Shown here one piece after another: positions 1 to 64,000 of a stretch of 64,000 nt of DNA. The notes beneath the pieces are model-generated. The model did not search any database, was not told the origin of the DNA, and saw only the letters and a program-made list of their open reading frames with translations. This DNA is from an uncultured Porticoccaceae bacterium (GTDB lineage: Bacteria > Pseudomonadota > Gammaproteobacteria > Pseudomonadales > Porticoccaceae): positions 72,405 through 136,404 of the forward strand of contig CAYXXZ010000001.1 of assembly GCA_964469165.1 (NCBI GenBank), written 5' to 3'. Position 1 is the stretch's first letter; each line of letters begins with the position of its first letter. A program made the translations under genes and the position numbers.

Positions 1-676
1 CTGCCGCAACGCGGTGCGCATGGCGGCGCTGATGAAGCAGCAGAGCATTTTCGTGTTCACCCACGACTCCATCGGCCTCGGCGAGGACGGCCCCACCCAC
101 CAGCCGGTGGAGCACCTCACCAGCCTGCGCACCACGCCCAACATCCACACCTGGCGCCCCTGCGACGCGGTGGAGTCCGCAGTGTCCTGGAAGGCCGCCA
201 TCGAGCGCCGCGACGGCCCCAGCGCACTGATATTTTCCCGCCAGAACCTGCCGCACCAGGCGCGCGACGACCAGCAGCTGGCCGACATCGCGCGCGGCGG
301 CTACGTGCTCAAGGATTGTGACGGCACACCCGACGCCCTGATCATCGCCACTGGCTCGGAAGTCGCCCTCGCGGTGGCCGCGGCCGACACCCTGGCACAA
401 AAGGGCCGCAAGGTGCGCGTGGTGTCCATGCCCTGCACCGAGCTGTTCGACGCCCAGGACCGCGACTATCGCGACAGCGTGCTGCCGCCCGCGCTGCGTG
501 CCCGGGTCGCCGTGGAAGCGGCACACGTGGACTTCTGGCACAAATACGTGGGCCTGGACGGCGCCGTGGTCGGCATGGCCGGGTTCGGCGCCTCGGCGCC
601 CGCCGGCGCGCTGTTCAAGCACTTCGGCATCACCGATGAAAAAGTCGTGGAAGCCGTCGAGGCCCTGCTGAATTGA
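1..676 (+). CDS. tkt: transketolase, C-terminal part (5' end lies outside the window)
   Basis: The reading frame is open to the window edge. The translation ([21 protein letters not shown]...WRPCD...) matches the conserved transketolase core/C-terminal region. It is followed by epd-pgk-fba, as in gammaproteobacterial clusters. Confidence 0.9.
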
Positions 677-1716
677 AGCGCGAAGACCGCCCCTTAAACA
701 TCGCAATCAACGGCTTCGGCCGCATCGGGCGCAGCGTGTTTCGCGCCCTGCATGAACGCGACCTGATCGCGGAGCTGCCGGTGGTGGCCATCAACGAGCT
801 GGCGGATGCGCAAACCATCCGCTACCTGACCCGTTACGACTCCACGCACGGCCACTTTCCCGGCCAGGTCGAGGTGGACGGCGAGTTCCTGGTGGTCGAC
901 GGTCGGCCCATCGCCATCAGCCACACCCGCGATCTCGACGATCTGCGCTGGCGCAACGTCGATGTGGTGCTGGAATGCAGCGGCGCGTTCGACACCCGCA
1001 GCGGCGCCGAAAAGCACCTCCAGGCCGGCGCCGGGCGGGTGATGTTTTCCCAGCCCGCGCAGGCCGACGTGGACGCCACCATCGTCTACGGCATCAACGA
1101 CAACGACCTGCGCGGTGAACATCGCATCATCTCCGCCGCGTCGTGCACCACCAACTGCGTGGTGCCCGCGCTCGCGGTGCTGCAGCGCGAATTCGGTATC
1201 GAGTCCGGCGTCATCACCACCATCCACTCGGTGATGAACGACCAGCCGCTGCTCGACTCCTACCATCATACGGATCTGCGCAAGACGCGCGCCGCCATCC
1301 AGTCTCTGATTCCCGTGGACACCCGCCTGGCGCGCGGTATCGAGCGCATTCTGCCGCAGCTGGCGGGGCGCTTCGAGGCGCAGGCGATGCGCGTGCCGAC
1401 CCAGAACGTTTCCGCCATCGACCTCACGGCGGTGATGAGTCGCGATGTCAGCCGCGATCTGATCAACCGCACCCTGCAGGAAGCCGCAAGCGGAGAACTG
1501 CAAGGCATTCTGGGCTACACTGAGGAGCCTTTGGCGTCCTGCGACTTCAACCACGACCCGCGCTCCGGCATCATCGATGCGAGCCAGACCAGGGTCGCCG
1601 GTCAACGGCTTGTCAAGTTGTTGATTTGGTTCGACAATGAGTGGGGTTACGCCAATCGCATGATCGACGTCCTGCTGCACTGGCGGGACCGGATTCGCGG
1701 CGCCAGCGCCGCATGA
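673..1716 (+). CDS. epd: D-erythrose-4-phosphate dehydrogenase (GAPDH family)
   Basis: N-terminal INGFGRIGR Rossmann motif and SCTTNC active-site motif. The block TTIHS.MNDQ...DLR+TRAA.QS+IPVDT+LA.GI.R is closer to Epd than to GapA as I remember them. The TTG start overlaps the tkt stop. It sits between tkt and pgk. Confidence 0.8.
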
Positions 1717-1759
1717 TGGCGGCGCGACCAACTTTCACTTACAGGCTTGAGGAACGAAG

Positions 1760-2941
1760 GTGACATTGACCGTTATCAAAATGGCCGATCTGGATCTCGA
1801 TGGCAAACGCGTGCTGATCCGCGAAGATCTCAACGTCCCCGTCAAGGACGGCGAGATCACCAGCGACGTCCGCATCCGCGCCGCCTTGCCGACCATCGAG
1901 CTCGCTCTCAGGAAGGGTGCGCGGGTGATCCTCATGTCTCACCTGGGGCGCCCCGTGGAAGGGGAGTTCGACGCGTCACTCTCTCTCCAACCGATTGCCG
2001 ATCGCCTCGCCAAACTGCTCGGTCGCCCGGTTGCCCTGGTGCGCGACTGGAGCAATGGCATCGAGGTGGAGCAGGGCGGTGTCGTGCTGCTTGAAAATGT
2101 GCGCTTCAACAAGGGTGAAAAGAAAAACGCCGACGAGCTGGGCAAGGCCTACGCGGCGCTGTGCGATATTTTCGTGATGGATGCCTTCGGCACCGCACAC
2201 CGCGCCGAGGCTTCGACCCACGCGGTGGCGAAATTCGCCCGCGAAGCCTGCGCCGGGCCCCTGCTGGTGGCGGAGCTCGAAGCTCTCGACAAAGCCCTGG
2301 CGGCACCGCGCCTGCCGCTGGTTGCCATCGTTGCCGGCTCGAAGGTCTCCACCAAGCTCACCGTGCTCGACAACCTGTCCGACAAGGTCGATCAGCTCAT
2401 CGTCGGCGGCGGCATCGCCAACACCTTCCTCGCCGCGGCGGGCAAGCCGGTGGGCAAATCCCTGTGCGAACACGATCTCATCCCCGAAGCCCAGCGCCTG
2501 ATGGGCAAGACCCGCATCCCGCTGCCCGTGGACGTGGTGGTGGCAAAAGAATTTTCGGCCTCGGCGCAAGCGACCATAAAGTCCGCAGACGAAGTGGCGG
2601 ATGACGACATGATTCTCGACATCGGCCCCCGGAGCGCGGAAAACCTCGCCGCCATTCTCCAGGCCGCGGGCACCATCATCTGGAATGGCCCGGTCGGCGT
2701 ATTCGAATTCGACCAATTCGGCGAAGGTACCAAGGTCGTGGCCAGAGCGATTGCCCAGAGCGCGGCGTTTTCCATCGCCGGCGGCGGCGACACTTTGGCG
2801 GCAGTGGACAAGTACGAGGTTGCCGATCAGGTGTCGTACATTTCCACCGGCGGCGGCGCTTTCCTGGAATACGTGGAAGGCAAGGTGCTGCCCGCCGTGG
2901 CAATCCTTGAGGAAAGAGCGGAAGGAAGGGCTGGCAACTGA
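1760..2941 (+). CDS. pgk: phosphoglycerate kinase
   Basis: 393 aa with typical Pgk blocks ([32 protein letters not shown]). The start could instead be the ATG at 1781. Confidence 0.95.
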
Positions 2942-3897
2942 TGGCGTACAAAGTCTTTATCGACGGCAGACACGGCACCACCGGGCTCAAGATCGACGAG
3001 CGCCTGGCAGCGCGCCGCGACGTGGAGGTTCTCGACATTCCCGATGCCGAGCGCAAGGATCCCGCCGCCAAGGCCCGCTACATCAACAATGCCGACATCG
3101 TTTTTCTGTGCCTGCCGGACGCGGCGTCGCGAGAATCCGTGGCCCTGCTGGAACCCGGCAACACCCGTACCCGTTTTCTCGATGCGAGCACCGCGCACCG
3201 CACCCACCCGGCCTGGGCCTACGGCCTGCCCGAGCTGAGCAGCACGCACCGCGCCGCCATCCACAGCGCCCAGCGCGTCGCGGTACCCGGCTGCCACGCC
3301 AGCGGTTTCATTCTGCTGGTGCAGCCGCTGGTGGCCGCCGGTCTCGTCAACGCCGATTACCCTTTTTCCGCCACTTCTGTCACCGGTTACACCGGCGGCG
3401 GCAAGGAGATGATCGCCAGCTACGAGGAACCCGCGCAACTGCCCGAGGCAATGAAAAGCCCGCGCCTGTATGCGGTGGGTCTCGCCCACAAACATCTGCC
3501 GGAAATGCAGACCGTATGCGGCCTGAGCCACAGCCCCCTGTTCACGCCCATCGTCGGCAACTTCGCCCAGGGCATGTTGGTGTCCGTTCCGCTGTTGCCC
3601 AGGTTGCTGCCGAAAACGCTGGCACCAGCGGATATACAGGCGTTTTATCAAGGCCACTATGCCGACCAGCCGTTCGTCAAGGTCATGCCGGCGGACGACA
3701 GCGCCCTGGACAATGGTTTTCTGCCCGCCACCGCCTGCAACGACAGCAACCGCGCGGAGATCTTCGTGTTCGGCCACCAGGACCAGATCCTGCTGGCCTG
3801 CCGCCTGGACAACCTGGGCAAGGGCGCCTCCGGGGCTGCGGTGCAATGTATGAACATTATGCTCGACACTGACGAAGCGACAGGACTTACTCCATGA
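2941..3897 (+). CDS. argC: N-acetyl-gamma-glutamyl-phosphate reductase, short (type 2) form
   Basis: 318 aa. N-terminus is FIDGRHGTTGLKI and the catalytic Cys lies in VAVPGCHASG. Length and motifs fit type-2 ArgC. Its ATG overlaps the pgk TGA by 1 nt (TGATG). Confidence 0.8.
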   Translation: MAYKVFIDGRHGTTGLKIDERLAARRDVEVLDIPDAERKDPAAKARYINNADIVFLCLPDAASRESVALLEPGNTRTRFLDASTAHRTHPAWAYGLPELSSTHRAAIHSAQRVAVPGCHASGFILLVQPLVAAGLVNADYPFSATSVTGYTGGGKEMIASYEEPAQLPEAMKSPRLYAVGLAHKHLPEMQTVCGLSHSPLFTPIVGNFAQGMLVSVPLLPRLLPKTLAPADIQAFYQGHYADQPFVKVMPADDSALDNGFLPATACNDSNRAEIFVFGHQDQILLACRLDNLGKGASGAAVQCMNIMLDTDEATGLTP

Positions 3898-3984
3898 GTT
3901 TCACGTTGCACGTTTCAAGTTACACGGGGCGCTATCTGCCAGCCCCGTGCTTCTACGTGAAACGTGAATCGTGAAACGTGTAAC
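3898..3984. promoter_or_regulatory. long composite palindrome/hairpin between argC and fba
   Basis: Three complementary arm pairs can be read directly. GTTTCACG (3898-3905) pairs with CGTGAAAC (3970-3977). ACGTTTCA (3910-3917) pairs with TGAAACGT (3958-3965). CACGGGGC (3923-3930) pairs with GCCCCGTG (3942-3949). It contains four or five TGAAAC/TGAATC half-sites. Confidence 0.5.
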
Positions 3985-4002
3985 TCAAGAGGGAAACAAG
4001 AC

Positions 4003-5067
4003 ATGGCACTCATTTCAATGCGACAACTGCTGGACCACGCCGCCGAATACGGTTATGGCGTGCCCGCCTTCAACGTCAACAACCTGGAACAGATGCGCGC
4101 CATCATGGAAGCGGCGGACGAGACCGACTCACCGGTGATCGTCCAGGCCTCGGCCGGGGCCCGCAAATACGCCGGTGCGCCGTTTCTGCGCCACCTGATT
4201 CTGGCGGCAATAGAAGAATTTCCCCACATTCCCGTGGTGATGCACCAGGATCACGGCACCAGCCCGGCGGTGTGCCAGCGCTCGATCCAGCTGGGCTTCT
4301 CATCGGTGATGATGGACGGCTCTCTGGGTGAAGACGGCAAGACACCCATGGACTACGACTACAACGTGCGCGTCACCCAACAAGCCGTGGCCATGGCCCA
4401 CGCCTGCGGCGTCTCCGTGGAAGGCGAGCTGGGCTGCCTGGGCTCGCTGGAAACCGGCCAGGCCGGAGAGGAAGACGGCATCGGCGCCGAAGGCGTCCTC
4501 GACCACAGCCAGTTGCTCACCGACCCGGACGAGGCAGCGGATTTCGTCAAGGCCACGAAGGTGGACGCGCTCGCCATCGCCATCGGCACCAGCCACGGCG
4601 CCTACAAGTTCACACGCCCGCCGACCGGGGACATCCTCGCCATCGACCGCATCAAGGCCATCCACGCGCGCATCCCCAATACTCACCTGGTGATGCACGG
4701 CTCGTCCTCCGTGCCGCAGGAATGGCTCCAGGTCATCAACGAATTCGGCGGCGAAATTCCCGAAACCTACGGCGTGCCCGTGGAGGAAATCGTCGAGGGC
4801 ATCAAGCACGGCGTGCGCAAGGTGAACATCGACACCGACCTGCGCCTGGCCAGCACCGGCGCCATTCGCCGCTTCCTGGCCCAGAACAAGAGTGAATTCG
4901 ACCCGCGCAAATACTTTGCCGTGGCCACCCAGGCCATGAAGGACATCGTGGTGGCGCGCTACGAAGCCTTCGGCACCGCCGGCAACGCCAGCAAGATCAA
5001 GCCCATCAGCCTGGAAGACATGTTCAAGCGCTATGAGAAGGGCGAGCTGGATCCGCAGGTAAACTGA
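4003..5067 (+). CDS. fba: fructose-1,6-bisphosphate aldolase, class II (Calvin-cycle/FbaA subtype)
   Basis: [32 protein letters not shown] and the long class II body. ATG at 4003 is preceded by AAGAGGG. The ORF-track start at 3964 lies inside the palindrome and is less likely. Confidence 0.95.
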
Positions 5068-5101
5068 CTCTGTCCTTAAAATTTCCCTGCTTGGGCCAAA
5101 A

Positions 5102-5133
5102 GACGGCAGCATATAAGCTGCCAAGCTGCCGTC
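5102..5133. terminator. hairpin downstream of fba, between convergent genes
   Basis: GACGGCAGC (5102-5110) and GCTGCCGTC (5125-5133) form a 9-bp stem. There is no clear T-tract, so the call is tentative. Confidence 0.35.
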
Positions 5134-5164
5134 CCGTAGCAGGGCGCCCCTCCAGATCGCGGAA

Positions 5165-5542
5165 TTAATCCAGACAGAAATCCTGCTGGTAATAGCTGTC
5201 GTTGGACAAATTGCCACAACCGGCGCTTTGACAAGAAGCAACCTTAACCCAAACACCTGCACTATTTATCGTCTCTGCTGAATTAGTGGACGCATAAAAC
5301 GATGGTATGCAGCTGATATTATCAAGGCGGTAAGCCACGAGACAAAATGAGACGCTGCTGACACTTTGCCAGAAATCTTGATGCACTGAGTAGCCTGTGG
5401 CCCAACTCGAACAAGTGGATACGAGTACACCATCTACATAAGAGGAAGGCGTTGTAGACCCGGTGCTCGGCTGGACAAACGGACCCATGCCTATTTCTGC
5501 CCACGCGGTATTAACTTGACTCCAGATCAGATTGGGATGCAT
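5165..5542 (-). CDS. hypothetical Cys-rich protein in the low-GC islet (possibly another fragment of the decayed gene upstream)
   Basis: 125-aa ORF in AT-rich DNA. No motif recognised and no signal peptide. Confidence 0.25.
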   Translation of the reverse strand: MHPNLIWSQVNTAWAEIGMGPFVQPSTGSTTPSSYVDGVLVSTCSSWATGYSVHQDFWQSVSSVSFCLVAYRLDNISCIPSFYASTNSAETINSAGVWVKVASCQSAGCGNLSNDSYYQQDFCLD

Positions 5543-5639
5543 TCCCTATTTATATGTTTGAATATGGTCAGATTTTTCCCAGATGCTGTGATCCAGCCAG
5601 GAGAGCTATAGAGAGGAGCATGCTTAAAATTAGCAATCA

Positions 5640-6023
5640 GCACTGAAAAAAATCAGCGAGCCTCTCCTGAAAAGCCAGGTTTTCGTAATAACCTGGATTC
5701 AAAGAACTCGGAAAGTTTCCATTAGGTTTTCTATGGAGGATATAGGCATGCCCCATTTCGCGCATTGTTATCTTGGAATTTTCAGGCTAGCTTCTGAAAC
5801 GATTGTGGTGAATAAAGCTTTCTGCAGACGTCCCAACTTTAAAAGATTTGGTTTCTGCTACAGCAGGCTTACTCGGTGGCTCCAATAATGTCTCAACCTG
5901 GATATCTATTACACCACCCTTACCTACATTGTTAGAACCAGGAGCGGTCATCAATTCAGTATCCAGAAATTCCATCGAATCCCGTGCTGCTGACAACGGA
6001 ATTGTAAACTCTTCCTCTACGCA
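5640..6023 (-). pseudogene. in-frame continuation of the 6024-7355 ORF, interrupted by stops; carries an HExxH-like remnant
   Basis: The same reading frame continues past TGA (6024-6026) and TAG (5787-5789) to TGA (5637-5639). The last segment reads ...KITMREMGHAYILHRKPNG, i.e. R-E-M-G-H where metalloproteases have H-E-x-x-H. Confidence 0.45.
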
Positions 6024-7355
6024 TCACGAATCTCCAGAGATGCAAGGATTTGCTTGGCCACTATCAATAATGGTTGGCATGTGATTGCACCACCATCTAC
6101 TTTCAACTATTTGACTGCCATCGCAGATCCTAACATCGCTTGCACCCGATGCTCTTGAAATTATAAAAACTTCACCACTATCCGCATCGACGTAAACTGG
6201 CGGCATAATGCCTCCTGTCTTCGCATCAAAAACTATTCTCCAGTGGAGCTTCAGGGATGGCACTCCGCTGTCATAATCAGGCAAATATACCAAAGCGGAT
6301 CGATCAGATAGCACGCTTAGATCACGAAAATCTTCATAGCTATTTTCAGAGACAAATTTCTCAGCCATTTCAAGTGCACCACGTTCAGTAACTTCTGGAT
6401 GAGATTCATCTAAAGGGTCTATAAAATATGAAGTGGAAATATATCCAATTTTTCCCGTATTTTTATTGACTGCTATCTGCGCTCCACTACCTTCTACCAG
6501 AAGACCATTGATCCTTTCATCATACTCATAGATGACAGCATCCCCCACATTTTCGGTACTTCGGTATTGAAATTCCTCACCGCCCAGTTTTGGGTAGTTT
6601 CCGATTAGATAAGAAAGCACCGCGTCACCAGCCTCTTGCCTTCCTGACTTCAGCAGCTCAACGTCGAGGCTTACCTTCAGGTGATCAGAAGCTCTTAGAA
6701 TAGTATTAATTGTTCCATTTGGAGACAGCCTGTAGTCTTCTGGAGATATCTGAGACAAGAACTGATACTGCTTGATCTTGGCCTCCAAAAATCTAGCTCT
6801 TCTTTCAAAAGCACTTTCAGACAAAGACAAATAACTTTCTGACCCATCATCCTGAGTATAAATAATGTGGGTATTATTCTGATCGGATGGGCGAATTCTG
6901 ATGTTTCCTTCATTAGTTTTTATAACACCAGACATATTGAATGAGAGCGAAACACCTTCGTCTTTTTGGCCGAAGAAACTGTCCTTTTCAATGATAAACA
7001 ACACCTCGTTATCCGTATTACCTGTGAGGTGGCCTATCCAATGAACAACATTATCATTTTCTATATAATGGGTTTCTTTGAAAACAATATGATACACCTT
7101 GCCCTTGAAATTCAAGGAAACCATACTTCCGGGCTTCACCTTCTTGCCAACCAGCTCTTTTGGCTCAATATTGGAGAACTGATAGCTACTCGTTTGGGCA
7201 TCTAGTTTTTTCTTGTTTAATTTTTTCTCTAAGGCAGCGACAAAAGAGGAGGGGATAGGTTCGTTAATCGGCTTTGAAGTAACCATTGCGCTGAGAAAGA
7301 GCAAGAATATAGGGAAAAACAATAGTAGTCTTTTCATTTTGAACTCCGTGTTCAT
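6024..7355 (-). CDS. secreted protein with protease-propeptide-like (FTP/PepSY-like) region
   Basis: N-terminal signal peptide (MKRLLLFFPIFLLFLSAMVTS). The C-terminal part (...ALVYLP.....LKLHWRIVFDA......VYVDADSGEVF) resembles PepSY/propeptide inhibitor modules of secreted metalloproteases. The surrounding DNA is about 37-43% GC by spot counts. Confidence 0.55.
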   Translation of the reverse strand: MNTEFKMKRLLLFFPIFLLFLSAMVTSKPINEPIPSSFVAALEKKLNKKKLDAQTSSYQFSNIEPKELVGKKVKPGSMVSLNFKGKVYHIVFKETHYIENDNVVHWIGHLTGNTDNEVLFIIEKDSFFGQKDEGVSLSFNMSGVIKTNEGNIRIRPSDQNNTHIIYTQDDGSESYLSLSESAFERRARFLEAKIKQYQFLSQISPEDYRLSPNGTINTILRASDHLKVSLDVELLKSGRQEAGDAVLSYLIGNYPKLGGEEFQYRSTENVGDAVIYEYDERINGLLVEGSGAQIAVNKNTGKIGYISTSYFIDPLDESHPEVTERGALEMAEKFVSENSYEDFRDLSVLSDRSALVYLPDYDSGVPSLKLHWRIVFDAKTGGIMPPVYVDADSGEVFIISRASGASDVRICDGSQIVESRWWCNHMPTIIDSGQANPCISGDS

Positions 7356-7883
7356 CGGAACTTATAATCCTAAATAACACCATGTGAGCCATGCCATGCT
7401 CACAGGAATTTATTACTCCGTTACTGAACGATGGAAGTAATCAGGGCGTGATAATTACCTCCTTGTGCTAGTTGACTTCTTGTTATCGACTCCTCAAGCA
7501 AGGAGTTTAGTTGATCGAATTATTCTGTACAAATTTCTTCCAAAACTATTAGTTCACGACTTGGCTTCCCAGGCCTGCAGTTTGGATGTGTGCTTGACCT
7601 CTTCAAGATTATTTTGAACTAGAACGGCCTTCCATTTTTACTCTATGCCCAGCAAAATAGTTTATTGATATTGGAGATAGAGGGTGCAAAAACGCTCCAA
7701 AGCAAACACAGATTCAACAGCAATACGTGCCATTTTCGTAGAGTGGGCTTCCATGCTCTCTTGCCAGACCATTCAAAGAATGGTTGAAGTTACGATACAG
7801 CGAAAAGACTAACAATTGAGGGAGAGCGATAAAGGTGCTTTATTATATTGTGCTAACACTCTACCGTTGCAGAAGGACAACAA

Positions 7884-8849
7884 ATGCGGCTTTCACCTTA
7901 TGAGATACAGACTCTCCACACCAGCCTGTCAGTCCTGAATTTCGATCCGCTCATGGATTCCGATCCGTCCCAGGAGCCAGTGGCGGGAAAGTATCTGCGC
8001 CTTTACGGCATGGATTATTCCGAAACGGACAGTGCCACGCACTATCTGCATCGCTGGGGCAGGGTGACGGTGCCCCCTTATACCATCGCCTGCCACTACT
8101 GGCTGCCGCAGCAGGCGCCGACCCTGCCGGAAAAAGGCATGGTGATGGTGGTACACGGCTACTTCGATCACGTCGGGCTTTACGGCCATCTGGTACGCCA
8201 TCTGCTTGAACAGGGCTACGGCGTGGTGGCGTTCGACCTGCCGGGGCACGGGCTGTCCAGTGGTGAACGCGCCAGCATTGCCAGTTTCGATGACTACGTG
8301 GACGTTTTCGAAGCCATTCTCTCCCTTGTAAAACGGGCATTCCCCGTATCCCTGTGCGCCGTTGGCCAAAGCACCGGCGGCGCCATCCTTCTCAAGCATC
8401 TCAGCCTCGGCAACCGGGATCTGGCCAGGGTCGCCTTGCTCGCCCCGCTGGTGGAGCCGGCACAGTGGTGGTTCAACCGCATCATCTACGCGCTGGGCCA
8501 TCGCGTCCTCAAAGGTGTGAAGAGGGTATTCAAGGTCAATTCCGGCGATGCGGATTTCGTGCGCTTCATCGAACACGACGACCCTCTCCAGCCGGACTAC
8601 ATCCCCATCGCCTGGCTCGGCGCCATGCGCGGCTGGGTAAGGGAGTGCCGCGCCATGAAGCCCTGCGATTTTCCCGCCACCATCATTCAGGGCACGGCGG
8701 ACACGACGCTGTCGTGGCGCACCAACCTGCGCATACTGCGCCGCAAGTTTCCCGCCGCCACCGTTGTCTTGATTCCCGAAGCGCGCCATCATCTGGTGAA
8801 CGAAAGCCCGCCACTGCGCCAGCAGGTGTTCGAGCTCATGGGGTTCTGA
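7884..8849 (+). CDS. alpha/beta hydrolase (lysophospholipase/monoacylglycerol-lipase-like)
   Basis: HGYFDH.G.Y..L...L...GY.V.AFD.PGHG.S.G and the nucleophile elbow GQSTGG. Confidence 0.8.
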   Translation: MRLSPYEIQTLHTSLSVLNFDPLMDSDPSQEPVAGKYLRLYGMDYSETDSATHYLHRWGRVTVPPYTIACHYWLPQQAPTLPEKGMVMVVHGYFDHVGLYGHLVRHLLEQGYGVVAFDLPGHGLSSGERASIASFDDYVDVFEAILSLVKRAFPVSLCAVGQSTGGAILLKHLSLGNRDLARVALLAPLVEPAQWWFNRIIYALGHRVLKGVKRVFKVNSGDADFVRFIEHDDPLQPDYIPIAWLGAMRGWVRECRAMKPCDFPATIIQGTADTTLSWRTNLRILRRKFPAATVVLIPEARHHLVNESPPLRQQVFELMGF

Positions 8850-10226
8850 ATGAAACAGTTCGCTGACCACTTCAAGGCCATCGTCGGCGCCGACCACGTC
8901 CTTGCCGATACGACGGAAATGGCCCCTTATGGCATCGACCGCACCACTCTCTGGCAGCCCAATCCCTCGCTGGTGATACGGCCCGACTCCATCGAGCAAG
9001 TACGGCAGATCGTGCTGCTCGCCAACGCGCACAATATTCCCCTGGTACCCTCCGGCGGTCGCACCGGGCTCGCCGGCGGTGCCGTGGCTCGGCACGGCGA
9101 AGTGGTGGTGAGCCTGGAGCGCATGAACCGCATCCGGCATTTTTCTGGGCCTGACCAGGCCGTCACCTGCGAAGCGGGGGTGATCACAAAACACCTTCAA
9201 CAGTTCGCACAAGAGCAGGGGCTCTTTTATCCGGTGGATTTTGCGTCCTCCGGCTCCAGCCATATCGGAGGCAACGTCGCCACCAACGCCGGCGGCATCC
9301 ACGTGCTGCGCTACGGCGGCACCCGTGAACAGATAACGGGCCTCAAAGTGGTCACCGGCAATGGCGATATCCTCGACCTCAATCGCGGTCTCGTAAAAAA
9401 CAACTGCGGCCCGGATTTGCGACACCTGTTCATCGGCTCCGAAGGCATCCTCGGTTTCATCTGCGAAGTCACCGTCAGGCTCCAGCCGGCGCCGCCGCCG
9501 CAAACCGTGATGGTGGTCGCCAGCCGGGCGATCACCGACCTGCTCTCCGTTTTCCAGCAGGCGCGCAAGCGTTTCTCTCTGAGCGCGTTCGAATTCTTTT
9601 CACAACAGGCAGTGGACGCCGTAACAGCACATACAGGACAGCCATCTCCCTTTACCACGCCGGCGCCTTGCTACGGCCTGCTGGAGTTCGACGCGCCGCA
9701 CGACGAAGAGGCCATCAGCGATTTCTTTGCGCACTGTCAGAGCCATGGCTGGATCGATGATGCGGTAATCGCCCGCTCTGAGAGGCAGGCCAGGACACTA
9801 TGGCAACTGCGGGAGAACATTTCGGAAAGCCTGTCACCCCGCAAGCCGTTGAAGAATGATGTGGCCGTTCGACTGGAGGTTCTGCCCCGCTTCATTGCAC
9901 AGCTGGAATCGCTGCTGGCGGACAGATTTCCGGATCTGCGCAGCGTCTGGTTCGGGCATCTGGGCGACGGGAATATCCATGTGAATATCCTGCAACCCGA
10001 CGAAGGCGGCGATCGGCAGTTTGCCGAGAAGGTACCGCAGATCCTGGCACTGGTATTTGACCTGGTGAGCAGGCAGGGCGGGAGCATCTCCGCGGAACAC
10101 GGCGTGGGCTTGCTGAAGCGGGACAGCCTGAAGCGTTCCGAATCCGCCGGCGAAGCCATGCTGCGCGTACAACTCAAGACATGCTTTGATCCCCATGATG
10201 TCATGAATCGGGGCAAGGTGGTGTGA
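8850..10226 (+). CDS. FAD-linked oxidase (GlcD / D-2-hydroxyacid dehydrogenase family)
   Basis: PCMH-type FAD-binding blocks (PSGGRTGLAGGAV, GGNVATNAGG, HLGDGNIH, SAEHGVG). Its start abuts the stop of the hydrolase gene. Confidence 0.85.
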   Translation: MKQFADHFKAIVGADHVLADTTEMAPYGIDRTTLWQPNPSLVIRPDSIEQVRQIVLLANAHNIPLVPSGGRTGLAGGAVARHGEVVVSLERMNRIRHFSGPDQAVTCEAGVITKHLQQFAQEQGLFYPVDFASSGSSHIGGNVATNAGGIHVLRYGGTREQITGLKVVTGNGDILDLNRGLVKNNCGPDLRHLFIGSEGILGFICEVTVRLQPAPPPQTVMVVASRAITDLLSVFQQARKRFSLSAFEFFSQQAVDAVTAHTGQPSPFTTPAPCYGLLEFDAPHDEEAISDFFAHCQSHGWIDDAVIARSERQARTLWQLRENISESLSPRKPLKNDVAVRLEVLPRFIAQLESLLADRFPDLRSVWFGHLGDGNIHVNILQPDEGGDRQFAEKVPQILALVFDLVSRQGGSISAEHGVGLLKRDSLKRSESAGEAMLRVQLKTCFDPHDVMNRGKVV

Positions 10227-10301
10227 ACCATTCACTGCCGTCGACTGAAGCTTATTCCACATGGAGTTGCCAATCCGTATCCGATCGACTACAGTTTCTC
10301 T

Positions 10302-10598
10302 ATGTTCACGGTCAGATTCACCAAGGAGTTCTCCGTCTGGCTCGACGGAATCAAGGACGGTACGACGCGGCGCCGGCTTCAGACACGTTTGCGCAAAGCG
10401 ACCCTTGGCAATCTGGGAGATGTGAAGCCAGTCGGGGGTGGCGTGATGGAGATGCGCGAATTCTTCGGGTCAGGCTGGCGCATGTACTACGTACAGCGCG
10501 GCCGGGTGCTGATCATCATGCTGGGCGGCGGAGACAAATCTACGCAGGATGCGGACATCGCTGCAGCCAGGCATTTATCCGCCACTATCGAGGAATGA
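10302..10598 (+). CDS. type II toxin, RelE/ParE superfamily (HigB-like 'addiction module killer')
   Basis: 98 aa. F.+WL..++D...+.++..RL.+...GN.GD.K.VG.GV.E+R...G.G+R+YY is the pattern of the toxin-first killer family. The gene is followed 3 nt later by an HTH antidote gene. Confidence 0.8.
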   Translation: MFTVRFTKEFSVWLDGIKDGTTRRRLQTRLRKATLGNLGDVKPVGGGVMEMREFFGSGWRMYYVQRGRVLIIMLGGGDKSTQDADIAAARHLSATIEE

Positions 10599-10601
10599 TG
10601 T

Positions 10602-10904
10602 ATGAGCAAGAAGATCAAGGTTTCTGAATTGCCCATCTTCGACATGGCCGAGTATCTGGAAGACGATCAAGCCATTGCCGAGTACTTGACCATCGTGATG
10701 GAAGAAAACGATCCGGCCCTGCTCGCCGCCGCCTTGGGCGATATCGCACGAGCACGCGGCATGAATGAAATTGCCAAAGCTTCCGGCCTGGGCCGAGAGG
10801 CGTTGTACAAAGCGTTGCGGCCGGGCGCCAAGCCGCGCTTCGAGACTATCCAGCGAGTATGCGCGGCATTGGGAGTCAAGCTGACGGCGGTGCCTGCCGG
10901 GTAA
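10602..10904 (+). CDS. type II antitoxin, HigA-like HTH 'addiction module antidote'
   Basis: 100 aa. FD.AEYL.dd..I.EYL......D...+..ALGDIARA+GM..IAK..GL.RE.LYKAL...G.P.F.T+.+V..ALG is the classic antidote-protein pattern. Confidence 0.8.
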   Translation: MSKKIKVSELPIFDMAEYLEDDQAIAEYLTIVMEENDPALLAAALGDIARARGMNEIAKASGLGREALYKALRPGAKPRFETIQRVCAALGVKLTAVPAG

Positions 10905-10947
10905 TATCCGTTAGTGGGTACCTCGCCTATAGCGGCAAGTTCTCCTT

Positions 10948-11505
10948 CTATTTTGTGCTGATGCCGTAATTAATCAGCACACCGTCATCCTGCTCGTCGT
11001 ACGTGATGGTATTGATGAACTCGTCACTGTGCGCAATGATCATGGTGCCGCCGAGCAGCGTCTTGCTCTCGCTTCGGATATCCCAGCCTTCGTTGACATA
11101 CGAAATTCTGGTCCAGTTATCCACTTTCTCGAAGCTGTCCGCTGTTTTGATTCTAACGCTGTATTCCGTTTTACCAGCGCTGCTGGCCGAGAGTTTACTG
11201 TCGACGACATCACCGAGATAAAGCGGTATTTTGTTGCCCAGGAAACCCTCGACCAGGGCACCTTCGATTTTTTGTTCGCCCGAGGCGGCCTGATTCTGAT
11301 TGACGGTATCCTGAGATGCGGAGCCGCTGCTTGCAGCCTGTTCATTCACTCCGCGCGGCATGGCGCTATAAGCCCCGTAAACAACAGTTCCCGCTACCAC
11401 CACGCCGAAACAGTCAAAAACGCCTTGTTTTTTACAATACCTGCCTGTCGCATCTGTTCCTTTATTGATAAGCCGGAAAGTTGAGCTACGGACTCGTAGG
11501 GGCAA
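10948..11505 (-). CDS. hypothetical protein, possibly membrane-anchored (start uncertain)
   Basis: 185-aa ORF with lower GC and one hydrophobic stretch (FGVVVAGTVVYGAY). The only upstream start is a TTG that lies inside a REP element, so the N-terminus is unreliable. Confidence 0.3.
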   Translation of the reverse strand: MPLRVRSSTFRLINKGTDATGRYCKKQGVFDCFGVVVAGTVVYGAYSAMPRGVNEQAASSGSASQDTVNQNQAASGEQKIEGALVEGFLGNKIPLYLGDVVDSKLSASSAGKTEYSVRIKTADSFEKVDNWTRISYVNEGWDIRSESKTLLGGTMIIAHSDEFINTITYDEQDDGVLINYGISTK

Positions 11506-11546
11506 TTGCGCGAACCGATAAAGCCGGTTTCATGAATTGCCCCTAC
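11496..11546. repeat. REP family 1, long variant (GTAGGGGCAATT...insert...CATGAATTGCCCCTAC)
   Basis: The palindromic arms GTAGGGGCAATT / AATTGCCCCTAC recur at 23146, 24325 and 38990. This copy and the one at 38990 share a GCGCGAACCGATAAAGC(C/T)GGTTT insert. Confidence 0.85.
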
Positions 11547-11579
11547 AGCGAGATCGGGGTCAGAACAAGAATTCTCTCA

Positions 11580-11741
11580 TCAAAGATTCAGCTGCTCCAA
11601 CTCAATTCCCAGCGCTTCATTGATTTTGGCACGGGTAACCCAGCGCAGCTTCTTGGCACTTTCCATCTGCGCATACGCCGCCTGTGAGACGCCAAGCTGC
11701 CCTACAATATTCCGCGCGAGCAGGGCGCAGGTATTCGCCCG
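11580..11741 (-). pseudogene. 5'-truncated XRE-type HTH gene remnant
   Basis: The frame is open from an in-frame TGA (11742-11744) and lacks a plausible start. The translation ...LLARNIVGQLGVSQAAYAQMESAKKLRWVTRAKINEALGIELEQLNL* looks like the C-terminal two-thirds of an HTH_XRE domain. It begins 10 nt after the yhaV stop. Confidence 0.35.
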
Positions 11742-11754
11742 TCAAGGAGCATTG

Positions 11755-12213
11755 TTACTCCTTCTTCAACCAGCCTGACCGGCTCGCTGCCACAAGGCTT
11801 TCCCAATCGTCTGGTGGGTTGCCGCGCGGGAGTATCTTCTCGAACACCGCGTAGGGATCGGATTTGCTACCGGAGGAACGAAGTGTCTGCTCATCGTTGA
11901 TCCAGGCGAACACGATGGTCCTGGACCTGGTGTCATATCGAAAGAACAGACGGAAACGCCTTCCAACCTTGGCTCGCCGCCAATGGCGGTGTGCCGGCCC
12001 CAGTGTGTTGCCTTGCCGATATTCACCCCGGCCCGGGTCGCGGGGTATGACCTCAAGAAGCAACTGGCTCAGAGCTCTGAACAACTTTACGTTGGCATTG
12101 CCTTGGTAACTTTGCGGGTCGTTGCGCTGCGCACGCTCGGCGGCTGATTCCAGTTTTCGCAGTTGTTCCAGAATGCATTCATGGAACAACAGTATCCATC
12201 CATGGCGTTGCAT
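11755..12213 (-). CDS. yhaV: type II toxin YhaV (ribonuclease)
   Basis: The block RFRLFFRYDTRSRTIVFAWINDEQTLRSSGSKSDPYAVFEKILPRGNPPDDWE closely parallels E. coli YhaV (RYRLFFRY...GWMNDENTLRTYGKKTDAY.VF.KML.RGHPP.DWE). Its ATG overlaps the upstream antitoxin stop (TGATG). Confidence 0.85.
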   Translation of the reverse strand: MQRHGWILLFHECILEQLRKLESAAERAQRNDPQSYQGNANVKLFRALSQLLLEVIPRDPGRGEYRQGNTLGPAHRHWRRAKVGRRFRLFFRYDTRSRTIVFAWINDEQTLRSSGSKSDPYAVFEKILPRGNPPDDWESLVAASRSGWLKKE

Positions 12214-12558
12214 CAGAGGGCGACGTCTCCTTCCATGTCTTCATCAAGATCCACCGGATGCTCCAGATTGGCCAACATGGCCTGAGCGAGAGTATCCGGC
12301 AGAGGCCCAAGGTGCTTGCCCTGGCGGATATCCTGTTCCAGCAAGCTCAGAAAGGCAGCGATGGCCGGATCTTCATGGCCGGCATCGGCACGGGTGACAA
12401 TCACATCGCCATTGCGCAACTCAAATGCCACTTTCTCGCCGGTGGCCACACCCAGAGCCTGGCGGATGGACTTGGGCAGGGTGATCTGCCCTTTGGAGGT
12501 CTAAGGTAGCTTGTTCGTGAATGGCAGACACGGTCAAAGCCTCGTCGGTAATGCTCAC
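12213..12558 (-). pseudogene. prlF: PrlF-like (AbrB/SpoVT) antitoxin, interrupted by a 1-nt frameshift
   Basis: Frame B reads (GTG 12558) VSITDEALTVSAIHEQATL. Frame A reads TSKGQITLPKSIRQALGVATGEKVAFEL...DLDEDMEGDVAL*, preceded by TAG (12501-12503). Deleting one base in ACCTTA-G-ACCTCC restores the canonical ...ATLTSKGQITLPK AbrB-type motif. Confidence 0.7.
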
Positions 12559-12564
12559 GCCAAC

Positions 12565-12588
12565 AAGGTAAGGAATATTCCTTACCTT
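12565..12588. promoter_or_regulatory. perfect 24-bp palindrome upstream of prlF-yhaV (candidate operator)
   Basis: AAGGTAAGGAATATTCCTTACCTT is its own reverse complement. It lies 7 nt upstream of the putative GTG start of the antitoxin. Confidence 0.5.
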
Positions 12589-12732
12589 ATCAATCTGGTC
12601 TCTACAAATATTCAGAGACAGACCAGCTTTGATTGAAAAAGAATCGCGTTCAGAGCGAAGCGCCGCTGGCTCCCAGCTCCGGCATTCACCCTGTGGAAGG
12701 GAAGGGATTATTCTCTAACCTTCTGAAACCGA

Positions 12733-13827
12733 TCACTTTTCAACCACCTTACTGCCTTTTACCACCACTTCCGGGCCACTGATTCCGCGCGGAAAATCCG
12801 CATAGCGGGCATCCTCGAAACGCACCACCACCTCGCTCTCGCCCCGTTCGATCAGCGCGTAGGGAAAGCGTGACCAGGACAGATAGCGCTGGGCGCTGAT
12901 ATCCTGCGCCGCTTGTACGACGGCAGGATCATCGAGATTGCGATCGATATGCCAGTCGTAGAGGGTCAGGTGCGGTGTCGCGAGCCAGTCCCAAGCGCCC
13001 AGGTAATACGCGTCTTCCGTGGCGGCTACCACGGTGCCCTGTAAGGGATTGGCGGGTACCGGGCCGATCATCACATCCTGTGCGGCGCCGAGGCCGCGCT
13101 CCGCCAGCGCGCTGCGCACCTCTGCTCGCGCCGGTATATTGGCGATTACATTTGCCGCCATGTAGGCGGTCACCACCACGACCAGAGTACGCGCCGCCAT
13201 TTCGCCGGGAACAACGTGTCTCAGGCGCAGAACGGCGACGGCAACCAGACCGGCCAGCCACAGGCCTTGCGCCACACCGGGTACCAGCGGGTTGGTGAGC
13301 ACCAGCCACGAGGTCGGCAGCCAGAACAGCAGCCAGGCGAGCAGGGCGGGAAGGCGCTGCGACCACAACAGAAAACACAGTCCACCAAATATCAGCCACA
13401 GCCAGGGATCGATGATGAACAGTCCATCGCCATAGAACCAGCGGCCATCGAAGGGCATCAGCCAGCGCAGGCCATAATTGTTGAGCCAGTCGAGAGCAGG
13501 GTGGCTGATCACGGCAATCGCACTGACCAGCAGCAGCGGCCACCAACGCGCCGGTTCCGCGCCCGGTCGCCAGCGTCGTCGCACCAATTTGTCCCACAAC
13601 AGCAACCCCGCCGCCAACAAGGGCGGCAGCAGCACCAACGCGAGCACCCCGTGGGTCCAGCCGCGGCGGTGGGCGAGAGCCATGTAATCGCTGGCGAAAG
13701 CGACGACGATGTCTACATCCGCAATGTTGGCGCCAATCAGCAGGGCGGCGGTGGCCAGCGGGGTGGCGCGGCGCAGACCGGTAGCGGCCAGCGCACCACC
13801 GGTGAGAGTGTGGGCAATGGGGTCCAT
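12733..13827 (-). CDS. membrane-bound metal-dependent hydrolase, YdjM/DUF457 family
   Basis: MDPIAHTL.G..L and multiple TM segments with HRG.THG / HP.LDW motifs. ATG 13827 is chosen over the 13959 start because the family begins MD.(I/L).H. Confidence 0.7.
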   Translation of the reverse strand: MDPIAHTLTGGALAATGLRRATPLATAALLIGANIADVDIVVAFASDYMALAHRRGWTHGVLALVLLPPLLAAGLLLWDKLVRRRWRPGAEPARWWPLLLVSAIAVISHPALDWLNNYGLRWLMPFDGRWFYGDGLFIIDPWLWLIFGGLCFLLWSQRLPALLAWLLFWLPTSWLVLTNPLVPGVAQGLWLAGLVAVAVLRLRHVVPGEMAARTLVVVVTAYMAANVIANIPARAEVRSALAERGLGAAQDVMIGPVPANPLQGTVVAATEDAYYLGAWDWLATPHLTLYDWHIDRNLDDPAVVQAAQDISAQRYLSWSRFPYALIERGESEVVVRFEDARYADFPRGISGPEVVVKGSKVVEK

Positions 13828-14036
13828 GGATATCCTGTTTTCCAGCGGTGGGAGAACGTCCGCCGCCATTCGCACATCTGAACAAAAGCGGGCCGAAAGG
13901 GATTGTACGCATCGCGCCCAGCCTGTCCACGTCGCGCGGGTTGCGCATTGGCGAGACAAACCCGATGATTGGCGGCGAAACGTTCCGGCAGGGCTAGGGT
14001 CTGTCGGTATGACACTTTCAAACAGAGATCGATACC

Positions 14037-14390
14037 ATGGAAAACACCCCCATCTCTCCCGCCGTCAGCGACAAGCAAAAAAACCTGGTACTGCTGGTCT
14101 ACATCCTCCAGGCCCTGAGCTTTCTGGTGGGCATCAGCGCCATTGCCGGCGTCTTCATCAACTATCTGAAGCGCGACGAGGTGAAAGGCACCTGGCTGGA
14201 ATCTCATTTCGAGTGGCAGATCAAAACCTTCTGGTACTCGCTTTTGGGGGCGTTCATCGGCTTCGTGCTGCTGATCATCGGTATCGGCGTGCTCATTCTC
14301 GGCGCCGTGACCCTGTGGTACATCTACCGCATCATCAAGGGCTGGCTCGCCTACAACGATGCCAAGGCACTGCCCGATGGCCTCTTCTGA
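14037..14390 (+). CDS. small integral membrane protein (COG3671/DUF4870-like)
   Basis: 117 aa with three predicted TM helices. The family name is from memory only. Confidence 0.5.
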   Translation: MENTPISPAVSDKQKNLVLLVYILQALSFLVGISAIAGVFINYLKRDEVKGTWLESHFEWQIKTFWYSLLGAFIGFVLLIIGIGVLILGAVTLWYIYRIIKGWLAYNDAKALPDGLF

Positions 14391-15057
14391 TCACTACCAG
14401 CACCGCTTCATCAGCGGCGATGCGACGCCCTGGCCCGCGGGCAAGGTGCTGTGCGTGGGGCGCAACTACGCGGCGCACGCCGCCGAGCTGAACAACTCGG
14501 TGCCCGAGGCGCCGCTGCTGTTCCTCAAGCCATCGACCGCGATTACCGCGTTCGACGGCGAACTGGCACTGGCTGCGGATCTCGGCATTCACCACTACGA
14601 AACCGAAATGACGGTGCTGATCGGCAAGCCGCTACGGCGCTGCTCCCCGGAGCAGGCGCGCGGCGCCATCGCCGGCCTTGGCGTCGGGCTCGATCTGACC
14701 TTGCGAGCCCTGCAGGACAACCTCAAGGCCAGGCGCCACCCCTGGGAGCAGGCCAAGGCGTTCGATGGCAGTTGCGTGTTGTCCGCCTTTGCGCCCTCTT
14801 TGCCCACCACGGATATTCAGAATCTGGCGGTGCGGCTGTGGCGCAACGGCGAGTTGGTGCAGGACGGCAACACCGGGCAGATGCTGTTTCCCGTTGTTGC
14901 CCTGCTCGAAAAAATGAGCCGCTATTTCACCCTGCTGCCCGGCGATGTGGTCATGACCGGCACCCCCAAAGGGGTGGGCGAGTTGCACCATGGCGATACA
15001 GTGCGCGCCGAACTGGGTACACTGGTGGTCGCGCAGGCGAGCGTGGCGTACCTGTAG
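14377..15057 (+). CDS. fumarylacetoacetate hydrolase family protein (YcgM-like)
   Basis: K+.CVGRNYA.HA.EL......P..FLKP..A and GD.+.TGTP.GVG motifs. The alternative ATG at 14359 is also possible. Confidence 0.85.
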   Translation: MASSDHYQHRFISGDATPWPAGKVLCVGRNYAAHAAELNNSVPEAPLLFLKPSTAITAFDGELALAADLGIHHYETEMTVLIGKPLRRCSPEQARGAIAGLGVGLDLTLRALQDNLKARRHPWEQAKAFDGSCVLSAFAPSLPTTDIQNLAVRLWRNGELVQDGNTGQMLFPVVALLEKMSRYFTLLPGDVVMTGTPKGVGELHHGDTVRAELGTLVVAQASVAYL

Positions 15058-15114
15058 AGCTGGCGCCGTCGCCATCACCGGCAACCCGCACGCAGTAAAA
15101 CGGAATCCGGAACC

Positions 15115-16116
15115 ATGATCGAGCAAGACCCGCAACACCCCTTCGAGCGCCTCACTCCCGATTTGATCATCGATGCGGTGCAGAGCACCGGGCTTTGGTG
15201 CGACGGACGCCTGCTGCCGCTCAATAGCTACGAAAACCGGGTGTATCAAGTGGGGCTGGACGAAGGCAGCCCTGTGATCGTCAAGTTCTACCGCCCGGAA
15301 CGCTGGAGCGACGAGCAAATTCTCGAAGAACACCAGTTCTGTTTCGAGCTGGCAGAGCAGGAATTGCCCATCGTCGCGCCGCTGCTGATTCCCGGCGACG
15401 ACAGGCAGACCAGTCTCGCCCACTTCGGCGGTTTTCGCTTCGCCATCTATCCGCGCCGCGGCGGCCACGCCCCCGAGCTCGACAATCTGGACAACCTGCA
15501 CACCCTCGGCAAATGCATCGGCCGCATCCATCAGGTGGGCAGGGCGCGGCCCTTCGTCCACCGTCTCGCCATCGACGTACAGAGCTTTGGACACGAGTCC
15601 GTCGACTACATTGCCACCCACATGATCCCCGCCGACCTGAAAGCGGTATACGTCGGCGTGGCGCATGATCTGCTGGCGGCGGTTGAAGACGCTTTTTCCA
15701 CCCTGCGCGGCGACGATTACATTCGCGTTCACGGCGACTGCCATCCCGGCAATATCCTGTGGCGCGACGATCTGCCCCATTTCGTGGACTTCGACGATGC
15801 CCGCATGGCGCCCGCCATACAGGACATCTGGATGCTGCTGAGCGGCGAGCGCCAGCGCCAGACCGCGCAGCTCTGTGAAATCCTCGATGCCTACGCGGAA
15901 TTCTGCGACTTCGATCCGCGCCAGCTGCGCTGGGCGGAAGGCTTCCGCGCCCTGCGGCTGATGTATTTCGCCGCCTGGCTGGCACGGCGCTGGCAGGACC
16001 CGGCCTTTCCCCGGGTATTCACCTGGTTCAACACGGCGCGCTACTGGGGCGACCACATCCTCGAACTGCGGGAGCAGCTCGCCACCATAGCCGAGCCGCC
16101 GTTGCAGTGGTTGTGA
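15115..16116 (+). CDS. srkA: stress-response serine/threonine kinase SrkA (YihE/RdoA)
   Basis: F..L.PD.I.DA+.S.G....GR...LNSYENRVYQ......+.+VKFYRP.RWS..QI.EEH.F and HGD.H.GNILW are typical YihE. Confidence 0.85.
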   Translation: MIEQDPQHPFERLTPDLIIDAVQSTGLWCDGRLLPLNSYENRVYQVGLDEGSPVIVKFYRPERWSDEQILEEHQFCFELAEQELPIVAPLLIPGDDRQTSLAHFGGFRFAIYPRRGGHAPELDNLDNLHTLGKCIGRIHQVGRARPFVHRLAIDVQSFGHESVDYIATHMIPADLKAVYVGVAHDLLAAVEDAFSTLRGDDYIRVHGDCHPGNILWRDDLPHFVDFDDARMAPAIQDIWMLLSGERQRQTAQLCEILDAYAEFCDFDPRQLRWAEGFRALRLMYFAAWLARRWQDPAFPRVFTWFNTARYWGDHILELREQLATIAEPPLQWL

Positions 16117-16150
16117 GGGTGGAAGGGACTTTTATCTTCCCTCTCCCCAG

Positions 16151-16347
16151 CCCTCTCCCTAAAGGGAGAGGGGGCAGAATGGGGGGTCGCAACAATTCCC
16201 TCACGTTTCCAGACGAGGCACCGCAACGGCTCCCTCTCCCTTCAGGGAGAGGGGCAGAATGGGGGTCGCAACAACCCCCTTACTTTTCCAGACGAGGCAC
16301 CGCAATAACTCCCTCTCCCTTCAGGGAGAGGGTTGGGGAGAGGGCGA
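16151..16347. repeat. tandem repeat of about 80 bp, about 2.4 units, each starting with the hairpin CCCTCTCCCT-NN-AGGGAGAGGG
   Basis: Units start at 16151, 16232 and 16311 (periods 81 and 79). Units 1 and 2 share GGCAGAATGGGGG(G)TCGCAACAA...TTTCCAGACGAGGCACCGCAA. A half-copy (CCCTCTCCCC) occurs at about 16139. Confidence 0.85.
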
Positions 16348-16403
16348 CACCAACACCCGGGAACGGATTCGTCTCTCTGTCACAATTCGTCTATAATGGC
16401 CCG

Positions 16404-16686
16404 CTTGTCTGTCCTGCCTCCGTGGCACTAGTCCCTTCGACTTTCCGCACTGCCGCTGCACTTCGCGGTCGAGTGTCGCTCTGTAGCCCTTCAGCATCCC
16501 GCCGGTTTCGGAGAGGAGTGCGCTGCGGGGCCCGACGGCAGGACTCTTTTGTAAAAAGCCTCGGTATGAGCGGGCTCGCCGTGAAAATTCCATTGAGAGG
16601 TTCGCGACCAGGGCCGCTCCTGCAGTGGCCGCTGTGCCATCCAGGGTAGAATCAGCTCTTCTTGCGCCTGGCCGGCGCTTTTTTTG
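16404..16686 (+). ncRNA. candidate structured leader / small RNA upstream of the tandem MFS genes (class not identified)
   Basis: TATAAT at 16392-16397. Long-range complementarity between GTCCTGCC (16411-16418) and GGCAGGAC (16537-16544). A GC hairpin plus T7 lies at 16664-16685. No convincing protein ORF. About 135 nt remain before the MFS ATG. Confidence 0.3.
16664..16686 (+). terminator. intrinsic-terminator-like hairpin + T-run
   Basis: GCGCC-TGGCC-GGCGC followed by TTTTTTT. Confidence 0.5.
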
Positions 16687-16822
16687 AGCCATAGCGTCAA
16701 CAAACTACGTCCTGCCAGAGCTCTTGAAAAAGAGATTCAAGAAAGTCGCACTTGCAGACCCGTGCAGCCTATATTGCTGACTTACGAGCAAAAAGAACAA
16801 GGGAGCCCGCCACCAAGCAGCC

Positions 16823-18070
16823 ATGCCCAAGCCCAACGCCCGACTCAAACCCAGCCCCTGGGTGCAGCTTGTACACAACCGCCAGTTTATCTGGCTGTTG
16901 CTGGGCAACGTGGCCATGTTCTTCGGTTTTTCCGCGACATTGCTGCTGCGCTCGCTACTGGCCTGGAAGATCACCGGCGACGAGATGTCGCTGGCGTGGA
17001 TCAACCTCGTGGCGGCGGGCTGCATGTTCTTCACGTCGATATTTGCCGGCGCCGTCATCGACCGCGTCGAGCGGCGACGCATGATGCTCATCGCGCAAAC
17101 GGTGCTGCTGGCGGCAGAGGGCAGCGTGCTCGTGCTGTTGGTCATGGATCGCCTGACCTTCGGCTTTCTGCTGGTCAGCGCCTTCGCGGTCAGCACCACC
17201 TTTCCGTTCATCATGCCCGCGCGCACCGCGATGGTGGTGGAATCCGTGGGCCGTGCGTCCTTCGGCAAGGCGTCGGCAATGATGTCCGGCGGCGTCAACA
17301 TTTCGCGCATGGTGAGCCCCGCCGCAGTTGGCTTCATCGCCGACTGGTGGGGTCTGGCCCAAGGCTATCTGTCACTGGTCGCCGTGCATGCCATCGCCCT
17401 GTGGTGCACATTCAACGTCAAGCGCAGCTATCCCGTGCACGACCCGCAGCGGGGCGCGATTTTCAGCGAAATCCGTGAAGGCTTTGCCTATATTTCCCGC
17501 AACCGGCCGCTGGCGCTGTGCCTTCTCTTCGGGATATTGCCGGTTCTCATCGTGGTGCCTTTCCAGAACATGATGGTGGTATTCGTCGAGGAACTGTGGG
17601 GCCAAGGCGGCAGCGGACTCGGCATCATGCTGGCGGCGATGGGTGTGGGCGGCCTGCTGGGGTCCGTGCTGATGGCCATGATCAAGGACGGCAGCCTGAT
17701 GAAGCCGATGATCGTGGCCACCGTCTTCATGGGCATTTTCCTGATCCTGCTCAGCCACTCTCCCTGGTTCTGGCTCGCCGTGATCATCATGTTCGGCATC
17801 TACAGCTCGTCGGTGCTGACCCAGATCCTGGTCCATACCGGCGTGCAGCTCATGTCCGAGGACAGGTATCGCGGCCGCATCACCACCATCTCCCTGATGA
17901 CCTTCGGCCTGGCCCCCGTGGGCACCTTTCCGCTGGCATTCGCCACCAAGCACATCGGTGCGTCGCTGGCGTTGACCGCCGCCGCGGTGATATTGCTCAT
18001 CTGCGTAACGGCGATCTGGTTTCTGTTGCCGTCGTTCCGCAAGATCGACGAGGCGGCGCGGGCTTACTGA
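16823..18070 (+). CDS. MFS transporter (MFS_3 / EntS-like), paralogue 1
   Basis: 415 aa with about 12 TM segments. The N-terminal block is LLRSLLAWKITGDEMSLAWINL....AGAVIDRVERRR. Confidence 0.85.
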   Translation: MPKPNARLKPSPWVQLVHNRQFIWLLLGNVAMFFGFSATLLLRSLLAWKITGDEMSLAWINLVAAGCMFFTSIFAGAVIDRVERRRMMLIAQTVLLAAEGSVLVLLVMDRLTFGFLLVSAFAVSTTFPFIMPARTAMVVESVGRASFGKASAMMSGGVNISRMVSPAAVGFIADWWGLAQGYLSLVAVHAIALWCTFNVKRSYPVHDPQRGAIFSEIREGFAYISRNRPLALCLLFGILPVLIVVPFQNMMVVFVEELWGQGGSGLGIMLAAMGVGGLLGSVLMAMIKDGSLMKPMIVATVFMGIFLILLSHSPWFWLAVIIMFGIYSSSVLTQILVHTGVQLMSEDRYRGRITTISLMTFGLAPVGTFPLAFATKHIGASLALTAAAVILLICVTAIWFLLPSFRKIDEAARAY

Positions 18071-19317
18071 TGGCCAGGTCGCGCTCGCCATCCCTTCGTC
18101 AGCCGTTGAAGATCCTGTTTCGCAACGACCAGTTCCGCTGGCTGTTTTCGAGCAATTTCGCCCACTTTTTCACGTTCTCGGCCACACTGCTGCTGCGCTC
18201 GCTGCTGGCCTGGGAGATTACCGGCGACGAGATGTCCCTGGCCTGGATCAACCTGGCGGCGGCAGCCTGTATTCTGGTCGGTTCGTTCTTTTCCGGGGCC
18301 GTGATCGACCGCGTGGAGAGGCGCAAGCTGATTCTTCTCGCCCAGTGCGTGCTGATCGTTTCAGACCTGTCGATCGTGATCCTGCTCGCCACCGGCCACC
18401 TGCAGTTCAGCTACCTGGTCATCAGTGCCATGGTGGTGACCTCGACGTCCACCTTCGTGTCTCCTGCGCGCACCGCCATGGTGGTGCAGGTGGTGGAGCG
18501 CCACCAGTTCGGCAAGGCTATGGCGCTGATGGCCGGCGGCGGCAACGTGGCGCGCATGATCAGCCCCGCCGTTGCCGGGCTGATCGTCGACTGGACCAGT
18601 ATTCTCCACGGCTACTTTCTGCTGATTCTGGTGCACTGCTTCACCCTGCTGTGCACCTTCCATTTCAAGGCAAGCCATCCCTACCGGGAAGGTGAGAAGG
18701 AGCCGCTGCTGCGTGAAATTCGCGACGGCTTCGTCTACATTGCCGGCAACCGCCCGCTGGCCATGTGTATTCTGTTCGGGATGCTGCCCATTTTGCTGCT
18801 GGTGCCGTTTCAACACACCATGGTGATCTTCGTCGACCACCTGTGGGGCAGGGGCGCCAGCGGCCTCGGCATCATGATGGCGGCCACCGGCATCGGTGGC
18901 CTCGCGGGCTCCATGTTGATGATGTTCGTCAAGGACGGCAGTCTCGCCAAGCCCTTGATGATCTCCGGAATGCTGGTCGGCCTGTTTTTCATGCTGCTCA
19001 GCCACACGCCCTGGTTCTGGGTTGCGGTGGGCGTGGTGTTCTGCGTATACAGTTCGTCGGTGCTGACCCAGACCCTGATGCAAACCGGTGTACAACTGAT
19101 GACGGACGAAAAATACCGCGGTCGGGTCACCACCATGACCGTGATGTCATACGGGCTCGCCCCCGTCGGCACCTTGCCGCTGGCCTACGCCGCCAAGCAC
19201 ATCGGCCCCGCGTGGGGCATGACCATCACCGCCGTGGTACTCAGTTCGGCCATGCTGGCCATCTGGTTTCTGGCGCCCTCGTTTCGCAAAATCGACGAGG
19301 TCGCCAAAACTCAATAG
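18070..19317 (+). CDS. MFS transporter (MFS_3 / EntS-like), paralogue 2
   Basis: 415 aa, collinear with paralogue 1 (LLRSLLAWEITGDEMSLAWINL....SGAVIDRVERRK). Its ATG overlaps the stop of paralogue 1 (TGATG at 18068-18072). Confidence 0.85.
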   Translation: MARSRSPSLRQPLKILFRNDQFRWLFSSNFAHFFTFSATLLLRSLLAWEITGDEMSLAWINLAAAACILVGSFFSGAVIDRVERRKLILLAQCVLIVSDLSIVILLATGHLQFSYLVISAMVVTSTSTFVSPARTAMVVQVVERHQFGKAMALMAGGGNVARMISPAVAGLIVDWTSILHGYFLLILVHCFTLLCTFHFKASHPYREGEKEPLLREIRDGFVYIAGNRPLAMCILFGMLPILLLVPFQHTMVIFVDHLWGRGASGLGIMMAATGIGGLAGSMLMMFVKDGSLAKPLMISGMLVGLFFMLLSHTPWFWVAVGVVFCVYSSSVLTQTLMQTGVQLMTDEKYRGRVTTMTVMSYGLAPVGTLPLAYAAKHIGPAWGMTITAVVLSSAMLAIWFLAPSFRKIDEVAKTQ

Positions 19318-19371
19318 CCTTTTGGGTGTCTGTTGAGAGGCAAGGGGCTTTTCCCGCACTCTGGTCGCTGC

Positions 19372-21735
19372 ATGAACAAAAAAGGATGGTTGTTGTTGTT
19401 CACAGCGCTGCTCATCGGCGGCGCCTTCATGCTGTTGTCGCAAAAAATTCCCTCACTTCTGGAAAGATGGCTGCACGGCCAGCTCAGCGCCTATGGCGTG
19501 GAATCTTTCCACATCGGCGAGCCCTATTGGGGCCTGAGTGGCGCGGGCACCACGGCGCTCACCCTGAGCGGCCAGTACGACGACTGGCGCTTCACCGTTG
19601 CCGTCGACAATCTGGTGGCCAGCTACCACTGGCGCACCTTGCTGGACGGCGAAATCCATGGCATCGGCGCCGACACCCTCAGTATCCAGCTGGAACAGCA
19701 GCCTTCCGATAAGGCGGTCGAAGAACCCTTCACCCTGGCGCAACTGCTCGATACTCTCGAGGCGCTGCACCTGCCGGTGGCAAAGGTTGCCGTTGCAGGG
19801 CTTGATCTGGATGCGACCCTGGCCGACGTGCACCTTGCCGTGCAGGGCACGGCCATCGGCCTTGCCAATGAGAACGGCGAACTGACCGGCACCTTCCAGG
19901 TGGTCACCGCGATGGAAGATGGCCCAGCGCTGCCGCCCCTGCGTCTGATCGCCAAAGCGGGGGAGTTTCGCTGGCTACCCGACTTCGACGTACGCCTCGA
20001 CGACGACGGGCGCGCCCTGCAAGGCACTCTGGCGCTGAAAACCGTAGCATCTCCGCCCGCTGATCTGGCTCTGGCGTTCTCTGCCCGTTTGCAGCACACC
20101 GATCTGGCTGCGCTGGCAGCACCCGACGCCGCAGTTGGCACGGCGGACACCGCCATCGGCGCGGACGCCACCGCAAGCGGCCACCTGACCCTGGCTCGCG
20201 ACCTGCCCCTCGCCGAGCTTGCACCGCTGGCGCTGCCCATCGATGCCACTGTTGCGGGCCGACTCCACAGTGCGCGCTTTGCCGACCTCGGCCTCGCCGC
20301 AGCACAGCTGTCGTTCGACCTGGCGCTCACCAGCAGCCCCGGCGGTGTGGAAATTCACCTGAACGCGCCGCTGCTGTTGGAGGGCGCACTGGAAGAGGCT
20401 TTCTGGCAGGCGCTCACAACGCCCTTCGATCTCGCCGATGGCGCGCCCCTGGCACTGCGCATCGCGGAAGGCACCGCTTTCGTGCTGCGCACAGACCAGG
20501 AGGAGCAACCCGCAGTGGATGGCAGCGCCGCCGCCATCGCGCTCAGCATCGGCGGCGAAGACGGTCTCAGCGTTCAGGGCCTGCTCGATGAGCTGAAAGT
20601 ACGCGGCGCGGCAATAGCGGCCACCCTGCACGGTGGAGCCACCGTGCCCTGGGCCGGCCATCATCTGCCAGCGCTGACTTTTACGACAAAACTGGCTGTC
20701 AACGAAGAGAGCGTCGCCTTCTCGGGCGGCCTCGCCGTGGAAGAGTGGCAGGTGAGCGGCGAATACCGCGGCACCTACGCGGGCAGCGCCCTCAATGCCG
20801 GGGCGGACATTCGTTTTGGCGATCTTGCCACGCCCGGCGCCCAATTGAGCAAATACGGCATCTACGATGGTGAACTCGCCCTCGCTGCAGGGGAGGGCAG
20901 CCTCAGCGTTCAGCTCACGCAAACCGCCGGCGCTACTTCGGGGCCGCTGCTGAGTCGCTATCACTTCAAGGCCCATGACCTTACCGGCATGGCCGAGGGC
21001 GTTGCCTTCACGGAAGCCGGGGTCGATGCCCTCCTGAGCAACGATGGCAGCCACTGGTCGTCGCCCGAGCCGCTTCGCCTGCATGCGGGCGAAGTTCGCG
21101 CCGGTGTCGTCATGTCCGGGCTCGAAATCAGCGGGCAGCTCAAGAAAAGCGCAAGCTTCGCGCCCAGCCATTGGCGCCTCGACAAATTGGCAGCCGATTT
21201 GTTTGGCGGCCGGGTGGAGCTTGCCGCGCCTGCGGATATCGATTTGCCGTTTTCCGGAAACAGTCTCGATATCGTGCTGTCTAACCTGCGCCTCGATGAA
21301 ATTCTGCGCCTTTACGAGAAACAGGGCGTCAGCGGCACTGGCGTCCTGAATGGCAAAATCCCCCTGGTACTGGAAGAGGAGGGCGTGCGTATCAACAACG
21401 GCAAGCTGGCAAACAGCGGCGATGGCCGCATCGTCTTTACCAGCGCCAAGGCCGAGGCGCTGCAGGCGACCAACCAGCAACTGGCGATGGCGTTGCGTCT
21501 GCTGGAGGACTTCAATTACCGCACACTGAGCATCAGCGCACAGTTCGAGCCTTCTGGCGACATGCTGTTGGGTGTACAGTTGTGGGGCAGCAACCCGGCG
21601 GAGTTCGATGGCCGTCAGGTAAACTTCAACATCAATCTGGAGGAAAACCTGTACGATCTTTTCAAAGTGCTGCAACTGACGGATGAAGTGACCAAAAAAC
21701 TCGAACAGCGGCTGGAACAACAGGGCTACCGCTAG
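19372..21735 (+). CDS. ydbH: YdbH (AsmA-like intermembrane lipid-transport family)
   Basis: N-terminal TM anchor, a long Ala/Gly/Leu-rich body and a conserved C-terminal block (...NG.+.......+..G.L.......G.I......L+.L.+F.Y..L......G...L.+.L.G.NP......V.FN+N+E.N+..L). It is followed by ynbE and ydbL. Confidence 0.8.
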   Translation: MNKKGWLLLFTALLIGGAFMLLSQKIPSLLERWLHGQLSAYGVESFHIGEPYWGLSGAGTTALTLSGQYDDWRFTVAVDNLVASYHWRTLLDGEIHGIGADTLSIQLEQQPSDKAVEEPFTLAQLLDTLEALHLPVAKVAVAGLDLDATLADVHLAVQGTAIGLANENGELTGTFQVVTAMEDGPALPPLRLIAKAGEFRWLPDFDVRLDDDGRALQGTLALKTVASPPADLALAFSARLQHTDLAALAAPDAAVGTADTAIGADATASGHLTLARDLPLAELAPLALPIDATVAGRLHSARFADLGLAAAQLSFDLALTSSPGGVEIHLNAPLLLEGALEEAFWQALTTPFDLADGAPLALRIAEGTAFVLRTDQEEQPAVDGSAAAIALSIGGEDGLSVQGLLDELKVRGAAIAATLHGGATVPWAGHHLPALTFTTKLAVNEESVAFSGGLAVEEWQVSGEYRGTYAGSALNAGADIRFGDLATPGAQLSKYGIYDGELALAAGEGSLSVQLTQTAGATSGPLLSRYHFKAHDLTGMAEGVAFTEAGVDALLSNDGSHWSSPEPLRLHAGEVRAGVVMSGLEISGQLKKSASFAPSHWRLDKLAADLFGGRVELAAPADIDLPFSGNSLDIVLSNLRLDEILRLYEKQGVSGTGVLNGKIPLVLEEEGVRINNGKLANSGDGRIVFTSAKAEALQATNQQLAMALRLLEDFNYRTLSISAQFEPSGDMLLGVQLWGSNPAEFDGRQVNFNINLEENLYDLFKVLQLTDEVTKKLEQRLEQQGYR

Positions 21736-21751
21736 AACACAGGAAATCACT

Positions 21752-21946
21752 ATGGACCTGATAACCAAAGCCGCAGCGGTGCTTGCCTGCACCATGATGC
21801 TCGCGGCCTGTACGCCGACGGTGAAAGTGGAAGCGCCGAGCGAACCCATCACCATCAACCTCAACGTCAAGATCGATCACGAAATCCGCGTCAAGGTGGA
21901 CAAGGATCTGGAGAATATTTTCTCTGAAGACAGCGATCTGTTTTAA
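21752..21946 (+). CDS. ynbE: YnbE family lipoprotein
   Basis: 64 aa with lipobox LAAC, then TP.+.V.AP.EPITIN+NVKI-HEI..K.DKD+E.......DLF, almost collinear with E. coli YnbE as I remember it. Confidence 0.85.
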   Translation: MDLITKAAAVLACTMMLAACTPTVKVEAPSEPITINLNVKIDHEIRVKVDKDLENIFSEDSDLF

Positions 21947-21958
21947 CCAGTCACGGGA

Positions 21959-22333
21959 ATGCATGTCATGAAATTTTTACACACTTCACGTTTTCAGCCA
22001 CTGGCCACCAGCCTGCGCGGCAAAACCGGCGCACTGGTCATCGCACTGCTGCTGAGCGCCAGCCACGCCTTCGCACTGGACTTGCAGGATGCCAAAAATC
22101 AGGGGCTCGTCGGTGAAACCGTCAACGGTTATCTGGGCGCGGTAAAATCGAGTGCAGAGGTCAATACGCTGGTCAATGACATCAACGCAAAACGCAAGGC
22201 GGAATACCAGCGCATTGCCAAACAAAACGGCATCGCGATTTCCGATGTAGAGGCACTGGCGGGCAAAAAGGCCATCGACAAAACGCCCCCCGGCCAATAC
22301 GTCAACGTCACCGGCTCATGGATGAAAAAATAA
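21959..22333 (+). CDS. ydbL: YdbL (DUF1318) periplasmic protein
   Basis: Signal peptide, then L.L.+A+.QG.VGE...GYL.A.......LV..INA.RKA.YQ.+AKQN...+.D+..LAG.K. The start could instead be 21968. Confidence 0.85.
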   Translation: MHVMKFLHTSRFQPLATSLRGKTGALVIALLLSASHAFALDLQDAKNQGLVGETVNGYLGAVKSSAEVNTLVNDINAKRKAEYQRIAKQNGIAISDVEALAGKKAIDKTPPGQYVNVTGSWMKK

Positions 22334-22337
22334 GGCA

Positions 22338-23018
22338 ATGGCTGTCACTCCCTTTGCAGATATTCGCCAGCGAGCCGCACAACGCAAGGGTGGCGATGAC
22401 GAACTCGCGGCCCTTGTATCCGGCGGCATCAAAACGCCGGAGCAACTGACGAAGGAGGATGACAGCCGCTACCTGTCGGCCATGACCCGCGCGGTTTTCA
22501 AGGCCGGTTTCGTGTGGAAAATCATCGATCACAAATGGCCCGGCTTCGAGAGCGCATTCTGGAATTTCAATGTGCTGCGCTGCGCAATGATGAGCCCCGA
22601 CGATTTCGATGCCCTGTGCGAAGATGAGCGCATCGTGCGCAATCGGCAGAAAATTCACACCGTACCGCGCAACGCCGCCATGGTGCTCGACGTGCAGAAA
22701 AGCCACGGCAGCTTCGGTAATTTTCTCGCCACCTGGCCCACGGACGATTTCATTGGCCTGCTGGAATTTTTCAACAAGAAGGGCGCGCGCCTCGGCGGCA
22801 ACAGCGGGCAATATTTTTTGCGCGCGGTGGGTTGCGATGGTTTCGTGCTGAGCCGCGATGGTGTTACCGCGCTGATCAATGCCGGCGTGGTGGACAAGCC
22901 GCCCAGCGGCAAGGCGGCAATGCGAAAAGTGCAGGATGCCTATAATCAATGGCGCACCGAAAGTGGCTGGGGCTATGCGCAGATCAGTCGCACGCTGGCC
23001 ATGTCGATCGATAGTTAG
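22338..23018 (+). CDS. DNA-3-methyladenine glycosylase I-like protein (Adenine_glyco fold; divergent N-terminus)
   Basis: The core +.VF.AGF.W..I..KW..FE.AF..F.......M...D.+.L..D..IVRNR.KI is Tag-like. The N-terminal Cys...YHD.EWG zinc-snap motif of E. coli Tag is not present. Confidence 0.65.
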   Translation: MAVTPFADIRQRAAQRKGGDDELAALVSGGIKTPEQLTKEDDSRYLSAMTRAVFKAGFVWKIIDHKWPGFESAFWNFNVLRCAMMSPDDFDALCEDERIVRNRQKIHTVPRNAAMVLDVQKSHGSFGNFLATWPTDDFIGLLEFFNKKGARLGGNSGQYFLRAVGCDGFVLSRDGVTALINAGVVDKPPSGKAAMRKVQDAYNQWRTESGWGYAQISRTLAMSIDS

Positions 23019-23051
23019 TAATGCTTCAATGTAATTTTGTGGGGTCCACCT

Positions 23052-23082
23052 GTAGGTTGGGCTGAGAAACGAAGCCCAACCT
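23052..23082. repeat. REP family 2 hairpin (GTAGGTTGGG...CCCAACCT)
   Basis: GTAGGTTGGGCTGAGAAACGAAGCCCAACCT. Related copies lie at 38892-38976. Confidence 0.8.
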
Positions 23083-23145
23083 GCAAACTATATGCCTATA
23101 TATCGTAGACGTCACGTTGCCATATCTCGATTTTCCTGCGCGGGT

Positions 23146-23173
23146 GTAGGGGCAATTCATGAATTGCCCCTAC
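23146..23173. repeat. REP family 1, short variant
   Basis: GTAGGGGCAATTCATGAATTGCCCCTAC is a perfect 28-bp palindrome. Confidence 0.9.
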
Positions 23174-23249
23174 GGTATATAGCAGGGATCACCAAGCAGA
23201 ATCGTAGCCTAAAATCCCAACCACTGCGTAATGCAACAAGGAGACAACC

Positions 23250-24317
23250 ATGATAACTACCGAACTTCGCCGTCCCTTTCAGCTTTTATTGATGCTCTGC
23301 TTTTTCGCGGTACCTGGCGTTCATGCGCAGGATAACTGTGACGACCAGAATGCCCTGTGCGGCCTGACCAACGCCGAAGACCTGATCTGGCTGCCCGGCA
23401 ATGAACGCTTCATCGCAAGCCGCACCACCAGCACCGAACCACCGGGAGGACTTTATCTGGTCGATCCCGCAACGCGCACCATCGAAACGCTCTATCCCGG
23501 CGCCAACTCGCGCGATGTTCAGAACAACGAGCTGTTTCCCGCATGCCCCAGCGCGCCGGACGTCAACAATTTCTCAACCCATGGGCTCGATCTCAAAACT
23601 GTCGGCGACAATCACCACCGGCTTTACGTCACCGCCCACGGTGCCCGCGAATCCGTCGAAGTGTTCGACATCGACACCAGTGGCGACACACCTACCGCGA
23701 CCTGGATCGGTTGCGTACTGATGCCGGAAGACGCCTCCATCAACGCCGTCACCATCCTCGAAGATGGCGCCTTCTACACCACGCGCATTTCCACTCAGGG
23801 CGAACCTCCCGGCGCGCAGAGGATGCTCGACGGCGAAATTACCGGCTTTCTGTACGGCTGGCGCCCGGGCGAAGCGGTCGTCGCCGCTGTTGGTACGGAA
23901 ATGTCCGGCCCCAACGGTATCGCCTCGTCGCCTGACGGCCAGTGGCTGTTCGTCGCCGCCTGGGGCGGCAGTGAAGTGGTACGCTTCCAGCGCGACGGAA
24001 CCAACCTGACCAAAAATGCCAGTGTCGCCTTGCCCTTCCGGCCCGACAACCTGCGCTGGACGGAGGAGGGCAGCCTTCTCGCTACCGGCCACAGGCTTGG
24101 TGACCCGGACAACTGCGACAACCCTGGTCCGATCTGCGTCAACGAATGGGAAGTCGCGGAAATCCATCCGCAGGACATGACCGTGGAAATTCTCGCAACC
24201 GGCAAACCCGGCCCCGGCTTCTGGGCCGCCACGGTCGCCCTGCGCGACAAGGACGGCCTGTGGCTGGGCACCTTCCGCGGCGACAGAATTCTGTTTGAAC
24301 CGTTGGGGTCAGAGTAA
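23250..24317 (+). CDS. secreted six-bladed beta-propeller protein (SMP-30/gluconolactonase/arylesterase-like)
   Basis: Signal peptide (LLLMLCFFAVPGVHA). THGLDL...HRLYV..HG.RESVEVF and GPNGIA.SPDG..L+VA resemble paraoxonase/strictosidine-synthase-like propeller repeats. Confidence 0.55.
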   Translation: MITTELRRPFQLLLMLCFFAVPGVHAQDNCDDQNALCGLTNAEDLIWLPGNERFIASRTTSTEPPGGLYLVDPATRTIETLYPGANSRDVQNNELFPACPSAPDVNNFSTHGLDLKTVGDNHHRLYVTAHGARESVEVFDIDTSGDTPTATWIGCVLMPEDASINAVTILEDGAFYTTRISTQGEPPGAQRMLDGEITGFLYGWRPGEAVVAAVGTEMSGPNGIASSPDGQWLFVAAWGGSEVVRFQRDGTNLTKNASVALPFRPDNLRWTEEGSLLATGHRLGDPDNCDNPGPICVNEWEVAEIHPQDMTVEILATGKPGPGFWAATVALRDKDGLWLGTFRGDRILFEPLGSE

Positions 24318-24324
24318 AAACTCT

Positions 24325-24350
24325 GGGGGCAATTCATGAATTGCCCCTAC
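24325..24350. repeat. REP family 1, short variant
   Basis: GGGGGCAATTCATGAATTGCCCCTAC, directly after the stop of the propeller gene. Confidence 0.85.
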
Positions 24351-24368
24351 GATATGCAGCGGAGATCA

Positions 24369-24451
24369 GGGCTGTAACCTGAATTTCTGACTACTGTGCA
24401 AGCCGGAGCACTGGAAGTGCCGAGCTCTGCCAGAATTTACGGCTTACAGCC
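24369..24451. repeat. repeat family 3 (GGCTTACAGC-type long hairpin), copy A
   Basis: GGGCTGTAACCTGAATTTCTG ... CAGAATTTACGGCTTACAGCC inverted arms. The GGCTTACAGC / TAGCCTGAATTTC signature is shared with copies at 44650, 54232 and 59891. Confidence 0.7.
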
Positions 24452-24474
24452 ATCAAGCCGCGATAAAGCGAGCA

Positions 24475-24828
24475 TCATCTATCGGCTTTCCTGAGCGCCA
24501 AACTCGCCGCGTACCTGGCGGTGATGAACTGGGGAATGGAGATAAACATCATGAAAACAATGGCAAACGGCAGCAATGAGAAGTCGCTGCCGTTCAGCAA
24601 GGCGCCCAGCGCCTGCCCGCCCGTCATGGCAAGTACCCAGCGCCAGGGCCTGACCGGAAACCGATAGGCGATGACGAAGATAACGGCACACATGAACGGA
24701 ATGCCCAGGAGATAGTAAGAGCCATCATCCCAGGCTTCGCTTCTGCCCGTGGCCATGACGATCACCAGATAGACGATCAGCCCGCACAGGAAAGTTGCGA
24801 CATAGGGAAAAAGGTGGTTATTTTTCAT
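24475..24828 (-). CDS. hypothetical small membrane protein (about 4 TM)
   Basis: 117 aa, hydrophobic throughout. No motif recognised. Confidence 0.5.
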   Translation of the reverse strand: MKNNHLFPYVATFLCGLIVYLVIVMATGRSEAWDDGSYYLLGIPFMCAVIFVIAYRFPVRPWRWVLAMTGGQALGALLNGSDFSLLPFAIVFMMFISIPQFITARYAASLALRKADR

Positions 24829-24846
24829 GGCATTCCCTTTGTTCTA

Positions 24847-24906
24847 TGTAAATGTAAGAGGCTCTTTGTAAATGTAACAAGCTCTTGGTAAATATAAGAA
24901 AACAGG
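24847..24906. repeat. 3 x 20-bp tandem direct repeat at the left edge of the R-M island
   Basis: TGTAAATGTAAGAGGCTCTT / TGTAAATGTAACAAGCTCTT / GGTAAATATAAGAAAACAGG. It lies between the hsdR stop (24912) and the start of the membrane-protein gene (24828). Confidence 0.8.
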
Positions 24907-24911
24907 GCGTG

Positions 24912-27900
24912 TCACAGCTCTCCCCCCACTCCCTTGAACTTTTCAACGAAGGCAGCAATCCTCTGAAAGATACTTTGTTTCTTCGTCAGATACTGAGGGC
25001 TCAATGGACTCATTCTGGGAAGAACGCTGTTCAGCTCGGTGCCATTGTCACTGGCAAACTCCCGCTTCAGCGAGATGGCGATATAGCGCCTTGCTGCTTC
25101 CGCATTCAGGTTTTCATCGTCGATCAGTCTCTGCGCCTCACGCTGCTGTTCTGCGCGTGCAAAGGTGAAGAAGGCATCGATGATGCTGGCCTTGTCGGGA
25201 ATCTCATCCAGATCAGCCTGGTTGATGAAATCCACCACGAGACTCTCTTTGGCCCGGTTGCCCAGGCTGGCGCGGATCATGCGACGCACCTCTTCGACCA
25301 GATCAGCCTTGTTTCTGGTTTTCTTGTTGTGGTCAAAGATCAGCTCAAGGATGTAGTCCAGATTGATTTCCTGGGACTTGAGCAGATCCACTTCAAACAC
25401 TACGTCATCCCAGTCGATGGTGGACTGGTCTTTATTGTTGCCCGCTCTTTCCCTTCTCAGCCAATCGCGAATATCATTGTAGGTCGATTTGTAATCCTGA
25501 ATCTTGCGATCGGCAGGCAGCCTGATACTCTGCATTGCGGCCAGGTCATCGTCATCCAGGTAATGCTGTGCCTTGAATGCTTCCACAACGTCGGGATCGT
25601 TGAGATCAATGGTCTGCAGGGCCTTCAGGCTGGCAAATTCATCGAAATTCTGCAGAATGTTTTCTACCCGCAGATATTCGCCAAACAGCTTGGTAAATTC
25701 CTTCTTGTCCTTCTCCTTGAGGATCTTGTCCGGCTCAGGGAAGCGCTGTTCCAGCTCTGACACCACATCCATAAAGCCACGGCGTGCTTCACCGGTGACG
25801 ATATCGGTAAAGCCCTCCATGTATTCCTTGTAGCTCTTCTCCAGCACCACGTTCTTGGTGTTCTTGTCACCGAACAGGGTGATGGCATCGATAGTGGCTT
25901 TTTCGAGATCGCGGAAGGTGACGATATTTCCGAAGGTCTTGGTCGCATCATAAATCCGATTGGTGCGCGAGTAGGCCTGGATCAGACCGTGGTAACGCAG
26001 GTTCTTGTCGACAAACAGTGTGTTGAGCCTGGGCGCGTCGAACCCTGTCAGGAACATGCCCACCACAATCAGCAGATCGACCTCTCTGGATTTAACCCGC
26101 TTGGCCAGATCACGGTAGTAATTCTGGAAGCCGCTGCTGTCCACACCGAAGCTTGTCTTGAAGAATGCGTTGTAATCGTTGATAGCGGCACTCAGGAATT
26201 CCTTGGCACTACTGTTCATGGCCGAAACATCGAAGCTCTCGTCCTTAATATCGCCAATGGCATCCTGCTCCTCGTTGGCGGCAAAGGAAAAGATGGTGGC
26301 GATCTTCAGCGGCTTCTCGCTGGTCGTTTGCAACTGGCTCAGTGTCTCATAATAAAGCTTGGCCGCATCCACGCTGCTGACCGCAAACATGGCATTGAAG
26401 CCCCTCGCACCTGACTGCAGGCGATGGGTTTTCTGCCGGTAGTGGTTGAGAATATACTGCGATATCTCGCGGATACGCTCGGGATGCAGTAGAGCCTGGC
26501 GGTTCTCCGCTGCTGTCAGCTTCTGCTCATCCTGCTCGCTCTCGATCCCCTTGAACTGCGGGCGCACATCGTTGTAGTCCACCTTGAGCTTGAGCACCTT
26601 CTCATCACGGATGGCATCGGTAATCACGTAGGAGTGCAACTCGCGGCCAAACACGCTGGCGGTGGTTTCCGCGCCCAGGGCATTCTGCGGGAAAATCGGC
26701 GTACCGGTAAAACCGAACTGGTAGAACCTCTTGAACTTCTTCAGGTTCTTCTGCGCTTCACCAAACTGGCTGCGGTGGCACTCGTCGAAGATGAACACCA
26801 CCTGCTTGCGGTAGATCGGCAAATCCCCTTCGCCTTTCATCAGGTTGTTGAGCTTCTGGATGGTGGTAACGATGATCTTGTTGTCATCCTTGTCGATATT
26901 GCGCTTGAGCCCGGCGGTGCTATCCGAGCCGTTGACACTGTCCGGCGAAAAGCGCTGGTATTCCTTCATGGTCTGGTAGTCCAGGTCTTTCCTGTCTACC
27001 ACGAAAAACACCTTGTCGATGAAATCTAGCTCAGTCGCCAGCCGCGCTGCCTTGAAGCTGGTCAGGGTCTTGCCGGAGCCGGTGGTATGCCAGATAAAGC
27101 CACCGCTTTCCGGCTTGCTCCAGTTTCTGGCGTTATGGGAGCTGTTGATCTTCCACAGAATGCGCTCGGTAGCAGCAATCTGGTATGGGCGCATCACCAG
27201 CAAAGTATCGCTGACATCAAACACCGAGTATTTCAGCAGGACTTCCAGCAGGGTCTTTCTCTGGAAGAAGGTGGCGGTGAAGTCCTTCAGATCCTTGATG
27301 GGCTGGTTGTCCGACAGCGCCCAGTTCATGGTGAAGTCGAAGCTGTTCTTGTCCCGCCGGGTAGTATTGGCGAAGTAGCGCGTATCAGTGCCGTTGGAAA
27401 TCACGAACAGCTGCAGGTACTTGTACAGCGAATTGTCGCTGTTGAAGCTCTCCTTGCTGTAGCGGTGCACCTGGTTGAAGGCTTCGCGAATGGCTACACC
27501 GCGCCTTTTCAGCTCTACCTGCACCAGCGGCAGACCGTTGACCAGGATGGTCACGTCATAGCGGTTGGCATGAGTTCCGGTTTGCTCGAACTGCTTGATC
27601 ACCTGCAGTTTGTTGCGCGCCGGGTTTTTCTTGTCCAGCAGATAGATATTCTGAATGCGGCCATCGTCAAACACGAAGTCATGGATGTAGTCGTCATGAA
27701 TCTTGCGGGTCTTGTCGAGAATGCCGTCGCTGGGCTTGTCCAGAAAGATCTCGACAAAGCGCAGCCACTCGCCCTCGCTGAAGGCCACAGCGTTCAACGC
27801 CTGTAGCTGTGTGCGCACATTGGCCAGCATGGTCTGGGCGCTGTTCAGGCCCGGCAGGTATTCGTACCCCTGATTTTCAAGATCAGTGATGAACTCCCGC

Positions 27901-28007
27901 TCCAGATCACCTTCACTCTGGTAGCTATCCACCACCTGCCATTCTCGGCGGTAGCTGTCGAGCACAATAAAATGGTTGGTTTCGGCGATGGTTTTGTAAT
28001 CAGTCAT
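24912..28007 (-). CDS. hsdR: type I restriction enzyme R subunit, type IC (EcoR124-like)
   Basis: 1031 aa with nuclease motif and DEAD/SF2 motifs ([20 protein letters not shown]). Long stretches ([18 protein letters not shown]+[45 protein letters not shown]) match my recollection of EcoR124I HsdR nearly residue for residue. Confidence 0.95.
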
Positions 28008-28150
28008 TGCTTGCTGGTATCCCGGTCAGGTGGCTGTCTGTCACGTATCTGCACTGACATTTCAGCCCGCTTTCTTTCTGCACAAGGGTTGTCCTTGGAA
28101 ACTGCAGAAAACAACAATCTGTTGTTTTTATTGAACTTTTTAAACGACAC

Positions 28151-28188
28151 CTTTCTGCATCCTTTCTGCATCTTTGCCTTTCTGCATC
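28151..28188. promoter_or_regulatory. three direct CTTTCTGCATC repeats in the hsdR upstream region
   Basis: Copies at 28151-28161, 28162-28172 and 28178-28188, plus a degenerate copy CTTTCTGCAC at 28074-28083. All lie in the 190-bp gap that should carry the hsdR promoter. Confidence 0.4.
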
Positions 28189-28197
28189 CTGGCGTGG

Positions 28198-29856
28198 CTA
28201 TTCAGCAAGACGCCATACCGGCTGGCTCCGTGAGCCCGCGTTAATGATGCGATTATTACGTCTTAGCTTGGTTAATAAGTTACTGATTTTGTCTATCTTT
28301 TGCTGCTCGCTCAAAGCATCACTCAACTTATCCATCAACAACTTGTTGATCTCTGCACGATCCGCGCGGCCAAATCGATCAAGGTAGTCTGTAAGCAACT
28401 TTGCATAAAACGCATCATCCTGAGGCCGGGTGTGAATGTAGTCCGCCTTGCTTGCCGTAGCATCGGCAACCAGAGCAGATACATGAAAGTTCGGCTTGCG
28501 CCCTTCAATCAACCCTGCCTTGCGTAACCGGCTGGCTGCTTTATCCGTAATGGAGAGCTTTTTCTGCACCCGGTCGAGCGCCAATACATCAATCAACGGC
28601 AAATCTGTCTTTTGGATCAACAAGCGGCTATAGGCCGGGTCCACAACACCCCCGTAGAGTGTCATCCTGACCACATTAGTCTGACTCAGATCGTAGTCCG
28701 GCAGCGGAAAATAGCGCTGCACCTGGCCTCTATAGATGAGATGAATGCCATAACCCATGGTATCTATCATGTTCAGTTCAGCCATCGCCTGGGTAAGGAA
28801 GGGGTTGCGATATCGGCGCGGCGTTTTGTCGCCTTGGACATATTCATCGGGCTGGCCTTCAAAAAAACTGCCTTCATTCTCAAAGATCAGCCGGTCAGAT
28901 TGCTCGGTTACTACAACCCGACCATTGCGAGCATAGTCCTGGTGCGCAATACAGTTGTGCAGGGCTTCCAGCACAATTTTCTGGTTATATTTGGAGACTT
29001 CGATAGGGATCAATTCATCTTGCGGCAAAATACGCAGCTGAATATTGCGAATACGCTGATAAAGCAGGGTCGTGCTAAGTAAAAAAGGTGGGCTAAAGTG
29101 TTCATAGGCTCGCTCCTGTCCTTCCAGCTTCCAGGTCAGCTGTGCCGGGTGAGGCAGAAGGAAATATGCCGATTCTGCCTTGCCCAGCAACAAAAGTGCC
29201 GTTCGGGTAATTTGTCCGTTTTGGGTAAGGCGTGCGCGATCCAGGAATACCCTTAATGGCCAACTCATCACTTCGCTGGCTTCAAGGCGGTTGGCGTATT
29301 TTTGCGCAAATGACTCACGTGCTTTTCGAAGGGCTGTTTCATCCAGATCGTCCAGCGTGGCATCTGGAACAACTTGTGCTGTCCAATCTTGACGCAGGGT
29401 CTGCTGGCGTATTTCATCGAGCTTATCCAATCCCAATGAAGCCCGACTCTCACCTGCACGAGCGTAGTAATGTCCCTTCCAGGCAATAGGAATTCCGCAA
29501 GGAGCGGCGGGAATTTCAAATAAAATTACTCGCCCTTGCGGATGATCCAACACATGAATTTCGCGCAAGGTAATACTTGGCTCGGCAGATTGCGCAATCT
29601 GGTTCTTCAAGCTTTGCAAGCGCTCTCTTTCCATGCGGTAATCGCTACCCACTACGGCACGGGTTTTGTTATTGATACCGAATATCAACCAGGCGCGTTC
29701 TGCATTGCGCAAATTAGCTTCGTTACTGAGGGCTGAAAAATACTCACCTATTTTATTAGTATCGTAATCGTTGCTCGCCTGCTTGAACTCCACGACTTCG
29801 TTTTCCCAGGTGGCAATCAGGCGCTCAAGCAAACGAGTTAGCTCTTCCGGCGTCAT
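28198..29856 (-). CDS. AlbA_2 (Schlafen-type) domain + HATPase_c_4-like + C-terminal wHTH protein ('RecG-like helicase/putative regulator' family)
   Basis: The N-terminus E...VEFK.........IGEYFSA.SNEANL......WLIFGI.N.T...VG fits AlbA_2. The middle ALHN.IAHQDY.....V.V.....RL.FEN.G.F fits HATPase_c_4. The basic/helical C-terminus fits wHTH. Its ATG overlaps the hsdS stop (ATGA, 29853-29856). Confidence 0.75.
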   Translation of the reverse strand: MTPEELTRLLERLIATWENEVVEFKQASNDYDTNKIGEYFSALSNEANLRNAERAWLIFGINNKTRAVVGSDYRMERERLQSLKNQIAQSAEPSITLREIHVLDHPQGRVILFEIPAAPCGIPIAWKGHYYARAGESRASLGLDKLDEIRQQTLRQDWTAQVVPDATLDDLDETALRKARESFAQKYANRLEASEVMSWPLRVFLDRARLTQNGQITRTALLLLGKAESAYFLLPHPAQLTWKLEGQERAYEHFSPPFLLSTTLLYQRIRNIQLRILPQDELIPIEVSKYNQKIVLEALHNCIAHQDYARNGRVVVTEQSDRLIFENEGSFFEGQPDEYVQGDKTPRRYRNPFLTQAMAELNMIDTMGYGIHLIYRGQVQRYFPLPDYDLSQTNVVRMTLYGGVVDPAYSRLLIQKTDLPLIDVLALDRVQKKLSITDKAASRLRKAGLIEGRKPNFHVSALVADATASKADYIHTRPQDDAFYAKLLTDYLDRFGRADRAEINKLLMDKLSDALSEQQKIDKISNLLTKLRRNNRIINAGSRSQPVWRLAE

Positions 29857-31082
29857 GTCGTCGCCTCCGACTTGGGAAAGCTCAACAGCAGGTCGCGGTA
29901 GTATTCGTATTGCTTCCGACGCAGCTCGATTTCGCGGGGCAGGCCCTCGGTGATGGAGTTGGTCAGGGTGTCGAATTTGTCGAGGATGGCAACGATACGG
30001 GCTTGCTCGGCAAGCGACCTCTCCGGTTCATCCGGGTACGGCACAGGTATTCTTACCTTTGAAAAGCCATTTATCAGCAGAGTATTTACTTTAGTTCTTG
30101 CCACATACTTTGCCTTCTCCGCAATAAAGGATGCAGTTTGCATACAGTATGAAACAAATTTCGGGTTCATGGCGTGTCGAAAAGCGTAACAGTGGTCGTG
30201 AATAGCTACCCTCTCGGCACCGAGCCATGCCACAGCCTTTCCCACATCTTCCACCGTTTCTCCGACATCCGTTAACACCACATCACCTGGCTCTGCATAG
30301 CGTAGCGAGTCGGCCAATTCTGGTCTGACCTTGGAAAGCGCCTTCTCAGTAAACACGCCATACCGGGTATAAATTTCACCATAGTGAATAACACTGACAC
30401 CGCTATCTGTGTAGTCAGCTTTAGTAAAACGCTTACCGCGAATAAACTCGCCAACTTCTCCCAGAGCTTTCCACTCTACCTCGTCTTCTTCAAAGCTTAA
30501 TAACTTGTCGCGATAGTAGTTGTATTGCTGTTGACGTGTGCTAAGCTCGGCGGTCAGCTCGGCGGTCATGGCGGTAAATGCGTCCAGAATACGGGCAATT
30601 TCGGCCTGAATCTCAAGGGATTTTTTGGGGTTTTCTGGACAGGGGATAGGCACGGGAATTTCCGTTAGCTTCCCCTTTGTCAATTTAGCTCGGCCACCCC
30701 CAGTCAAAAACGGAACGAAATCTACTGTACGCAAGTAGTGGTACATAAATCTCGTATCAACTCCTGACAACCCGCGCACAACGTGGACATGATTATTTGC
30801 CCAAAACTTCCCAGTCGCATATTGAATGGAATAGTTTTCCAAGCTTGCTGAACCGTCCTCAGCAATCAACACAAACTCACCTTCGTGAGTATGGCCTCCA
30901 ACATGATCTTGAATATTGTTCGCACCGTAATATGGCGTTGGCCCGGGGATGCGCAGAGAGGCTTTTACCGGTTTCCTTCCACTATTCGCTATATCAAAAA
31001 GGTGCTCGTCACCTAAGACAGCCCACTCCACCTCCACGCCATCCAGCAGCTTGTCCAAAAAATCCACCTTACTCATTACCAT
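29853..31082 (-). CDS. hsdS: type I restriction enzyme S (specificity) subunit, type IC architecture
   Basis: 409 aa with two target-recognition halves. These are separated by the central conserved region ...ILDAFTAMTAELTAELSTRQQQYNYYRDKLLSF and end with ...ILDKFDTLTNSITEGLPREIELRRKQYEYYRDLLLSF. Confidence 0.9.
   Translation of the reverse strand: MVMSKVDFLDKLLDGVEVEWAVLGDEHLFDIANSGRKPVKASLRIPGPTPYYGANNIQDHVGGHTHEGEFVLIAEDGSASLENYSIQYATGKFWANNHVHVVRGLSGVDTRFMYHYLRTVDFVPFLTGGGRAKLTKGKLTEIPVPIPCPENPKKSLEIQAEIARILDAFTAMTAELTAELSTRQQQYNYYRDKLLSFEEDEVEWKALGEVGEFIRGKRFTKADYTDSGVSVIHYGEIYTRYGVFTEKALSKVRPELADSLRYAEPGDVVLTDVGETVEDVGKAVAWLGAERVAIHDHCYAFRHAMNPKFVSYCMQTASFIAEKAKYVARTKVNTLLINGFSKVRIPVPYPDEPERSLAEQARIVAILDKFDTLTNSITEGLPREIELRRKQYEYYRDLLLSFPKSEATT
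30544..30567. repeat. 2 x 12-bp tandem repeat encoding TAEL-TAEL in the hsdS central conserved region
   Basis: AGCTCGGCGGTC AGCTCGGCGGTC on the + strand translates to T-A-E-L T-A-E-L on the - strand. Confidence 0.9.
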
Positions 31083-32118
31083 AACTCTCGCTGTTGGGAT
31101 CCAGCTGCTTCAGCATTCGGTCAAAATCAGATTCATACAGGCGATCCTGTACCACGCGGTATTTTTCAAATTCGGTTTCGGCGTGGAGCTTGGCCTGCTC
31201 GTGGGAAATCTTGCCGGGGCCGGTGAGGATTTCATTACCGTTGAATTCCAGGAAACCATCCAGTCGCGTGGCCCAGTCCTGCATCGACATGGGGATTTTG
31301 CGCATGGCCTGTAGCTCGGCAAATTCCAGATAGACCGAAACGATGCGCTCCAGATACTTAAGTTCCTGCTGATCCAGGTAATTCTTGGCTACGGATACAT
31401 CTGTGCGAACAATCTTGCCATCAGGCGCCGCTGCCCAATGGGTCAGCCCCATGTTTTCCTTACTCGCATCAGCACGGGCGACGATAAGCTCTGCGGCTGT
31501 ATGCCGGTGCACAGCCCAGTGCAGCTTGTTCTGCACCAAGGCAAAGAACTCACGCGTGGTCTTTGCATTCCTGTCGTAATCGAACGCGGTGGCATAGAGA
31601 TCGGTAATCTTCTGGTAGAACTTGCGCTCGGACAGGCGAATTTCCCGGATATATTCCAGCTGGCGCTCGAAATACTCATCGGTGAACATGTGGCCCTTCT
31701 TCAGGCGCTCCACATCCATGATCCAGCCCTGGATGGTGTAGTCCTTCACGATCTGGCCTGCCCATTTGCGAAACTGCACGGCGCGAGGGTTGTTGACCTT
31801 GAAGCCCACAGCGATGATGGCTTGCAGGTTGTAGTGCTTGGTTTTGTAGTTTTTGCCATCTGCGGCAGTTATTAAGTAATCCTTAATAACTGCGTCGGGC
31901 TGCAGCTCGCTCTCGTCAAAAATACGTTTCAGGTGCTGGTTGATGGCGGGCACAGTGACGTCATACAGCTCAGCTATCAGCTTTTGCGTCAACCAGATGT
32001 TCTCATCTTCGTAGCGCATTTCCACGCTGGTCTGGCTATCACCCGTTGCGGCCACAAAAGTCAGGTATTCAGCCGCTGAAGAGCGAATGTTTGGCAGGCT
32101 CTGCTTCTTCTTTGCCAT
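31069..32118 (-). CDS. rhuM: RhuM family protein (virulence-protein RhuM-like, N-terminal HTH-like + Fic/DOC-related C-terminus)
   Basis: 349 aa. ...VE.R.E.E.+WLTQ..+AELY......I..HLK.IF...EL......K.........GK.Y....YNL.AIIAVG++VNS..A..FR.WA and ...FF..VQNK+H+A+...TAAE++ are typical RhuM. It overlaps the hsdS start by 14 nt and begins 2 nt after the hsdM stop. Confidence 0.8.
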   Translation of the reverse strand: MAKKKQSLPNIRSSAAEYLTFVAATGDSQTSVEMRYEDENIWLTQKLIAELYDVTVPAINQHLKRIFDESELQPDAVIKDYLITAADGKNYKTKHYNLQAIIAVGFKVNNPRAVQFRKWAGQIVKDYTIQGWIMDVERLKKGHMFTDEYFERQLEYIREIRLSERKFYQKITDLYATAFDYDRNAKTTREFFALVQNKLHWAVHRHTAAELIVARADASKENMGLTHWAAAPDGKIVRTDVSVAKNYLDQQELKYLERIVSVYLEFAELQAMRKIPMSMQDWATRLDGFLEFNGNEILTGPGKISHEQAKLHAETEFEKYRVVQDRLYESDFDRMLKQLDPNSESYGNE

Positions 32119-32120
32119 GC

Positions 32121-33665
32121 TTAGGCTCCTTCTATTTCGGCCACTATGACATCAATCTCGGCACGCAGCTGGGTGATTCTGGCCACAGTGGTTTTCAGCT
32201 CGGCATTGAGCTGGACGATATCAATCACCTCACGGGTGTCCGCAGCCTCTACGTAGCTGCTGACGGAGAGGTTGTAGTCATTGCCGGCGATTTCCTCGAA
32301 GGGCACTGAGCGGGCGAAGTGGTCCACATCTGCCTTGCTGTCGAACACCTGCATGATCTTGTCGATGTGCTCATCAGTCAGAATGTTGTTGTTGGTTTCC
32401 TTCTTGAACAGGCCACTGGCATCAATGAACTGGGTGGTGGTGTCCGCCTTGTGTTTGGACAGCACCAGAATGTTCACGGCAATGGTGGTGCCGAAAAACA
32501 GGTTGGGCGCCAGTGAGATCACGGTTTCGACAAAGTTGTTATCCATCAGATACTTTCTGATTTTCTGCTCGGCACCGCCGCGATAGAAGATACCGGGAAA
32601 GCAGACGATGGCGGCACGCCCCTTGCTGGACAGATAGCTGAGGGCATGCAGCACAAAGGCGAAGTCGGCCTTGGACTTGGGGGCCAGCACACCGGCGGGG
32701 GCAAAGCGGTCGTCGTTGATCAAGGTGGGGTCGTCAGAGCCGATCCACTTCACCGAATAGGGCGGGTTGGAGACGATGGCATCGAAGGGTTTGTTGTCAC
32801 CAAAGTGCGGGTCGATCAGGGTGTTGCCCAGCTGGATATTGAACTTGTCGTAGTTGATGTTGTGCAGAAACATGTTCATCCGCGCCAGGTTGTAGGTGGT
32901 GTGGTTGATCTCCTGGCCGAAGAAGCCCTCTTCGATGATGTGGGCGTCGAAATGTTTCTTGGCTTGCAGCAGCAATGAGCCGGAACCGCAGGCGGGGTCA
33001 AAAATCTTGTTGACGCTGGTTTGTTTGTGCATCGCCAGCCGGGCAATCAGCCTGGATACGTGCTGTGGGGTAAAAAATTCGCCGCCGGACTTGCCTGCGT
33101 TGGCTGCATAGTTGGAGATCAGGAACTCGTAGGCATCCCCGAACAGGTCGATATGGGCCGCGTCAAAGTTGCCAAAATCCAAGCCTGCCACGCCCTTCAG
33201 CACCGCTGACAGACGAGCGTTCTTGTCCTTGACGGTGTTGCCGAGGCGGTTACTGGTGGTGTCGAAGTCTGCAAACAGACCTTTGATGTCCTGCTCGGAC
33301 GGATAGCCATTGGCGGAAGCTTCAATGTCGGCAAAGATCCTGGCGAGATCGGTGTTGAGGCTTTCGTTGCTGTGGGCGCTTTTGGCGATATTGGCAAACA
33401 GCTGGCCGGGGTAGATGAAATAGCCCTTGGTTTTGATGGCGTCATCGCGAATTTCCGGGGTAATGACGGTGTCGGGCAGCTCAGCGTAGTTGATGCTTTC
33501 GTCACCGGCTTCGATGTAGCTGGCAAAGTTCTCGCTGATAAAGCGGTAGAACAGGGTGCCCAGCACATACTGCTTGAAGTCCCAGCCATCCACCGCGCCG
33601 CGGACATCGTTGGCAATGGCCCAAATTTGACGTTGCAGGGCGGCGCGTTGTTGTGAGCTAGTCAT
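32121..33665 (-). CDS. hsdM: type I restriction enzyme M subunit (N6-adenine DNA methyltransferase)
   Basis: [17 protein letters not shown]+.+RG...GWDFKQY+LG.LFYRF+SE, motif I (DPACGSGS) and motif IV (NPPYS). ATG 33665 is chosen; the 33983 ORF start would run into the divergent neighbour. Confidence 0.95.
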
Positions 33666-33831
33666 GCTGGTGTTCCTGTTTGAATAGATTTTTTTGAATA
33701 GCGATTCAGTGTGAAACCTGTTGCGCATTGTAACGAGTAAAGCGTTGCGAGCCAGCAGCCCAGAGTCGGGAGCCCAGATACGAAGCCGCATCCCAATGTT
33801 ATCATTGCGCCTTTTCTTCCAGGCTCCAGCC

Positions 33832-34977
33832 ATGCCCGCAGTCAACGATATTTTCACCGCCAGCGTTCGCGATCTTTCGTCGGATGGCAATGGCGTGGTC
33901 GAGCATCGCAGCGGGCAGATTTTTTTTGTGCCGGGGGTGTGGCCGGGGGAAGAGGGCGAGTTTCGGGTAACGGGGTTTCGCAAGAGTTTTGGTTTCGCCC
34001 GGCTGGTGAAATTGCTGCGGCCCGCACCGGAGCGGGTGACGCCTCAGTGCGTTCACCAGGGATTTGGTCGCGATGATTGCGGCGGCTGCCCCTGGCAGTT
34101 CGTCACTTACGAGGCGCAACTGGCGGCCAAGGAGATGAGGGTGCGGCGTGCGCTGAGTCGCCTGGGCCTCGATGAGCGCATTCGGCCCATTTGGGGCTCA
34201 CCGCAGCAGTTCGGCTACCGCAACCGCGCCCAATTGAAAAGCGATGGCCGCGCCATCGGCTATGTAGCCCAGGGCTCGAACCGCCTGGTGGCGATCGACG
34301 ATTGCCCCATTCTGAGCGACCACAACCGCCAAACCCTGAAGGATTTTCTCGCAACCCTGCCCAATCCCGCGCTGCGCCCGAGCCGCAAGGCGCAATGGAG
34401 CACGCTGGATATCGATGAGGCGCTGACCGCGGAGACCGTGTCCATCAACAGGCGTCGCCCCTTCCAGCAGGCCAACAGCGCCCAGAATCTGCGTATGCGC
34501 GATTGGCTGGCCCGTTCCCTCGCGAATGCGGACAAGGCCCTGCCGGTGGTGGAGCTGTTCGCCGGCTCGGGCAATTTCACCGAGGTTCTGCATAACGCGG
34601 GGTTCGAGCGCATCCTGGCGGTGGAGGGTGTGGCCGAGGCGGTCGATGCTCTCGACACCCAGGGTTGGCGCGGCGTGGAGGGGCTGGTGTGTGATCTGTT
34701 CAGTGAGGCTGGAGCGAGGACTGCGGCGCAAGCTGCCTCGGGTTCGGGAGTGCTGGTGCTGGATCCACCCAGGGACGGTTTTCGCCATATCGGCACACTC
34801 ACCACCGCACTATCGAAGTTGCGCCATATAGCCTACATCTCCTGTGATCTTGCTACCTTTGTCCGCGATATGCAGACCTTGCTACAGCAAGGCTTTGTAG
34901 TCGATCACATCCAGCCGCTCGATCTTTTTCCGCATACGCCGCACGTGGAACTGCTGGCCGCGCTGCGCAAACCCTGA
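33832..34977 (+). CDS. RumA/RlmD-family RNA (uracil-C5)-methyltransferase
   Basis: TRAM-like N-terminus, a Cys cluster (C...C..C.W), YRN+.Q, and SAM motifs VVELF.GSGNF and DPPR.G. Confidence 0.75.
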
Positions 34978-35090
34978 CAGGCCCCTGGTTCGATTGAGGG
35001 TGCCTATGAAGTCCATATAGATAAATGGCTGGAGAATCGGGGCCTCGTCACGTAGTCTGAGCACACGTTCAATCAACCACAGGATTTCCC

Positions 35091-35336
35091 ATGACCGACT
35101 TCACTGTTTATGGTCGTCCCGGCTGCGGCTACTGTGTTGCCGCCGTGCAGTTGCTCAAATCGAAAGGCTACAGCTTCGACTACATCGACATCTACCAGCA
35201 GGGCATGCAGCCCGCGGATCTTTCGTCGGTCGTGGATCGCCCGGTGCGCACCGTGCCCCAGATCCTCCACGGCACCCGCTACGTGGGGGGCTACACCGAC
35301 CTGCTGCCCTACATCAGGGACGTGGAAGCGGCCTGA
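35091..35336 (+). CDS. glutaredoxin-family protein
   Basis: 81 aa. VYGRPGCGYC active site, TVPQI and GGY.DL motifs. Confidence 0.8.
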   Translation: MTDFTVYGRPGCGYCVAAVQLLKSKGYSFDYIDIYQQGMQPADLSSVVDRPVRTVPQILHGTRYVGGYTDLLPYIRDVEAA

Positions 35337-35352
35337 TTCACGCCCGCGCCCA

Positions 35353-35748
35353 TCAGCTTTGACCGATGGGCCGGGTCTTGCCGTTCTCGGTAATGGCAAC
35401 GTACCAGAAATCCGCCTCCGACAGCTTGGCGGGCTCGTCCATGGTTTCCGACTCGATCCACACTTCCACATTGATGCGCATCGACGTGCGCCCGCTTTCC
35501 ACAAGGCTCGCGTAGCAGCTTACGATGGCGCCTATCGGTACCGGCCGCATGAACCCCATGCGGCCCACGGACACCGTCGCCACGCGCCCGCGGGCAATGC
35601 GCTTTGCCAGCACCATGCCGGCCAGATCCATCTGTGACAACACCCAGCCACCGTAGATGTCGCCGTGGGCATTGGTGTCCTTGGGCATCGCGATGACTCG
35701 CAGTGCCAGTTCGCCATGGGGAGCGGCAGGGGTATTGATAGAACTCAC
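35353..35748 (-). CDS. acyl-CoA thioesterase (YciA-like hotdog fold)
   Basis: P.D.N.HG.I+GGW+LS.MD.AG...A.....GRV.TV.V..M.F..PV..G. Confidence 0.8.
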   Translation of the reverse strand: MSSINTPAAPHGELALRVIAMPKDTNAHGDIYGGWVLSQMDLAGMVLAKRIARGRVATVSVGRMGFMRPVPIGAIVSCYASLVESGRTSMRINVEVWIESETMDEPAKLSEADFWYVAITENGKTRPIGQS

Positions 35749-35758
35749 GTTGTCATCC

Positions 35759-37132
35759 TCAGCCTAGAAGTTTATTGGGCAGCCAGGTCGTCAGTTCCGG
35801 CCAGAGGAACAGCACCACCAGCATGGCCAGTTGCAGCAGTATAAAGGGCATCACTCCCTTGTAAATATCGGTGGTGAGCACGGAAGCTGGAGCCACGCCG
35901 CGCAGGTAGAAGAGGGCAAAGCCAAAGGGCGGCGTCAGGAACGATGTTTGCAGGTTGACGGCAATCATGATGCCGAGCCAGATCGGGTCCACCCCCATGG
36001 CGAGCAAGGCTGGCGCCACGATGGGTACCACCACGAAGGTGATCTCGATGAAGTCGAGAATGAAGCCGAGGATGAAGATCGCCAGCATCACCGCCAGCAC
36101 CGCACCCACGGTGCCGCCGGGCACCATGCTCAACAGATCGCTGACCAGCTCCTCGCCGCCAAAACCGCGGAATACCAGTGAAAATACGATCGCGCCGATA
36201 AGGATCATGAATACCATGGCGGTGATCTGAGTGGTGGCACTCATCACCTCTTTCAGGCGCGCCAGGTTCAGCTGGCGCTTGACCAGGGCGAGCAGGGTGG
36301 CGCCAATCGCTCCCACGCCCGCCGCTTCCGTCGGTGTCGCCGCGCCGAAAATGATCGAGCCAAGCACTGCAAAAATCAGCACCACCGGGGGCAGCAGCGG
36401 AATGAGTATGTTGACCCGCGGCGAATTCTCGTCCCGCGGCGGCTCACTCGGCACCTTGTCGGGCCTCAGGGTCGCGTAGACATAGATGTAGAGCACATAC
36501 ATCACCACCAGCACCAGGCCGGGAATGATGGCCCCAACGAACAGGTCACCGATGGAGACTGTGTCGGGCATGAAGATGCCCATGCGCAGCTGTGCCTGTT
36601 GATAGGCCGTGGAGATGATGTCCCCCAGCAGCACCAGCACGATGGAGGGGGGGATGATCTGCCCCAGGGTACCGGTGGCGCAGATGGTACCGGAAGCCAG
36701 AGCCGGTGAATAACCCCGCTTCATCATGCTGGGTAGCGACATGAGCCCCATGGTGACCACGGTTGCCCCGACGATGCCGGTGCTCGCGGCAAGCAGCGCA
36801 CCCACCAGCACCACGGAAATGCCGAGCCCGCCCTTGAGGGAGCCACACAGCCGCGTCATGTTGTCGAGCAAGTCTTCGGCAAGGCGGGACTTCTCCAGCA
36901 TCACCCCCATGAAAACGAACAGGGGAATGGCGATCAAGGTGGCGTTGACCATGGTGCCGAACAAGCGGTTGGGCACGGCGTGGAGATATGCCATGTCGAA
37001 ATGGCCGGTCAAGACGCCCACTGCGGCAAAGGCCATGGCCACACCACTGAGCGTGAAGGCGACCGGATAACCCGCCAGCAGGCAGATGCAGACGGCGAGG
37101 AACATCAGCAGTGGAACGAACTCGACCATCAC
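35759..37132 (-). CDS. dctM: TRAP transporter large permease
   Basis: 457 aa, polytopic, with DctM-type blocks (GYPVAF.L, ...GTLGQIIPPSI.LV+). Confidence 0.9.
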   Translation of the reverse strand: MMVEFVPLLMFLAVCICLLAGYPVAFTLSGVAMAFAAVGVLTGHFDMAYLHAVPNRLFGTMVNATLIAIPLFVFMGVMLEKSRLAEDLLDNMTRLCGSLKGGLGISVVLVGALLAASTGIVGATVVTMGLMSLPSMMKRGYSPALASGTICATGTLGQIIPPSIVLVLLGDIISTAYQQAQLRMGIFMPDTVSIGDLFVGAIIPGLVLVVMYVLYIYVYATLRPDKVPSEPPRDENSPRVNILIPLLPPVVLIFAVLGSIIFGAATPTEAAGVGAIGATLLALVKRQLNLARLKEVMSATTQITAMVFMILIGAIVFSLVFRGFGGEELVSDLLSMVPGGTVGAVLAVMLAIFILGFILDFIEITFVVVPIVAPALLAMGVDPIWLGIMIAVNLQTSFLTPPFGFALFYLRGVAPASVLTTDIYKGVMPFILLQLAMLVVLFLWPELTTWLPNKLLG

Positions 37133-37671
37133 AGTGGCTCCATCTGTTCGGGAGTATGGGAGCCGCCCTTGCCGAAGAAGAAGAGCAGGTTTTTCAGCAA
37201 CTCTGCCACCCCCTGGATGATCAGCGTCACGGGCAACAGCAGCATCAGCGTCTTGAGCAGGTAGACACCCTTGATGCCACCGCCTTCCGTGGACACTTCA
37301 TGAACCGCCCAGCTGGCCATCACATAATCCCAGGACATGACGAAAATCAGCACACTGAGAGGTAGCAGACACAGCAGCGCTCCCAATACATCCACCAGCG
37401 CCTGGGTGCGCGGCGTGAAGTTGCGGTAGAAGATATCCACCCGCACATGGCTGCCGTGCTTGAGGGCATAGCCCATCGCCAGCATGAAGAGAGTCGCGTG
37501 AATATAGGTGAGTGATTCCTGGATGGCGATGGAGCCGCCGCTGAAGAAGTAGCGCAACGCCACTACCACACAGGTATTGATGACCACCAGCAGTGTCAGC
37601 CAGATGATGCACTTGCCCGTCAGTTCGGTAATGCAGTCCAGTCCCCGGTAAAGAGCGCTTATGAATCTCAT
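37129..37671 (-). CDS. dctQ: TRAP transporter small permease
   Basis: 180 aa with 4 TM segments. It overlaps the dctM start by 4 nt. Confidence 0.8.
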   Translation of the reverse strand: MRFISALYRGLDCITELTGKCIIWLTLLVVINTCVVVALRYFFSGGSIAIQESLTYIHATLFMLAMGYALKHGSHVRVDIFYRNFTPRTQALVDVLGALLCLLPLSVLIFVMSWDYVMASWAVHEVSTEGGGIKGVYLLKTLMLLLPVTLIIQGVAELLKNLLFFFGKGGSHTPEQMEPL

Positions 37672-37842
37672 GGGAGTTTCTTCAAGTTTTTATCCGTCGC
37701 GCATTATAGTGGGGTTGAGAGGCAATCAAAAACCGTGCCGCCTCCTGTCTTTCTGTTACTGCGCGATTGATCTTTCAGCCAAACAATTTTACTCTGTGCA
37801 GCCCGCCCCGCACCACACCGCCGCATCCCGACAGGAGAGCCA

Positions 37843-38487
37843 ATGGAAGAGTTGTTCGCCAAAAATCGCGCCTGGGTGAAATCCATCACCAATGAAATGC
37901 CGGATTTCTTCGAAAAGCTGACCAGCCAGCAGGCTCCCGAGTATCTGTGGATCGGCTGCGCCGACAGCCGCGTGCCGGCCAACGAAATCATGGGCTTGCT
38001 GCCGGGCGACGTGTTCGTGCATCGTAATGTCGCCAACGTGGTGGTGCAATCCGACCTCAACTGCCTGTCGGTGCTGCAGTTCGCGGTGGATTTTCTCAAG
38101 GTCAAGCACATCTTCGTCGTCGGCCACTATGGCTGCGGCGGCGTTCATGCCGCGGTGCGCAACGACAAGCTGGGGCTGATCGACAACTGGTTGCGCCACG
38201 TGCAGGATGCGCAACACAAGCACTACAAGATACTGGGCGCCATCTCCGACTCCTTCGCGCGCGCTGAAAAACTTTGTGAAGTGAACGTGGTGGAGCAGGC
38301 CCTCAGCGTATGCCGGACCACGGTGGTGCAGGAAGCCTGGGCCCGGGGCCAGGAGTTATCCGTTCATGGCTGGATCTACGGTGTTCACGACGGCTATCTC
38401 CGCGATCTGAAAATGAGCGTCGCCAAACCGGATGATATGTACGCCCAATACAAGAGAGCCATCAAAAGCCTACTCAAGGAAGCTTGA
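37843..38487 (+). CDS. can: beta-class carbonic anhydrase
   Basis: L+IGC.DSRVP...I.G..PG-+FVHRN+AN.V......L.S.LQ+AV..L.V+HI.V.GHY.CGGV. Confidence 0.9.
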   Translation: MEELFAKNRAWVKSITNEMPDFFEKLTSQQAPEYLWIGCADSRVPANEIMGLLPGDVFVHRNVANVVVQSDLNCLSVLQFAVDFLKVKHIFVVGHYGCGGVHAAVRNDKLGLIDNWLRHVQDAQHKHYKILGAISDSFARAEKLCEVNVVEQALSVCRTTVVQEAWARGQELSVHGWIYGVHDGYLRDLKMSVAKPDDMYAQYKRAIKSLLKEA

Positions 38488-38559
38488 CGCGCACCCTTGT
38501 GGAGCGCAGCAGACCACTGCTCAACACTTTCACAACCCACCATCACCCACAGGAACCCC

Positions 38560-38871
38560 ATGGACAGTTTCGACAATGTCAGTGTCACCAAGGCCGCCAA
38601 TGTCTACTTCGACGGCAAGGTCACCAGCCGCGCCCTGAAATTTGCCGATGGCAGTGTCAAGACTCTGGGTATCATGCTGCCCGGTGACTACGACTTCGGC
38701 ACCGCGCAGCCGGAACTGATGGAGATCACCGCGGGCCATCTACTGGTGAAGCTGCCCGGCTCCGGCGACTGGCAGGAAATCCGCGGCGGGCAGAGCTTCA
38801 ACGTGCCCGGCGACAGTCGCTTTCAGCTTCAGGTGAAGGAAATCACCGACTATATCTGCTCCTATCTCTAG
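38560..38871 (+). CDS. ppnP: pyrimidine/purine nucleoside phosphorylase PpnP (YaiE/DUF1255)
   Basis: 103 aa. ..[15 protein letters not shown]......G..KTLG+MLPG.Y.F.T...E.ME+..G...V.LPG...W. ATG 38560 is preceded by AGGAA. Confidence 0.85.
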
Positions 38872-38891
38872 AGCTTGAATGTTCACAAAAC

Positions 38892-38976
38892 GTAGGTTGG
38901 GTTGAGGGACGAAACCCAACATCGTTGCTGCGGCGTACAACCGATTGTTGGGTTACGCTTCGCTAACCCAACCTAC
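38892..38976. repeat. two REP family 2 hairpins
   Basis: GTAGGTTGGGTTGAGGGACGAAACCCAAC and TGTTGGGTTACGCTTCGCTAACCCAACCTAC. Confidence 0.8.
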
Positions 38977-38989
38977 GAGAACTGCGCGT

Positions 38990-39040
38990 GTAGGGGCAAT
39001 TGCGCGAACCGATAAAGCTGGTTTCATGAATTGCCCCTAC
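38990..39040. repeat. REP family 1, long variant
   Basis: GTAGGGGCAATTGCGCGAACCGATAAAGCTGGTTTCATGAATTGCCCCTAC, near-identical to the copy at 11496. Confidence 0.85.
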
Positions 39041-39075
39041 GGTATGCGGTGGGACTCAACAGCCAGATCCACGCA

Positions 39076-40617
39076 TCAAGGCACCGATGCCGCCACCACC
39101 CGCACCCGGTAACGCCCGGCTTCGGCGGCGTCACTGAACGGCCCGATCTTGGTGTTCACTTCCCAGCGCTGGCCGGCAGCCAGCCTGCTCGGGCCTTGAA
39201 GCACTTTTGAACCGCCGCTCGCCTGGGCCAGTTCGATGCGAACACCGGCCACTTCGACGCCCGCCTGGTTCTGAATGACAACCCTCAGGTAACCATCCTT
39301 GCCGATATAGGTTTGTGACGGAATGTATTTATGCGGCGCCTGGGGCAGTTCCATGCGCACCATTTTCTGGCGCGCATCGCGACCCATGGCGTTGTCCATC
39401 TGCGCCACTTGCTGGTAGTAACCCAGCGCCTTTTTGGTATCGCCGGCGCTGTACGCCATCTCACCCAGGTAGTAACTGGCCGCATTGGTGGGCAGCAGCT
39501 CGTAACTGCGTTGCAGGTCGGGGCGGGCAGCGGTTTTCTTGCCTTCCTTGTAGAGCAACACGCCGCGCGCCAGGTAGTGGCTGAAATAATTGGGGTTTTT
39601 GCCGATGGCCGTGGTGAACGCCTGTTGCGCCTTGGCGGTTTCGTTGCTCATCTCCCAGGCGTGGCCGCGCAGCTCCCAGCTGTAGCCATCGTTGGGCTGA
39701 ACGCGGATGGCCTGGTCCAGATAGCCCATGGCCTCGGACGGCTTTTTCTCGTTGAGAGCCTTGATCGCCTTCTGCTGGGCCTCGTAGGCGGGCTGGTCCT
39801 TTTTGATCTGCGCGATGTGCTTCTGATAGGCCTCGCGATTGCGCACGCCACCCGTGCCCAGCTCGGCGACCCGTTCGCGGTTGCGATTGACCCTGGTCTG
39901 TGACGGCGGGTGGCTCGCGAACAGGCCGTCGACGAATCCTGACTGGCGGTTGCCGCTAAGTTTGACGAAGGTCTCCTGCAACTCGACGGCCGCCTGCAGA
40001 TCGTAGCCCGCACGTTTCATGTACAACACGCCGTAGGCATCGGATTCCAGTTCGTCGTCGCGCCCGTAGCGCGCCATCCAGGCAGCGGAGCCGAGCTGGG
40101 CCGCAACCCCGCCGAGACTGCCATAACCGGCCTGCTGAGACGCCACCCCGGCGATCTGGGTGCCGACATTGAGCAGCATGCCCTTGGACATCTGGCTGGC
40201 GCCGTGGCGGGCTGCGGCGTGGACGATCTCGTGACCGAGCACCGCAGCCAACTGTGCCTCATCTTCCAGGTGCGCCAGCAAGCCGCTGTTGATGGCGATC
40301 TTGCCCCCCGGCAGCGCCCAGGCATTGGGCACCGGATTGTTGAGCACCACGAACTCGTAGGGCAGGCCGGGGCGGTCGCTCACCGCGGCGAGCTTCTGCC
40401 CGACGCCCGCCACATAGCTCTGCAGCCGCTTGTCGAGATAATAGGCGCCGCCCTGGGCCTGTTGCGATGGCTCGTAATTCTGGCGCCCGATAGCGACCTC
40501 CTGCTCCGGCGAGATCAATGACAACTCATTTTTGCCGGTCACGGGATTGACGGCGCAGGCGGCCAGCGTCGCGCAAGCCATCATCAGCAGCAGGAATCGG
40601 GTAATGGTGTAGCTCAT
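39076..40617 (-). CDS. M48-family metallopeptidase lipoprotein with TPR repeats
   Basis: Lipobox (LAAC). [10 protein letters not shown] zinc motif with downstream E..SD, followed by TPR-like repeats. ATG 40617 is chosen; the 824-aa ORF extension is antisense to yaaA. Confidence 0.85.
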
Positions 40618-40776
40618 GGCGTTTTCTCCTCTCGGGATGAAACAAGTATAAGGCAGAGCCATGAAGACGGAACCGCATTTGGCACCATTGACAACGCCCA
40701 CGAGCCTCGACGGCTGGCCCCCCGACAGCGGCGAGGCTACTATAGAGGTCCGCAACAACCTGATTACCGGCCCGCC

Positions 40777-41556
40777 ATGCTGATCGTCATTTCTCCTGCC
40801 AAGACCCTCGATTACGAAACGCCACCCACCAGCGACCTGCACACCACCCCGGAATTTCTCGATCGATCCGAAACCTTGATCAAGGGTCTGCGCAAGCTGT
40901 CGCCGCCCCAGGTTTCGGAATTGATGGGCATCAGCACCAAGCTGGGAGACCTCAACTTTGGCCGCTATCTGGAATGGAGCCGCCCCTTCACGCCGGCCAA
41001 TGCCAAGCAGGCGGTGCTCGCCTTCAAGGGCGACGTCTACACCGGGCTCGAGGCGGAAACCCTCACCAGGAAAGAACTCAAATGGGCCCAGGATCACCTG
41101 CGCATCCTTTCCGGCCTCTACGGCCTGCTGCGCCCCCTCGACCTGATGCAGCCCTACCGCCTGGAAATGGGCACCCGCTTTGGTGTCGGCAAGGCCGCCA
41201 ACCTCTATGAATTCTGGGGCGACCGTATCACCGAGTCCCTGAACGAGGTCCTCGCCAAGCAGCGCAAACCGGTGCTGATCAACCTCGCCTCGGAGGAGTA
41301 TTTCAAGTCGGTGCGCCCGCAAAAACTCGCAGCCGACATCATCACTCCCGTTTTCAAGGACATGAAAGGCGGCAAATACAAGATCATCAGCTTCTACGCC
41401 AAGAAGGCGCGCGGCATGATGGCGGGCTACATCATTCGCAATCAGCTCAAGAATGTGGAGGACATCAAGCAATTCGACAGCGCCGGCTACCGCTACAACG
41501 CCGCCATGTCGAGCGCGCGGGAATGGGTGTTCATCAGGGATGAGAACCACGGATGA
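40777..41556 (+). CDS. yaaA: peroxide stress protein YaaA (UPF0246)
   Basis: [12 protein letters not shown]+..........P.F......L...L+.LS..Q+..LM.IS..L and YRLEMG are the hallmark YaaA sequence. Confidence 0.9.
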
Positions 41557-42149
41557 CGGGAATCAAGCCCTTCTCACAGGCCTGCATCAACAATCGCGAG
41601 CCCATCGCAGCGGTTCTCGAACGCGTGTTTCGCGATCGCCGCGAGGTGCTGGAAATCGGCAGCGGTACCGGTCAACACGCGATTTTTTTCGCGCCGCGCC
41701 TGCAACACCTGTACTGGCAACCAAGTGACCGCGCCGAGAACCTGCCCGGTATTCGAGCCTGGCTGGACGAATGCCCAGCAGACAACCTGCGCCAACCCCT
41801 TGAACTCGACGTCGACCGTGCCTGGCCACGCACCAGCTACGATGCCTTCTTCACCGCCAACACCTGCCACATCATGGCCTGGCCCTCGGTCGTCAATATG
41901 TTCGCGGGTATCGCCAGTGTCGCCCGCCCCGGCGCGACTCTGGCGATCTACGGCCCCTTCAAATACAGCGGCAACTTCACCACCGCAAGCAATGCCCGTT
42001 TCGACGCCTGACTGAAATCGCAGGCGCCCCACCAGGGCGTGCGCGACATCGAGGATATCCTGAAGCTCGCCAGCAATATCGGCTTCGAGTTGCTGGAGGA
42101 CAACGCCATGCCCGCAAACAATCAGTTGCTGGTGTTTGGCAGGGGCTGA
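41553..42149 (+). pseudogene. DUF938 SAM-methyltransferase-like gene with an in-frame TGA at codon 153
   Basis: The ORF stops at TGA 42009-42011. The same frame continues LKSQAPHQGVRDIEDILKLASNIGFELLEDNAMPANNQLLVFGRG* to 42149, which is the normal DUF938 C-terminus as I remember it. The stop replaces the expected Trp in FD.WL. A strong hairpin follows the extended end. Confidence 0.65.
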
Positions 42150-42170
42150 AGAAATACCTTCAGCCCCTGC
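42139..42170. terminator. 13-bp-stem hairpin between the convergent DUF938 gene and the TonB-dependent receptor
   Basis: GCAGGGGCTGAAG-AAATAC-CTTCAGCCCCTGC. Confidence 0.55.
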
Positions 42171-42194
42171 CACAGCAGCTATGAGAGCTGCTGA

Positions 42195-44384
42195 TCAGTA
42201 GTCATACTTAACCGTGAGACCGTACATTCTGGGAGCGGCATCCTGCGCCAGGATCGCGGTGGGACCGTAGAATCGCGAGTTATAGTGATGGCTGTCTGTG
42301 AGATTGTTGGCGAACGCGATGAGCGAAACATTTTCACCTGGGAACGTATACCCCAGCGACAGATTCACGTTGTGATAGGAATCCTGTGCCAGCTGGCCCG
42401 CCGGATCGAAATTGTAGCCGTCGTTGTAATACCAGCTAAATGCTGTATCGATCGACGCGCCATTCTGCAGCGGTAGGTGATGGTCCAGGCTTGCACTGAA
42501 AACCCATTCCGGTACGCGGGCCATGTCCTTGCCTGTCAGGTCAGTGCTGGTGGAGAGGTTGCCCATTGGCGTTTCAACAAAGATCACCGCTCTGTCGTAG
42601 CGCTTGTACTCACCGTGTTCCCATGCACCGTTGATGCGGAGAGCAAGCTCTTCCGTCACCTGCATGGAAAGTGATAAATCGAGCCCGTACAATTCTGCCT
42701 CGGCCGCGTTCTGCAAAATGGTGCTATTGGAAATAGCGGGATCAAAGATCTGCAACTGTATATTTTTGAAATCATAGAAATACAGCGCGGTCTCGAACCG
42801 CACTCTGCCCGCCGCGAATTCGGATTTGGAGCCAACCTCGTAACTTGTGAGCTTCTCCGGATCCACAGGCCCCCTCAGTTCTGGCGAAGGCGTCGACGCA
42901 TTGTAGGCACCCGACTTGAAACCTTTGCTGTACGTTGCATAGAGCATCGTGTCGGCAAACTGATAATCCAGCGTGATTTTTGGCGTGAACGCCCGCCAGG
43001 TTTTACTTCCATCCGGATAAGGCACAGCGAAGATCAGATTGTCGTCGACATCAGTGAAGGTATCGGACGCACCGATCAACTCTTTTTTGTCTTCGGAATG
43101 ACGACCGCCCACGGTGAAGTTCAGCGCTTCCGTCAAAGGAAAGGTGGCTTGAACAAACAATGCCCAGGCACTGGTGTCGATAGGCGACGTTGCAAGATTA
43201 TGATAGATCGGCAATGGCGGCAGGGCGCCGAGCAGTATTGCACCGGCGGTATCCACCGGCAGGAAGCCCGTGCGTTCCTCAAAGGCGTAGGCACCAACTA
43301 TCCAGTGGAAGGGCGCGTCCTCTGGCGAGAGAAGCTGGAGCTCCTGAGAAAACTGCTCACTTTTCTGCCATGCCTCGATGCCCAGAAAATCCACCTGGCT
43401 GCCGTCGAGGTCCGAGGAAAGATGGAAATCCGTATCCCGGTAACCACTGATACTCACCAGTGTCGCAGCGTCTAAATTGATATCCGCGCGTAGAGTAGCG
43501 CCGGTTTGCCGCGCCTTCGAAAACTGAGGCCGCTCTGACACCACGGTATATTCGTCGATGATCGCCGGCTGACTGAAAGGCGGCGCGAGCATGATGGAAT
43601 TATATTGCTCGTTGCGATACGCACCACCCTCGAAATTTTCACGCTCCATGTGCTCCAGACTACCAACCACACTGATGTTGTCGGTGGGGGTCCAGGCGAG
43701 CTTGATTCTGACAGCATCACTTTCTTCGTCGCGAGGCTCGTTGAGCCGCTGCGGCTGCACCCGATCATAGTAAGTGTCACGGGCACTGGTGGCGGCGTAG
43801 ATGCCCGCAGCGAAATTCTCGCCAAGTCCTCCGGATATATAGCCCGTAAACTCTTGACGCGAGTAGTTGCCGACAGTAACGGTCGCACCGGCCTCAAGCT
43901 CCTGCACGGGCGTGCGGGTAATGACGTTGATGGCGCCGCCAACAGCGTTTCGGCCATAAAGCGTACCCTGCGGGCCACTCAGCACCTCGATGCGCTCGAC
44001 AGCCAGCAAGTCCTGTACCCCGACAGCAGCAAGGGATACGAAAACACCGTCCAGGTGCGTTGCCACTCCAGCCTCGGCATTGGGCTGAGCGATATCACTG
44101 CCAACACCCCGCAGGTAAGGCGTAGCGGAAGAGGCGAGGCTGGTAAACACCAGCGACGGCACCATGTTCTGGATATCCTGGGTGGTGCGCATCTGGCCTT
44201 TTTCGATCGCCGCCTGGTCGATGGCGCTGACGGCAATCGGCACGTCCAGAAGTCTCTCGGTACGCTTCTGAGCGGTGACGACGATTTCTTCCAGACGAAT
44301 TCCTTCACTCTCTGCCCAGGCTGTGCTGGCAATGCAAATGCTCGCCACGTAGCCGGCCAGCGTGGTATTCCTAAATGCGCTCAT
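42195..44384 (-). CDS. TonB-dependent receptor 1
   Basis: 729 aa with signal peptide, plug-domain motifs (EEIVVTAQKR.E......P+AVS, G...VL.GPQGTLYGRNA.GGAIN) and a C-terminal aromatic residue (..KYDY). Confidence 0.9.
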   Translation of the reverse strand: MSAFRNTTLAGYVASICIASTAWAESEGIRLEEIVVTAQKRTERLLDVPIAVSAIDQAAIEKGQMRTTQDIQNMVPSLVFTSLASSATPYLRGVGSDIAQPNAEAGVATHLDGVFVSLAAVGVQDLLAVERIEVLSGPQGTLYGRNAVGGAINVITRTPVQELEAGATVTVGNYSRQEFTGYISGGLGENFAAGIYAATSARDTYYDRVQPQRLNEPRDEESDAVRIKLAWTPTDNISVVGSLEHMERENFEGGAYRNEQYNSIMLAPPFSQPAIIDEYTVVSERPQFSKARQTGATLRADINLDAATLVSISGYRDTDFHLSSDLDGSQVDFLGIEAWQKSEQFSQELQLLSPEDAPFHWIVGAYAFEERTGFLPVDTAGAILLGALPPLPIYHNLATSPIDTSAWALFVQATFPLTEALNFTVGGRHSEDKKELIGASDTFTDVDDNLIFAVPYPDGSKTWRAFTPKITLDYQFADTMLYATYSKGFKSGAYNASTPSPELRGPVDPEKLTSYEVGSKSEFAAGRVRFETALYFYDFKNIQLQIFDPAISNSTILQNAAEAELYGLDLSLSMQVTEELALRINGAWEHGEYKRYDRAVIFVETPMGNLSTSTDLTGKDMARVPEWVFSASLDHHLPLQNGASIDTAFSWYYNDGYNFDPAGQLAQDSYHNVNLSLGYTFPGENVSLIAFANNLTDSHHYNSRFYGPTAILAQDAAPRMYGLTVKYDY

Positions 44385-44649
44385 TAGAATGCTACCCCTT
44401 GTATATCGTTGTTTATGATGATTTTCGAGTCTTCGCTACTACCCACGCCACCCTGGCTGTGGAGGGCGAAGCTTTCTTTTTATGCTCACACGAGAAATAC
44501 TGCAGGCAATCGATACGACATGGAAAAAATTCTCCAGCCCGTCAAAGTTGTCTGCAACAGCAACTCGCGCGACGTCTCCCCTGAGACTACGTTTACCCAT
44601 GCGTCGGAAATTTGGGCTGCGGGTTGCAGTTGAACCATAAACTGTCAGC

Positions 44650-44760
44650 TCCAGGTTAAACCCTGCCAGACCACGGCTCTTACTGTGTTCCTGCTTAAAG
44701 CTCATGGCTTACAGCTCGCTCCGCCTCAACCAGGGTTGTAGCCTGAATTTCCGTCTACCG
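44650..44760. repeat. repeat family 3, copy B
   Basis: CTGCTTAAAGCTCATGGCTTACAGC...GTTGTAGCCTGAATTTCC. Confidence 0.7.
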
Positions 44761-44892
44761 TGTAATTGTGGTCAGGAAACTCACACGGGACTTTAGCTCA
44801 GCAAATCAGCGACGTCGTCGCTGACCAGTGCCAAAATAGACCCATCCAGTGCCATTTGATGACACCGCCACCACTGGCAGAGCGCCAGTTTC

Positions 44893-46546
44893 TCAGCTGG
44901 CCGCATGGCACGCCGCGATATATGCACACGTCATTCCCATCCCGTTGCTCGCGCCTCCACCAGGGTAAGCTCCGCGAAACCAGGAATTTGCGTCGATGCC
45001 CACGGCGTAAAGCCCCGCAATGGGAACCCCGCTACGGTCGAGTACCTGAGCATTACTATTCGTGTCCAGACCGTTACATGTGGAGAACTCACCGCGACGA
45101 ATTTCCACTGCGTAATAAGGGCCCTTCCCCAATGGACCCAGTACGGGGTTGGGTTTGTGTGAGCGATCGCCAAGAGCACGATCATAGGCGTTTTCACCGC
45201 GCTGGAATTCAGGATCGACCCCTGTTGCAGCCTGGACATCAAATGCTGACACCGTCGTCTCAAGTGTATTGGCATCCACTTTCAGTTCATCGGCTAACTC
45301 TTTTATCGTGCGACCGTATTTGAGATAGCCACTCCTTACGTATTTTCCGATGGGCATCGGAAAAGGAAGAGCCATGCCCAGGCCATACTTGCGAACTACT
45401 TGTCGCGAGCCAACGAGAAATGCCCTGTCGACATCATGTTCATTCATGAAATTGCCCATCAGTTGATAGGACATGCTTTCATTGACAAAGCGCTTTCCCG
45501 CAGTGTTGACCATAATGAATCCAGGACGACAGCGGTCAATCATGTGTGGAAAATTGACGACGGCACCATCTTTAGCAACATATGCAGATTGAGGACCCCA
45601 GATTCCGTTGGCAAAATTTTCCTGCACGAAAACACCTCCCGCTTCCTGCCCAAGAGCTATGCCAGCGCCTTGATTGGCCTTTGGCTGGAGCGACCACCCT
45701 TTGTCGGCAAGGGGAAAATTCTCCGCACGCATTCTGTCATTCCCACCATAGCCCCCCGTCGCGAGGATTACAGCCTTGCGCGCACTGATGGTTACCTCTC
45801 CCTCGGGTCGGTATGCGACGATGCCGTTAACTCTGTCATTTTCCTTTATTAAGGCGGGTGACAGAAGTCGAATTCCACAGAGTTACGCCAAGATCGAGCA
45901 GTGCCCGCAACAATACTCCGGTAAGCGCAGTACCATTACATGATCGGGTGGTCTTATTATGGAGAATTCTATCGAGCAGGTAACGACAAAAGAGTTTTGC
46001 TGAATAAGAGAAGGACTTGAAGGATCGCGTTATTTCCATGAAATGGCCCACGTCTCCCAGATCGATCTGCATGCCATTGAAGAGCGTCATTTGTGGTAGC
46101 TGGCTTCGCAATCTGTTTCGGTACATGCCAAGCTTTCTATTGTCGAATGGTGCGACAAACAGCGTCCGCCCGCCGCAAGCACCTTCATGCCAGGGTTCGT
46201 AATCAAAACTCTCGGCGGCGCTGAAACACCTCAACTCCGAATGCTGCTCTACAAATCTGATCATCTTTGGCGCATTTACAAGAAATGCACTGACTTTCTC
46301 ATGATCGTAGTATTTTCCTGTCACGCCACGAAGATAGTTATCTGCCGCATTGACGCTATCCTCGATGCCAGCAATTTTCTGATGGAGGCTGTTTGGGATC
46401 CACATGGCTCCGCCGGAGTAGGCCGAAGTTCCGCCAAACAAATCTGTCTTTTCGACGAGAAGAACCTTGAGCCCCAACTGTGCCGAAACAAGAGCAGCAG
46501 TCATGCCGGAGGCTCCGGAGCCCACCACGACAACGTCGTACATCAT
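44893..46546 (-). pseudogene. FAD-dependent oxidoreductase (3-ketosteroid-delta1-dehydrogenase / FAD_binding_2 family) split by a 1-nt frameshift
   Basis: The N-terminal part (46546-45836) reads MMYDVVVVGSGASGMTAAL......G.KVLL+EK....GGTSA.SGG..W. The C-terminal frame is open upstream of its first ATG and reads ...LIKENDRVNGIVAYRPEGEVTISARKAVILATGGYGGNDRMR.... The frames join at AATAAAGGAAAATGA (about 45836-45850), giving ...VTRLNK(E)NDRVNG.... Confidence 0.75.
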
Positions 46547-46810
46547 CCTTTCCCTTTCCCCTAGCATTATTATCGCAGCCTCGTCATTGGCCAGTATTTC
46601 TCGGCATGGAGAGCAAGCCGTAAGCTTCAAGCAGGTGCGCTGCAAGAACTGCATTCTGTCAGCGTTCAACCCAAAAAAATTTACAGCTTGTGGCCCAGCC
46701 ACAGGCTGCCGCCCAAATTGCCGACTTATGTGTAAGGCGGAGATGCGAAGCTCTTCAGTGCTCGGATATTTATTCTGGAAAACTTCAAGTACAGCATCTC
46801 GGTGAAGCAC

Positions 46811-47992
46811 TCACTCCGTAAAAGTGAGTGCCGCACCCTCCGCCTGCTCAAGGCCGTGAGCCTCGGCGACAAAACTCATATCCCACTCGATCTCACCGAA
46901 CAGATCTTGCTTGCTAAAGCCTCGAAGCTCATCGTAACGGCCAGCTTCAACTTTCTTGACCCAGTCCGGGTCACCGATCAATCCGCGACCGACTGCGACC
47001 AGGTCGAACTCGCCGTTATCGAAGCGTCGCCCCAGCTCGCGAAACCCGCTGATTCCGGTATTTTCTGCTTCGCGGTTGTCGAGCATGTTACTCATGACAT
47101 CACAGTCAAGCCCGACACTGCCAACGGCTATGACCGGTGCGTCGCTTAGCTCCTTGCACCAGCCCGCAAGACTGAGAGGAGAGCTGTCCCATTCAGGGGT
47201 ATAGAATCGACGCGTTGAGGGGTGAAAGATGTCAACTCCCGCAGCACGCAGCCCATTCAGCAGAACGCCGAGTTCTTCCGGGGTGTGGGCTATACGCGCG
47301 CTGAAATCCACCTCTTTCCACTGCGAGAAACGGAAGGATATGATGAAATCAGGACCCGTCACCGCACGAATACCGGCAACAATTTCAGCGGGAAAACGCA
47401 AACGCTGAGCAATGTCATCACCGCCACGTCCATCCGTGCGGCGATTGCTCTCGTCCCAAAGAAACAGATCCAGTCCGTAACCATGTGCACCATGCAGTTC
47501 GACACCGGCAGCGCCTATCTGTTGAGCGGAAACGGCGCTCTGAATGAACGCCTGCTTGATGCCCTCCAGTTCCTCCTCTGTAGCCGCTCGGCCGTTGGGA
47601 TTACCTTTCTGGACGAGGCCCGACGGGCTGAGGCTGGGGTAACCTTCCTGGTGCTTGCGTACCGCGCCCTCGTGCCAGAGCTGCAGGAACATATGCCCGC
47701 CGGCACGCGTTACGCCCTCGACACACGCCGCCCAACCCTCCATTGCAGGACCGTAGACATGGGCAGCGCCGGGCTGGCCCGACGCTGAAGGATGATTGAC
47801 GGCGGCTGATTCACCAATGATCAATGCCACGCCAGCGTCCGCACGACGCCGATAATAATCGACCATTCTTTGCGACGGCTTGCCATCTTCACACCAGCCA
47901 CGCTGCATTGCGGGCATTACGAAGCGGTTGCGCAGGGTTACACCCTTGATCGTGAACGGTGAAAAAAGGCCTGACAGGTCTGGCGTACTCAT
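46811..47992 (-). CDS. NADH:flavin oxidoreductase (Old Yellow Enzyme family)
   Basis: LFSPF.I+G.TL+NR.VM.PM.R, QLWH.G and G.DGVE+H.AHGY motifs. Confidence 0.9.
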   Translation of the reverse strand: MSTPDLSGLFSPFTIKGVTLRNRFVMPAMQRGWCEDGKPSQRMVDYYRRRADAGVALIIGESAAVNHPSASGQPGAAHVYGPAMEGWAACVEGVTRAGGHMFLQLWHEGAVRKHQEGYPSLSPSGLVQKGNPNGRAATEEELEGIKQAFIQSAVSAQQIGAAGVELHGAHGYGLDLFLWDESNRRTDGRGGDDIAQRLRFPAEIVAGIRAVTGPDFIISFRFSQWKEVDFSARIAHTPEELGVLLNGLRAAGVDIFHPSTRRFYTPEWDSSPLSLAGWCKELSDAPVIAVGSVGLDCDVMSNMLDNREAENTGISGFRELGRRFDNGEFDLVAVGRGLIGDPDWVKKVEAGRYDELRGFSKQDLFGEIEWDMSFVAEAHGLEQAEGAALTFTE

Positions 47993-48233
47993 TATCGTCT
48001 CCTATGATTATCTGCGATCAGGCCAGAGGCGTAAGGATAGCGAGCGACTCGCTTTTACCTTGTTCCTGGTCGTGACCACGTTTTTTTGAAAATTTTTCCG
48101 CAAAGCGATATCCGGTAAAAACGCCGGCGAAACGATTTGCGTAGTTGACGATAGACTGTAAAGGCAGCTCTCGTTGCTGTCGCGCCCCGGGAGTGCCAAA
48201 TGTGCGGCTATTCAGTGCCAGCGTGGAATACTT

Positions 48234-49172
48234 TCAAAGCTTGCGTGCAAACTCCCGTGGCGTGCAGCCATGAATTTCGCGAAATGCCTTGGTGAAGGTT
48301 GCCATTTTGATGAATCCGCAACGGTAGGCAGCCTCGCTGATGGAAATCCTTGTATTGCCTGCAAGCTCCACCGCAGCCTTCTGAATTCTCAGCTCTCGCA
48401 GGGCCTGCGCGAAGCTCTCACCAGCCTCACTGAATTCCCGGTAGAGTTGGCGCCTGGACAGGCCACAGGCATCGGCAACCTGATCGGAGTGAAGGAATGG
48501 GTCGCGAAAGTGTTCCTCAAGATAATCGCGGATACGCACCATGCGGGTCGAGCGCTCCGAGTAGCCACCTGATATCGCCGGCTGCCTCAGCACGGTGCGC
48601 ACCAGGCGCGCGCAATCGGGCAGAAGTTCCCGCAGGGCGCGCTCCGCCTGCCTGTCCCGAGTTTCCCCTGCCTGCGCCAATGCACGCAGGGACGCGGCCA
48701 GCACCAGGCCAGTGCCGTGATAAGCCGAAACGACCTTGATACCGACATCCATATCGTAGCGACTCTCTGTGCTTTCCAGGTAATCACAGGGAATATGTGC
48801 CACCAAGTAGTGAAACAGGCCGGCATTCTCGAACTCGTAGGCATCATTCCAGCGCGCCAGAGTGACGCAACCCGCCTGGCCGAGCACTCGGGACTGCATC
48901 CTTGGCGCACTATTGCCTGCAAGAGGCAGCGTGATCAGGGCATAATCTCTCGGAGGACGGACACCCGGCTCGGTCTTGACATGAACTCGATCATGGCTAC
49001 TGATACTTGTGAACCACCAATCTCCGATCCACGAGACACGGTAGCTCAAACGTGGGTTCTCCTCACTGGAATTTGCCAGGTAGCCATGGCCCGCCAGTTC
49101 ACGGAAGGCGGTTGGCATACGCCTTACCATCGAGGCATCTGCAAAGGACAATATGGGCTTTGGTGTGTACAC
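48234..49172 (-). CDS. AraC-family transcriptional regulator
   Basis: C-terminal double HTH (...+A.A.G+S.R.L.R.F.......F......R+..A...L......SI.E.A...GF.....F.+.F+...G.TP+EF). Confidence 0.85.
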   Translation of the reverse strand: MYTPKPILSFADASMVRRMPTAFRELAGHGYLANSSEENPRLSYRVSWIGDWWFTSISSHDRVHVKTEPGVRPPRDYALITLPLAGNSAPRMQSRVLGQAGCVTLARWNDAYEFENAGLFHYLVAHIPCDYLESTESRYDMDVGIKVVSAYHGTGLVLAASLRALAQAGETRDRQAERALRELLPDCARLVRTVLRQPAISGGYSERSTRMVRIRDYLEEHFRDPFLHSDQVADACGLSRRQLYREFSEAGESFAQALRELRIQKAAVELAGNTRISISEAAYRCGFIKMATFTKAFREIHGCTPREFARKL

Positions 49173-49305
49173 GCCTTACCTGCTTATTCGAAGTCTCTCC
49201 CGATTCTAGGCCGCGCGGTTCGAGGTGTCCATTGCTGCGCAAAGAGGTAGTCAGGCCTCCGCGCCGGTTGTGATGAAGATGACAACGCCCCATATATAGC
49301 GGTTG

Positions 49306-49983
49306 ATGGTACGATCACCACCCGCACGACGCACAGGACAGAAGACAGACCCGGAGGCCAAATTGGCAAGACCCAGTAAACGAAACGAAGTGATCCAGGC
49401 CGCTGCCTCGCTGATTGGCGAGAAGGGCCTTGCCGCCGTGACGGTGCGCGACATTGCCGCCGCGGCCGGTTTGCGGCCGTCCACCATCTATCGGATCTTT
49501 CCCAGCAAGGAAGAAATTTTCGAGGAGGTTCTCCACAAGGTTCTCGGTGAATCGGATCGCTGGCGGCACCATTTTCTGAACACGGGCGCCTCGCCGCAAG
49601 AAAAAATCAAGTCGACCGTCTTCTACTCGCTCAAGGATGATGTAACCCTGCAATTTCACCGCAAGATACTTCAGCGCGCGCTGGTGGATGAAGATCTCAC
49701 CACCCTCAATCTGATCCAGGAGCTGTCGAACCAGTCAGAGATCCTGGTGGAAGCCATTACCGCCCTCAAGCCCGACAAGGACCCCTGGTTTTTGTTCTAC
49801 ACCATTGTCGGCCTGGCGCTGGGCTACGTCAGTTATCGCCCGGTATTCAAACTGCTCAATGCGCCCCCCGCCATCGAACAGGACAACCTCACCCTGACGG
49901 ATGAAATCCTCGCCATGACGATTCCACATATCGACTGGAAAGCAGTATCGATACTGCCCGCGCCACCGAGAAAACAGACTTGA
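49306..49983 (+). CDS. TetR-family transcriptional regulator
   Basis: The N-terminal HTH is R.E+I.AA..LI.E+G....TVRDIA.AAG+...T+Y..F.SKE.+. It is divergent from the AraC gene. Confidence 0.85.
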   Translation: MVRSPPARRTGQKTDPEAKLARPSKRNEVIQAAASLIGEKGLAAVTVRDIAAAAGLRPSTIYRIFPSKEEIFEEVLHKVLGESDRWRHHFLNTGASPQEKIKSTVFYSLKDDVTLQFHRKILQRALVDEDLTTLNLIQELSNQSEILVEAITALKPDKDPWFLFYTIVGLALGYVSYRPVFKLLNAPPAIEQDNLTLTDEILAMTIPHIDWKAVSILPAPPRKQT

Positions 49984-50041
49984 GAGCACTCATTCCCGCG
50001 GAACAACTGCCCGCCATGCGACGGGCAGCATTCTCAACCGC

Positions 50042-51061
50042 CTAACGCGATATTTTCTTCTTGATAATGCGCCCGTAATCGTTCCAGAAGGCGTGGTTGT
50101 ACCAGCCGTAGCCTTTCTTTCCATCGTCCATTTCAAAAGACAACAACATAAAATCGTTGTACAACGATAGCCACGGACACATGGGCACCGCCGCTCGTCG
50201 CTGTGCCTTCACCTTGTGCACCCGGCCAAGGTCGTCTTCCATTTCGCATTCCCAGGACGTTTCACGTAAGAAATCCTCTGGGTCATACTTACCAACTTTC
50301 CTGATTTTTCTGATCTTGCTCAACTGGCCATCCCGGTGGATCCAACCCTGCATGAACAATTCATCATTGGTGAAATTGTAATGCTCCGCCCAGGGCGGGC
50401 CACTTTCCGGATCATCGGAACAGCTGAAATTGAACACGATCGAAGCATCATCCGAAATGCAGCTGGCGTAGGACAGCGGTGGGTGCAGCGTCATTGCTTC
50501 CGACCGTACTCCCCGATAGGAACGGTCGCGCATTGAATAACAATCGACCTTGAGCGCCTCACCATTCAACACCAGATCACCCGTCACATGGAGGGGCTGT
50601 TCGAAGTGCAATTTCCCGGCTTCCTGTACGGGAGGAAACAGGGCGCGGGTATTCAGGCGAAAGCTGGTGTTGGTAGGCTCATGTTCGTACAGGAGTTCAT
50701 GCGCGACCAGGGGCTCGACGATACGGATTTTCAGGTTGATATCAGGAATGGTGATGGTATCGCCATCCACGTCAGGGTAGGGCAGATACTGGTAAATATT
50801 GAAGTGCTCCACTTCGTGCGGATAGCGGTTGACCCCTTGCCAGATCATCACACAGGATGTCGCCATGCGCAATTCTGCATGAATCCACAGATAGATATAG
50901 GCGATCAGGTCTCTTTCCGGAATCTGAAAGGAAAACAGGTAGGTTTCATTCTTCAAGCCCGGAGGCGTCGCGTCCTTGCTCAGCAGGTAATCATATTCCT
51001 TGCCAACGATATCCAGGCCACCGTCTTTTTCTGCCTTGAGATAGGCCAACAGGTCTGTCAT
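50042..51061 (-). CDS. conserved hypothetical protein (no domain recognised)
   Basis: 339-aa ORF with host-like codon usage, sitting directly upstream of (same strand as) nothing recognisable and downstream of a TonB-dependent receptor. Confidence 0.55.
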   Translation of the reverse strand: MTDLLAYLKAEKDGGLDIVGKEYDYLLSKDATPPGLKNETYLFSFQIPERDLIAYIYLWIHAELRMATSCVMIWQGVNRYPHEVEHFNIYQYLPYPDVDGDTITIPDINLKIRIVEPLVAHELLYEHEPTNTSFRLNTRALFPPVQEAGKLHFEQPLHVTGDLVLNGEALKVDCYSMRDRSYRGVRSEAMTLHPPLSYASCISDDASIVFNFSCSDDPESGPPWAEHYNFTNDELFMQGWIHRDGQLSKIRKIRKVGKYDPEDFLRETSWECEMEDDLGRVHKVKAQRRAAVPMCPWLSLYNDFMLLSFEMDDGKKGYGWYNHAFWNDYGRIIKKKISR

Positions 51062-51144
51062 AACATTTTTCCTCTAGCTTCAATTTGTGTCACGGCGCCG
51101 GAATACCACCCGGGCGACCGTGACAGCGCTGCTTCATTTCCGTA

Positions 51145-53313
51145 TCAGAACAGATTGACATCGACACCCACAGCCCAGGTTCGGGGTGCGTCCGGTGAGC
51201 CGAGATCACCGGTCGATCCGGAGAAGGCATAACTCAGGAAATATTCATCCGTGAGATTCTTGCCACTCAGCCACAGTGTATATTTTTCACCGTCGCCGCC
51301 GAATGCATAGCTGACCTTGGCATTCACTACGTTATATGCATCTTGCGCGATACGGTTGTCCGCTTCCCAATAAAAGCCGTCGTTGTAATAGTAATTACCG
51401 CTGAAACCGAGCGTACCCGCACCAGCCGGAATACTGTAATCGAAGCCGATGTTGACGGTGTAATCGGGAACCTGCAGCATTTTATTGCCCGACAGGTCGG
51501 CATTTTCAACGATATTACCGCCCACCCCTGTTGGCCGGGAGCTGACACCCGCCGGGAAGTCATCGTATTCAGCATCGATGACGGAGAGGCCAGATCTCAA
51601 CTCCAGCAAGCCGCGGCCGATTTCCGTCACATAGATTGCCTCTGCTTCCATACCCTTGATTTCGGCGCTGGCCGCGTTGAATACCGTGGTAATGGCGTTA
51701 TCCAATGTGAATAGCTGGATATCCTTGAAGTCGTAGTAGTACGCCGAAAAATTCAGTCGCAGACTGTTGTCGAGAAGATCGGTCTTCATACCCACTTCAT
51801 AGGCATCGACAATTTCCGATTCCGTGGCGTCCTGGGCAAGGTTGCCTGAGTTGAATTCACCACTTTTGAAGCCGCGGCTGTAACTGGCATAAGCCATGAC
51901 TTCATCGCTGAACTGATGATCCAGAGCCAACTTCCAGGTGGGCTCTCTGATGGTTTTACTTTTGTTTGCCGTGGCAAGAACCACACCGGCACCCAGGGGG
52001 AAACCATCCGTCGTGACCTGGACGCCATCCAGATCGCGCTCATCCACGGTGTAGCGTATCCCCGCCGTCACCCCGGTGCGCTCAGTGATGGCATAGGTGA
52101 GTTCGGCAAATCCTGCATAGGAAAACAGTTCCTGCATACCGAAGGTCTCAAAATTCGCACCCGCTACCAGAGGACTCCAGATTCTCAGTGGATCGAAGCC
52201 AGCTTCGGATTGGTAGAAAAACAGGCCGGCTGTCCAATCCAGTTTCTCGCGCGAGCCCACGAACAAAAATTCCTGCTGGGTAGATTCCGTGTTGTCGAAC
52301 AGACGCGCATTGGTGATGGGCTGGGTGGAACCCTCGTTGTCGAGCGTGAAGTCACTGTGGAATTTGCGGTGTGAGGTGAGTGAGGAAAAAGTTCCCCAAT
52401 CGAAGAAATGCGAGTATTTGAGACTTACACCCCAGTGGTACTGATCGTAGTTCACGGAATCGTGATCGGCATTGATATTGTAATCCTCGGTACCCACCTG
52501 GCCGTCGATGAGTATCGAGCCGGGAAATGCCTTGCGCGAACGGCCAATGTCGCTGTCTCTGGTACTATAGTCGTAACTCAGCAAGACCTCGTTTGTATCC
52601 GAGGGCTTCCACAGCACTTTCGCACGAATGGCCTGCTCTTCGTGAATGTTGACTTCTTCGCCAGTGAACAGGTTCTTTCCCCAGCCTTCCCGTTGATTGC
52701 TGGAGGAAACCGCCACATTGGCGGCCAGAGTATCGCCGCCCACGTTTGCATACAGGTTGGCATTGGTTGTGCCGAAACGACCGTGACTGACGGACGCCTG
52801 TGCCTCCGGCTCCGCGGAAGGGTTCTTGGTAATGATATGGAGAATACCACCACTGGAGTTGCGCCCGAACAACGTACCCTGAGGCCCTTTGAGCACTTCG
52901 ACTCGCTCGATACCAGCCAGTGACAGCAGGTTGCCGCCCTGCACCTGATAATAAACGCCATCCACATAGGTGGCGACGGACGCCTCGGCGCCCGGCCCGG
53001 TATTCGGCGTCGTCACACCGCGAATGGACGGCATGGTCGAGCCCGCGCGCTGCGTGACGTTCAATCCCGGCGTGGCCATCTTCAGCTCCATTGAGCCGGG
53101 AATACCCAACGCGCCCAAACCGCGCGCATCGAAGGACGATACCGCGAGCGGCACATCCTGCATGCTCTGTTCGCGACGCTGTGCCGTCACCACCACTTCT
53201 TCAATCACGGCGCGAGATTGCGCGTGGACGACAGTGACACCACTGGCTGCCACGGCAACCGACGCCATGAGCAGATAATTGGTTGATTTTCCAAATTTGA
53301 AAACTGTTGTCAT
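51145..53313 (-). CDS. TonB-dependent receptor 2
   Basis: 722 aa with signal peptide, plug motifs (IEEVVVTAQRREQS+QDVP+AVS, +ERVEVLKGPQGTLFGRN..GG) and a terminal ...VDVNLF. Confidence 0.9.
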   Translation of the reverse strand: MTTVFKFGKSTNYLLMASVAVAASGVTVVHAQSRAVIEEVVVTAQRREQSMQDVPLAVSSFDARGLGALGIPGSMELKMATPGLNVTQRAGSTMPSIRGVTTPNTGPGAEASVATYVDGVYYQVQGGNLLSLAGIERVEVLKGPQGTLFGRNSSGGILHIITKNPSAEPEAQASVSHGRFGTTNANLYANVGGDTLAANVAVSSSNQREGWGKNLFTGEEVNIHEEQAIRAKVLWKPSDTNEVLLSYDYSTRDSDIGRSRKAFPGSILIDGQVGTEDYNINADHDSVNYDQYHWGVSLKYSHFFDWGTFSSLTSHRKFHSDFTLDNEGSTQPITNARLFDNTESTQQEFLFVGSREKLDWTAGLFFYQSEAGFDPLRIWSPLVAGANFETFGMQELFSYAGFAELTYAITERTGVTAGIRYTVDERDLDGVQVTTDGFPLGAGVVLATANKSKTIREPTWKLALDHQFSDEVMAYASYSRGFKSGEFNSGNLAQDATESEIVDAYEVGMKTDLLDNSLRLNFSAYYYDFKDIQLFTLDNAITTVFNAASAEIKGMEAEAIYVTEIGRGLLELRSGLSVIDAEYDDFPAGVSSRPTGVGGNIVENADLSGNKMLQVPDYTVNIGFDYSIPAGAGTLGFSGNYYYNDGFYWEADNRIAQDAYNVVNAKVSYAFGGDGEKYTLWLSGKNLTDEYFLSYAFSGSTGDLGSPDAPRTWAVGVDVNLF

Positions 53314-53347
53314 TTCGTTATCCCCTCTTTGGTTTCAGAACTCTGAA

Positions 53348-54124
53348 CTATTTCCTGTTGATGAACGCCTTGACCCGATCTACATAGCCGGGCTCGAGCA
53401 CGCAGCGGCTGACGTCAGTGGCCTCCTGCTTGAGATGGTCGGCAAGCGAGCGCGTGGTGACCGCGTTGAGCGCATGCTTGGCCAGGCCAACTGCGGGCCG
53501 CGGCATGGATGCCAGACGCTCGGCCACCTGCTGCGTTTTGCTTTCCAGCTGCTCGTCGGGCACGACCCAGTTGACCAGACCGAATTCCTCCGCGACGGCG
53601 GCGGACATGCGCTCCTCCATCAGGCAGTACTGCTTCGCTTTTTTCATGCCCATGGTCCACATCAATTGGTAGGGCACACCCACGTCGGGCATCGAGCCCA
53701 GATTCAGGGTTGCGATTCCGAATTGCGTGGTCTCCGAAGCCACCACCAGGTCGGTGCCGACGGCAAGGCCGAAGCCGCCGCCCAACGCCAAGCCCCGCAC
53801 ACTGGAAACGATGGGCTGGGGAATCCGCTCCATGGTGGTGAAAATACGGTTGGTCAGCTCCATACGCTTGCCGAACAATGCTCCTCTTTCCCGGGGCGTC
53901 AGTACCGCGAATTCATTGAGGTTGCCAATATCGGTACCGGCGCTGAAATGCTTGCCCTCGGCGCACAACACGACACAGGCAATGTCCGGGTCGTGTTCGA
54001 TTTCCAGGAGTTTGTCGTTGAGCTGATCCCACATTTCGAAACTCACCGCGTTGTATTTTTCCGGGCGGTTGAGCTTGATGGTGGCAATACCGTCTTTGCT
54101 GTAGTACAAGATATCTTCTGACAT
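53348..54124 (-). CDS. enoyl-CoA hydratase/isomerase (crotonase family)
   Basis: +A.I.LNRPEK.NA.....W..L.......E.D......V+L..EGK.FSAG.D+ and GLA+GGG..LA...D. ATG 54124 is chosen. Confidence 0.9.
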   Translation of the reverse strand: MSEDILYYSKDGIATIKLNRPEKYNAVSFEMWDQLNDKLLEIEHDPDIACVVLCAEGKHFSAGTDIGNLNEFAVLTPRERGALFGKRMELTNRIFTTMERIPQPIVSSVRGLALGGGFGLAVGTDLVVASETTQFGIATLNLGSMPDVGVPYQLMWTMGMKKAKQYCLMEERMSAAVAEEFGLVNWVVPDEQLESKTQQVAERLASMPRPAVGLAKHALNAVTTRSLADHLKQEATDVSRCVLEPGYVDRVKAFINRK

Positions 54125-54231
54125 AGTGATCGATCCTCTCTCGTGATGAACGGCGCTGAGAGCATTTTCATACGACCCGGCACCGCGTAGCATTTTGTTT
54201 AGACAATGATCGCAACTGCGGATTTGCGACG

Positions 54232-54350
54232 AGTTGAGCTATAAGCCGTAAGTTAAACTCGAGCAGAGCTCCGTTCTTTCAAAGCGCCTGCTTAAAGCTT
54301 ATGGCTTACAGCCAGCTCTGCCTCACACAAGGCCGTAGCCTGGGTTTCCA
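54232..54350. repeat. repeat family 3, copy C
   Basis: GTTGAGCTATAAGCCGTAAGTTAAACTC...CTGCTTAAAGCTTATGGCTTACAGC...CCGTAGCCTGGGTTTCC. Confidence 0.75.
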
Positions 54351-54351
54351 A

Positions 54352-55032
54352 TTACTGTGAAAAGCCGTGAAAGCGCACAAAATTCTCGACCGACTCGCGC
54401 TCCGTCACCAACCTGTTAACCGGTGCCGTGTCATCCACATGCCCCAGCGACATACCAACCACGACATACTGTGACTCTGGAATATCCAGAACTCGCTTGG
54501 TCACGGTCCAGAAGTCGTGCCAGGCGCCGTGCATGCAGACGCCGAGCCCGCGGGATTCCGCCACGAGGGCAATGGACTGCATGAGAATTCCCAGATCGAT
54601 GTAATTCATGAAATCCAGATCTTTATCCATGCTGAAAATCATTCCGACCGGTGCATCAAAGAATTTATAATTTCGTCCCCACTGGTCCCACATCGCCTGC
54701 TGATCGCCCTTGGGAATTTCGAGCAGGCCATACATGTCCTTGCCCAATTTTTTCATACGCGCGAGGAAGGGATCGCGACGCCAATCCGCCATGACAAATT
54801 CGGCGCTGGCATCGGAAGGACTGTTTTCCCGGTGTGCAAGAATTGCCTCGACAAGTTCGCGGCGCGCCTCACCCGTCACCACATGCACATTCCAGGGCTG
54901 AATGTTGGTGCTCGACGGCGCCCGCGATGCAATTTCGAGTATTTCCCTGACCGTGGCAAAAGGAATGGCGTCTGGCCTGAAAGCTCTGATGGAGCGGCGT
55001 TTTCTTAAAGCATCTTCAACGTTCAAGATCAT
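54352..55032 (-). CDS. nitroreductase-family protein
   Basis: +RRS.R.F......I.......IL..A..APS..N.QPW. Confidence 0.8.
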   Translation of the reverse strand: MILNVEDALRKRRSIRAFRPDAIPFATVREILEIASRAPSSTNIQPWNVHVVTGEARRELVEAILAHRENSPSDASAEFVMADWRRDPFLARMKKLGKDMYGLLEIPKGDQQAMWDQWGRNYKFFDAPVGMIFSMDKDLDFMNYIDLGILMQSIALVAESRGLGVCMHGAWHDFWTVTKRVLDIPESQYVVVGMSLGHVDDTAPVNRLVTERESVENFVRFHGFSQ

Positions 55033-55066
55033 CTCCGGAAATCAGCTATACAAAAATTCGGCAGGG

Positions 55067-57253
55067 TCAGGCGATAACCCTTGCCGCACGCAACCTGTCG
55101 ATTTCGGTGGTGGGCATTCCCAGGCCGCCCAGGATGGCGTCGGTATCGCGGCCGAGTTCAGCTACTGAAGGCAGGGGCTGTTGCCCGACATCAGCAAAGC
55201 CCAGCAGGGAGCCCACTGCCGAGACACGACCATGGCGTTCGCTGTTTTCTTCGGCAATCAACAGCCGATCCTGTGCACAAGGGTTATCCAGCAGCGCCTG
55301 CCAACCGTCCGGGGCACAGGCTTCGGCCCACACATTCATCCCCTGCAATTTCTGCAAAATGGTATCGACCGGGTGCACGCGGATGCGCGCGGCAATTTGT
55401 GCACCATCCTCTTCGGACCAGGTCTTTTCGGAATCGATTTCCAAATCCAGTATTTTCATTAATGCGGCTTTCATCGCCGGTGTTCGAGCCGCTATCGCGA
55501 TCCAACCGTCCGCGGCCTCGAAAAGCCGCTCCGACTCGCTGTATCCCGTGCGCGTGCTATTCAACAAGGGCGCGCCGACGAATTCACCATCGGGCGTCTG
55601 AACGAGTTCCGCCATCATGTACAGGCCCGCCTTCAGGAGGCTGCCGGACATTTCCGCGACGCGGCCTGTTCTCTCGCGTTCCAATAGCGCCTGAAGAATG
55701 GCGAGTGCACCGATTGCACCCACCGCGTAATCAAGCACGGCCACGTTGTATATGTCCGGATCGTTACCCTTGCCGCCGAGACGCATGGAGTGGCCCGTGA
55801 AAGGCTGTGTCACCGGGTCAAATCCGGAGTTGCTGGCCATCGGGCCGTGCAGCCCAAAAGCGGTGGCATGAAAGCTGATGAGAGAAGGATTGATTTTGCG
55901 CAATGATTCCGGATCGATTCCCAGGCGCTTTTCCACACCAACACGATAGTTGTGCATCAGCACGTCAGCACTGCCGCACAGTCTCGCCAGCAGTTCACGT
56001 CCTTCGTCAGTTTTCAGATCTATGGCGATATTGCGCTTGCCGCGATTCGACGACGCGAAAATCCGCGTCATGGCGCGTACAGGGTCGCCGCTCACCGGCT
56101 CCACCTTGATGACTTCGGCACCCAGGTCACTGAGCAACTTGCCACCAAACGGCCCCGCAACCCACTGTCCAAGGTCGAGAATCCTGTAGCCTGCAAGAGG
56201 ACCTGAAGCCTGCGCGTTGCCGACTTCGCGCACATTGTGTTTGCCAGGATCGTGAAAACGAATATCCACGGGCAGGCCCGTGTAGCGCCAGCCAGCGGCA
56301 TTTTTCTGAATGACGGGATTTTCCCTGACTTGCTGATCATCCCAGGCTTCACCAGGCTCAAGGACAGCCATGGCAGGCACTTTCTCGGCCCATAGGCGCG
56401 GCAAAACCTGGTCGCGCGTCTGCTGCGCAAATGCCGGCTCCAGCAAATCGCGATCGGCAAAATAATTTCTCAGACCTCGGCTTATATCCGGCAAAAAGCG
56501 ATCGCCAGGGTCTACTTCGCGCTCGATATCCAATGCCCGATAGGTGCCGGCCAGTGAACCAGGCACACCAAAGACAGAGACCACATATTTACCATCCTTG
56601 CAACGCCATACCGACTGCTTCGCTCCTCGTGGCGTACCGGCCAGAAATCCGGCATCCGGATTTTCCACAGACGACCACACGCCCTCCATCCACATGGCCA
56701 CGCCCTGTTGCATCGATGCTTTGAGGCTTTGTCCAACACCGCTGCGGCCGCGCTCGATCAGAGCGCCGTAGACGCCGATAAGCGCGAGCAAGGCGGCGCC
56801 GTAGGATGGCAGTGGCGCTCCCATGGCTATGGGGCGATCCGCCATCTGCTCATTGACAAGGCCTGTGCGCGCCTGCGCCAGAACATCGACGGCAGGTCTG
56901 TCACTGGCGTCAGCGGTCACATAGCCGCACATATCGATAACGACAAGCCGGGGATAGCGCTTGCGCAAGTCGCTGGCGTCGAACCGCCAATCCAGATCGG
57001 GGTAGGCTTCACCGCCTATGATGCACACATCCGCGCTGCCAAGCTGTTGTTCCAGCGCAGCGGCGGACAGCAACGTCGCCCGTTGATGCCATATGGGGTA
57101 AGCGGGATAAACCTGATAAAACGGGTCTCCGCCCGGGGGCTCGAGCCTTGCAACCCGGGCTCCGAGATGAGCCAAGGTCTGCGCAACGATGGCGGCGGCC
57201 ATACCGATACCGAGATCCACTATTTTCAGGCCTGCCGCATCTGCGTCTGCCAT
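55067..57253 (-). CDS. family III CoA-transferase (CaiB/BaiF), two complete modules fused in tandem
   Basis: 728 aa. Module 1 reads LKIVDLG.G.AAA...Q.LA.LGA.V.+LEPP.GDP. Module 2 reads LAGYRILDLGQWVAGPFGGKLLSDLGAEVIKVEP.SGDP...N+GKR...+DLK...G and GFD...Q..TG. Confidence 0.85.
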   Translation of the reverse strand: MADADAAGLKIVDLGIGMAAAIVAQTLAHLGARVARLEPPGGDPFYQVYPAYPIWHQRATLLSAAALEQQLGSADVCIIGGEAYPDLDWRFDASDLRKRYPRLVVIDMCGYVTADASDRPAVDVLAQARTGLVNEQMADRPIAMGAPLPSYGAALLALIGVYGALIERGRSGVGQSLKASMQQGVAMWMEGVWSSVENPDAGFLAGTPRGAKQSVWRCKDGKYVVSVFGVPGSLAGTYRALDIEREVDPGDRFLPDISRGLRNYFADRDLLEPAFAQQTRDQVLPRLWAEKVPAMAVLEPGEAWDDQQVRENPVIQKNAAGWRYTGLPVDIRFHDPGKHNVREVGNAQASGPLAGYRILDLGQWVAGPFGGKLLSDLGAEVIKVEPVSGDPVRAMTRIFASSNRGKRNIAIDLKTDEGRELLARLCGSADVLMHNYRVGVEKRLGIDPESLRKINPSLISFHATAFGLHGPMASNSGFDPVTQPFTGHSMRLGGKGNDPDIYNVAVLDYAVGAIGALAILQALLERERTGRVAEMSGSLLKAGLYMMAELVQTPDGEFVGAPLLNSTRTGYSESERLFEAADGWIAIAARTPAMKAALMKILDLEIDSEKTWSEEDGAQIAARIRVHPVDTILQKLQGMNVWAEACAPDGWQALLDNPCAQDRLLIAEENSERHGRVSAVGSLLGFADVGQQPLPSVAELGRDTDAILGGLGMPTTEIDRLRAARVIA

Positions 57254-57274
57254 GGGAAGTCTCCTTATCTTTAT

Positions 57275-59563
57275 CTACAGCGAGTAGCTGATTGCCTGCT
57301 TCTGCATTTCGTCGGTGCCGTCGAGAATACGGTCGACGCGGGCGCCGAATACCTGGTGAGAAATGGGGTGCTCGGAAATGAAACCAGCGCCACCGAAGAA
57401 CTGAAAACAGCGATCGACCGTGCGCCATTCGAAATTGGAATGCCAGAATTTGGAAATGGATCCCGTGGCGTGATCCAGAGTGCCTTGCTGATATCTTTTG
57501 TAGCAGTAATCCAGCAGCGCTCGTGCTACATTGATTTCGGTCTTCACTTGCGCCAGCACCGCCCGGGTATTTTCAAATTCGATCAGGTTGCGACCGAAAA
57601 CCTTGCGATCCAGCGAGAACACCAGGGCCTGGCGGTAGGCGAGGTCCGCCGAGCCCAGCGCGCGTGCGCCTACCTGGATGTGCCCCAGATCGAGCATACC
57701 CTTGGCCTGATTGAGAGCCTGACCTTCGACTTCACCCAACAGGGCTTCCTTCGGCACACGCACATCCGTAAAGAAGACCTCACAGGTGTCACCGCAGCGG
57801 TATACCAGGGTCTTCATACGGTTGGCGTGGATACCCGGCGTTTTTGCATCGACGATGAAGAAGCTCAGATGTTTGGGATCATTGATGTCGGTTTTGGCGA
57901 GCACGAAAAACAGGTCTGCCACTCGCGCAAAACTGATGAAGCATTTGTTGCCATTGATGACGTAGTCATTGCCATCGCGCCTGGCTACAGTGCGAAACGC
58001 ACGCACATCACTGCCGCTTTGCGGTTCCGTCATGGCGAATCCCGGCACTGCACCATCGAGCAGGCGCGGAAACCAGGCTTCCTTCTGGCGTTCTGTTCCG
58101 TGTTTCTTCAACAGTTCGATCAAACCATCCGACTGAAATAGCGGTCCGACGATGGGCCCGGCCCTGGATCGGCCCACCTCTTCACAGCCCACCAGATAGT
58201 TGAGCTCGTCGGCACCCGCCCCATCGTAGGCTTCGGGAATGCCACCAGCCAGAAGGCCGGCCTGGGAAGCCTTGGCATAGAGCTCCTTTGGCACCTTGCC
58301 GGTTTCGATCCAACCGTGGCAGAAAGGCTCCACCTCTTTTTCGAAGAAGCGCCTGAAGGAGTTGCGGTATAGCCGGTGTTCTTCACTGAAGATATCGGGG
58401 TCACGGTCGATAGACAACGCGTCGAAGTCCTGGTCGCTGGCGATATTGGTACGCTCGAAAATCTCCAGACGGATAATGTCCTTGGAACCGCTCAGCAGAT
58501 TCTCTGCCCGCGCCTGCGAGCCCAGCACCGCGAGGGGATATTTTTCACTGTAGGCATGTGCACCAATCACCTGAGAGGCTTCGGTGATTATTCTTTCTTC
58601 CGCATCACCGATCCACAAGCGAGCCATCAGACTTCTGGTTATGATTTCCTCAGAATTTTTTGCGACCCGGTCGATGCATTCGTCCAAAAAGGCACGCGCA
58701 CTCAACAGTTCTGCCTTGAGTTCCGAGAATTTGAACTGCACGGATTGATTTCTGAAAAGATCGCGCCCTTCCAAGGTATTGTTTTTGGCACAGTCTATGG
58801 CCAGACTCAGCGCCAGATCACCGCGCGCTACCGACCGTGCGCATTGCGCCAACCTGAGCAGCGACAACACCTTCTCGACCTCAACACTGCTCACCATCTG
58901 GCCGCCGAGAAGGCGCCCACTATCGATTTTCAGGTTATCTAAAAAGATGTTTTCCCGGGCATCTCCACTGGCATTTTCTTTACCAGCGTCGAGGCCGACG
59001 GCAGAAAAATCAATAAGGAAAAAACCGAACTCATTACTTTCCTTGGCTTTCGCCACAACGACGATGGCGTCCATCGTATCGCTATTGTAAATCCCTGTTT
59101 TTTCTCCGCGAATTATATAATCCTCTCCGGCTCGCTCAGCGCTTGTGGCGAATGCCTCTGGCTTCAGGTTTGCTCCCGACTCGATCAAGGCCAGCCCCAC
59201 TGATAGCTCACCACTACTCATGCGGGGTAACCAATCCTGCTTCTGCTGCTCCGAGCCAAGCCGGGTAACGAGATCCACCGTCAAAGCATTGTTCAGCAGA
59301 GGCAGTGCATTGCCGACATGGGTAGTGTGAACTTCATGCGCGAGTATCATCCGCACCAGTTGACTTCTGTCATCGAGCAAACTCAGCCCTGCACGCGGAG
59401 CGAGCAATCCCTGAGCGCCAGCAGAGCGAAACATTGCCCGTTGCGCAGGCACATCGAGAATTTTCTGTTCGCCAACGGCACTATAGATAGCCTTCAGTGA
59501 GGCTGTGCATTGCTGCTCCGCTTCGCCGAGCAAGGGTCGGGGCATTTGTTCCAGCTGTGTCAT
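57275..59563 (-). CDS. acyl-CoA dehydrogenase, two ACAD-like modules fused in tandem
   Basis: 762 aa. The C-terminal module has canonical ACAD blocks (F.MTEP.SGSD......T.A.RDG..YV+NG.K.FIS..). The N-terminal roughly 370 aa is a second, more divergent ACAD-like module. Confidence 0.8.
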   Translation of the reverse strand: MTQLEQMPRPLLGEAEQQCTASLKAIYSAVGEQKILDVPAQRAMFRSAGAQGLLAPRAGLSLLDDRSQLVRMILAHEVHTTHVGNALPLLNNALTVDLVTRLGSEQQKQDWLPRMSSGELSVGLALIESGANLKPEAFATSAERAGEDYIIRGEKTGIYNSDTMDAIVVVAKAKESNEFGFFLIDFSAVGLDAGKENASGDARENIFLDNLKIDSGRLLGGQMVSSVEVEKVLSLLRLAQCARSVARGDLALSLAIDCAKNNTLEGRDLFRNQSVQFKFSELKAELLSARAFLDECIDRVAKNSEEIITRSLMARLWIGDAEERIITEASQVIGAHAYSEKYPLAVLGSQARAENLLSGSKDIIRLEIFERTNIASDQDFDALSIDRDPDIFSEEHRLYRNSFRRFFEKEVEPFCHGWIETGKVPKELYAKASQAGLLAGGIPEAYDGAGADELNYLVGCEEVGRSRAGPIVGPLFQSDGLIELLKKHGTERQKEAWFPRLLDGAVPGFAMTEPQSGSDVRAFRTVARRDGNDYVINGNKCFISFARVADLFFVLAKTDINDPKHLSFFIVDAKTPGIHANRMKTLVYRCGDTCEVFFTDVRVPKEALLGEVEGQALNQAKGMLDLGHIQVGARALGSADLAYRQALVFSLDRKVFGRNLIEFENTRAVLAQVKTEINVARALLDYCYKRYQQGTLDHATGSISKFWHSNFEWRTVDRCFQFFGGAGFISEHPISHQVFGARVDRILDGTDEMQKQAISYSL

Positions 59564-59890
59564 GATTCTTCCGAATAGGTTGTCATTGAATGGGGTAGGG
59601 CGAGGCTGCTCGTCCTGCGGGAGAATAAAAAATAAATTGGGAAGAGCCAGTGATCAGCCGACCGAACCTGGAAATTTGTCCTGCCAATTTCCTGAAAAAT
59701 GAGTTGTCTGTGATCATCTTCAGAGCAGCCTTTATCATCGTATTATCCGCGCGACCGAGAGCCATGGCTCTTCAGTCTCTCTATGCAGGCAGATCCTAAA
59801 CTAAACCATACAGTATATTCAATATACCCGTGCATGTGTTCGCGCTTTAGGGGCACTACTGATAAGCGGGAAATTGAGTTACCGGCTGTT

Positions 59891-59990
59891 GTTGAGCTAT
59901 AAGCTGCAAGCTCTAAGTTAAACTCTGGTAGAACTCATGCTTTCAGAGCTTCTACTTAAAGCTTATGGCTTACAGCTTACCTTGCCCTCC
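59891..59990. repeat. repeat family 3, copy D
   Basis: GTTGAGCTATAAGCTGCAAGCTCTAAGTTAAACTC...CTACTTAAAGCTTATGGCTTACAGC. Confidence 0.75.
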
Positions 59991-60014
59991 GACTTGCCAT
60001 AAACCCCACCTTCC

Positions 60015-60779
60015 TCAGGCTACGTTCACATCGAGGCTCTTGCTGAGTCCGAGTTTTCCGCCGTCGACATACAGCGTTTTCCCAGTGACATATGACGCAT
60101 CATCCGTTGCCAGAAAAACGGCGACACCGGCTATTTCATCGACATTGCCAGGACGCCCCATGGGGATACGACTGAGGTTGACGGCGCGCTTCTGCGGCGA
60201 GTCGTACACGGACGCCGACATTTCCGTCTCGATGGTACCGGGACCGATAGCATTGACTCGCACACCCATCGGAGCGAGCTCAATCGCCGCGGCATTGGTC
60301 AGCTGCACAACCGCCGCCTTGGAAACGCAGTAGGCGACCGCACCGGGAGTGGCTATTTTTGCCGCCACAGAAGCGATGTTGATGATCGAACCACTACCGC
60401 GCGCAATCATGTGCGGAGCGGCCGCCTGGATGCCGAACAGCACTGACTTGAGATTGACCGCCATCACCTTGTCGAAGGACGCTTCATCGACGTCGAGGGT
60501 GGCACCGAGAGGTGCAATCGCAGCATTGTTGACGAGCACATCCAGCGAGCCAAAGGCGGCGATAGCCTCGGCGATCAGTTGCTCCACCTGCGCCTTGTCA
60601 CTGACATCGATACAGAGGCTTGGCTGGCCCAGCTCACTGGCGGCTCCGGCAAGCGCATCGCGGTCGATATCGACAAGCAGAACCCGCGCACCCTCTGCTG
60701 CAAAGCGTCGGGCAATCCCCAAACCGATGCCCTTGCCAGCACCTGTTACTACAGCACTCTTGCCACTGAGACGCGTCAT
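60015..60779 (-). CDS. short-chain dehydrogenase/reductase (SDR)
   Basis: TGAGKGIG cofactor motif, NNAA, and the S...Y..SK catalytic triad region. Confidence 0.9.
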   Translation of the reverse strand: MTRLSGKSAVVTGAGKGIGLGIARRFAAEGARVLLVDIDRDALAGAASELGQPSLCIDVSDKAQVEQLIAEAIAAFGSLDVLVNNAAIAPLGATLDVDEASFDKVMAVNLKSVLFGIQAAAPHMIARGSGSIINIASVAAKIATPGAVAYCVSKAAVVQLTNAAAIELAPMGVRVNAIGPGTIETEMSASVYDSPQKRAVNLSRIPMGRPGNVDEIAGVAVFLATDDASYVTGKTLYVDGGKLGLSKSLDVNVA

Positions 60780-60947
60780 ATTTCACCTTCTTCGCGCGAT
60801 CAACCATTTCGTTTTGTGCCGACTCACATACGCAACCGTCGGGATTCAGGCTTCCGGTTACAGTTCCGGTTTTTCGGAGAATATAAAAAAGGCCAGCGCA
60901 AGCACCGGCCTCAACTGCTCACTGCAGGGGAAGAGCTTCGTTTCGCA

Positions 60948-63152
60948 TCAGTATCTGAACGTTGCCGAAACGCCAAAGGTGCGAGGATTGGCGGGCAGGT
61001 ACTGGTCTGCGGTGGATGCGCTGGCGCCCATGGCATACTCCTTGTCGAACAGGTTTTTCGACCACCCCTTGAGAATGAAATTCTCCGCGGCGTTTTCCCA
61101 GCGCACTTCGGCGTTGACTATCGTGTAGGCGTCTTCCTTCAGGCGATTATCCACCTCGTAGAAGAACCGATCCGTGTAATAAAGCGAGGTGGCCAAGCCG
61201 AGCTGACCTTCCAGGAAAGGTATTTCGTAACTGATACCCAGGTTTGCGGTAACTGGCGGTGTGCGCACGGTTTCATTGCCCTTGGCATTGCCGAAACACT
61301 GCTGGTTGCCGAAGTTCGGATCACCGGGGCCAGGGCCGCCGAGCGCACAGCTGTAGGGTTCATTGAACGACATGGGTGCACCAGGGAAATCCTTGTACTC
61401 GCCGTCCGTGAAGGCGGCGCCACCCGAAACCGTCAGATGGTCGGTAACGACCATCTCGAAATCGAACTCGGCGCCCTGAAACTTGGCACTGGTCGCATTG
61501 AGGATCAGGGTTGAAGCTCCCAGCTGCTGAGACAGCTGAAGGTCATCGAACTCATAATAAAACGCACTCAGGTTGAGACGCAGGCGATTGTCCAGCAATT
61601 GCGATTTGATACCAACTTCATAGGCGTCAAGAATTTCTGCTTCGATGGGAGGGTTGCCCTGTGTCGTCAGGTTGAACTCGCCACTCTTGTAGCCGCGGCT
61701 GATGGTACCGTACAGCATGAGGTCCTCGGTCAGCTGGTGATCGAGGGCGATACGATAGGTGATCTGGTCGTCGTCCAGCTTGCTTGTGAAAGGCGCGCCG
61801 GTGCCGAAGGCTGTGGTGGTCGTCTGGTCCAGTGATTTTTCATCCTTGGTCCAGCGCACACCCAATGTCAGGTTGGTGTCTTGCAGCAGCTCATAGGTGC
61901 CTTGCGCAAAGAACGACATGGATTCCGTGTCCACTTCACCCTGACGGCGCAGGAATACGGCTGGCCCCGCGGCAAGGCCCGTTATGGTCTGATATTTCAA
62001 CTCAATCGTAGAGTCGAGGAAGTAGGCTCCCAGCACCCAATCCAACTTGCCGGGCTCCGCATTCTGCAGCTGGAACTCCTGCGTCCAGCCGGTATTCAGA
62101 TCTTCTGTGGAGGCGTGGACGATCCCTGCCGCAGTGCCGTCGAGATCCAACACCCAGCGGTTACTGTTCTCCTGGTAGGCGCTGATGCTGACGAACTTCA
62201 ACCCCGAAAACTCATGGTTGATGGTCAAGGCGCCGCTGCCACGGTGCGTTATCGAGAACGGATCGAAACTGTGCTGGATGTCATGCTCATTGCTCATGCG
62301 CCGCGTTACGCCGTCGAGGGCTATTGTGCCGGGATAGAACTGCCGCACCAAACCGATATCGCTATCAACCCGAACATAGTCGCCGGCCAGGGTGATCTCA
62401 GTGTTGTCGCCCGGCTGGATCAGAAGCTTTGAGCGCAGGGCATACTCCTTGGAAAGGCCGACCTCATTACCGGTGACGACGTTGTTTCCGAACCCCTCTC
62501 CACGATCCGTATAGAACGCCGCCAGGTCGATGGCCACGTTGTCCGTCAAACCTGTAGAGCCGTAGAAATTGCCCTCCAAAGTATTGTAGTTACCATACCC
62601 AAGGGTCAGTTCAGCTTGAGGCTCAAAGCTGGGCTTGCGTGTGATTACGTGCATCAAGCCGCCCGTGGCATTGCGCCCAAACAGGGTGCCCTGCGGCCCG
62701 CGAAGTACTTCCACACGCTCGATATTGTTGAACGAGAACAGTGTGACCGTCTGCCCGAGTACATAAACGCCGTCGATATACAAAGGTACACTGGGCTCCG
62801 AACCCGGCGAACCGGACTGGTTGCCGATACCGCGCAAGTAAAGCAGCGGCGTTGAGCCGGAGCGACCGATATTCAGGGCCGGAGCAAGCTGAACCAACTC
62901 CTCGTTGCCCTGGATGCCACGTCGCTCCATGGCGTCGGCGGTAATGGCGGTGATGGCGATGGGCACATCCTGCAGGGTCTGCTCGCGGCGCTGCGCGGTC
63001 ACGACAATTTCCTCCAGTGCCCGCGGCTGTGCCGACTGCGCCAACGTGTGCGCAGGAAGCATGGAGGCACCAGCCACTCCCAGCACCGCTGCGGCACAGC
63101 TTTTGAGTATCAGCGGACTTTTGTATGCGCTTTTATGTGTATTTCTATTCAT
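60948..63152 (-). CDS. TonB-dependent receptor 3
   Basis: 734 aa with signal peptide, plug motifs (LEEIVVTAQRREQTLQDVPIAI+A, IERVEVLRGPQGTLFGRNATGG) and a terminal ..ATFRY. Confidence 0.9.
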   Translation of the reverse strand: MNRNTHKSAYKSPLILKSCAAAVLGVAGASMLPAHTLAQSAQPRALEEIVVTAQRREQTLQDVPIAITAITADAMERRGIQGNEELVQLAPALNIGRSGSTPLLYLRGIGNQSGSPGSEPSVPLYIDGVYVLGQTVTLFSFNNIERVEVLRGPQGTLFGRNATGGLMHVITRKPSFEPQAELTLGYGNYNTLEGNFYGSTGLTDNVAIDLAAFYTDRGEGFGNNVVTGNEVGLSKEYALRSKLLIQPGDNTEITLAGDYVRVDSDIGLVRQFYPGTIALDGVTRRMSNEHDIQHSFDPFSITHRGSGALTINHEFSGLKFVSISAYQENSNRWVLDLDGTAAGIVHASTEDLNTGWTQEFQLQNAEPGKLDWVLGAYFLDSTIELKYQTITGLAAGPAVFLRRQGEVDTESMSFFAQGTYELLQDTNLTLGVRWTKDEKSLDQTTTTAFGTGAPFTSKLDDDQITYRIALDHQLTEDLMLYGTISRGYKSGEFNLTTQGNPPIEAEILDAYEVGIKSQLLDNRLRLNLSAFYYEFDDLQLSQQLGASTLILNATSAKFQGAEFDFEMVVTDHLTVSGGAAFTDGEYKDFPGAPMSFNEPYSCALGGPGPGDPNFGNQQCFGNAKGNETVRTPPVTANLGISYEIPFLEGQLGLATSLYYTDRFFYEVDNRLKEDAYTIVNAEVRWENAAENFILKGWSKNLFDKEYAMGASASTADQYLPANPRTFGVSATFRY

Positions 63153-63437
63153 TGAATCAACCCCTCAGGAATCACGAAAGCCGTTCGCTTTTATTTCTCG
63201 GCGGTGGTCCGCTATTATTTGCTTATACCGTACCGAATAGTCTAGGATGTGAAACATAGACCCACTAGTCTTGCTTGTCAATACCGTGTTACCGAAAGAG
63301 GCATTTGAGTATGCAGAGAAACGTTAAACATCGGCATCCGACGGAATAGGCAGCAGCTGTGACACAGCTTTTCTGGCATGGATCGGCCTGCATCCATAAC
63401 CTGTACTACTGACTTTTATCAAAAAGGAATTCCCACA

Positions 63438-64000
63438 ATGCAACCAGACCCCGGAATCTACCTGATCGCCGTACGTCGCGCGCTGCTGTCGCTGCTCGAA
63501 AATGGCAATGTGACGGACCCCGTCGCGACGTTCACATTGCAGCGGATTGCCGAAGGCTTGGTCCAGATGAGTCTGCGTTTCGACACGCTGCCGACGCTGG
63601 TACGCAACGTTGAAAAAGAGCAGCTTGCACTTGTGAAGGATATCGAGGCCATTGCGAGCGCTTCGACAAGACTGAGTAGCGACGCGGATGAAGATAATAC
63701 GGCAGTCACGGAGCCCGATATCCAGCGTTACGATCAACTCAGCGAGGCCTTGACCAAGGGCTTGCAGGCCATCGCCAGTAGCGCCAATACCGAGCAGAAG
63801 CAGGTAATTTTTGCTCGCGCGCGTGCGCTGGAAGACAGCATCCGCTCGGCCAGCAAACAGGCAGCCGCTGACACCAGGACTCGCGAGGAACGTCATCTGC
63901 TCACAGCGCAGAAAACACCACCGCTTCCCACCACGGAGGAGCTGGAAAGCTATCTGCGCGGTCTCGACGACTCCTCCAGCGCGGAAGTCAGCAACATCAG
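63438..64000 (+). CDS. hypothetical protein, 5' part (runs out of the window)
   Basis: ATG 63438 is preceded by AAGGA. The frame is open to the window end with high GC3 codon usage (MQPDPGIYLIAVRRALLSLLENG...). It is preferred over the antisense ORF 63324-63896. Confidence 0.5.
   Translation, partial: MQPDPGIYLIAVRRALLSLLENGNVTDPVATFTLQRIAEGLVQMSLRFDTLPTLVRNVEKEQLALVKDIEAIASASTRLSSDADEDNTAVTEPDIQRYDQLSEALTKGLQAIASSANTEQKQVIFARARALEDSIRSASKQAAADTRTREERHLLTAQKTPPLPTTEELESYLRGLDDSSSAEVSNI

Follow-up and report, generated by a model that had tools for sequence, protein, structure and literature searches.

A Schlafen–GHKL–winged-helix gene and its phased 11-bp repeat array upstream of hsdR in an EcoR124-like type IC restriction–modification operon

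Gene organization of the locus

The window, that is, the whole 64,000-nucleotide stretch of DNA analyzed here, contained a restriction–modification (R-M) operon comprising hsdM, rhuM, hsdS, slfn, and hsdR, in this order and all on the minus strand (Table 1). By sequence, the operon is EcoR124-like and of type IC, as indicated by the EcoR124_C domain of HsdR and the full-length match of this subunit to EcoR124I HsdR (PDB 2w00; 1810 bits). The listed open reading frame of hsdM begins with a TTG at 33983, and HsdM domains were found only from approximately residue 112; thus, the ATG at 33665 is its likely start. The position between hsdM and hsdS is a variable accessory slot, which is occupied by rhuM here and by YhcG/DUF1016 and Fic genes in two related operons (L001 and L011, respectively).

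As described in the initial annotation, slfn (552 aa) is flanked by hsdS and hsdR, its ATG overlaps the TGA of hsdS (tcat on the plus strand at 29853–29856, corresponding to ATGA on the gene strand), and a 190-bp region (28008–28197) separates it from hsdR; all of these features were present, and only the minus-strand orientation of the genes had been omitted. The 4-bp hsdS/slfn overlap was seen again in all five of the other type IC relatives examined (L001, L009, L011, L013, and L014), which means that the placement of slfn is not a chance arrangement. The conservation of Slfn matches that of HsdM and HsdR, with identities of 80–88, 82–89, and 77–84%, respectively, across five related type IC operons, while HsdS was merely 36–45% identical, as expected for variable target-recognition domains. 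Overall, this EcoR124-like type IC operon is horizontally mobile and includes slfn as a fixed fourth component that is inherited with the rest.

Table 1. Features of the type IC operon, the Slfn protein, and the slfn–hsdR intergenic region (window coordinates)
Feature	Position	Strand	Basis
hsdM, type I methyltransferase (likely start)	32121–33665	−	Pfam HsdM_N and N6_Mtase; TIGR00497, E 2.6e-197
rhuM	31069–32118	−	Pfam Virulence_RhuM, E 2e-105; PADLOC PDC-S05
hsdS, specificity subunit	29853–31082	−	Pfam Methylase_S; PADLOC Specificity_I, E 1e-128
slfn, 552 aa: Schlafen, helical, GHKL ATPase, wHTH1, and wHTH2 domains	28198–29856	−	Pfam, AlphaFold2 model, Foldseek
Schlafen (AlbA_2) nuclease-like domain, residues 1–155	29392–29856	−	Family profile aligned to SLFN14, SLFN11, and Slfn8
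GHKL (Bergerat-fold) ATPase domain, residues 239–405	28642–29142	−	Pfam HATPase_c_4, motifs, structural matches
C-terminal region: wHTH1 (406–462), disordered linker (463–479), wHTH2 (480–552)	28201–28641	−	AlphaFold2 model
Distal array: three direct ATGCAGAAAGG copies, spaced 16 and 11 bp	28150–28190	−	Repeat search; starts 10 nt past the slfn stop
Middle of intergenic region: inverted repeat copy (28103–28110), palindrome, and IHF-like match	28103–28128		Inverted-pair search
9-bp palindrome AAAACAACA/TGTTGTTTT	28108–28128		Inverted pairs
IHF-like match AACAACAGATTGT (tentative), overlapping the palindrome	~28114–28126	gene strand	Relaxed IHF-type pattern
Proximal direct repeat copy TGCAGAAAGAAAGC, ~70 nt upstream of the hsdR start	28069–28082	−	Repeat search
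hsdR, EcoR124I-like type IC restriction/translocase subunit, 1031 aa	24912–28007	−	Pfam HSDR_N, SWI2_SNF2, T1R_D3-like, EcoR124_C

Domain architecture and active-site motifs of Slfn

The assignment of AlbA_2/Schlafen, HATPase_c_4, and winged helix-turn-helix (wHTH) domains in the initial annotation was right. The first two were recognized by Pfam (SLFN_AlbA_2, residues 18–137, E 1.1e-15; HATPase_c_4, residues 314–399, E 2.6e-10), and the winged helices by the AlphaFold2 model, in which both C-terminal domains adopt a helix-helix-helix-hairpin topology. The model was obtained with a 143-sequence alignment (pLDDT 85.5), and a run with 23 near-identical sequences (pLDDT 54) was discarded. No Pfam family matched the C-terminal 147 residues or the helical domain (residues 156–238), even at E ≤ 10, and no NCBIfam model matched Slfn. 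A Foldseek search with the model retrieved PDB 3lmm (E 2.7e-20) and human SLFN11 (7zel; E 7e-4, probability 0.99), and the GHKL domain resembled the ATP-binding domains of histidine kinases (CA) and PDK. When the PDB was searched with the single sequence, 3lmm was the only match (E 0.25), while the family profile reached E 9e-15. This entry (DIP2311 of Corynebacterium diphtheriae), which is approximately 17–19% identical to Slfn and the only solved full-length structural relative, is a structural-genomics entry without known function.

PADLOC produced only weak partial matches to Slfn (PDC-S50 at 2e-5 and pAgo-associated models), and current defence annotation would thus miss it. Many relatives are named “transcriptional regulator” in databases, and the NCBI family name is “RNA-binding domain-containing protein”. 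Slfn, which is related to the antiviral Schlafen nucleases of humans, is a prokaryotic Schlafen of the Schlafen–GHKL ATPase–wHTH class (“Schlatpase”-HTH, or pSlfn HisKinase-HTH), whose architecture, with a C-terminal wHTH/HTH, has already been described (PMC12839542, PMC13056530).

The E-x4-(E/D)-x-K motif was present in Slfn as E18-NEVV-E23-F-K25 (nt 29782–29805), and in the family profile this ExxxxEFK aligned to the same motif in SLFN14, SLFN11, and Slfn8. E18, E23, and K25 were kept in 82 of 83 close relatives and at ≥90% in an alignment spanning 30–83% identity. The “Schlafen box”, defined as a SAFAN motif in a previous study (bioRxiv 10.64898/2026.05.29.728809), was found as Y39-F-S-A-L-S-N45 (SALSN at residues 41–45) in nearly invariant columns. 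In the GHKL domain, E297 and N301 were invariant, and N/S327-x-G329 and G368-x-G370 were found in all 83 relatives. Although most of the predicted catalytic residues on which the initial annotation had made its proposal depend are thus conserved, the third Schlafen carboxylate is not: this position is N63 (GINN) in Slfn, departing from the canonical site, and is Asn in 57 and acidic in 26 of the 83 close relatives (Asp in 42 of 66 members of the wider family). We take position 63 to be equivalent to D252 of SLFN11, judging from the profile alignment and the numbering of SLFN11. Because N63 replaces the third carboxylate, at a position that is acidic in only a minority of close relatives, the nuclease activity of Slfn may be weak, altered, or lost.

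Genomic contexts of the relatives

The gene-neighbourhood survey proposed in the initial annotation revealed that the family is strongly tied to R-M operons, with approximately 57 of 80 species-representative relatives being flanked on either side, or as far as the contig extended, by type I or III R-M genes. These 80 included 45 Mod-Slfn-Res arrangements, approximately 8 partial or miscalled type III loci, and 4 type I loci; a further 5 relatives lay just upstream of mod. The type III neighbours were confirmed by PADLOC (MTase_III and REase_III). Most relatives at 53–77% identity had mod on one side and res on the other, in type III operons. The initial annotation had missed that the closest sister clade resides in type III rather than type I operons. 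In a distant metagenomic set, 15 of 80 relatives immediately preceded hsdR in a type I operon, and 14 of these had hsdS on the other side. A tblastn search against plasmids yielded only four full-length relatives. Upstream coupling was tight in both contexts, with the 4-bp overlap in type I operons and a median gap of 4 nt in type III operons. Approximately a quarter of the close relatives and most of the distant ones were not flanked by recognized type I or III genes; family members also occurred in BREX, STAND, SIR2, and MmeI contexts, and the neighbours in such cases were heterogeneous.

The position taken by slfn had been likened to the slot of prrC, and direct comparison confirmed this analogy. 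In plasmid type IC operons whose HsdR N-terminus was ~80% identical, other genes were found between hsdS and hsdR, namely a RefSeq “anticodon nuclease” (PrrC, AAA_13), a PrrC-like AAA_13 protein, and a RhuM/Fic protein; PrrC occupies the slot of the orthologous operon on the E. coli plasmid NZ_CP116245. The slot is a hot-swappable accessory site just upstream of the restriction-subunit gene. hsdR was directly coupled (overlap or 7-nt gap) in the PrrC and RhuM/Fic operons compared, where no repeat array was present upstream of it, whereas all six type IC Slfn operons examined had a gap of 68–210 bp with repeats inside.

The phased repeat array

Members of the slfn family are followed by phased ~11-bp repeats (TGCAGAAAG at the window locus), which begin just past the slfn stop and run toward or into the 5' region of the downstream gene, usually that of the restriction subunit (R). 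The motif varies between clades, while all copies within one locus share it, and inverted copies change together with direct copies from clade to clade. In the window, 5 of the 10 TGCAGAAA sites were within 28075–28186 (2.9 expected across the whole 64 kb), and the proximal copy was 77 and 88 bp (7 and 8 × 11) from two distal copies. No copies were found upstream of hsdM in the window. Neither a sigma-70-like promoter nor a terminator was detected in the 190-bp gap, and the RNA fold of this intergenic region was not significant (z = −1.75).

Across loci, TGCAGAA was enriched 37-fold within 200 nt past the stop codon (81 loci). At least three exact copies of a 7-mer were observed in 47 and 59% of the close and distant sets, respectively, against 7% of control genes (Fisher p = 8e-17 and 5e-22, respectively). 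Strict tandem arrays followed 31 of 154 Slfn loci and 6 of 894 control genes (p = 1e-21); all 31 had a period of 10–12 bp, with periods of 8–15 bp allowed, and their median offset was 6 nt past the stop. Spacings between copies peaked at 11 bp, and longer spacings clustered near multiples of 11. A relaxed IHF-type pattern occurred at the same relative position in 24 of 85 loci (5–9-fold enriched), tentatively indicating an IHF-like element in the slfn–R gap.

The array also follows slfn where the downstream gene is mod (L015 and L092) and is kept at loci without a recognized R-M gene nearby (L022, L052, and L080). Many type III loci have only ~60 bp before res, with the final repeat overlapping the ribosome-binding region; a mechanism at the RNA level would be equally compatible with this arrangement. 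A mutual-information scan of repeat-motif nucleotides against protein columns, made to locate the domain that would read the repeats, gave top columns distributed among all domains according to domain size, not localized to the winged helices, and this signal is thus phylogenetic. By eye, GAGAG-type motifs accompany Y521 and changes at N526, which is likewise confounded by phylogeny. The presence of a clade-specific array before the R gene points to DNA-level coupling with R expression, an alternative that the initial annotation had listed as an outcome that would refute its proposal; the array itself had been missed there.

Comparison with known systems

The suicide nuclease PrrC of the type IC system EcoprrI resembles Slfn in its hsdS–hsdR slot and in its nuclease fused to an NTPase, and a backup role behind restriction has been proposed for it (PMC3710099). 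Unlike Slfn, PrrC combines an ABC/AAA_13 ATPase with HEPN (R-x4-6-H RNase motif), folds unrelated to GHKL and Schlafen; its gene overlaps hsdR without an intergenic array, and it is known only from type I contexts, whereas the Slfn clade is found mostly in type III operons. Slfn gave no AAA_13, ABC, or HEPN match, while the true PrrC in the orthologous slot matched AAA_13. Membership of Slfn in the PrrC/RloC family was therefore rejected on the basis of fold; the position within the type IC operon is shared.

Prokaryotic Schlafens are tRNase defence effectors by experiment (PMC13056530, PMC13462974, bioRxiv 10.64898/2026.05.29.728809). Slfn shares the N-terminal Schlafen domain and its E-x4-(E/D)-x-K motif with the pSlfns RorSlfn5 and EcoSlfn7 (Nat Microbiol 2026, PMC13056530). 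The validated pSlfns have a sensor of the Ig-like or DUF262 kind and each function as a single gene, while Slfn belongs to the HisKinase-HTH class, an architecture that accounts for 19.2% of pSlfns and is associated with defence islands; HisKinase and HisKinase-HTH proteins together make up ~53% of pSlfns, the most abundant bacterial Schlafen form (PMC13056530). Two HisKinase-class pSlfns cloned alone provided no phage defence, and the same study reports no R-M slot, type III linkage, or repeat array for pSlfns (PMC13056530).

The Schlafen (PF04326) and GHKL (PF13749) pair of Slfn is the same as that in the “Schlatpase” of SLFN-pAgo (RzAgo), but Slfn has no Argonaute sensor, possesses two winged helices and a DNA array, and carries Asn as the third carboxylate. 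In SLFN-pAgo, the active Schlafen tRNase is assembled when ATP drives tetramerization of the GHKL module, and it is kept inactive in filaments; stand-alone or HsdS-fused Schlatpases were also noted in Poribacteria type I operons (bioRxiv 10.64898/2026.05.29.728809). The BREX-linked Schlafen–“minimal histidine kinase”–wHTH proteins (NAR 2026, PMC12839542) have the same architecture and embody the same concept of a second-line RNase in a methylation-based operon, having already been named backup suicidal effectors of BREX. That account is computational, concerns BREX and BREX-related systems, and includes neither a type I/III slot upstream of R nor a cis array. The initial annotation knew of no experimental characterization of the arrangement, which holds in that the HisKinase class is functionally uncharacterized, but not in that Schlafen tRNases, the BREX backup idea, and type I Schlafen–GHKL proteins had already been published. 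The backup-effector idea is thus not new, having been published for BREX, while our literature search found neither the array nor the type III slot in any paper.

As in C-protein systems, the restriction gene is immediately preceded by one for a putative DNA-binding protein, and the repeated sites could serve to time R expression after M. C-proteins of type II systems are autoregulating HTH proteins of ~80 aa with palindromic C-boxes upstream of their own gene. Slfn is instead a 552-aa, enzyme-like multidomain protein, its 11-bp repeats are direct and downstream of the gene, and none were found upstream of hsdM; it was therefore rejected as a type II C-protein. In the ParR/parC system of plasmid R1, tandem 11-bp direct repeats are bound cooperatively on one face of the DNA, and the resulting higher-order complex regulates the adjacent promoter. 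The likeness to the slfn array lies only in DNA architecture, the fold and the biology (plasmid segregation) being unrelated. In ToxIN-like type III toxin-antitoxin systems, repeats of ~34–36 nt upstream of an endoRNase gene are processed into an inhibitory RNA; the slfn locus was rejected as such a system, given its 10–12-nt period, the location of its repeats downstream of the gene, and its inverted and phased dispersed copies.

Possible functions

The gene together with its own array suggests a DNA-tethered regulator or backup effector. We give slightly less than an even chance to our preferred reading, in which Slfn, probably a latent RNase, binds the array as an ATP-switched oligomer coupled to expression of the R gene. 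Slfn would oligomerize through its GHKL domain on ATP binding, by analogy with the homologous SLFN-pAgo module, for which this has been shown, and would sit on the array through its two predicted C-terminal winged helices. Once bound, it would couple to R-gene expression in a controller- or roadblock-like manner, and binding would also park the Schlafen domain in a latent state. Infection or anti-restriction would disturb this state, whereupon the E-E-K site would act as a metal-dependent RNase, most likely on tRNA, leading to translation arrest; Mn-dependent tRNase activity has been reported for bacterial Schlafens (PMC13056530), the expected outcome of which is growth arrest upon infection. 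Of the two halves of this model, the effector half is the less secure.

Slfn might instead be a pure transcriptional or translational controller of R analogous to a type II C-protein, made together with the methyltransferase and binding the array to time or limit R expression, with a nucleic-acid-binding or regulatory Schlafen domain and no role in abortive infection. In operons of both type I and type III, the array separates slfn from the R gene, and hsdR is set apart by a repeat-bearing gap in the presence of Slfn but directly coupled in that of PrrC or RhuM/Fic. The predominance of Asn at the third carboxylate, the absence of a defence phenotype when HisKinase-class genes were expressed alone (PMC13056530), and the many “transcriptional regulator” names are also in line with such a role. 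Nevertheless, we consider it unlikely, since a protein that did no more than bind DNA would hardly be expected to keep E18/E23/K25 in 82 and the GHKL Glu/Asn in 83 of 83 relatives, and since the array is retained before downstream genes other than R and at loci lacking a recognized R-M gene, and the family extends to BREX, STAND, SIR2, and MmeI contexts (PMC12839542). Quite unlikely, in our estimation, is a strictly PrrC-like latent tRNase that is silenced by contact with HsdM2S(R) and freed by phage anti-restriction, with the repeats irrelevant to its control. Slfn does share the slot of PrrC in orthologous type IC operons, its ATGA translational coupling to hsdS favours stoichiometric co-assembly, the E-x4-E-x-K site and ATPase motifs are conserved, and the nuclease-plus-NTPase build parallels the ABC-HEPN of PrrC (PMC3710099). 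However, the same clade accompanies type III Mod/Res, several unrelated type I families, and loci in which no R-M gene was recognized, which makes a specific interface with one R-M complex unlikely, and PrrC has no DNA-binding domains, whereas Slfn has two winged helices and a co-varying array.

The repeats could also act as RNA in the slfn–R mRNA, either as a pseudo-substrate or antitoxin of the Schlafen RNase or as a translational operator or hairpin at the R ribosome-binding site. Tandem repeats beside an RNase gene recall the type III toxin-antitoxin system ToxIN, the last repeat (AGAAAGG) overlaps the Shine-Dalgarno sequence in many type III loci, where an inverted copy could pair with it, the NCBI family name refers to RNA binding, and SLFN-pAgo is locked off by RNA-guided filaments (bioRxiv 10.64898/2026.05.29.728809). 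This mechanism is very unlikely, as the 11-bp period and the spacings at its multiples fit one face of B-DNA, many arrays contain direct copies only, so that a hairpin is not general, and the fold at the window locus lacks significance; the IHF-like site between sub-arrays in proteobacterial loci and the two winged-helix domains of the protein also argue against it. Finally, slfn may be a self-sufficient single-gene module, either defensive or selfish, for which R-M operons are no more than a convenient, expressed landing site, with no functional link to restriction. The quarter of close relatives and majority of distant ones without flanking type I/III genes, their heterogeneous neighbours, and the function of pSlfn5 and DUF262-Slfn as single genes (PMC13056530) are compatible with this. 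It appears highly improbable, however, given that precise placement directly upstream of R recurs in type III and several independent type I lineages, that Slfn is conserved equally with HsdM and HsdR, that upstream coupling is tight, and that HisKinase-class genes alone gave no defence (PMC13056530).

Beyond the preferred reading of an array-bound, ATP-switched oligomer, Schlafen–GHKL–wHTH proteins might be DNA-tethered guards, that is, ATP-dependent oligomers on a phased iteron array beside their own gene, an idea that we regard as rather improbable. The array would then serve both as an operator that sets expression of the neighbouring gene, whether for restriction or for a BREX effector, and as a safety catch on a tRNase, and stripping the protein off the DNA would fire the nuclease. 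Candidate triggers would be DNA-mimicking anti-restriction proteins, for example Ocr and ArdA, and the degradation or remodelling of host DNA that phages induce. Such guarding would explain the absence of defence from class genes cloned without the array and partner operon. If true, it would constitute a general second-line module common to type I, type III, and BREX systems.

Significance

Schlafen-GHKL(-HTH) proteins are an abundant class without demonstrated function, two members of which were negative when assayed alone. The present locus provides several handles on this class. The partner context is given by the placement of slfn directly upstream of R in type I and III systems and by its interchangeability with PrrC in one orthologous operon family; the cis element is the 11-bp array, which was probably left out of published constructs (100–150 bp of upstream sequence); and at the active site, E-E-K is strictly conserved, with Asn as the usual residue in place of the third carboxylate. 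To our knowledge, C-protein-like controllers are not known for type I and type III systems. If the array is the binding site of Slfn, it would be the first dedicated DNA-level link from an accessory effector to restriction-subunit expression in type I and III systems, and the theme of a filament or oligomer as safety catch would extend from SLFN-pAgo to a far larger family.

Operon organization and genomic context

The window, which comes from a Porticoccaceae metagenome-assembled genome, contains a compact minus-strand operon in the order hsdM, rhuM, hsdS, slfn, gap, and hsdR. The initial annotation had described the target gene as lying between hsdS and hsdR, with a start codon overlapping the hsdS stop and a 190-bp gap before hsdR, and this layout was confirmed: the slfn ATG overlaps the hsdS TGA as ATGA at 29853–29856. 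HsdR matched EcoR124I HsdR (PDB 2w00) over its full length (1810 bits), which, together with the EcoR124_C domain, identifies the system as type IC. ATG 33665 is the likelier hsdM start because the HsdM domains begin so far into the longest ORF, whose 5' extension (33665–33983) overlaps a plus-strand ORF (33721–34977) resembling TrmA/RlmD-like methyltransferases.

Features of the operon (window positions) and domains of Slfn (residues)
Feature	Location or length	Strand	Remarks
hsdM	probable start ATG 33665, 514 aa	-	AGGA upstream of ATG
hsdM, longest ORF	TTG 33983, 620 aa	-	HsdM_N and TIGR00497 matches begin only near residue 112
rhuM	32118–31069	-	PADLOC candidate PDC-S05
hsdS	31082–29853	-	
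slfn	29856–28198	-	552 aa
slfn-hsdR gap	190 bp		
hsdR	28007–24912	-	EcoR124_C domain
Schlafen domain	1–155		AlphaFold2
Helical domain	156–238		AlphaFold2
GHKL domain	239–405		AlphaFold2
wHTH1	406–462		AlphaFold2; followed by disordered linker
wHTH2	480–552		AlphaFold2

The R-M island (approximately 24.9–33.7 kb) has a G+C content of 50–55%, compared with 60–62% in its flanks, and is bordered by housekeeping genes on both sides. A Pfam scan of the neighbouring ORFs detected no integrase, and no tRNA gene or other defence gene was found near the island. Elsewhere in the window, a 2-kb low-G+C patch (41.8% versus approximately 60%) contains a 443-aa ORF (6024–7355, minus strand) without a Pfam match, perhaps a further orphan gene of horizontal origin.

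Methylophilus, Agitococcus, and several metagenome-assembled genomes carry the closest Slfn relatives (at least 80% identical), in every case in the order hsdM-[X]-hsdS-slfn-hsdR with a 4-bp hsdS/slfn overlap, where X is RhuM, YhcG/DUF1016, or Fic. Across these operons, the identities were 80–88% for Slfn, 82–89% for HsdM, 77–84% for HsdR, and 36–45% for HsdS; because Slfn is as conserved as HsdM and HsdR, it belongs to the operon core, and it is the slot between hsdM and hsdS that varies. This second slot holds RhuM in the window (31069–32118, minus strand), YhcG/DUF1016 in the related locus L001 (5675–6715), and Fic in L011 (6242–6847). The operon family thus offers cargo two positions, of which this one changes its occupant and the other is constantly filled by Slfn.

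In plasmid-borne type IC operons with an HsdR N-terminus 78–83% identical to that of the window, other genes occupy the slfn position. The E. coli operon (NZ_CP116245) carries a gene annotated in RefSeq as "anticodon nuclease", with an AAA_13 domain and an 8-nt overlap with hsdR. The corresponding gene encodes a PrrC-like AAA_13 protein in Paracoccus pKON1 and a RhuM/Fic protein in Methylophaga. The presence of PrrC at this position in an orthologous type IC operon (NZ_CP116245) bears out the earlier proposal that slfn lies in the PrrC slot. Slfn is interchangeable with PrrC there, and the differing genes within one orthologous R-M family indicate that the site directly upstream of hsdR takes interchangeable accessory effectors.

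Domain architecture and conserved sites of Slfn

Pfam identified SLFN_AlbA_2 (residues 18–137) and HATPase_c_4 (residues 314–399) in Slfn; no NCBIfam model matched, and PADLOC returned weak partial matches only. An AlphaFold2 model built from a 143-sequence alignment (pLDDT 85.5) was matched by Foldseek to the uncharacterised structure 3lmm (E 2.7e-20), human SLFN11 (E 7e-4), and the ATP-binding domains of histidine kinases and PDK. The family is very large, comprising 4524 clusters at 50% identity (E <= 1e-3).

Both enzymatic sites of this Schlafen family member are conserved. In a family profile, the ExxxxEFK motif of Slfn aligned with the equivalent motif of SLFN14, SLFN11, and Slfn8, and E18, E23, and K25 were kept in 82 of 83 close relatives. 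Slfn also has the SALSN "Schlafen box", whose columns are nearly invariant across the family alignments. The GHKL residues E297, N301, N/S327-x-G329, and G368-x-G370 occurred in all 83 close relatives. The third Schlafen carboxylate position is Asn63 in the window protein, which we take to correspond to SLFN11 D252 from the profile alignment and the SLFN11 numbering; an acidic residue occupies this position in only 26 of 83 close relatives, and 42 of 66 members of the wider family have Asp there.

Placement upstream of R in type I and type III operons

Among 80 species-representative genomes from many phyla (53–89% Slfn identity), 45 loci had the order Mod-Slfn-Res and approximately 8 more were partial or miscalled type III systems; type I systems were found in 4 loci from at least three lineages, the order Slfn-Mod(-Res) in 5, and no recognised R-M neighbour in 19 (18 after correction of locus L079). 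PADLOC supported the type III neighbours (MTase_III, E 3e-238; REase_III, E 0), and the median gaps in these operons were 4 nt upstream of slfn and 87 nt from slfn to res. The mod-slfn-res order recurred in a Brocadia homologue (46% identical). In a more distant metagenomic set, 15 of 80 loci were type I operons in which slfn immediately preceded hsdR, and in 14 of these hsdS lay on its other side; the other recognisable neighbours were STAND NTPases, MmeI-type enzymes, SIR2, and BrxC. Thus, in two R-M types, slfn is repeatedly found just before the R gene.

The slfn-bearing type III operons usually also contain DUF4391 and a helicase-related gene, and they represent a specific subtype in which DUF4391 is accompanied by an upstream helicase-related gene (L093 1–3730, Sulfitobacter plasmid NZ_CP139711; L040 7342–8106). 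DUF4391 matched no PADLOC model and was almost absent from the literature searched. In some of these operons, an inserted gene of approximately 950–1000 aa between DUF4391 and mod or slfn matched the PADLOC candidate HEC-07 (L024 5109–7973; L015 6987–9989). The loci without recognised R-M included some with res remnants and others in mixed defence or housekeeping contexts. Some loci counted as R-M-free have a short truncated res frame (MKLKFK...) 3' of the repeat array that follows slfn (L019, approximately 2640–2670; L028, approximately 11810–11870); these represent type III operons in decay, where the restriction gene was lost before slfn and its array.

Repeat array downstream of slfn

The slfn-hsdR gap of the window holds three direct copies of ATGCAGAAAGG, the first of which lies 10 nt after the slfn stop. 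The gap also has an inverted copy, which adjoins a 9-bp palindrome, and one more direct copy approximately 70 nt before hsdR. Five of the ten window sites of TGCAGAAA fall in this gap, with 2.9 expected for the whole 64 kb, and none was found upstream of hsdM. The motif recurs in type I relatives (6.5 perfect 11-bp units in L013 and four in L011) and in type III loci, and TGCAGAA is 37-fold enriched within 200 nt 3' of the slfn stop (81 loci). Other clades have other motifs, such as TGCAGAGAG, TACGAAAGAA, TTAGAAGTAAA, TTTAGATAAAC, and ACGCAATTTAA; the direct and inverted copies of one locus change together between clades, and the registered family-wide core is T-T/G-N-A-G-A.

With other genes of the same loci as controls, at least three exact 7-mer copies within 150 nt were found in 47% of the close set and 59% of the distant set, compared with 7% of controls (p = 8e-17 and 5e-22, respectively). 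Strict arrays (at least three tandem units) were present at 31/154 Slfn loci versus 6/894 controls (p = 1e-21), at a median offset of 6 nt after the slfn stop; with periods of 8–15 allowed, all 31 had a period of 10–12 bp, and 19 of them one of 11 bp. Adjacent copies were spaced by 11 bp in 36 and by 12 bp in 18 of 114 cases, and longer spacings clustered near 22, 33, 55, 66, 77, and 88 bp, although these counts are non-independent, as layouts are shared among related loci.

The array stays 3' of slfn even at loci where mod comes next, and it is retained at loci without a recognised R-M gene nearby. The PrrC and RhuM/Fic operons have no such array before hsdR; it therefore belongs to slfn, not to the R gene. 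In short, it is gene-linked, clade-specific, and helically phased. An IHF-like WATCAR-N4-TTR element, tentatively assigned, separates the distal copies from the proximal ones in approximately 24 of 85 mostly proteobacterial loci (5–9x enriched). In a mutual-information scan of motif nucleotides against protein columns, the top columns were spread over all domains according to size, and the signal was phylogenetic.

Among operons with 80–88% identical Slfn, the 11-bp unit varies from approximately 1 to 6.5 copies (L013 6338–6408, window 28150–28190, L011, and L014), which suggests that slippage drives the variation and could thereby tune whatever is under the control of the array. In the type IC relative L014, slfn and hsdR are separated by one RhuM fragment and one full RhuM gene (11795–13679), so cargo can also land 3' of the array. 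A larger-scale version was seen in Ureibacillus thermosphaericus (L094 9690–10000), where at least three units of approximately 62 bp, each holding inverted TTTAGATAAA/ATCTAAATAAA elements, lie downstream of a Slfn with 46% identity, itself preceded by a fused ResIII+Eco57I enzyme.

Discussion

Bacterial Schlafens are Mn-dependent tRNases triggered by phage, and their commonest architectures are HisKinase fusions (34%) and HisKinase-HTH (19.2%) (PMC13056530). When seven Schlafen genes were cloned with 100–150 bp of upstream sequence, only one DUF262 fusion and one Ig-like fusion were protective, and neither of the two HisKinase-class genes examined conferred defence on its own (PMC13056530). 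The Schlafen and GHKL pair has been named "Schlatpase" in a preprint on SLFN-pAgo, a tRNase built by ATP-driven tetramerisation and locked off by filaments, which also noted stand-alone or HsdS-fused Schlatpases in Poribacteria type I operons (bioRxiv 10.64898/2026.05.29.728809). A BREX survey described Schlafen-minimal histidine kinase-wHTH proteins as "backup suicidal effectors" in at least 1017 taxa (PMC12839542), and RNases embedded in R-M systems (PrrC, HEPN families, RhuM, and Fic) have been a general concept since 2013. The initial interpretation of slfn as an R-M-guarded backup effector therefore follows a known pattern, put forward here as a candidate role for this class in its operon context; it was partly supported here and partly anticipated by the 2026 papers.

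In the mechanism that we favour, the two winged helices would read the array as double-stranded DNA, GHKL-driven oligomerisation would organise this binding, and the binding would affect R expression. The last step is suggested by the position of hsdR, which is set apart from the upstream genes by the array when Slfn is present, versus directly coupled to them with PrrC or RhuM/Fic. The conserved E-E-K site may form a latent RNase, and we are cautious about this effector half because of the Asn at the third carboxylate and the negative result for HisKinase-class genes alone.

The same two observations speak for the highest-ranked alternative, in which Slfn is purely a controller; the near-invariance of the E-E-K site speaks against it. 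Ranked next is a strict PrrC-like latch acting through protein-protein contact, for which the slot that Slfn shares with PrrC speaks and against which the array that PrrC operons lack. The two remaining alternatives rank lowest. One is a role of the repeats at the RNA level, with helical phasing and inverted copies favouring DNA. The other regards slfn as an autonomous hitch-hiker, a reading favoured by the loci where slfn stands without recognised R-M and disfavoured by its status as a core operon component. Relative to all four, we prefer array binding by Slfn combined with a putative latent RNase.

No paper linking Schlafens with such repeats was found in the literature searched. Two aspects appear to be undescribed, namely the position of slfn immediately before R in type I as well as type III operons and the family-wide iteron-like array, and both are open to direct testing.
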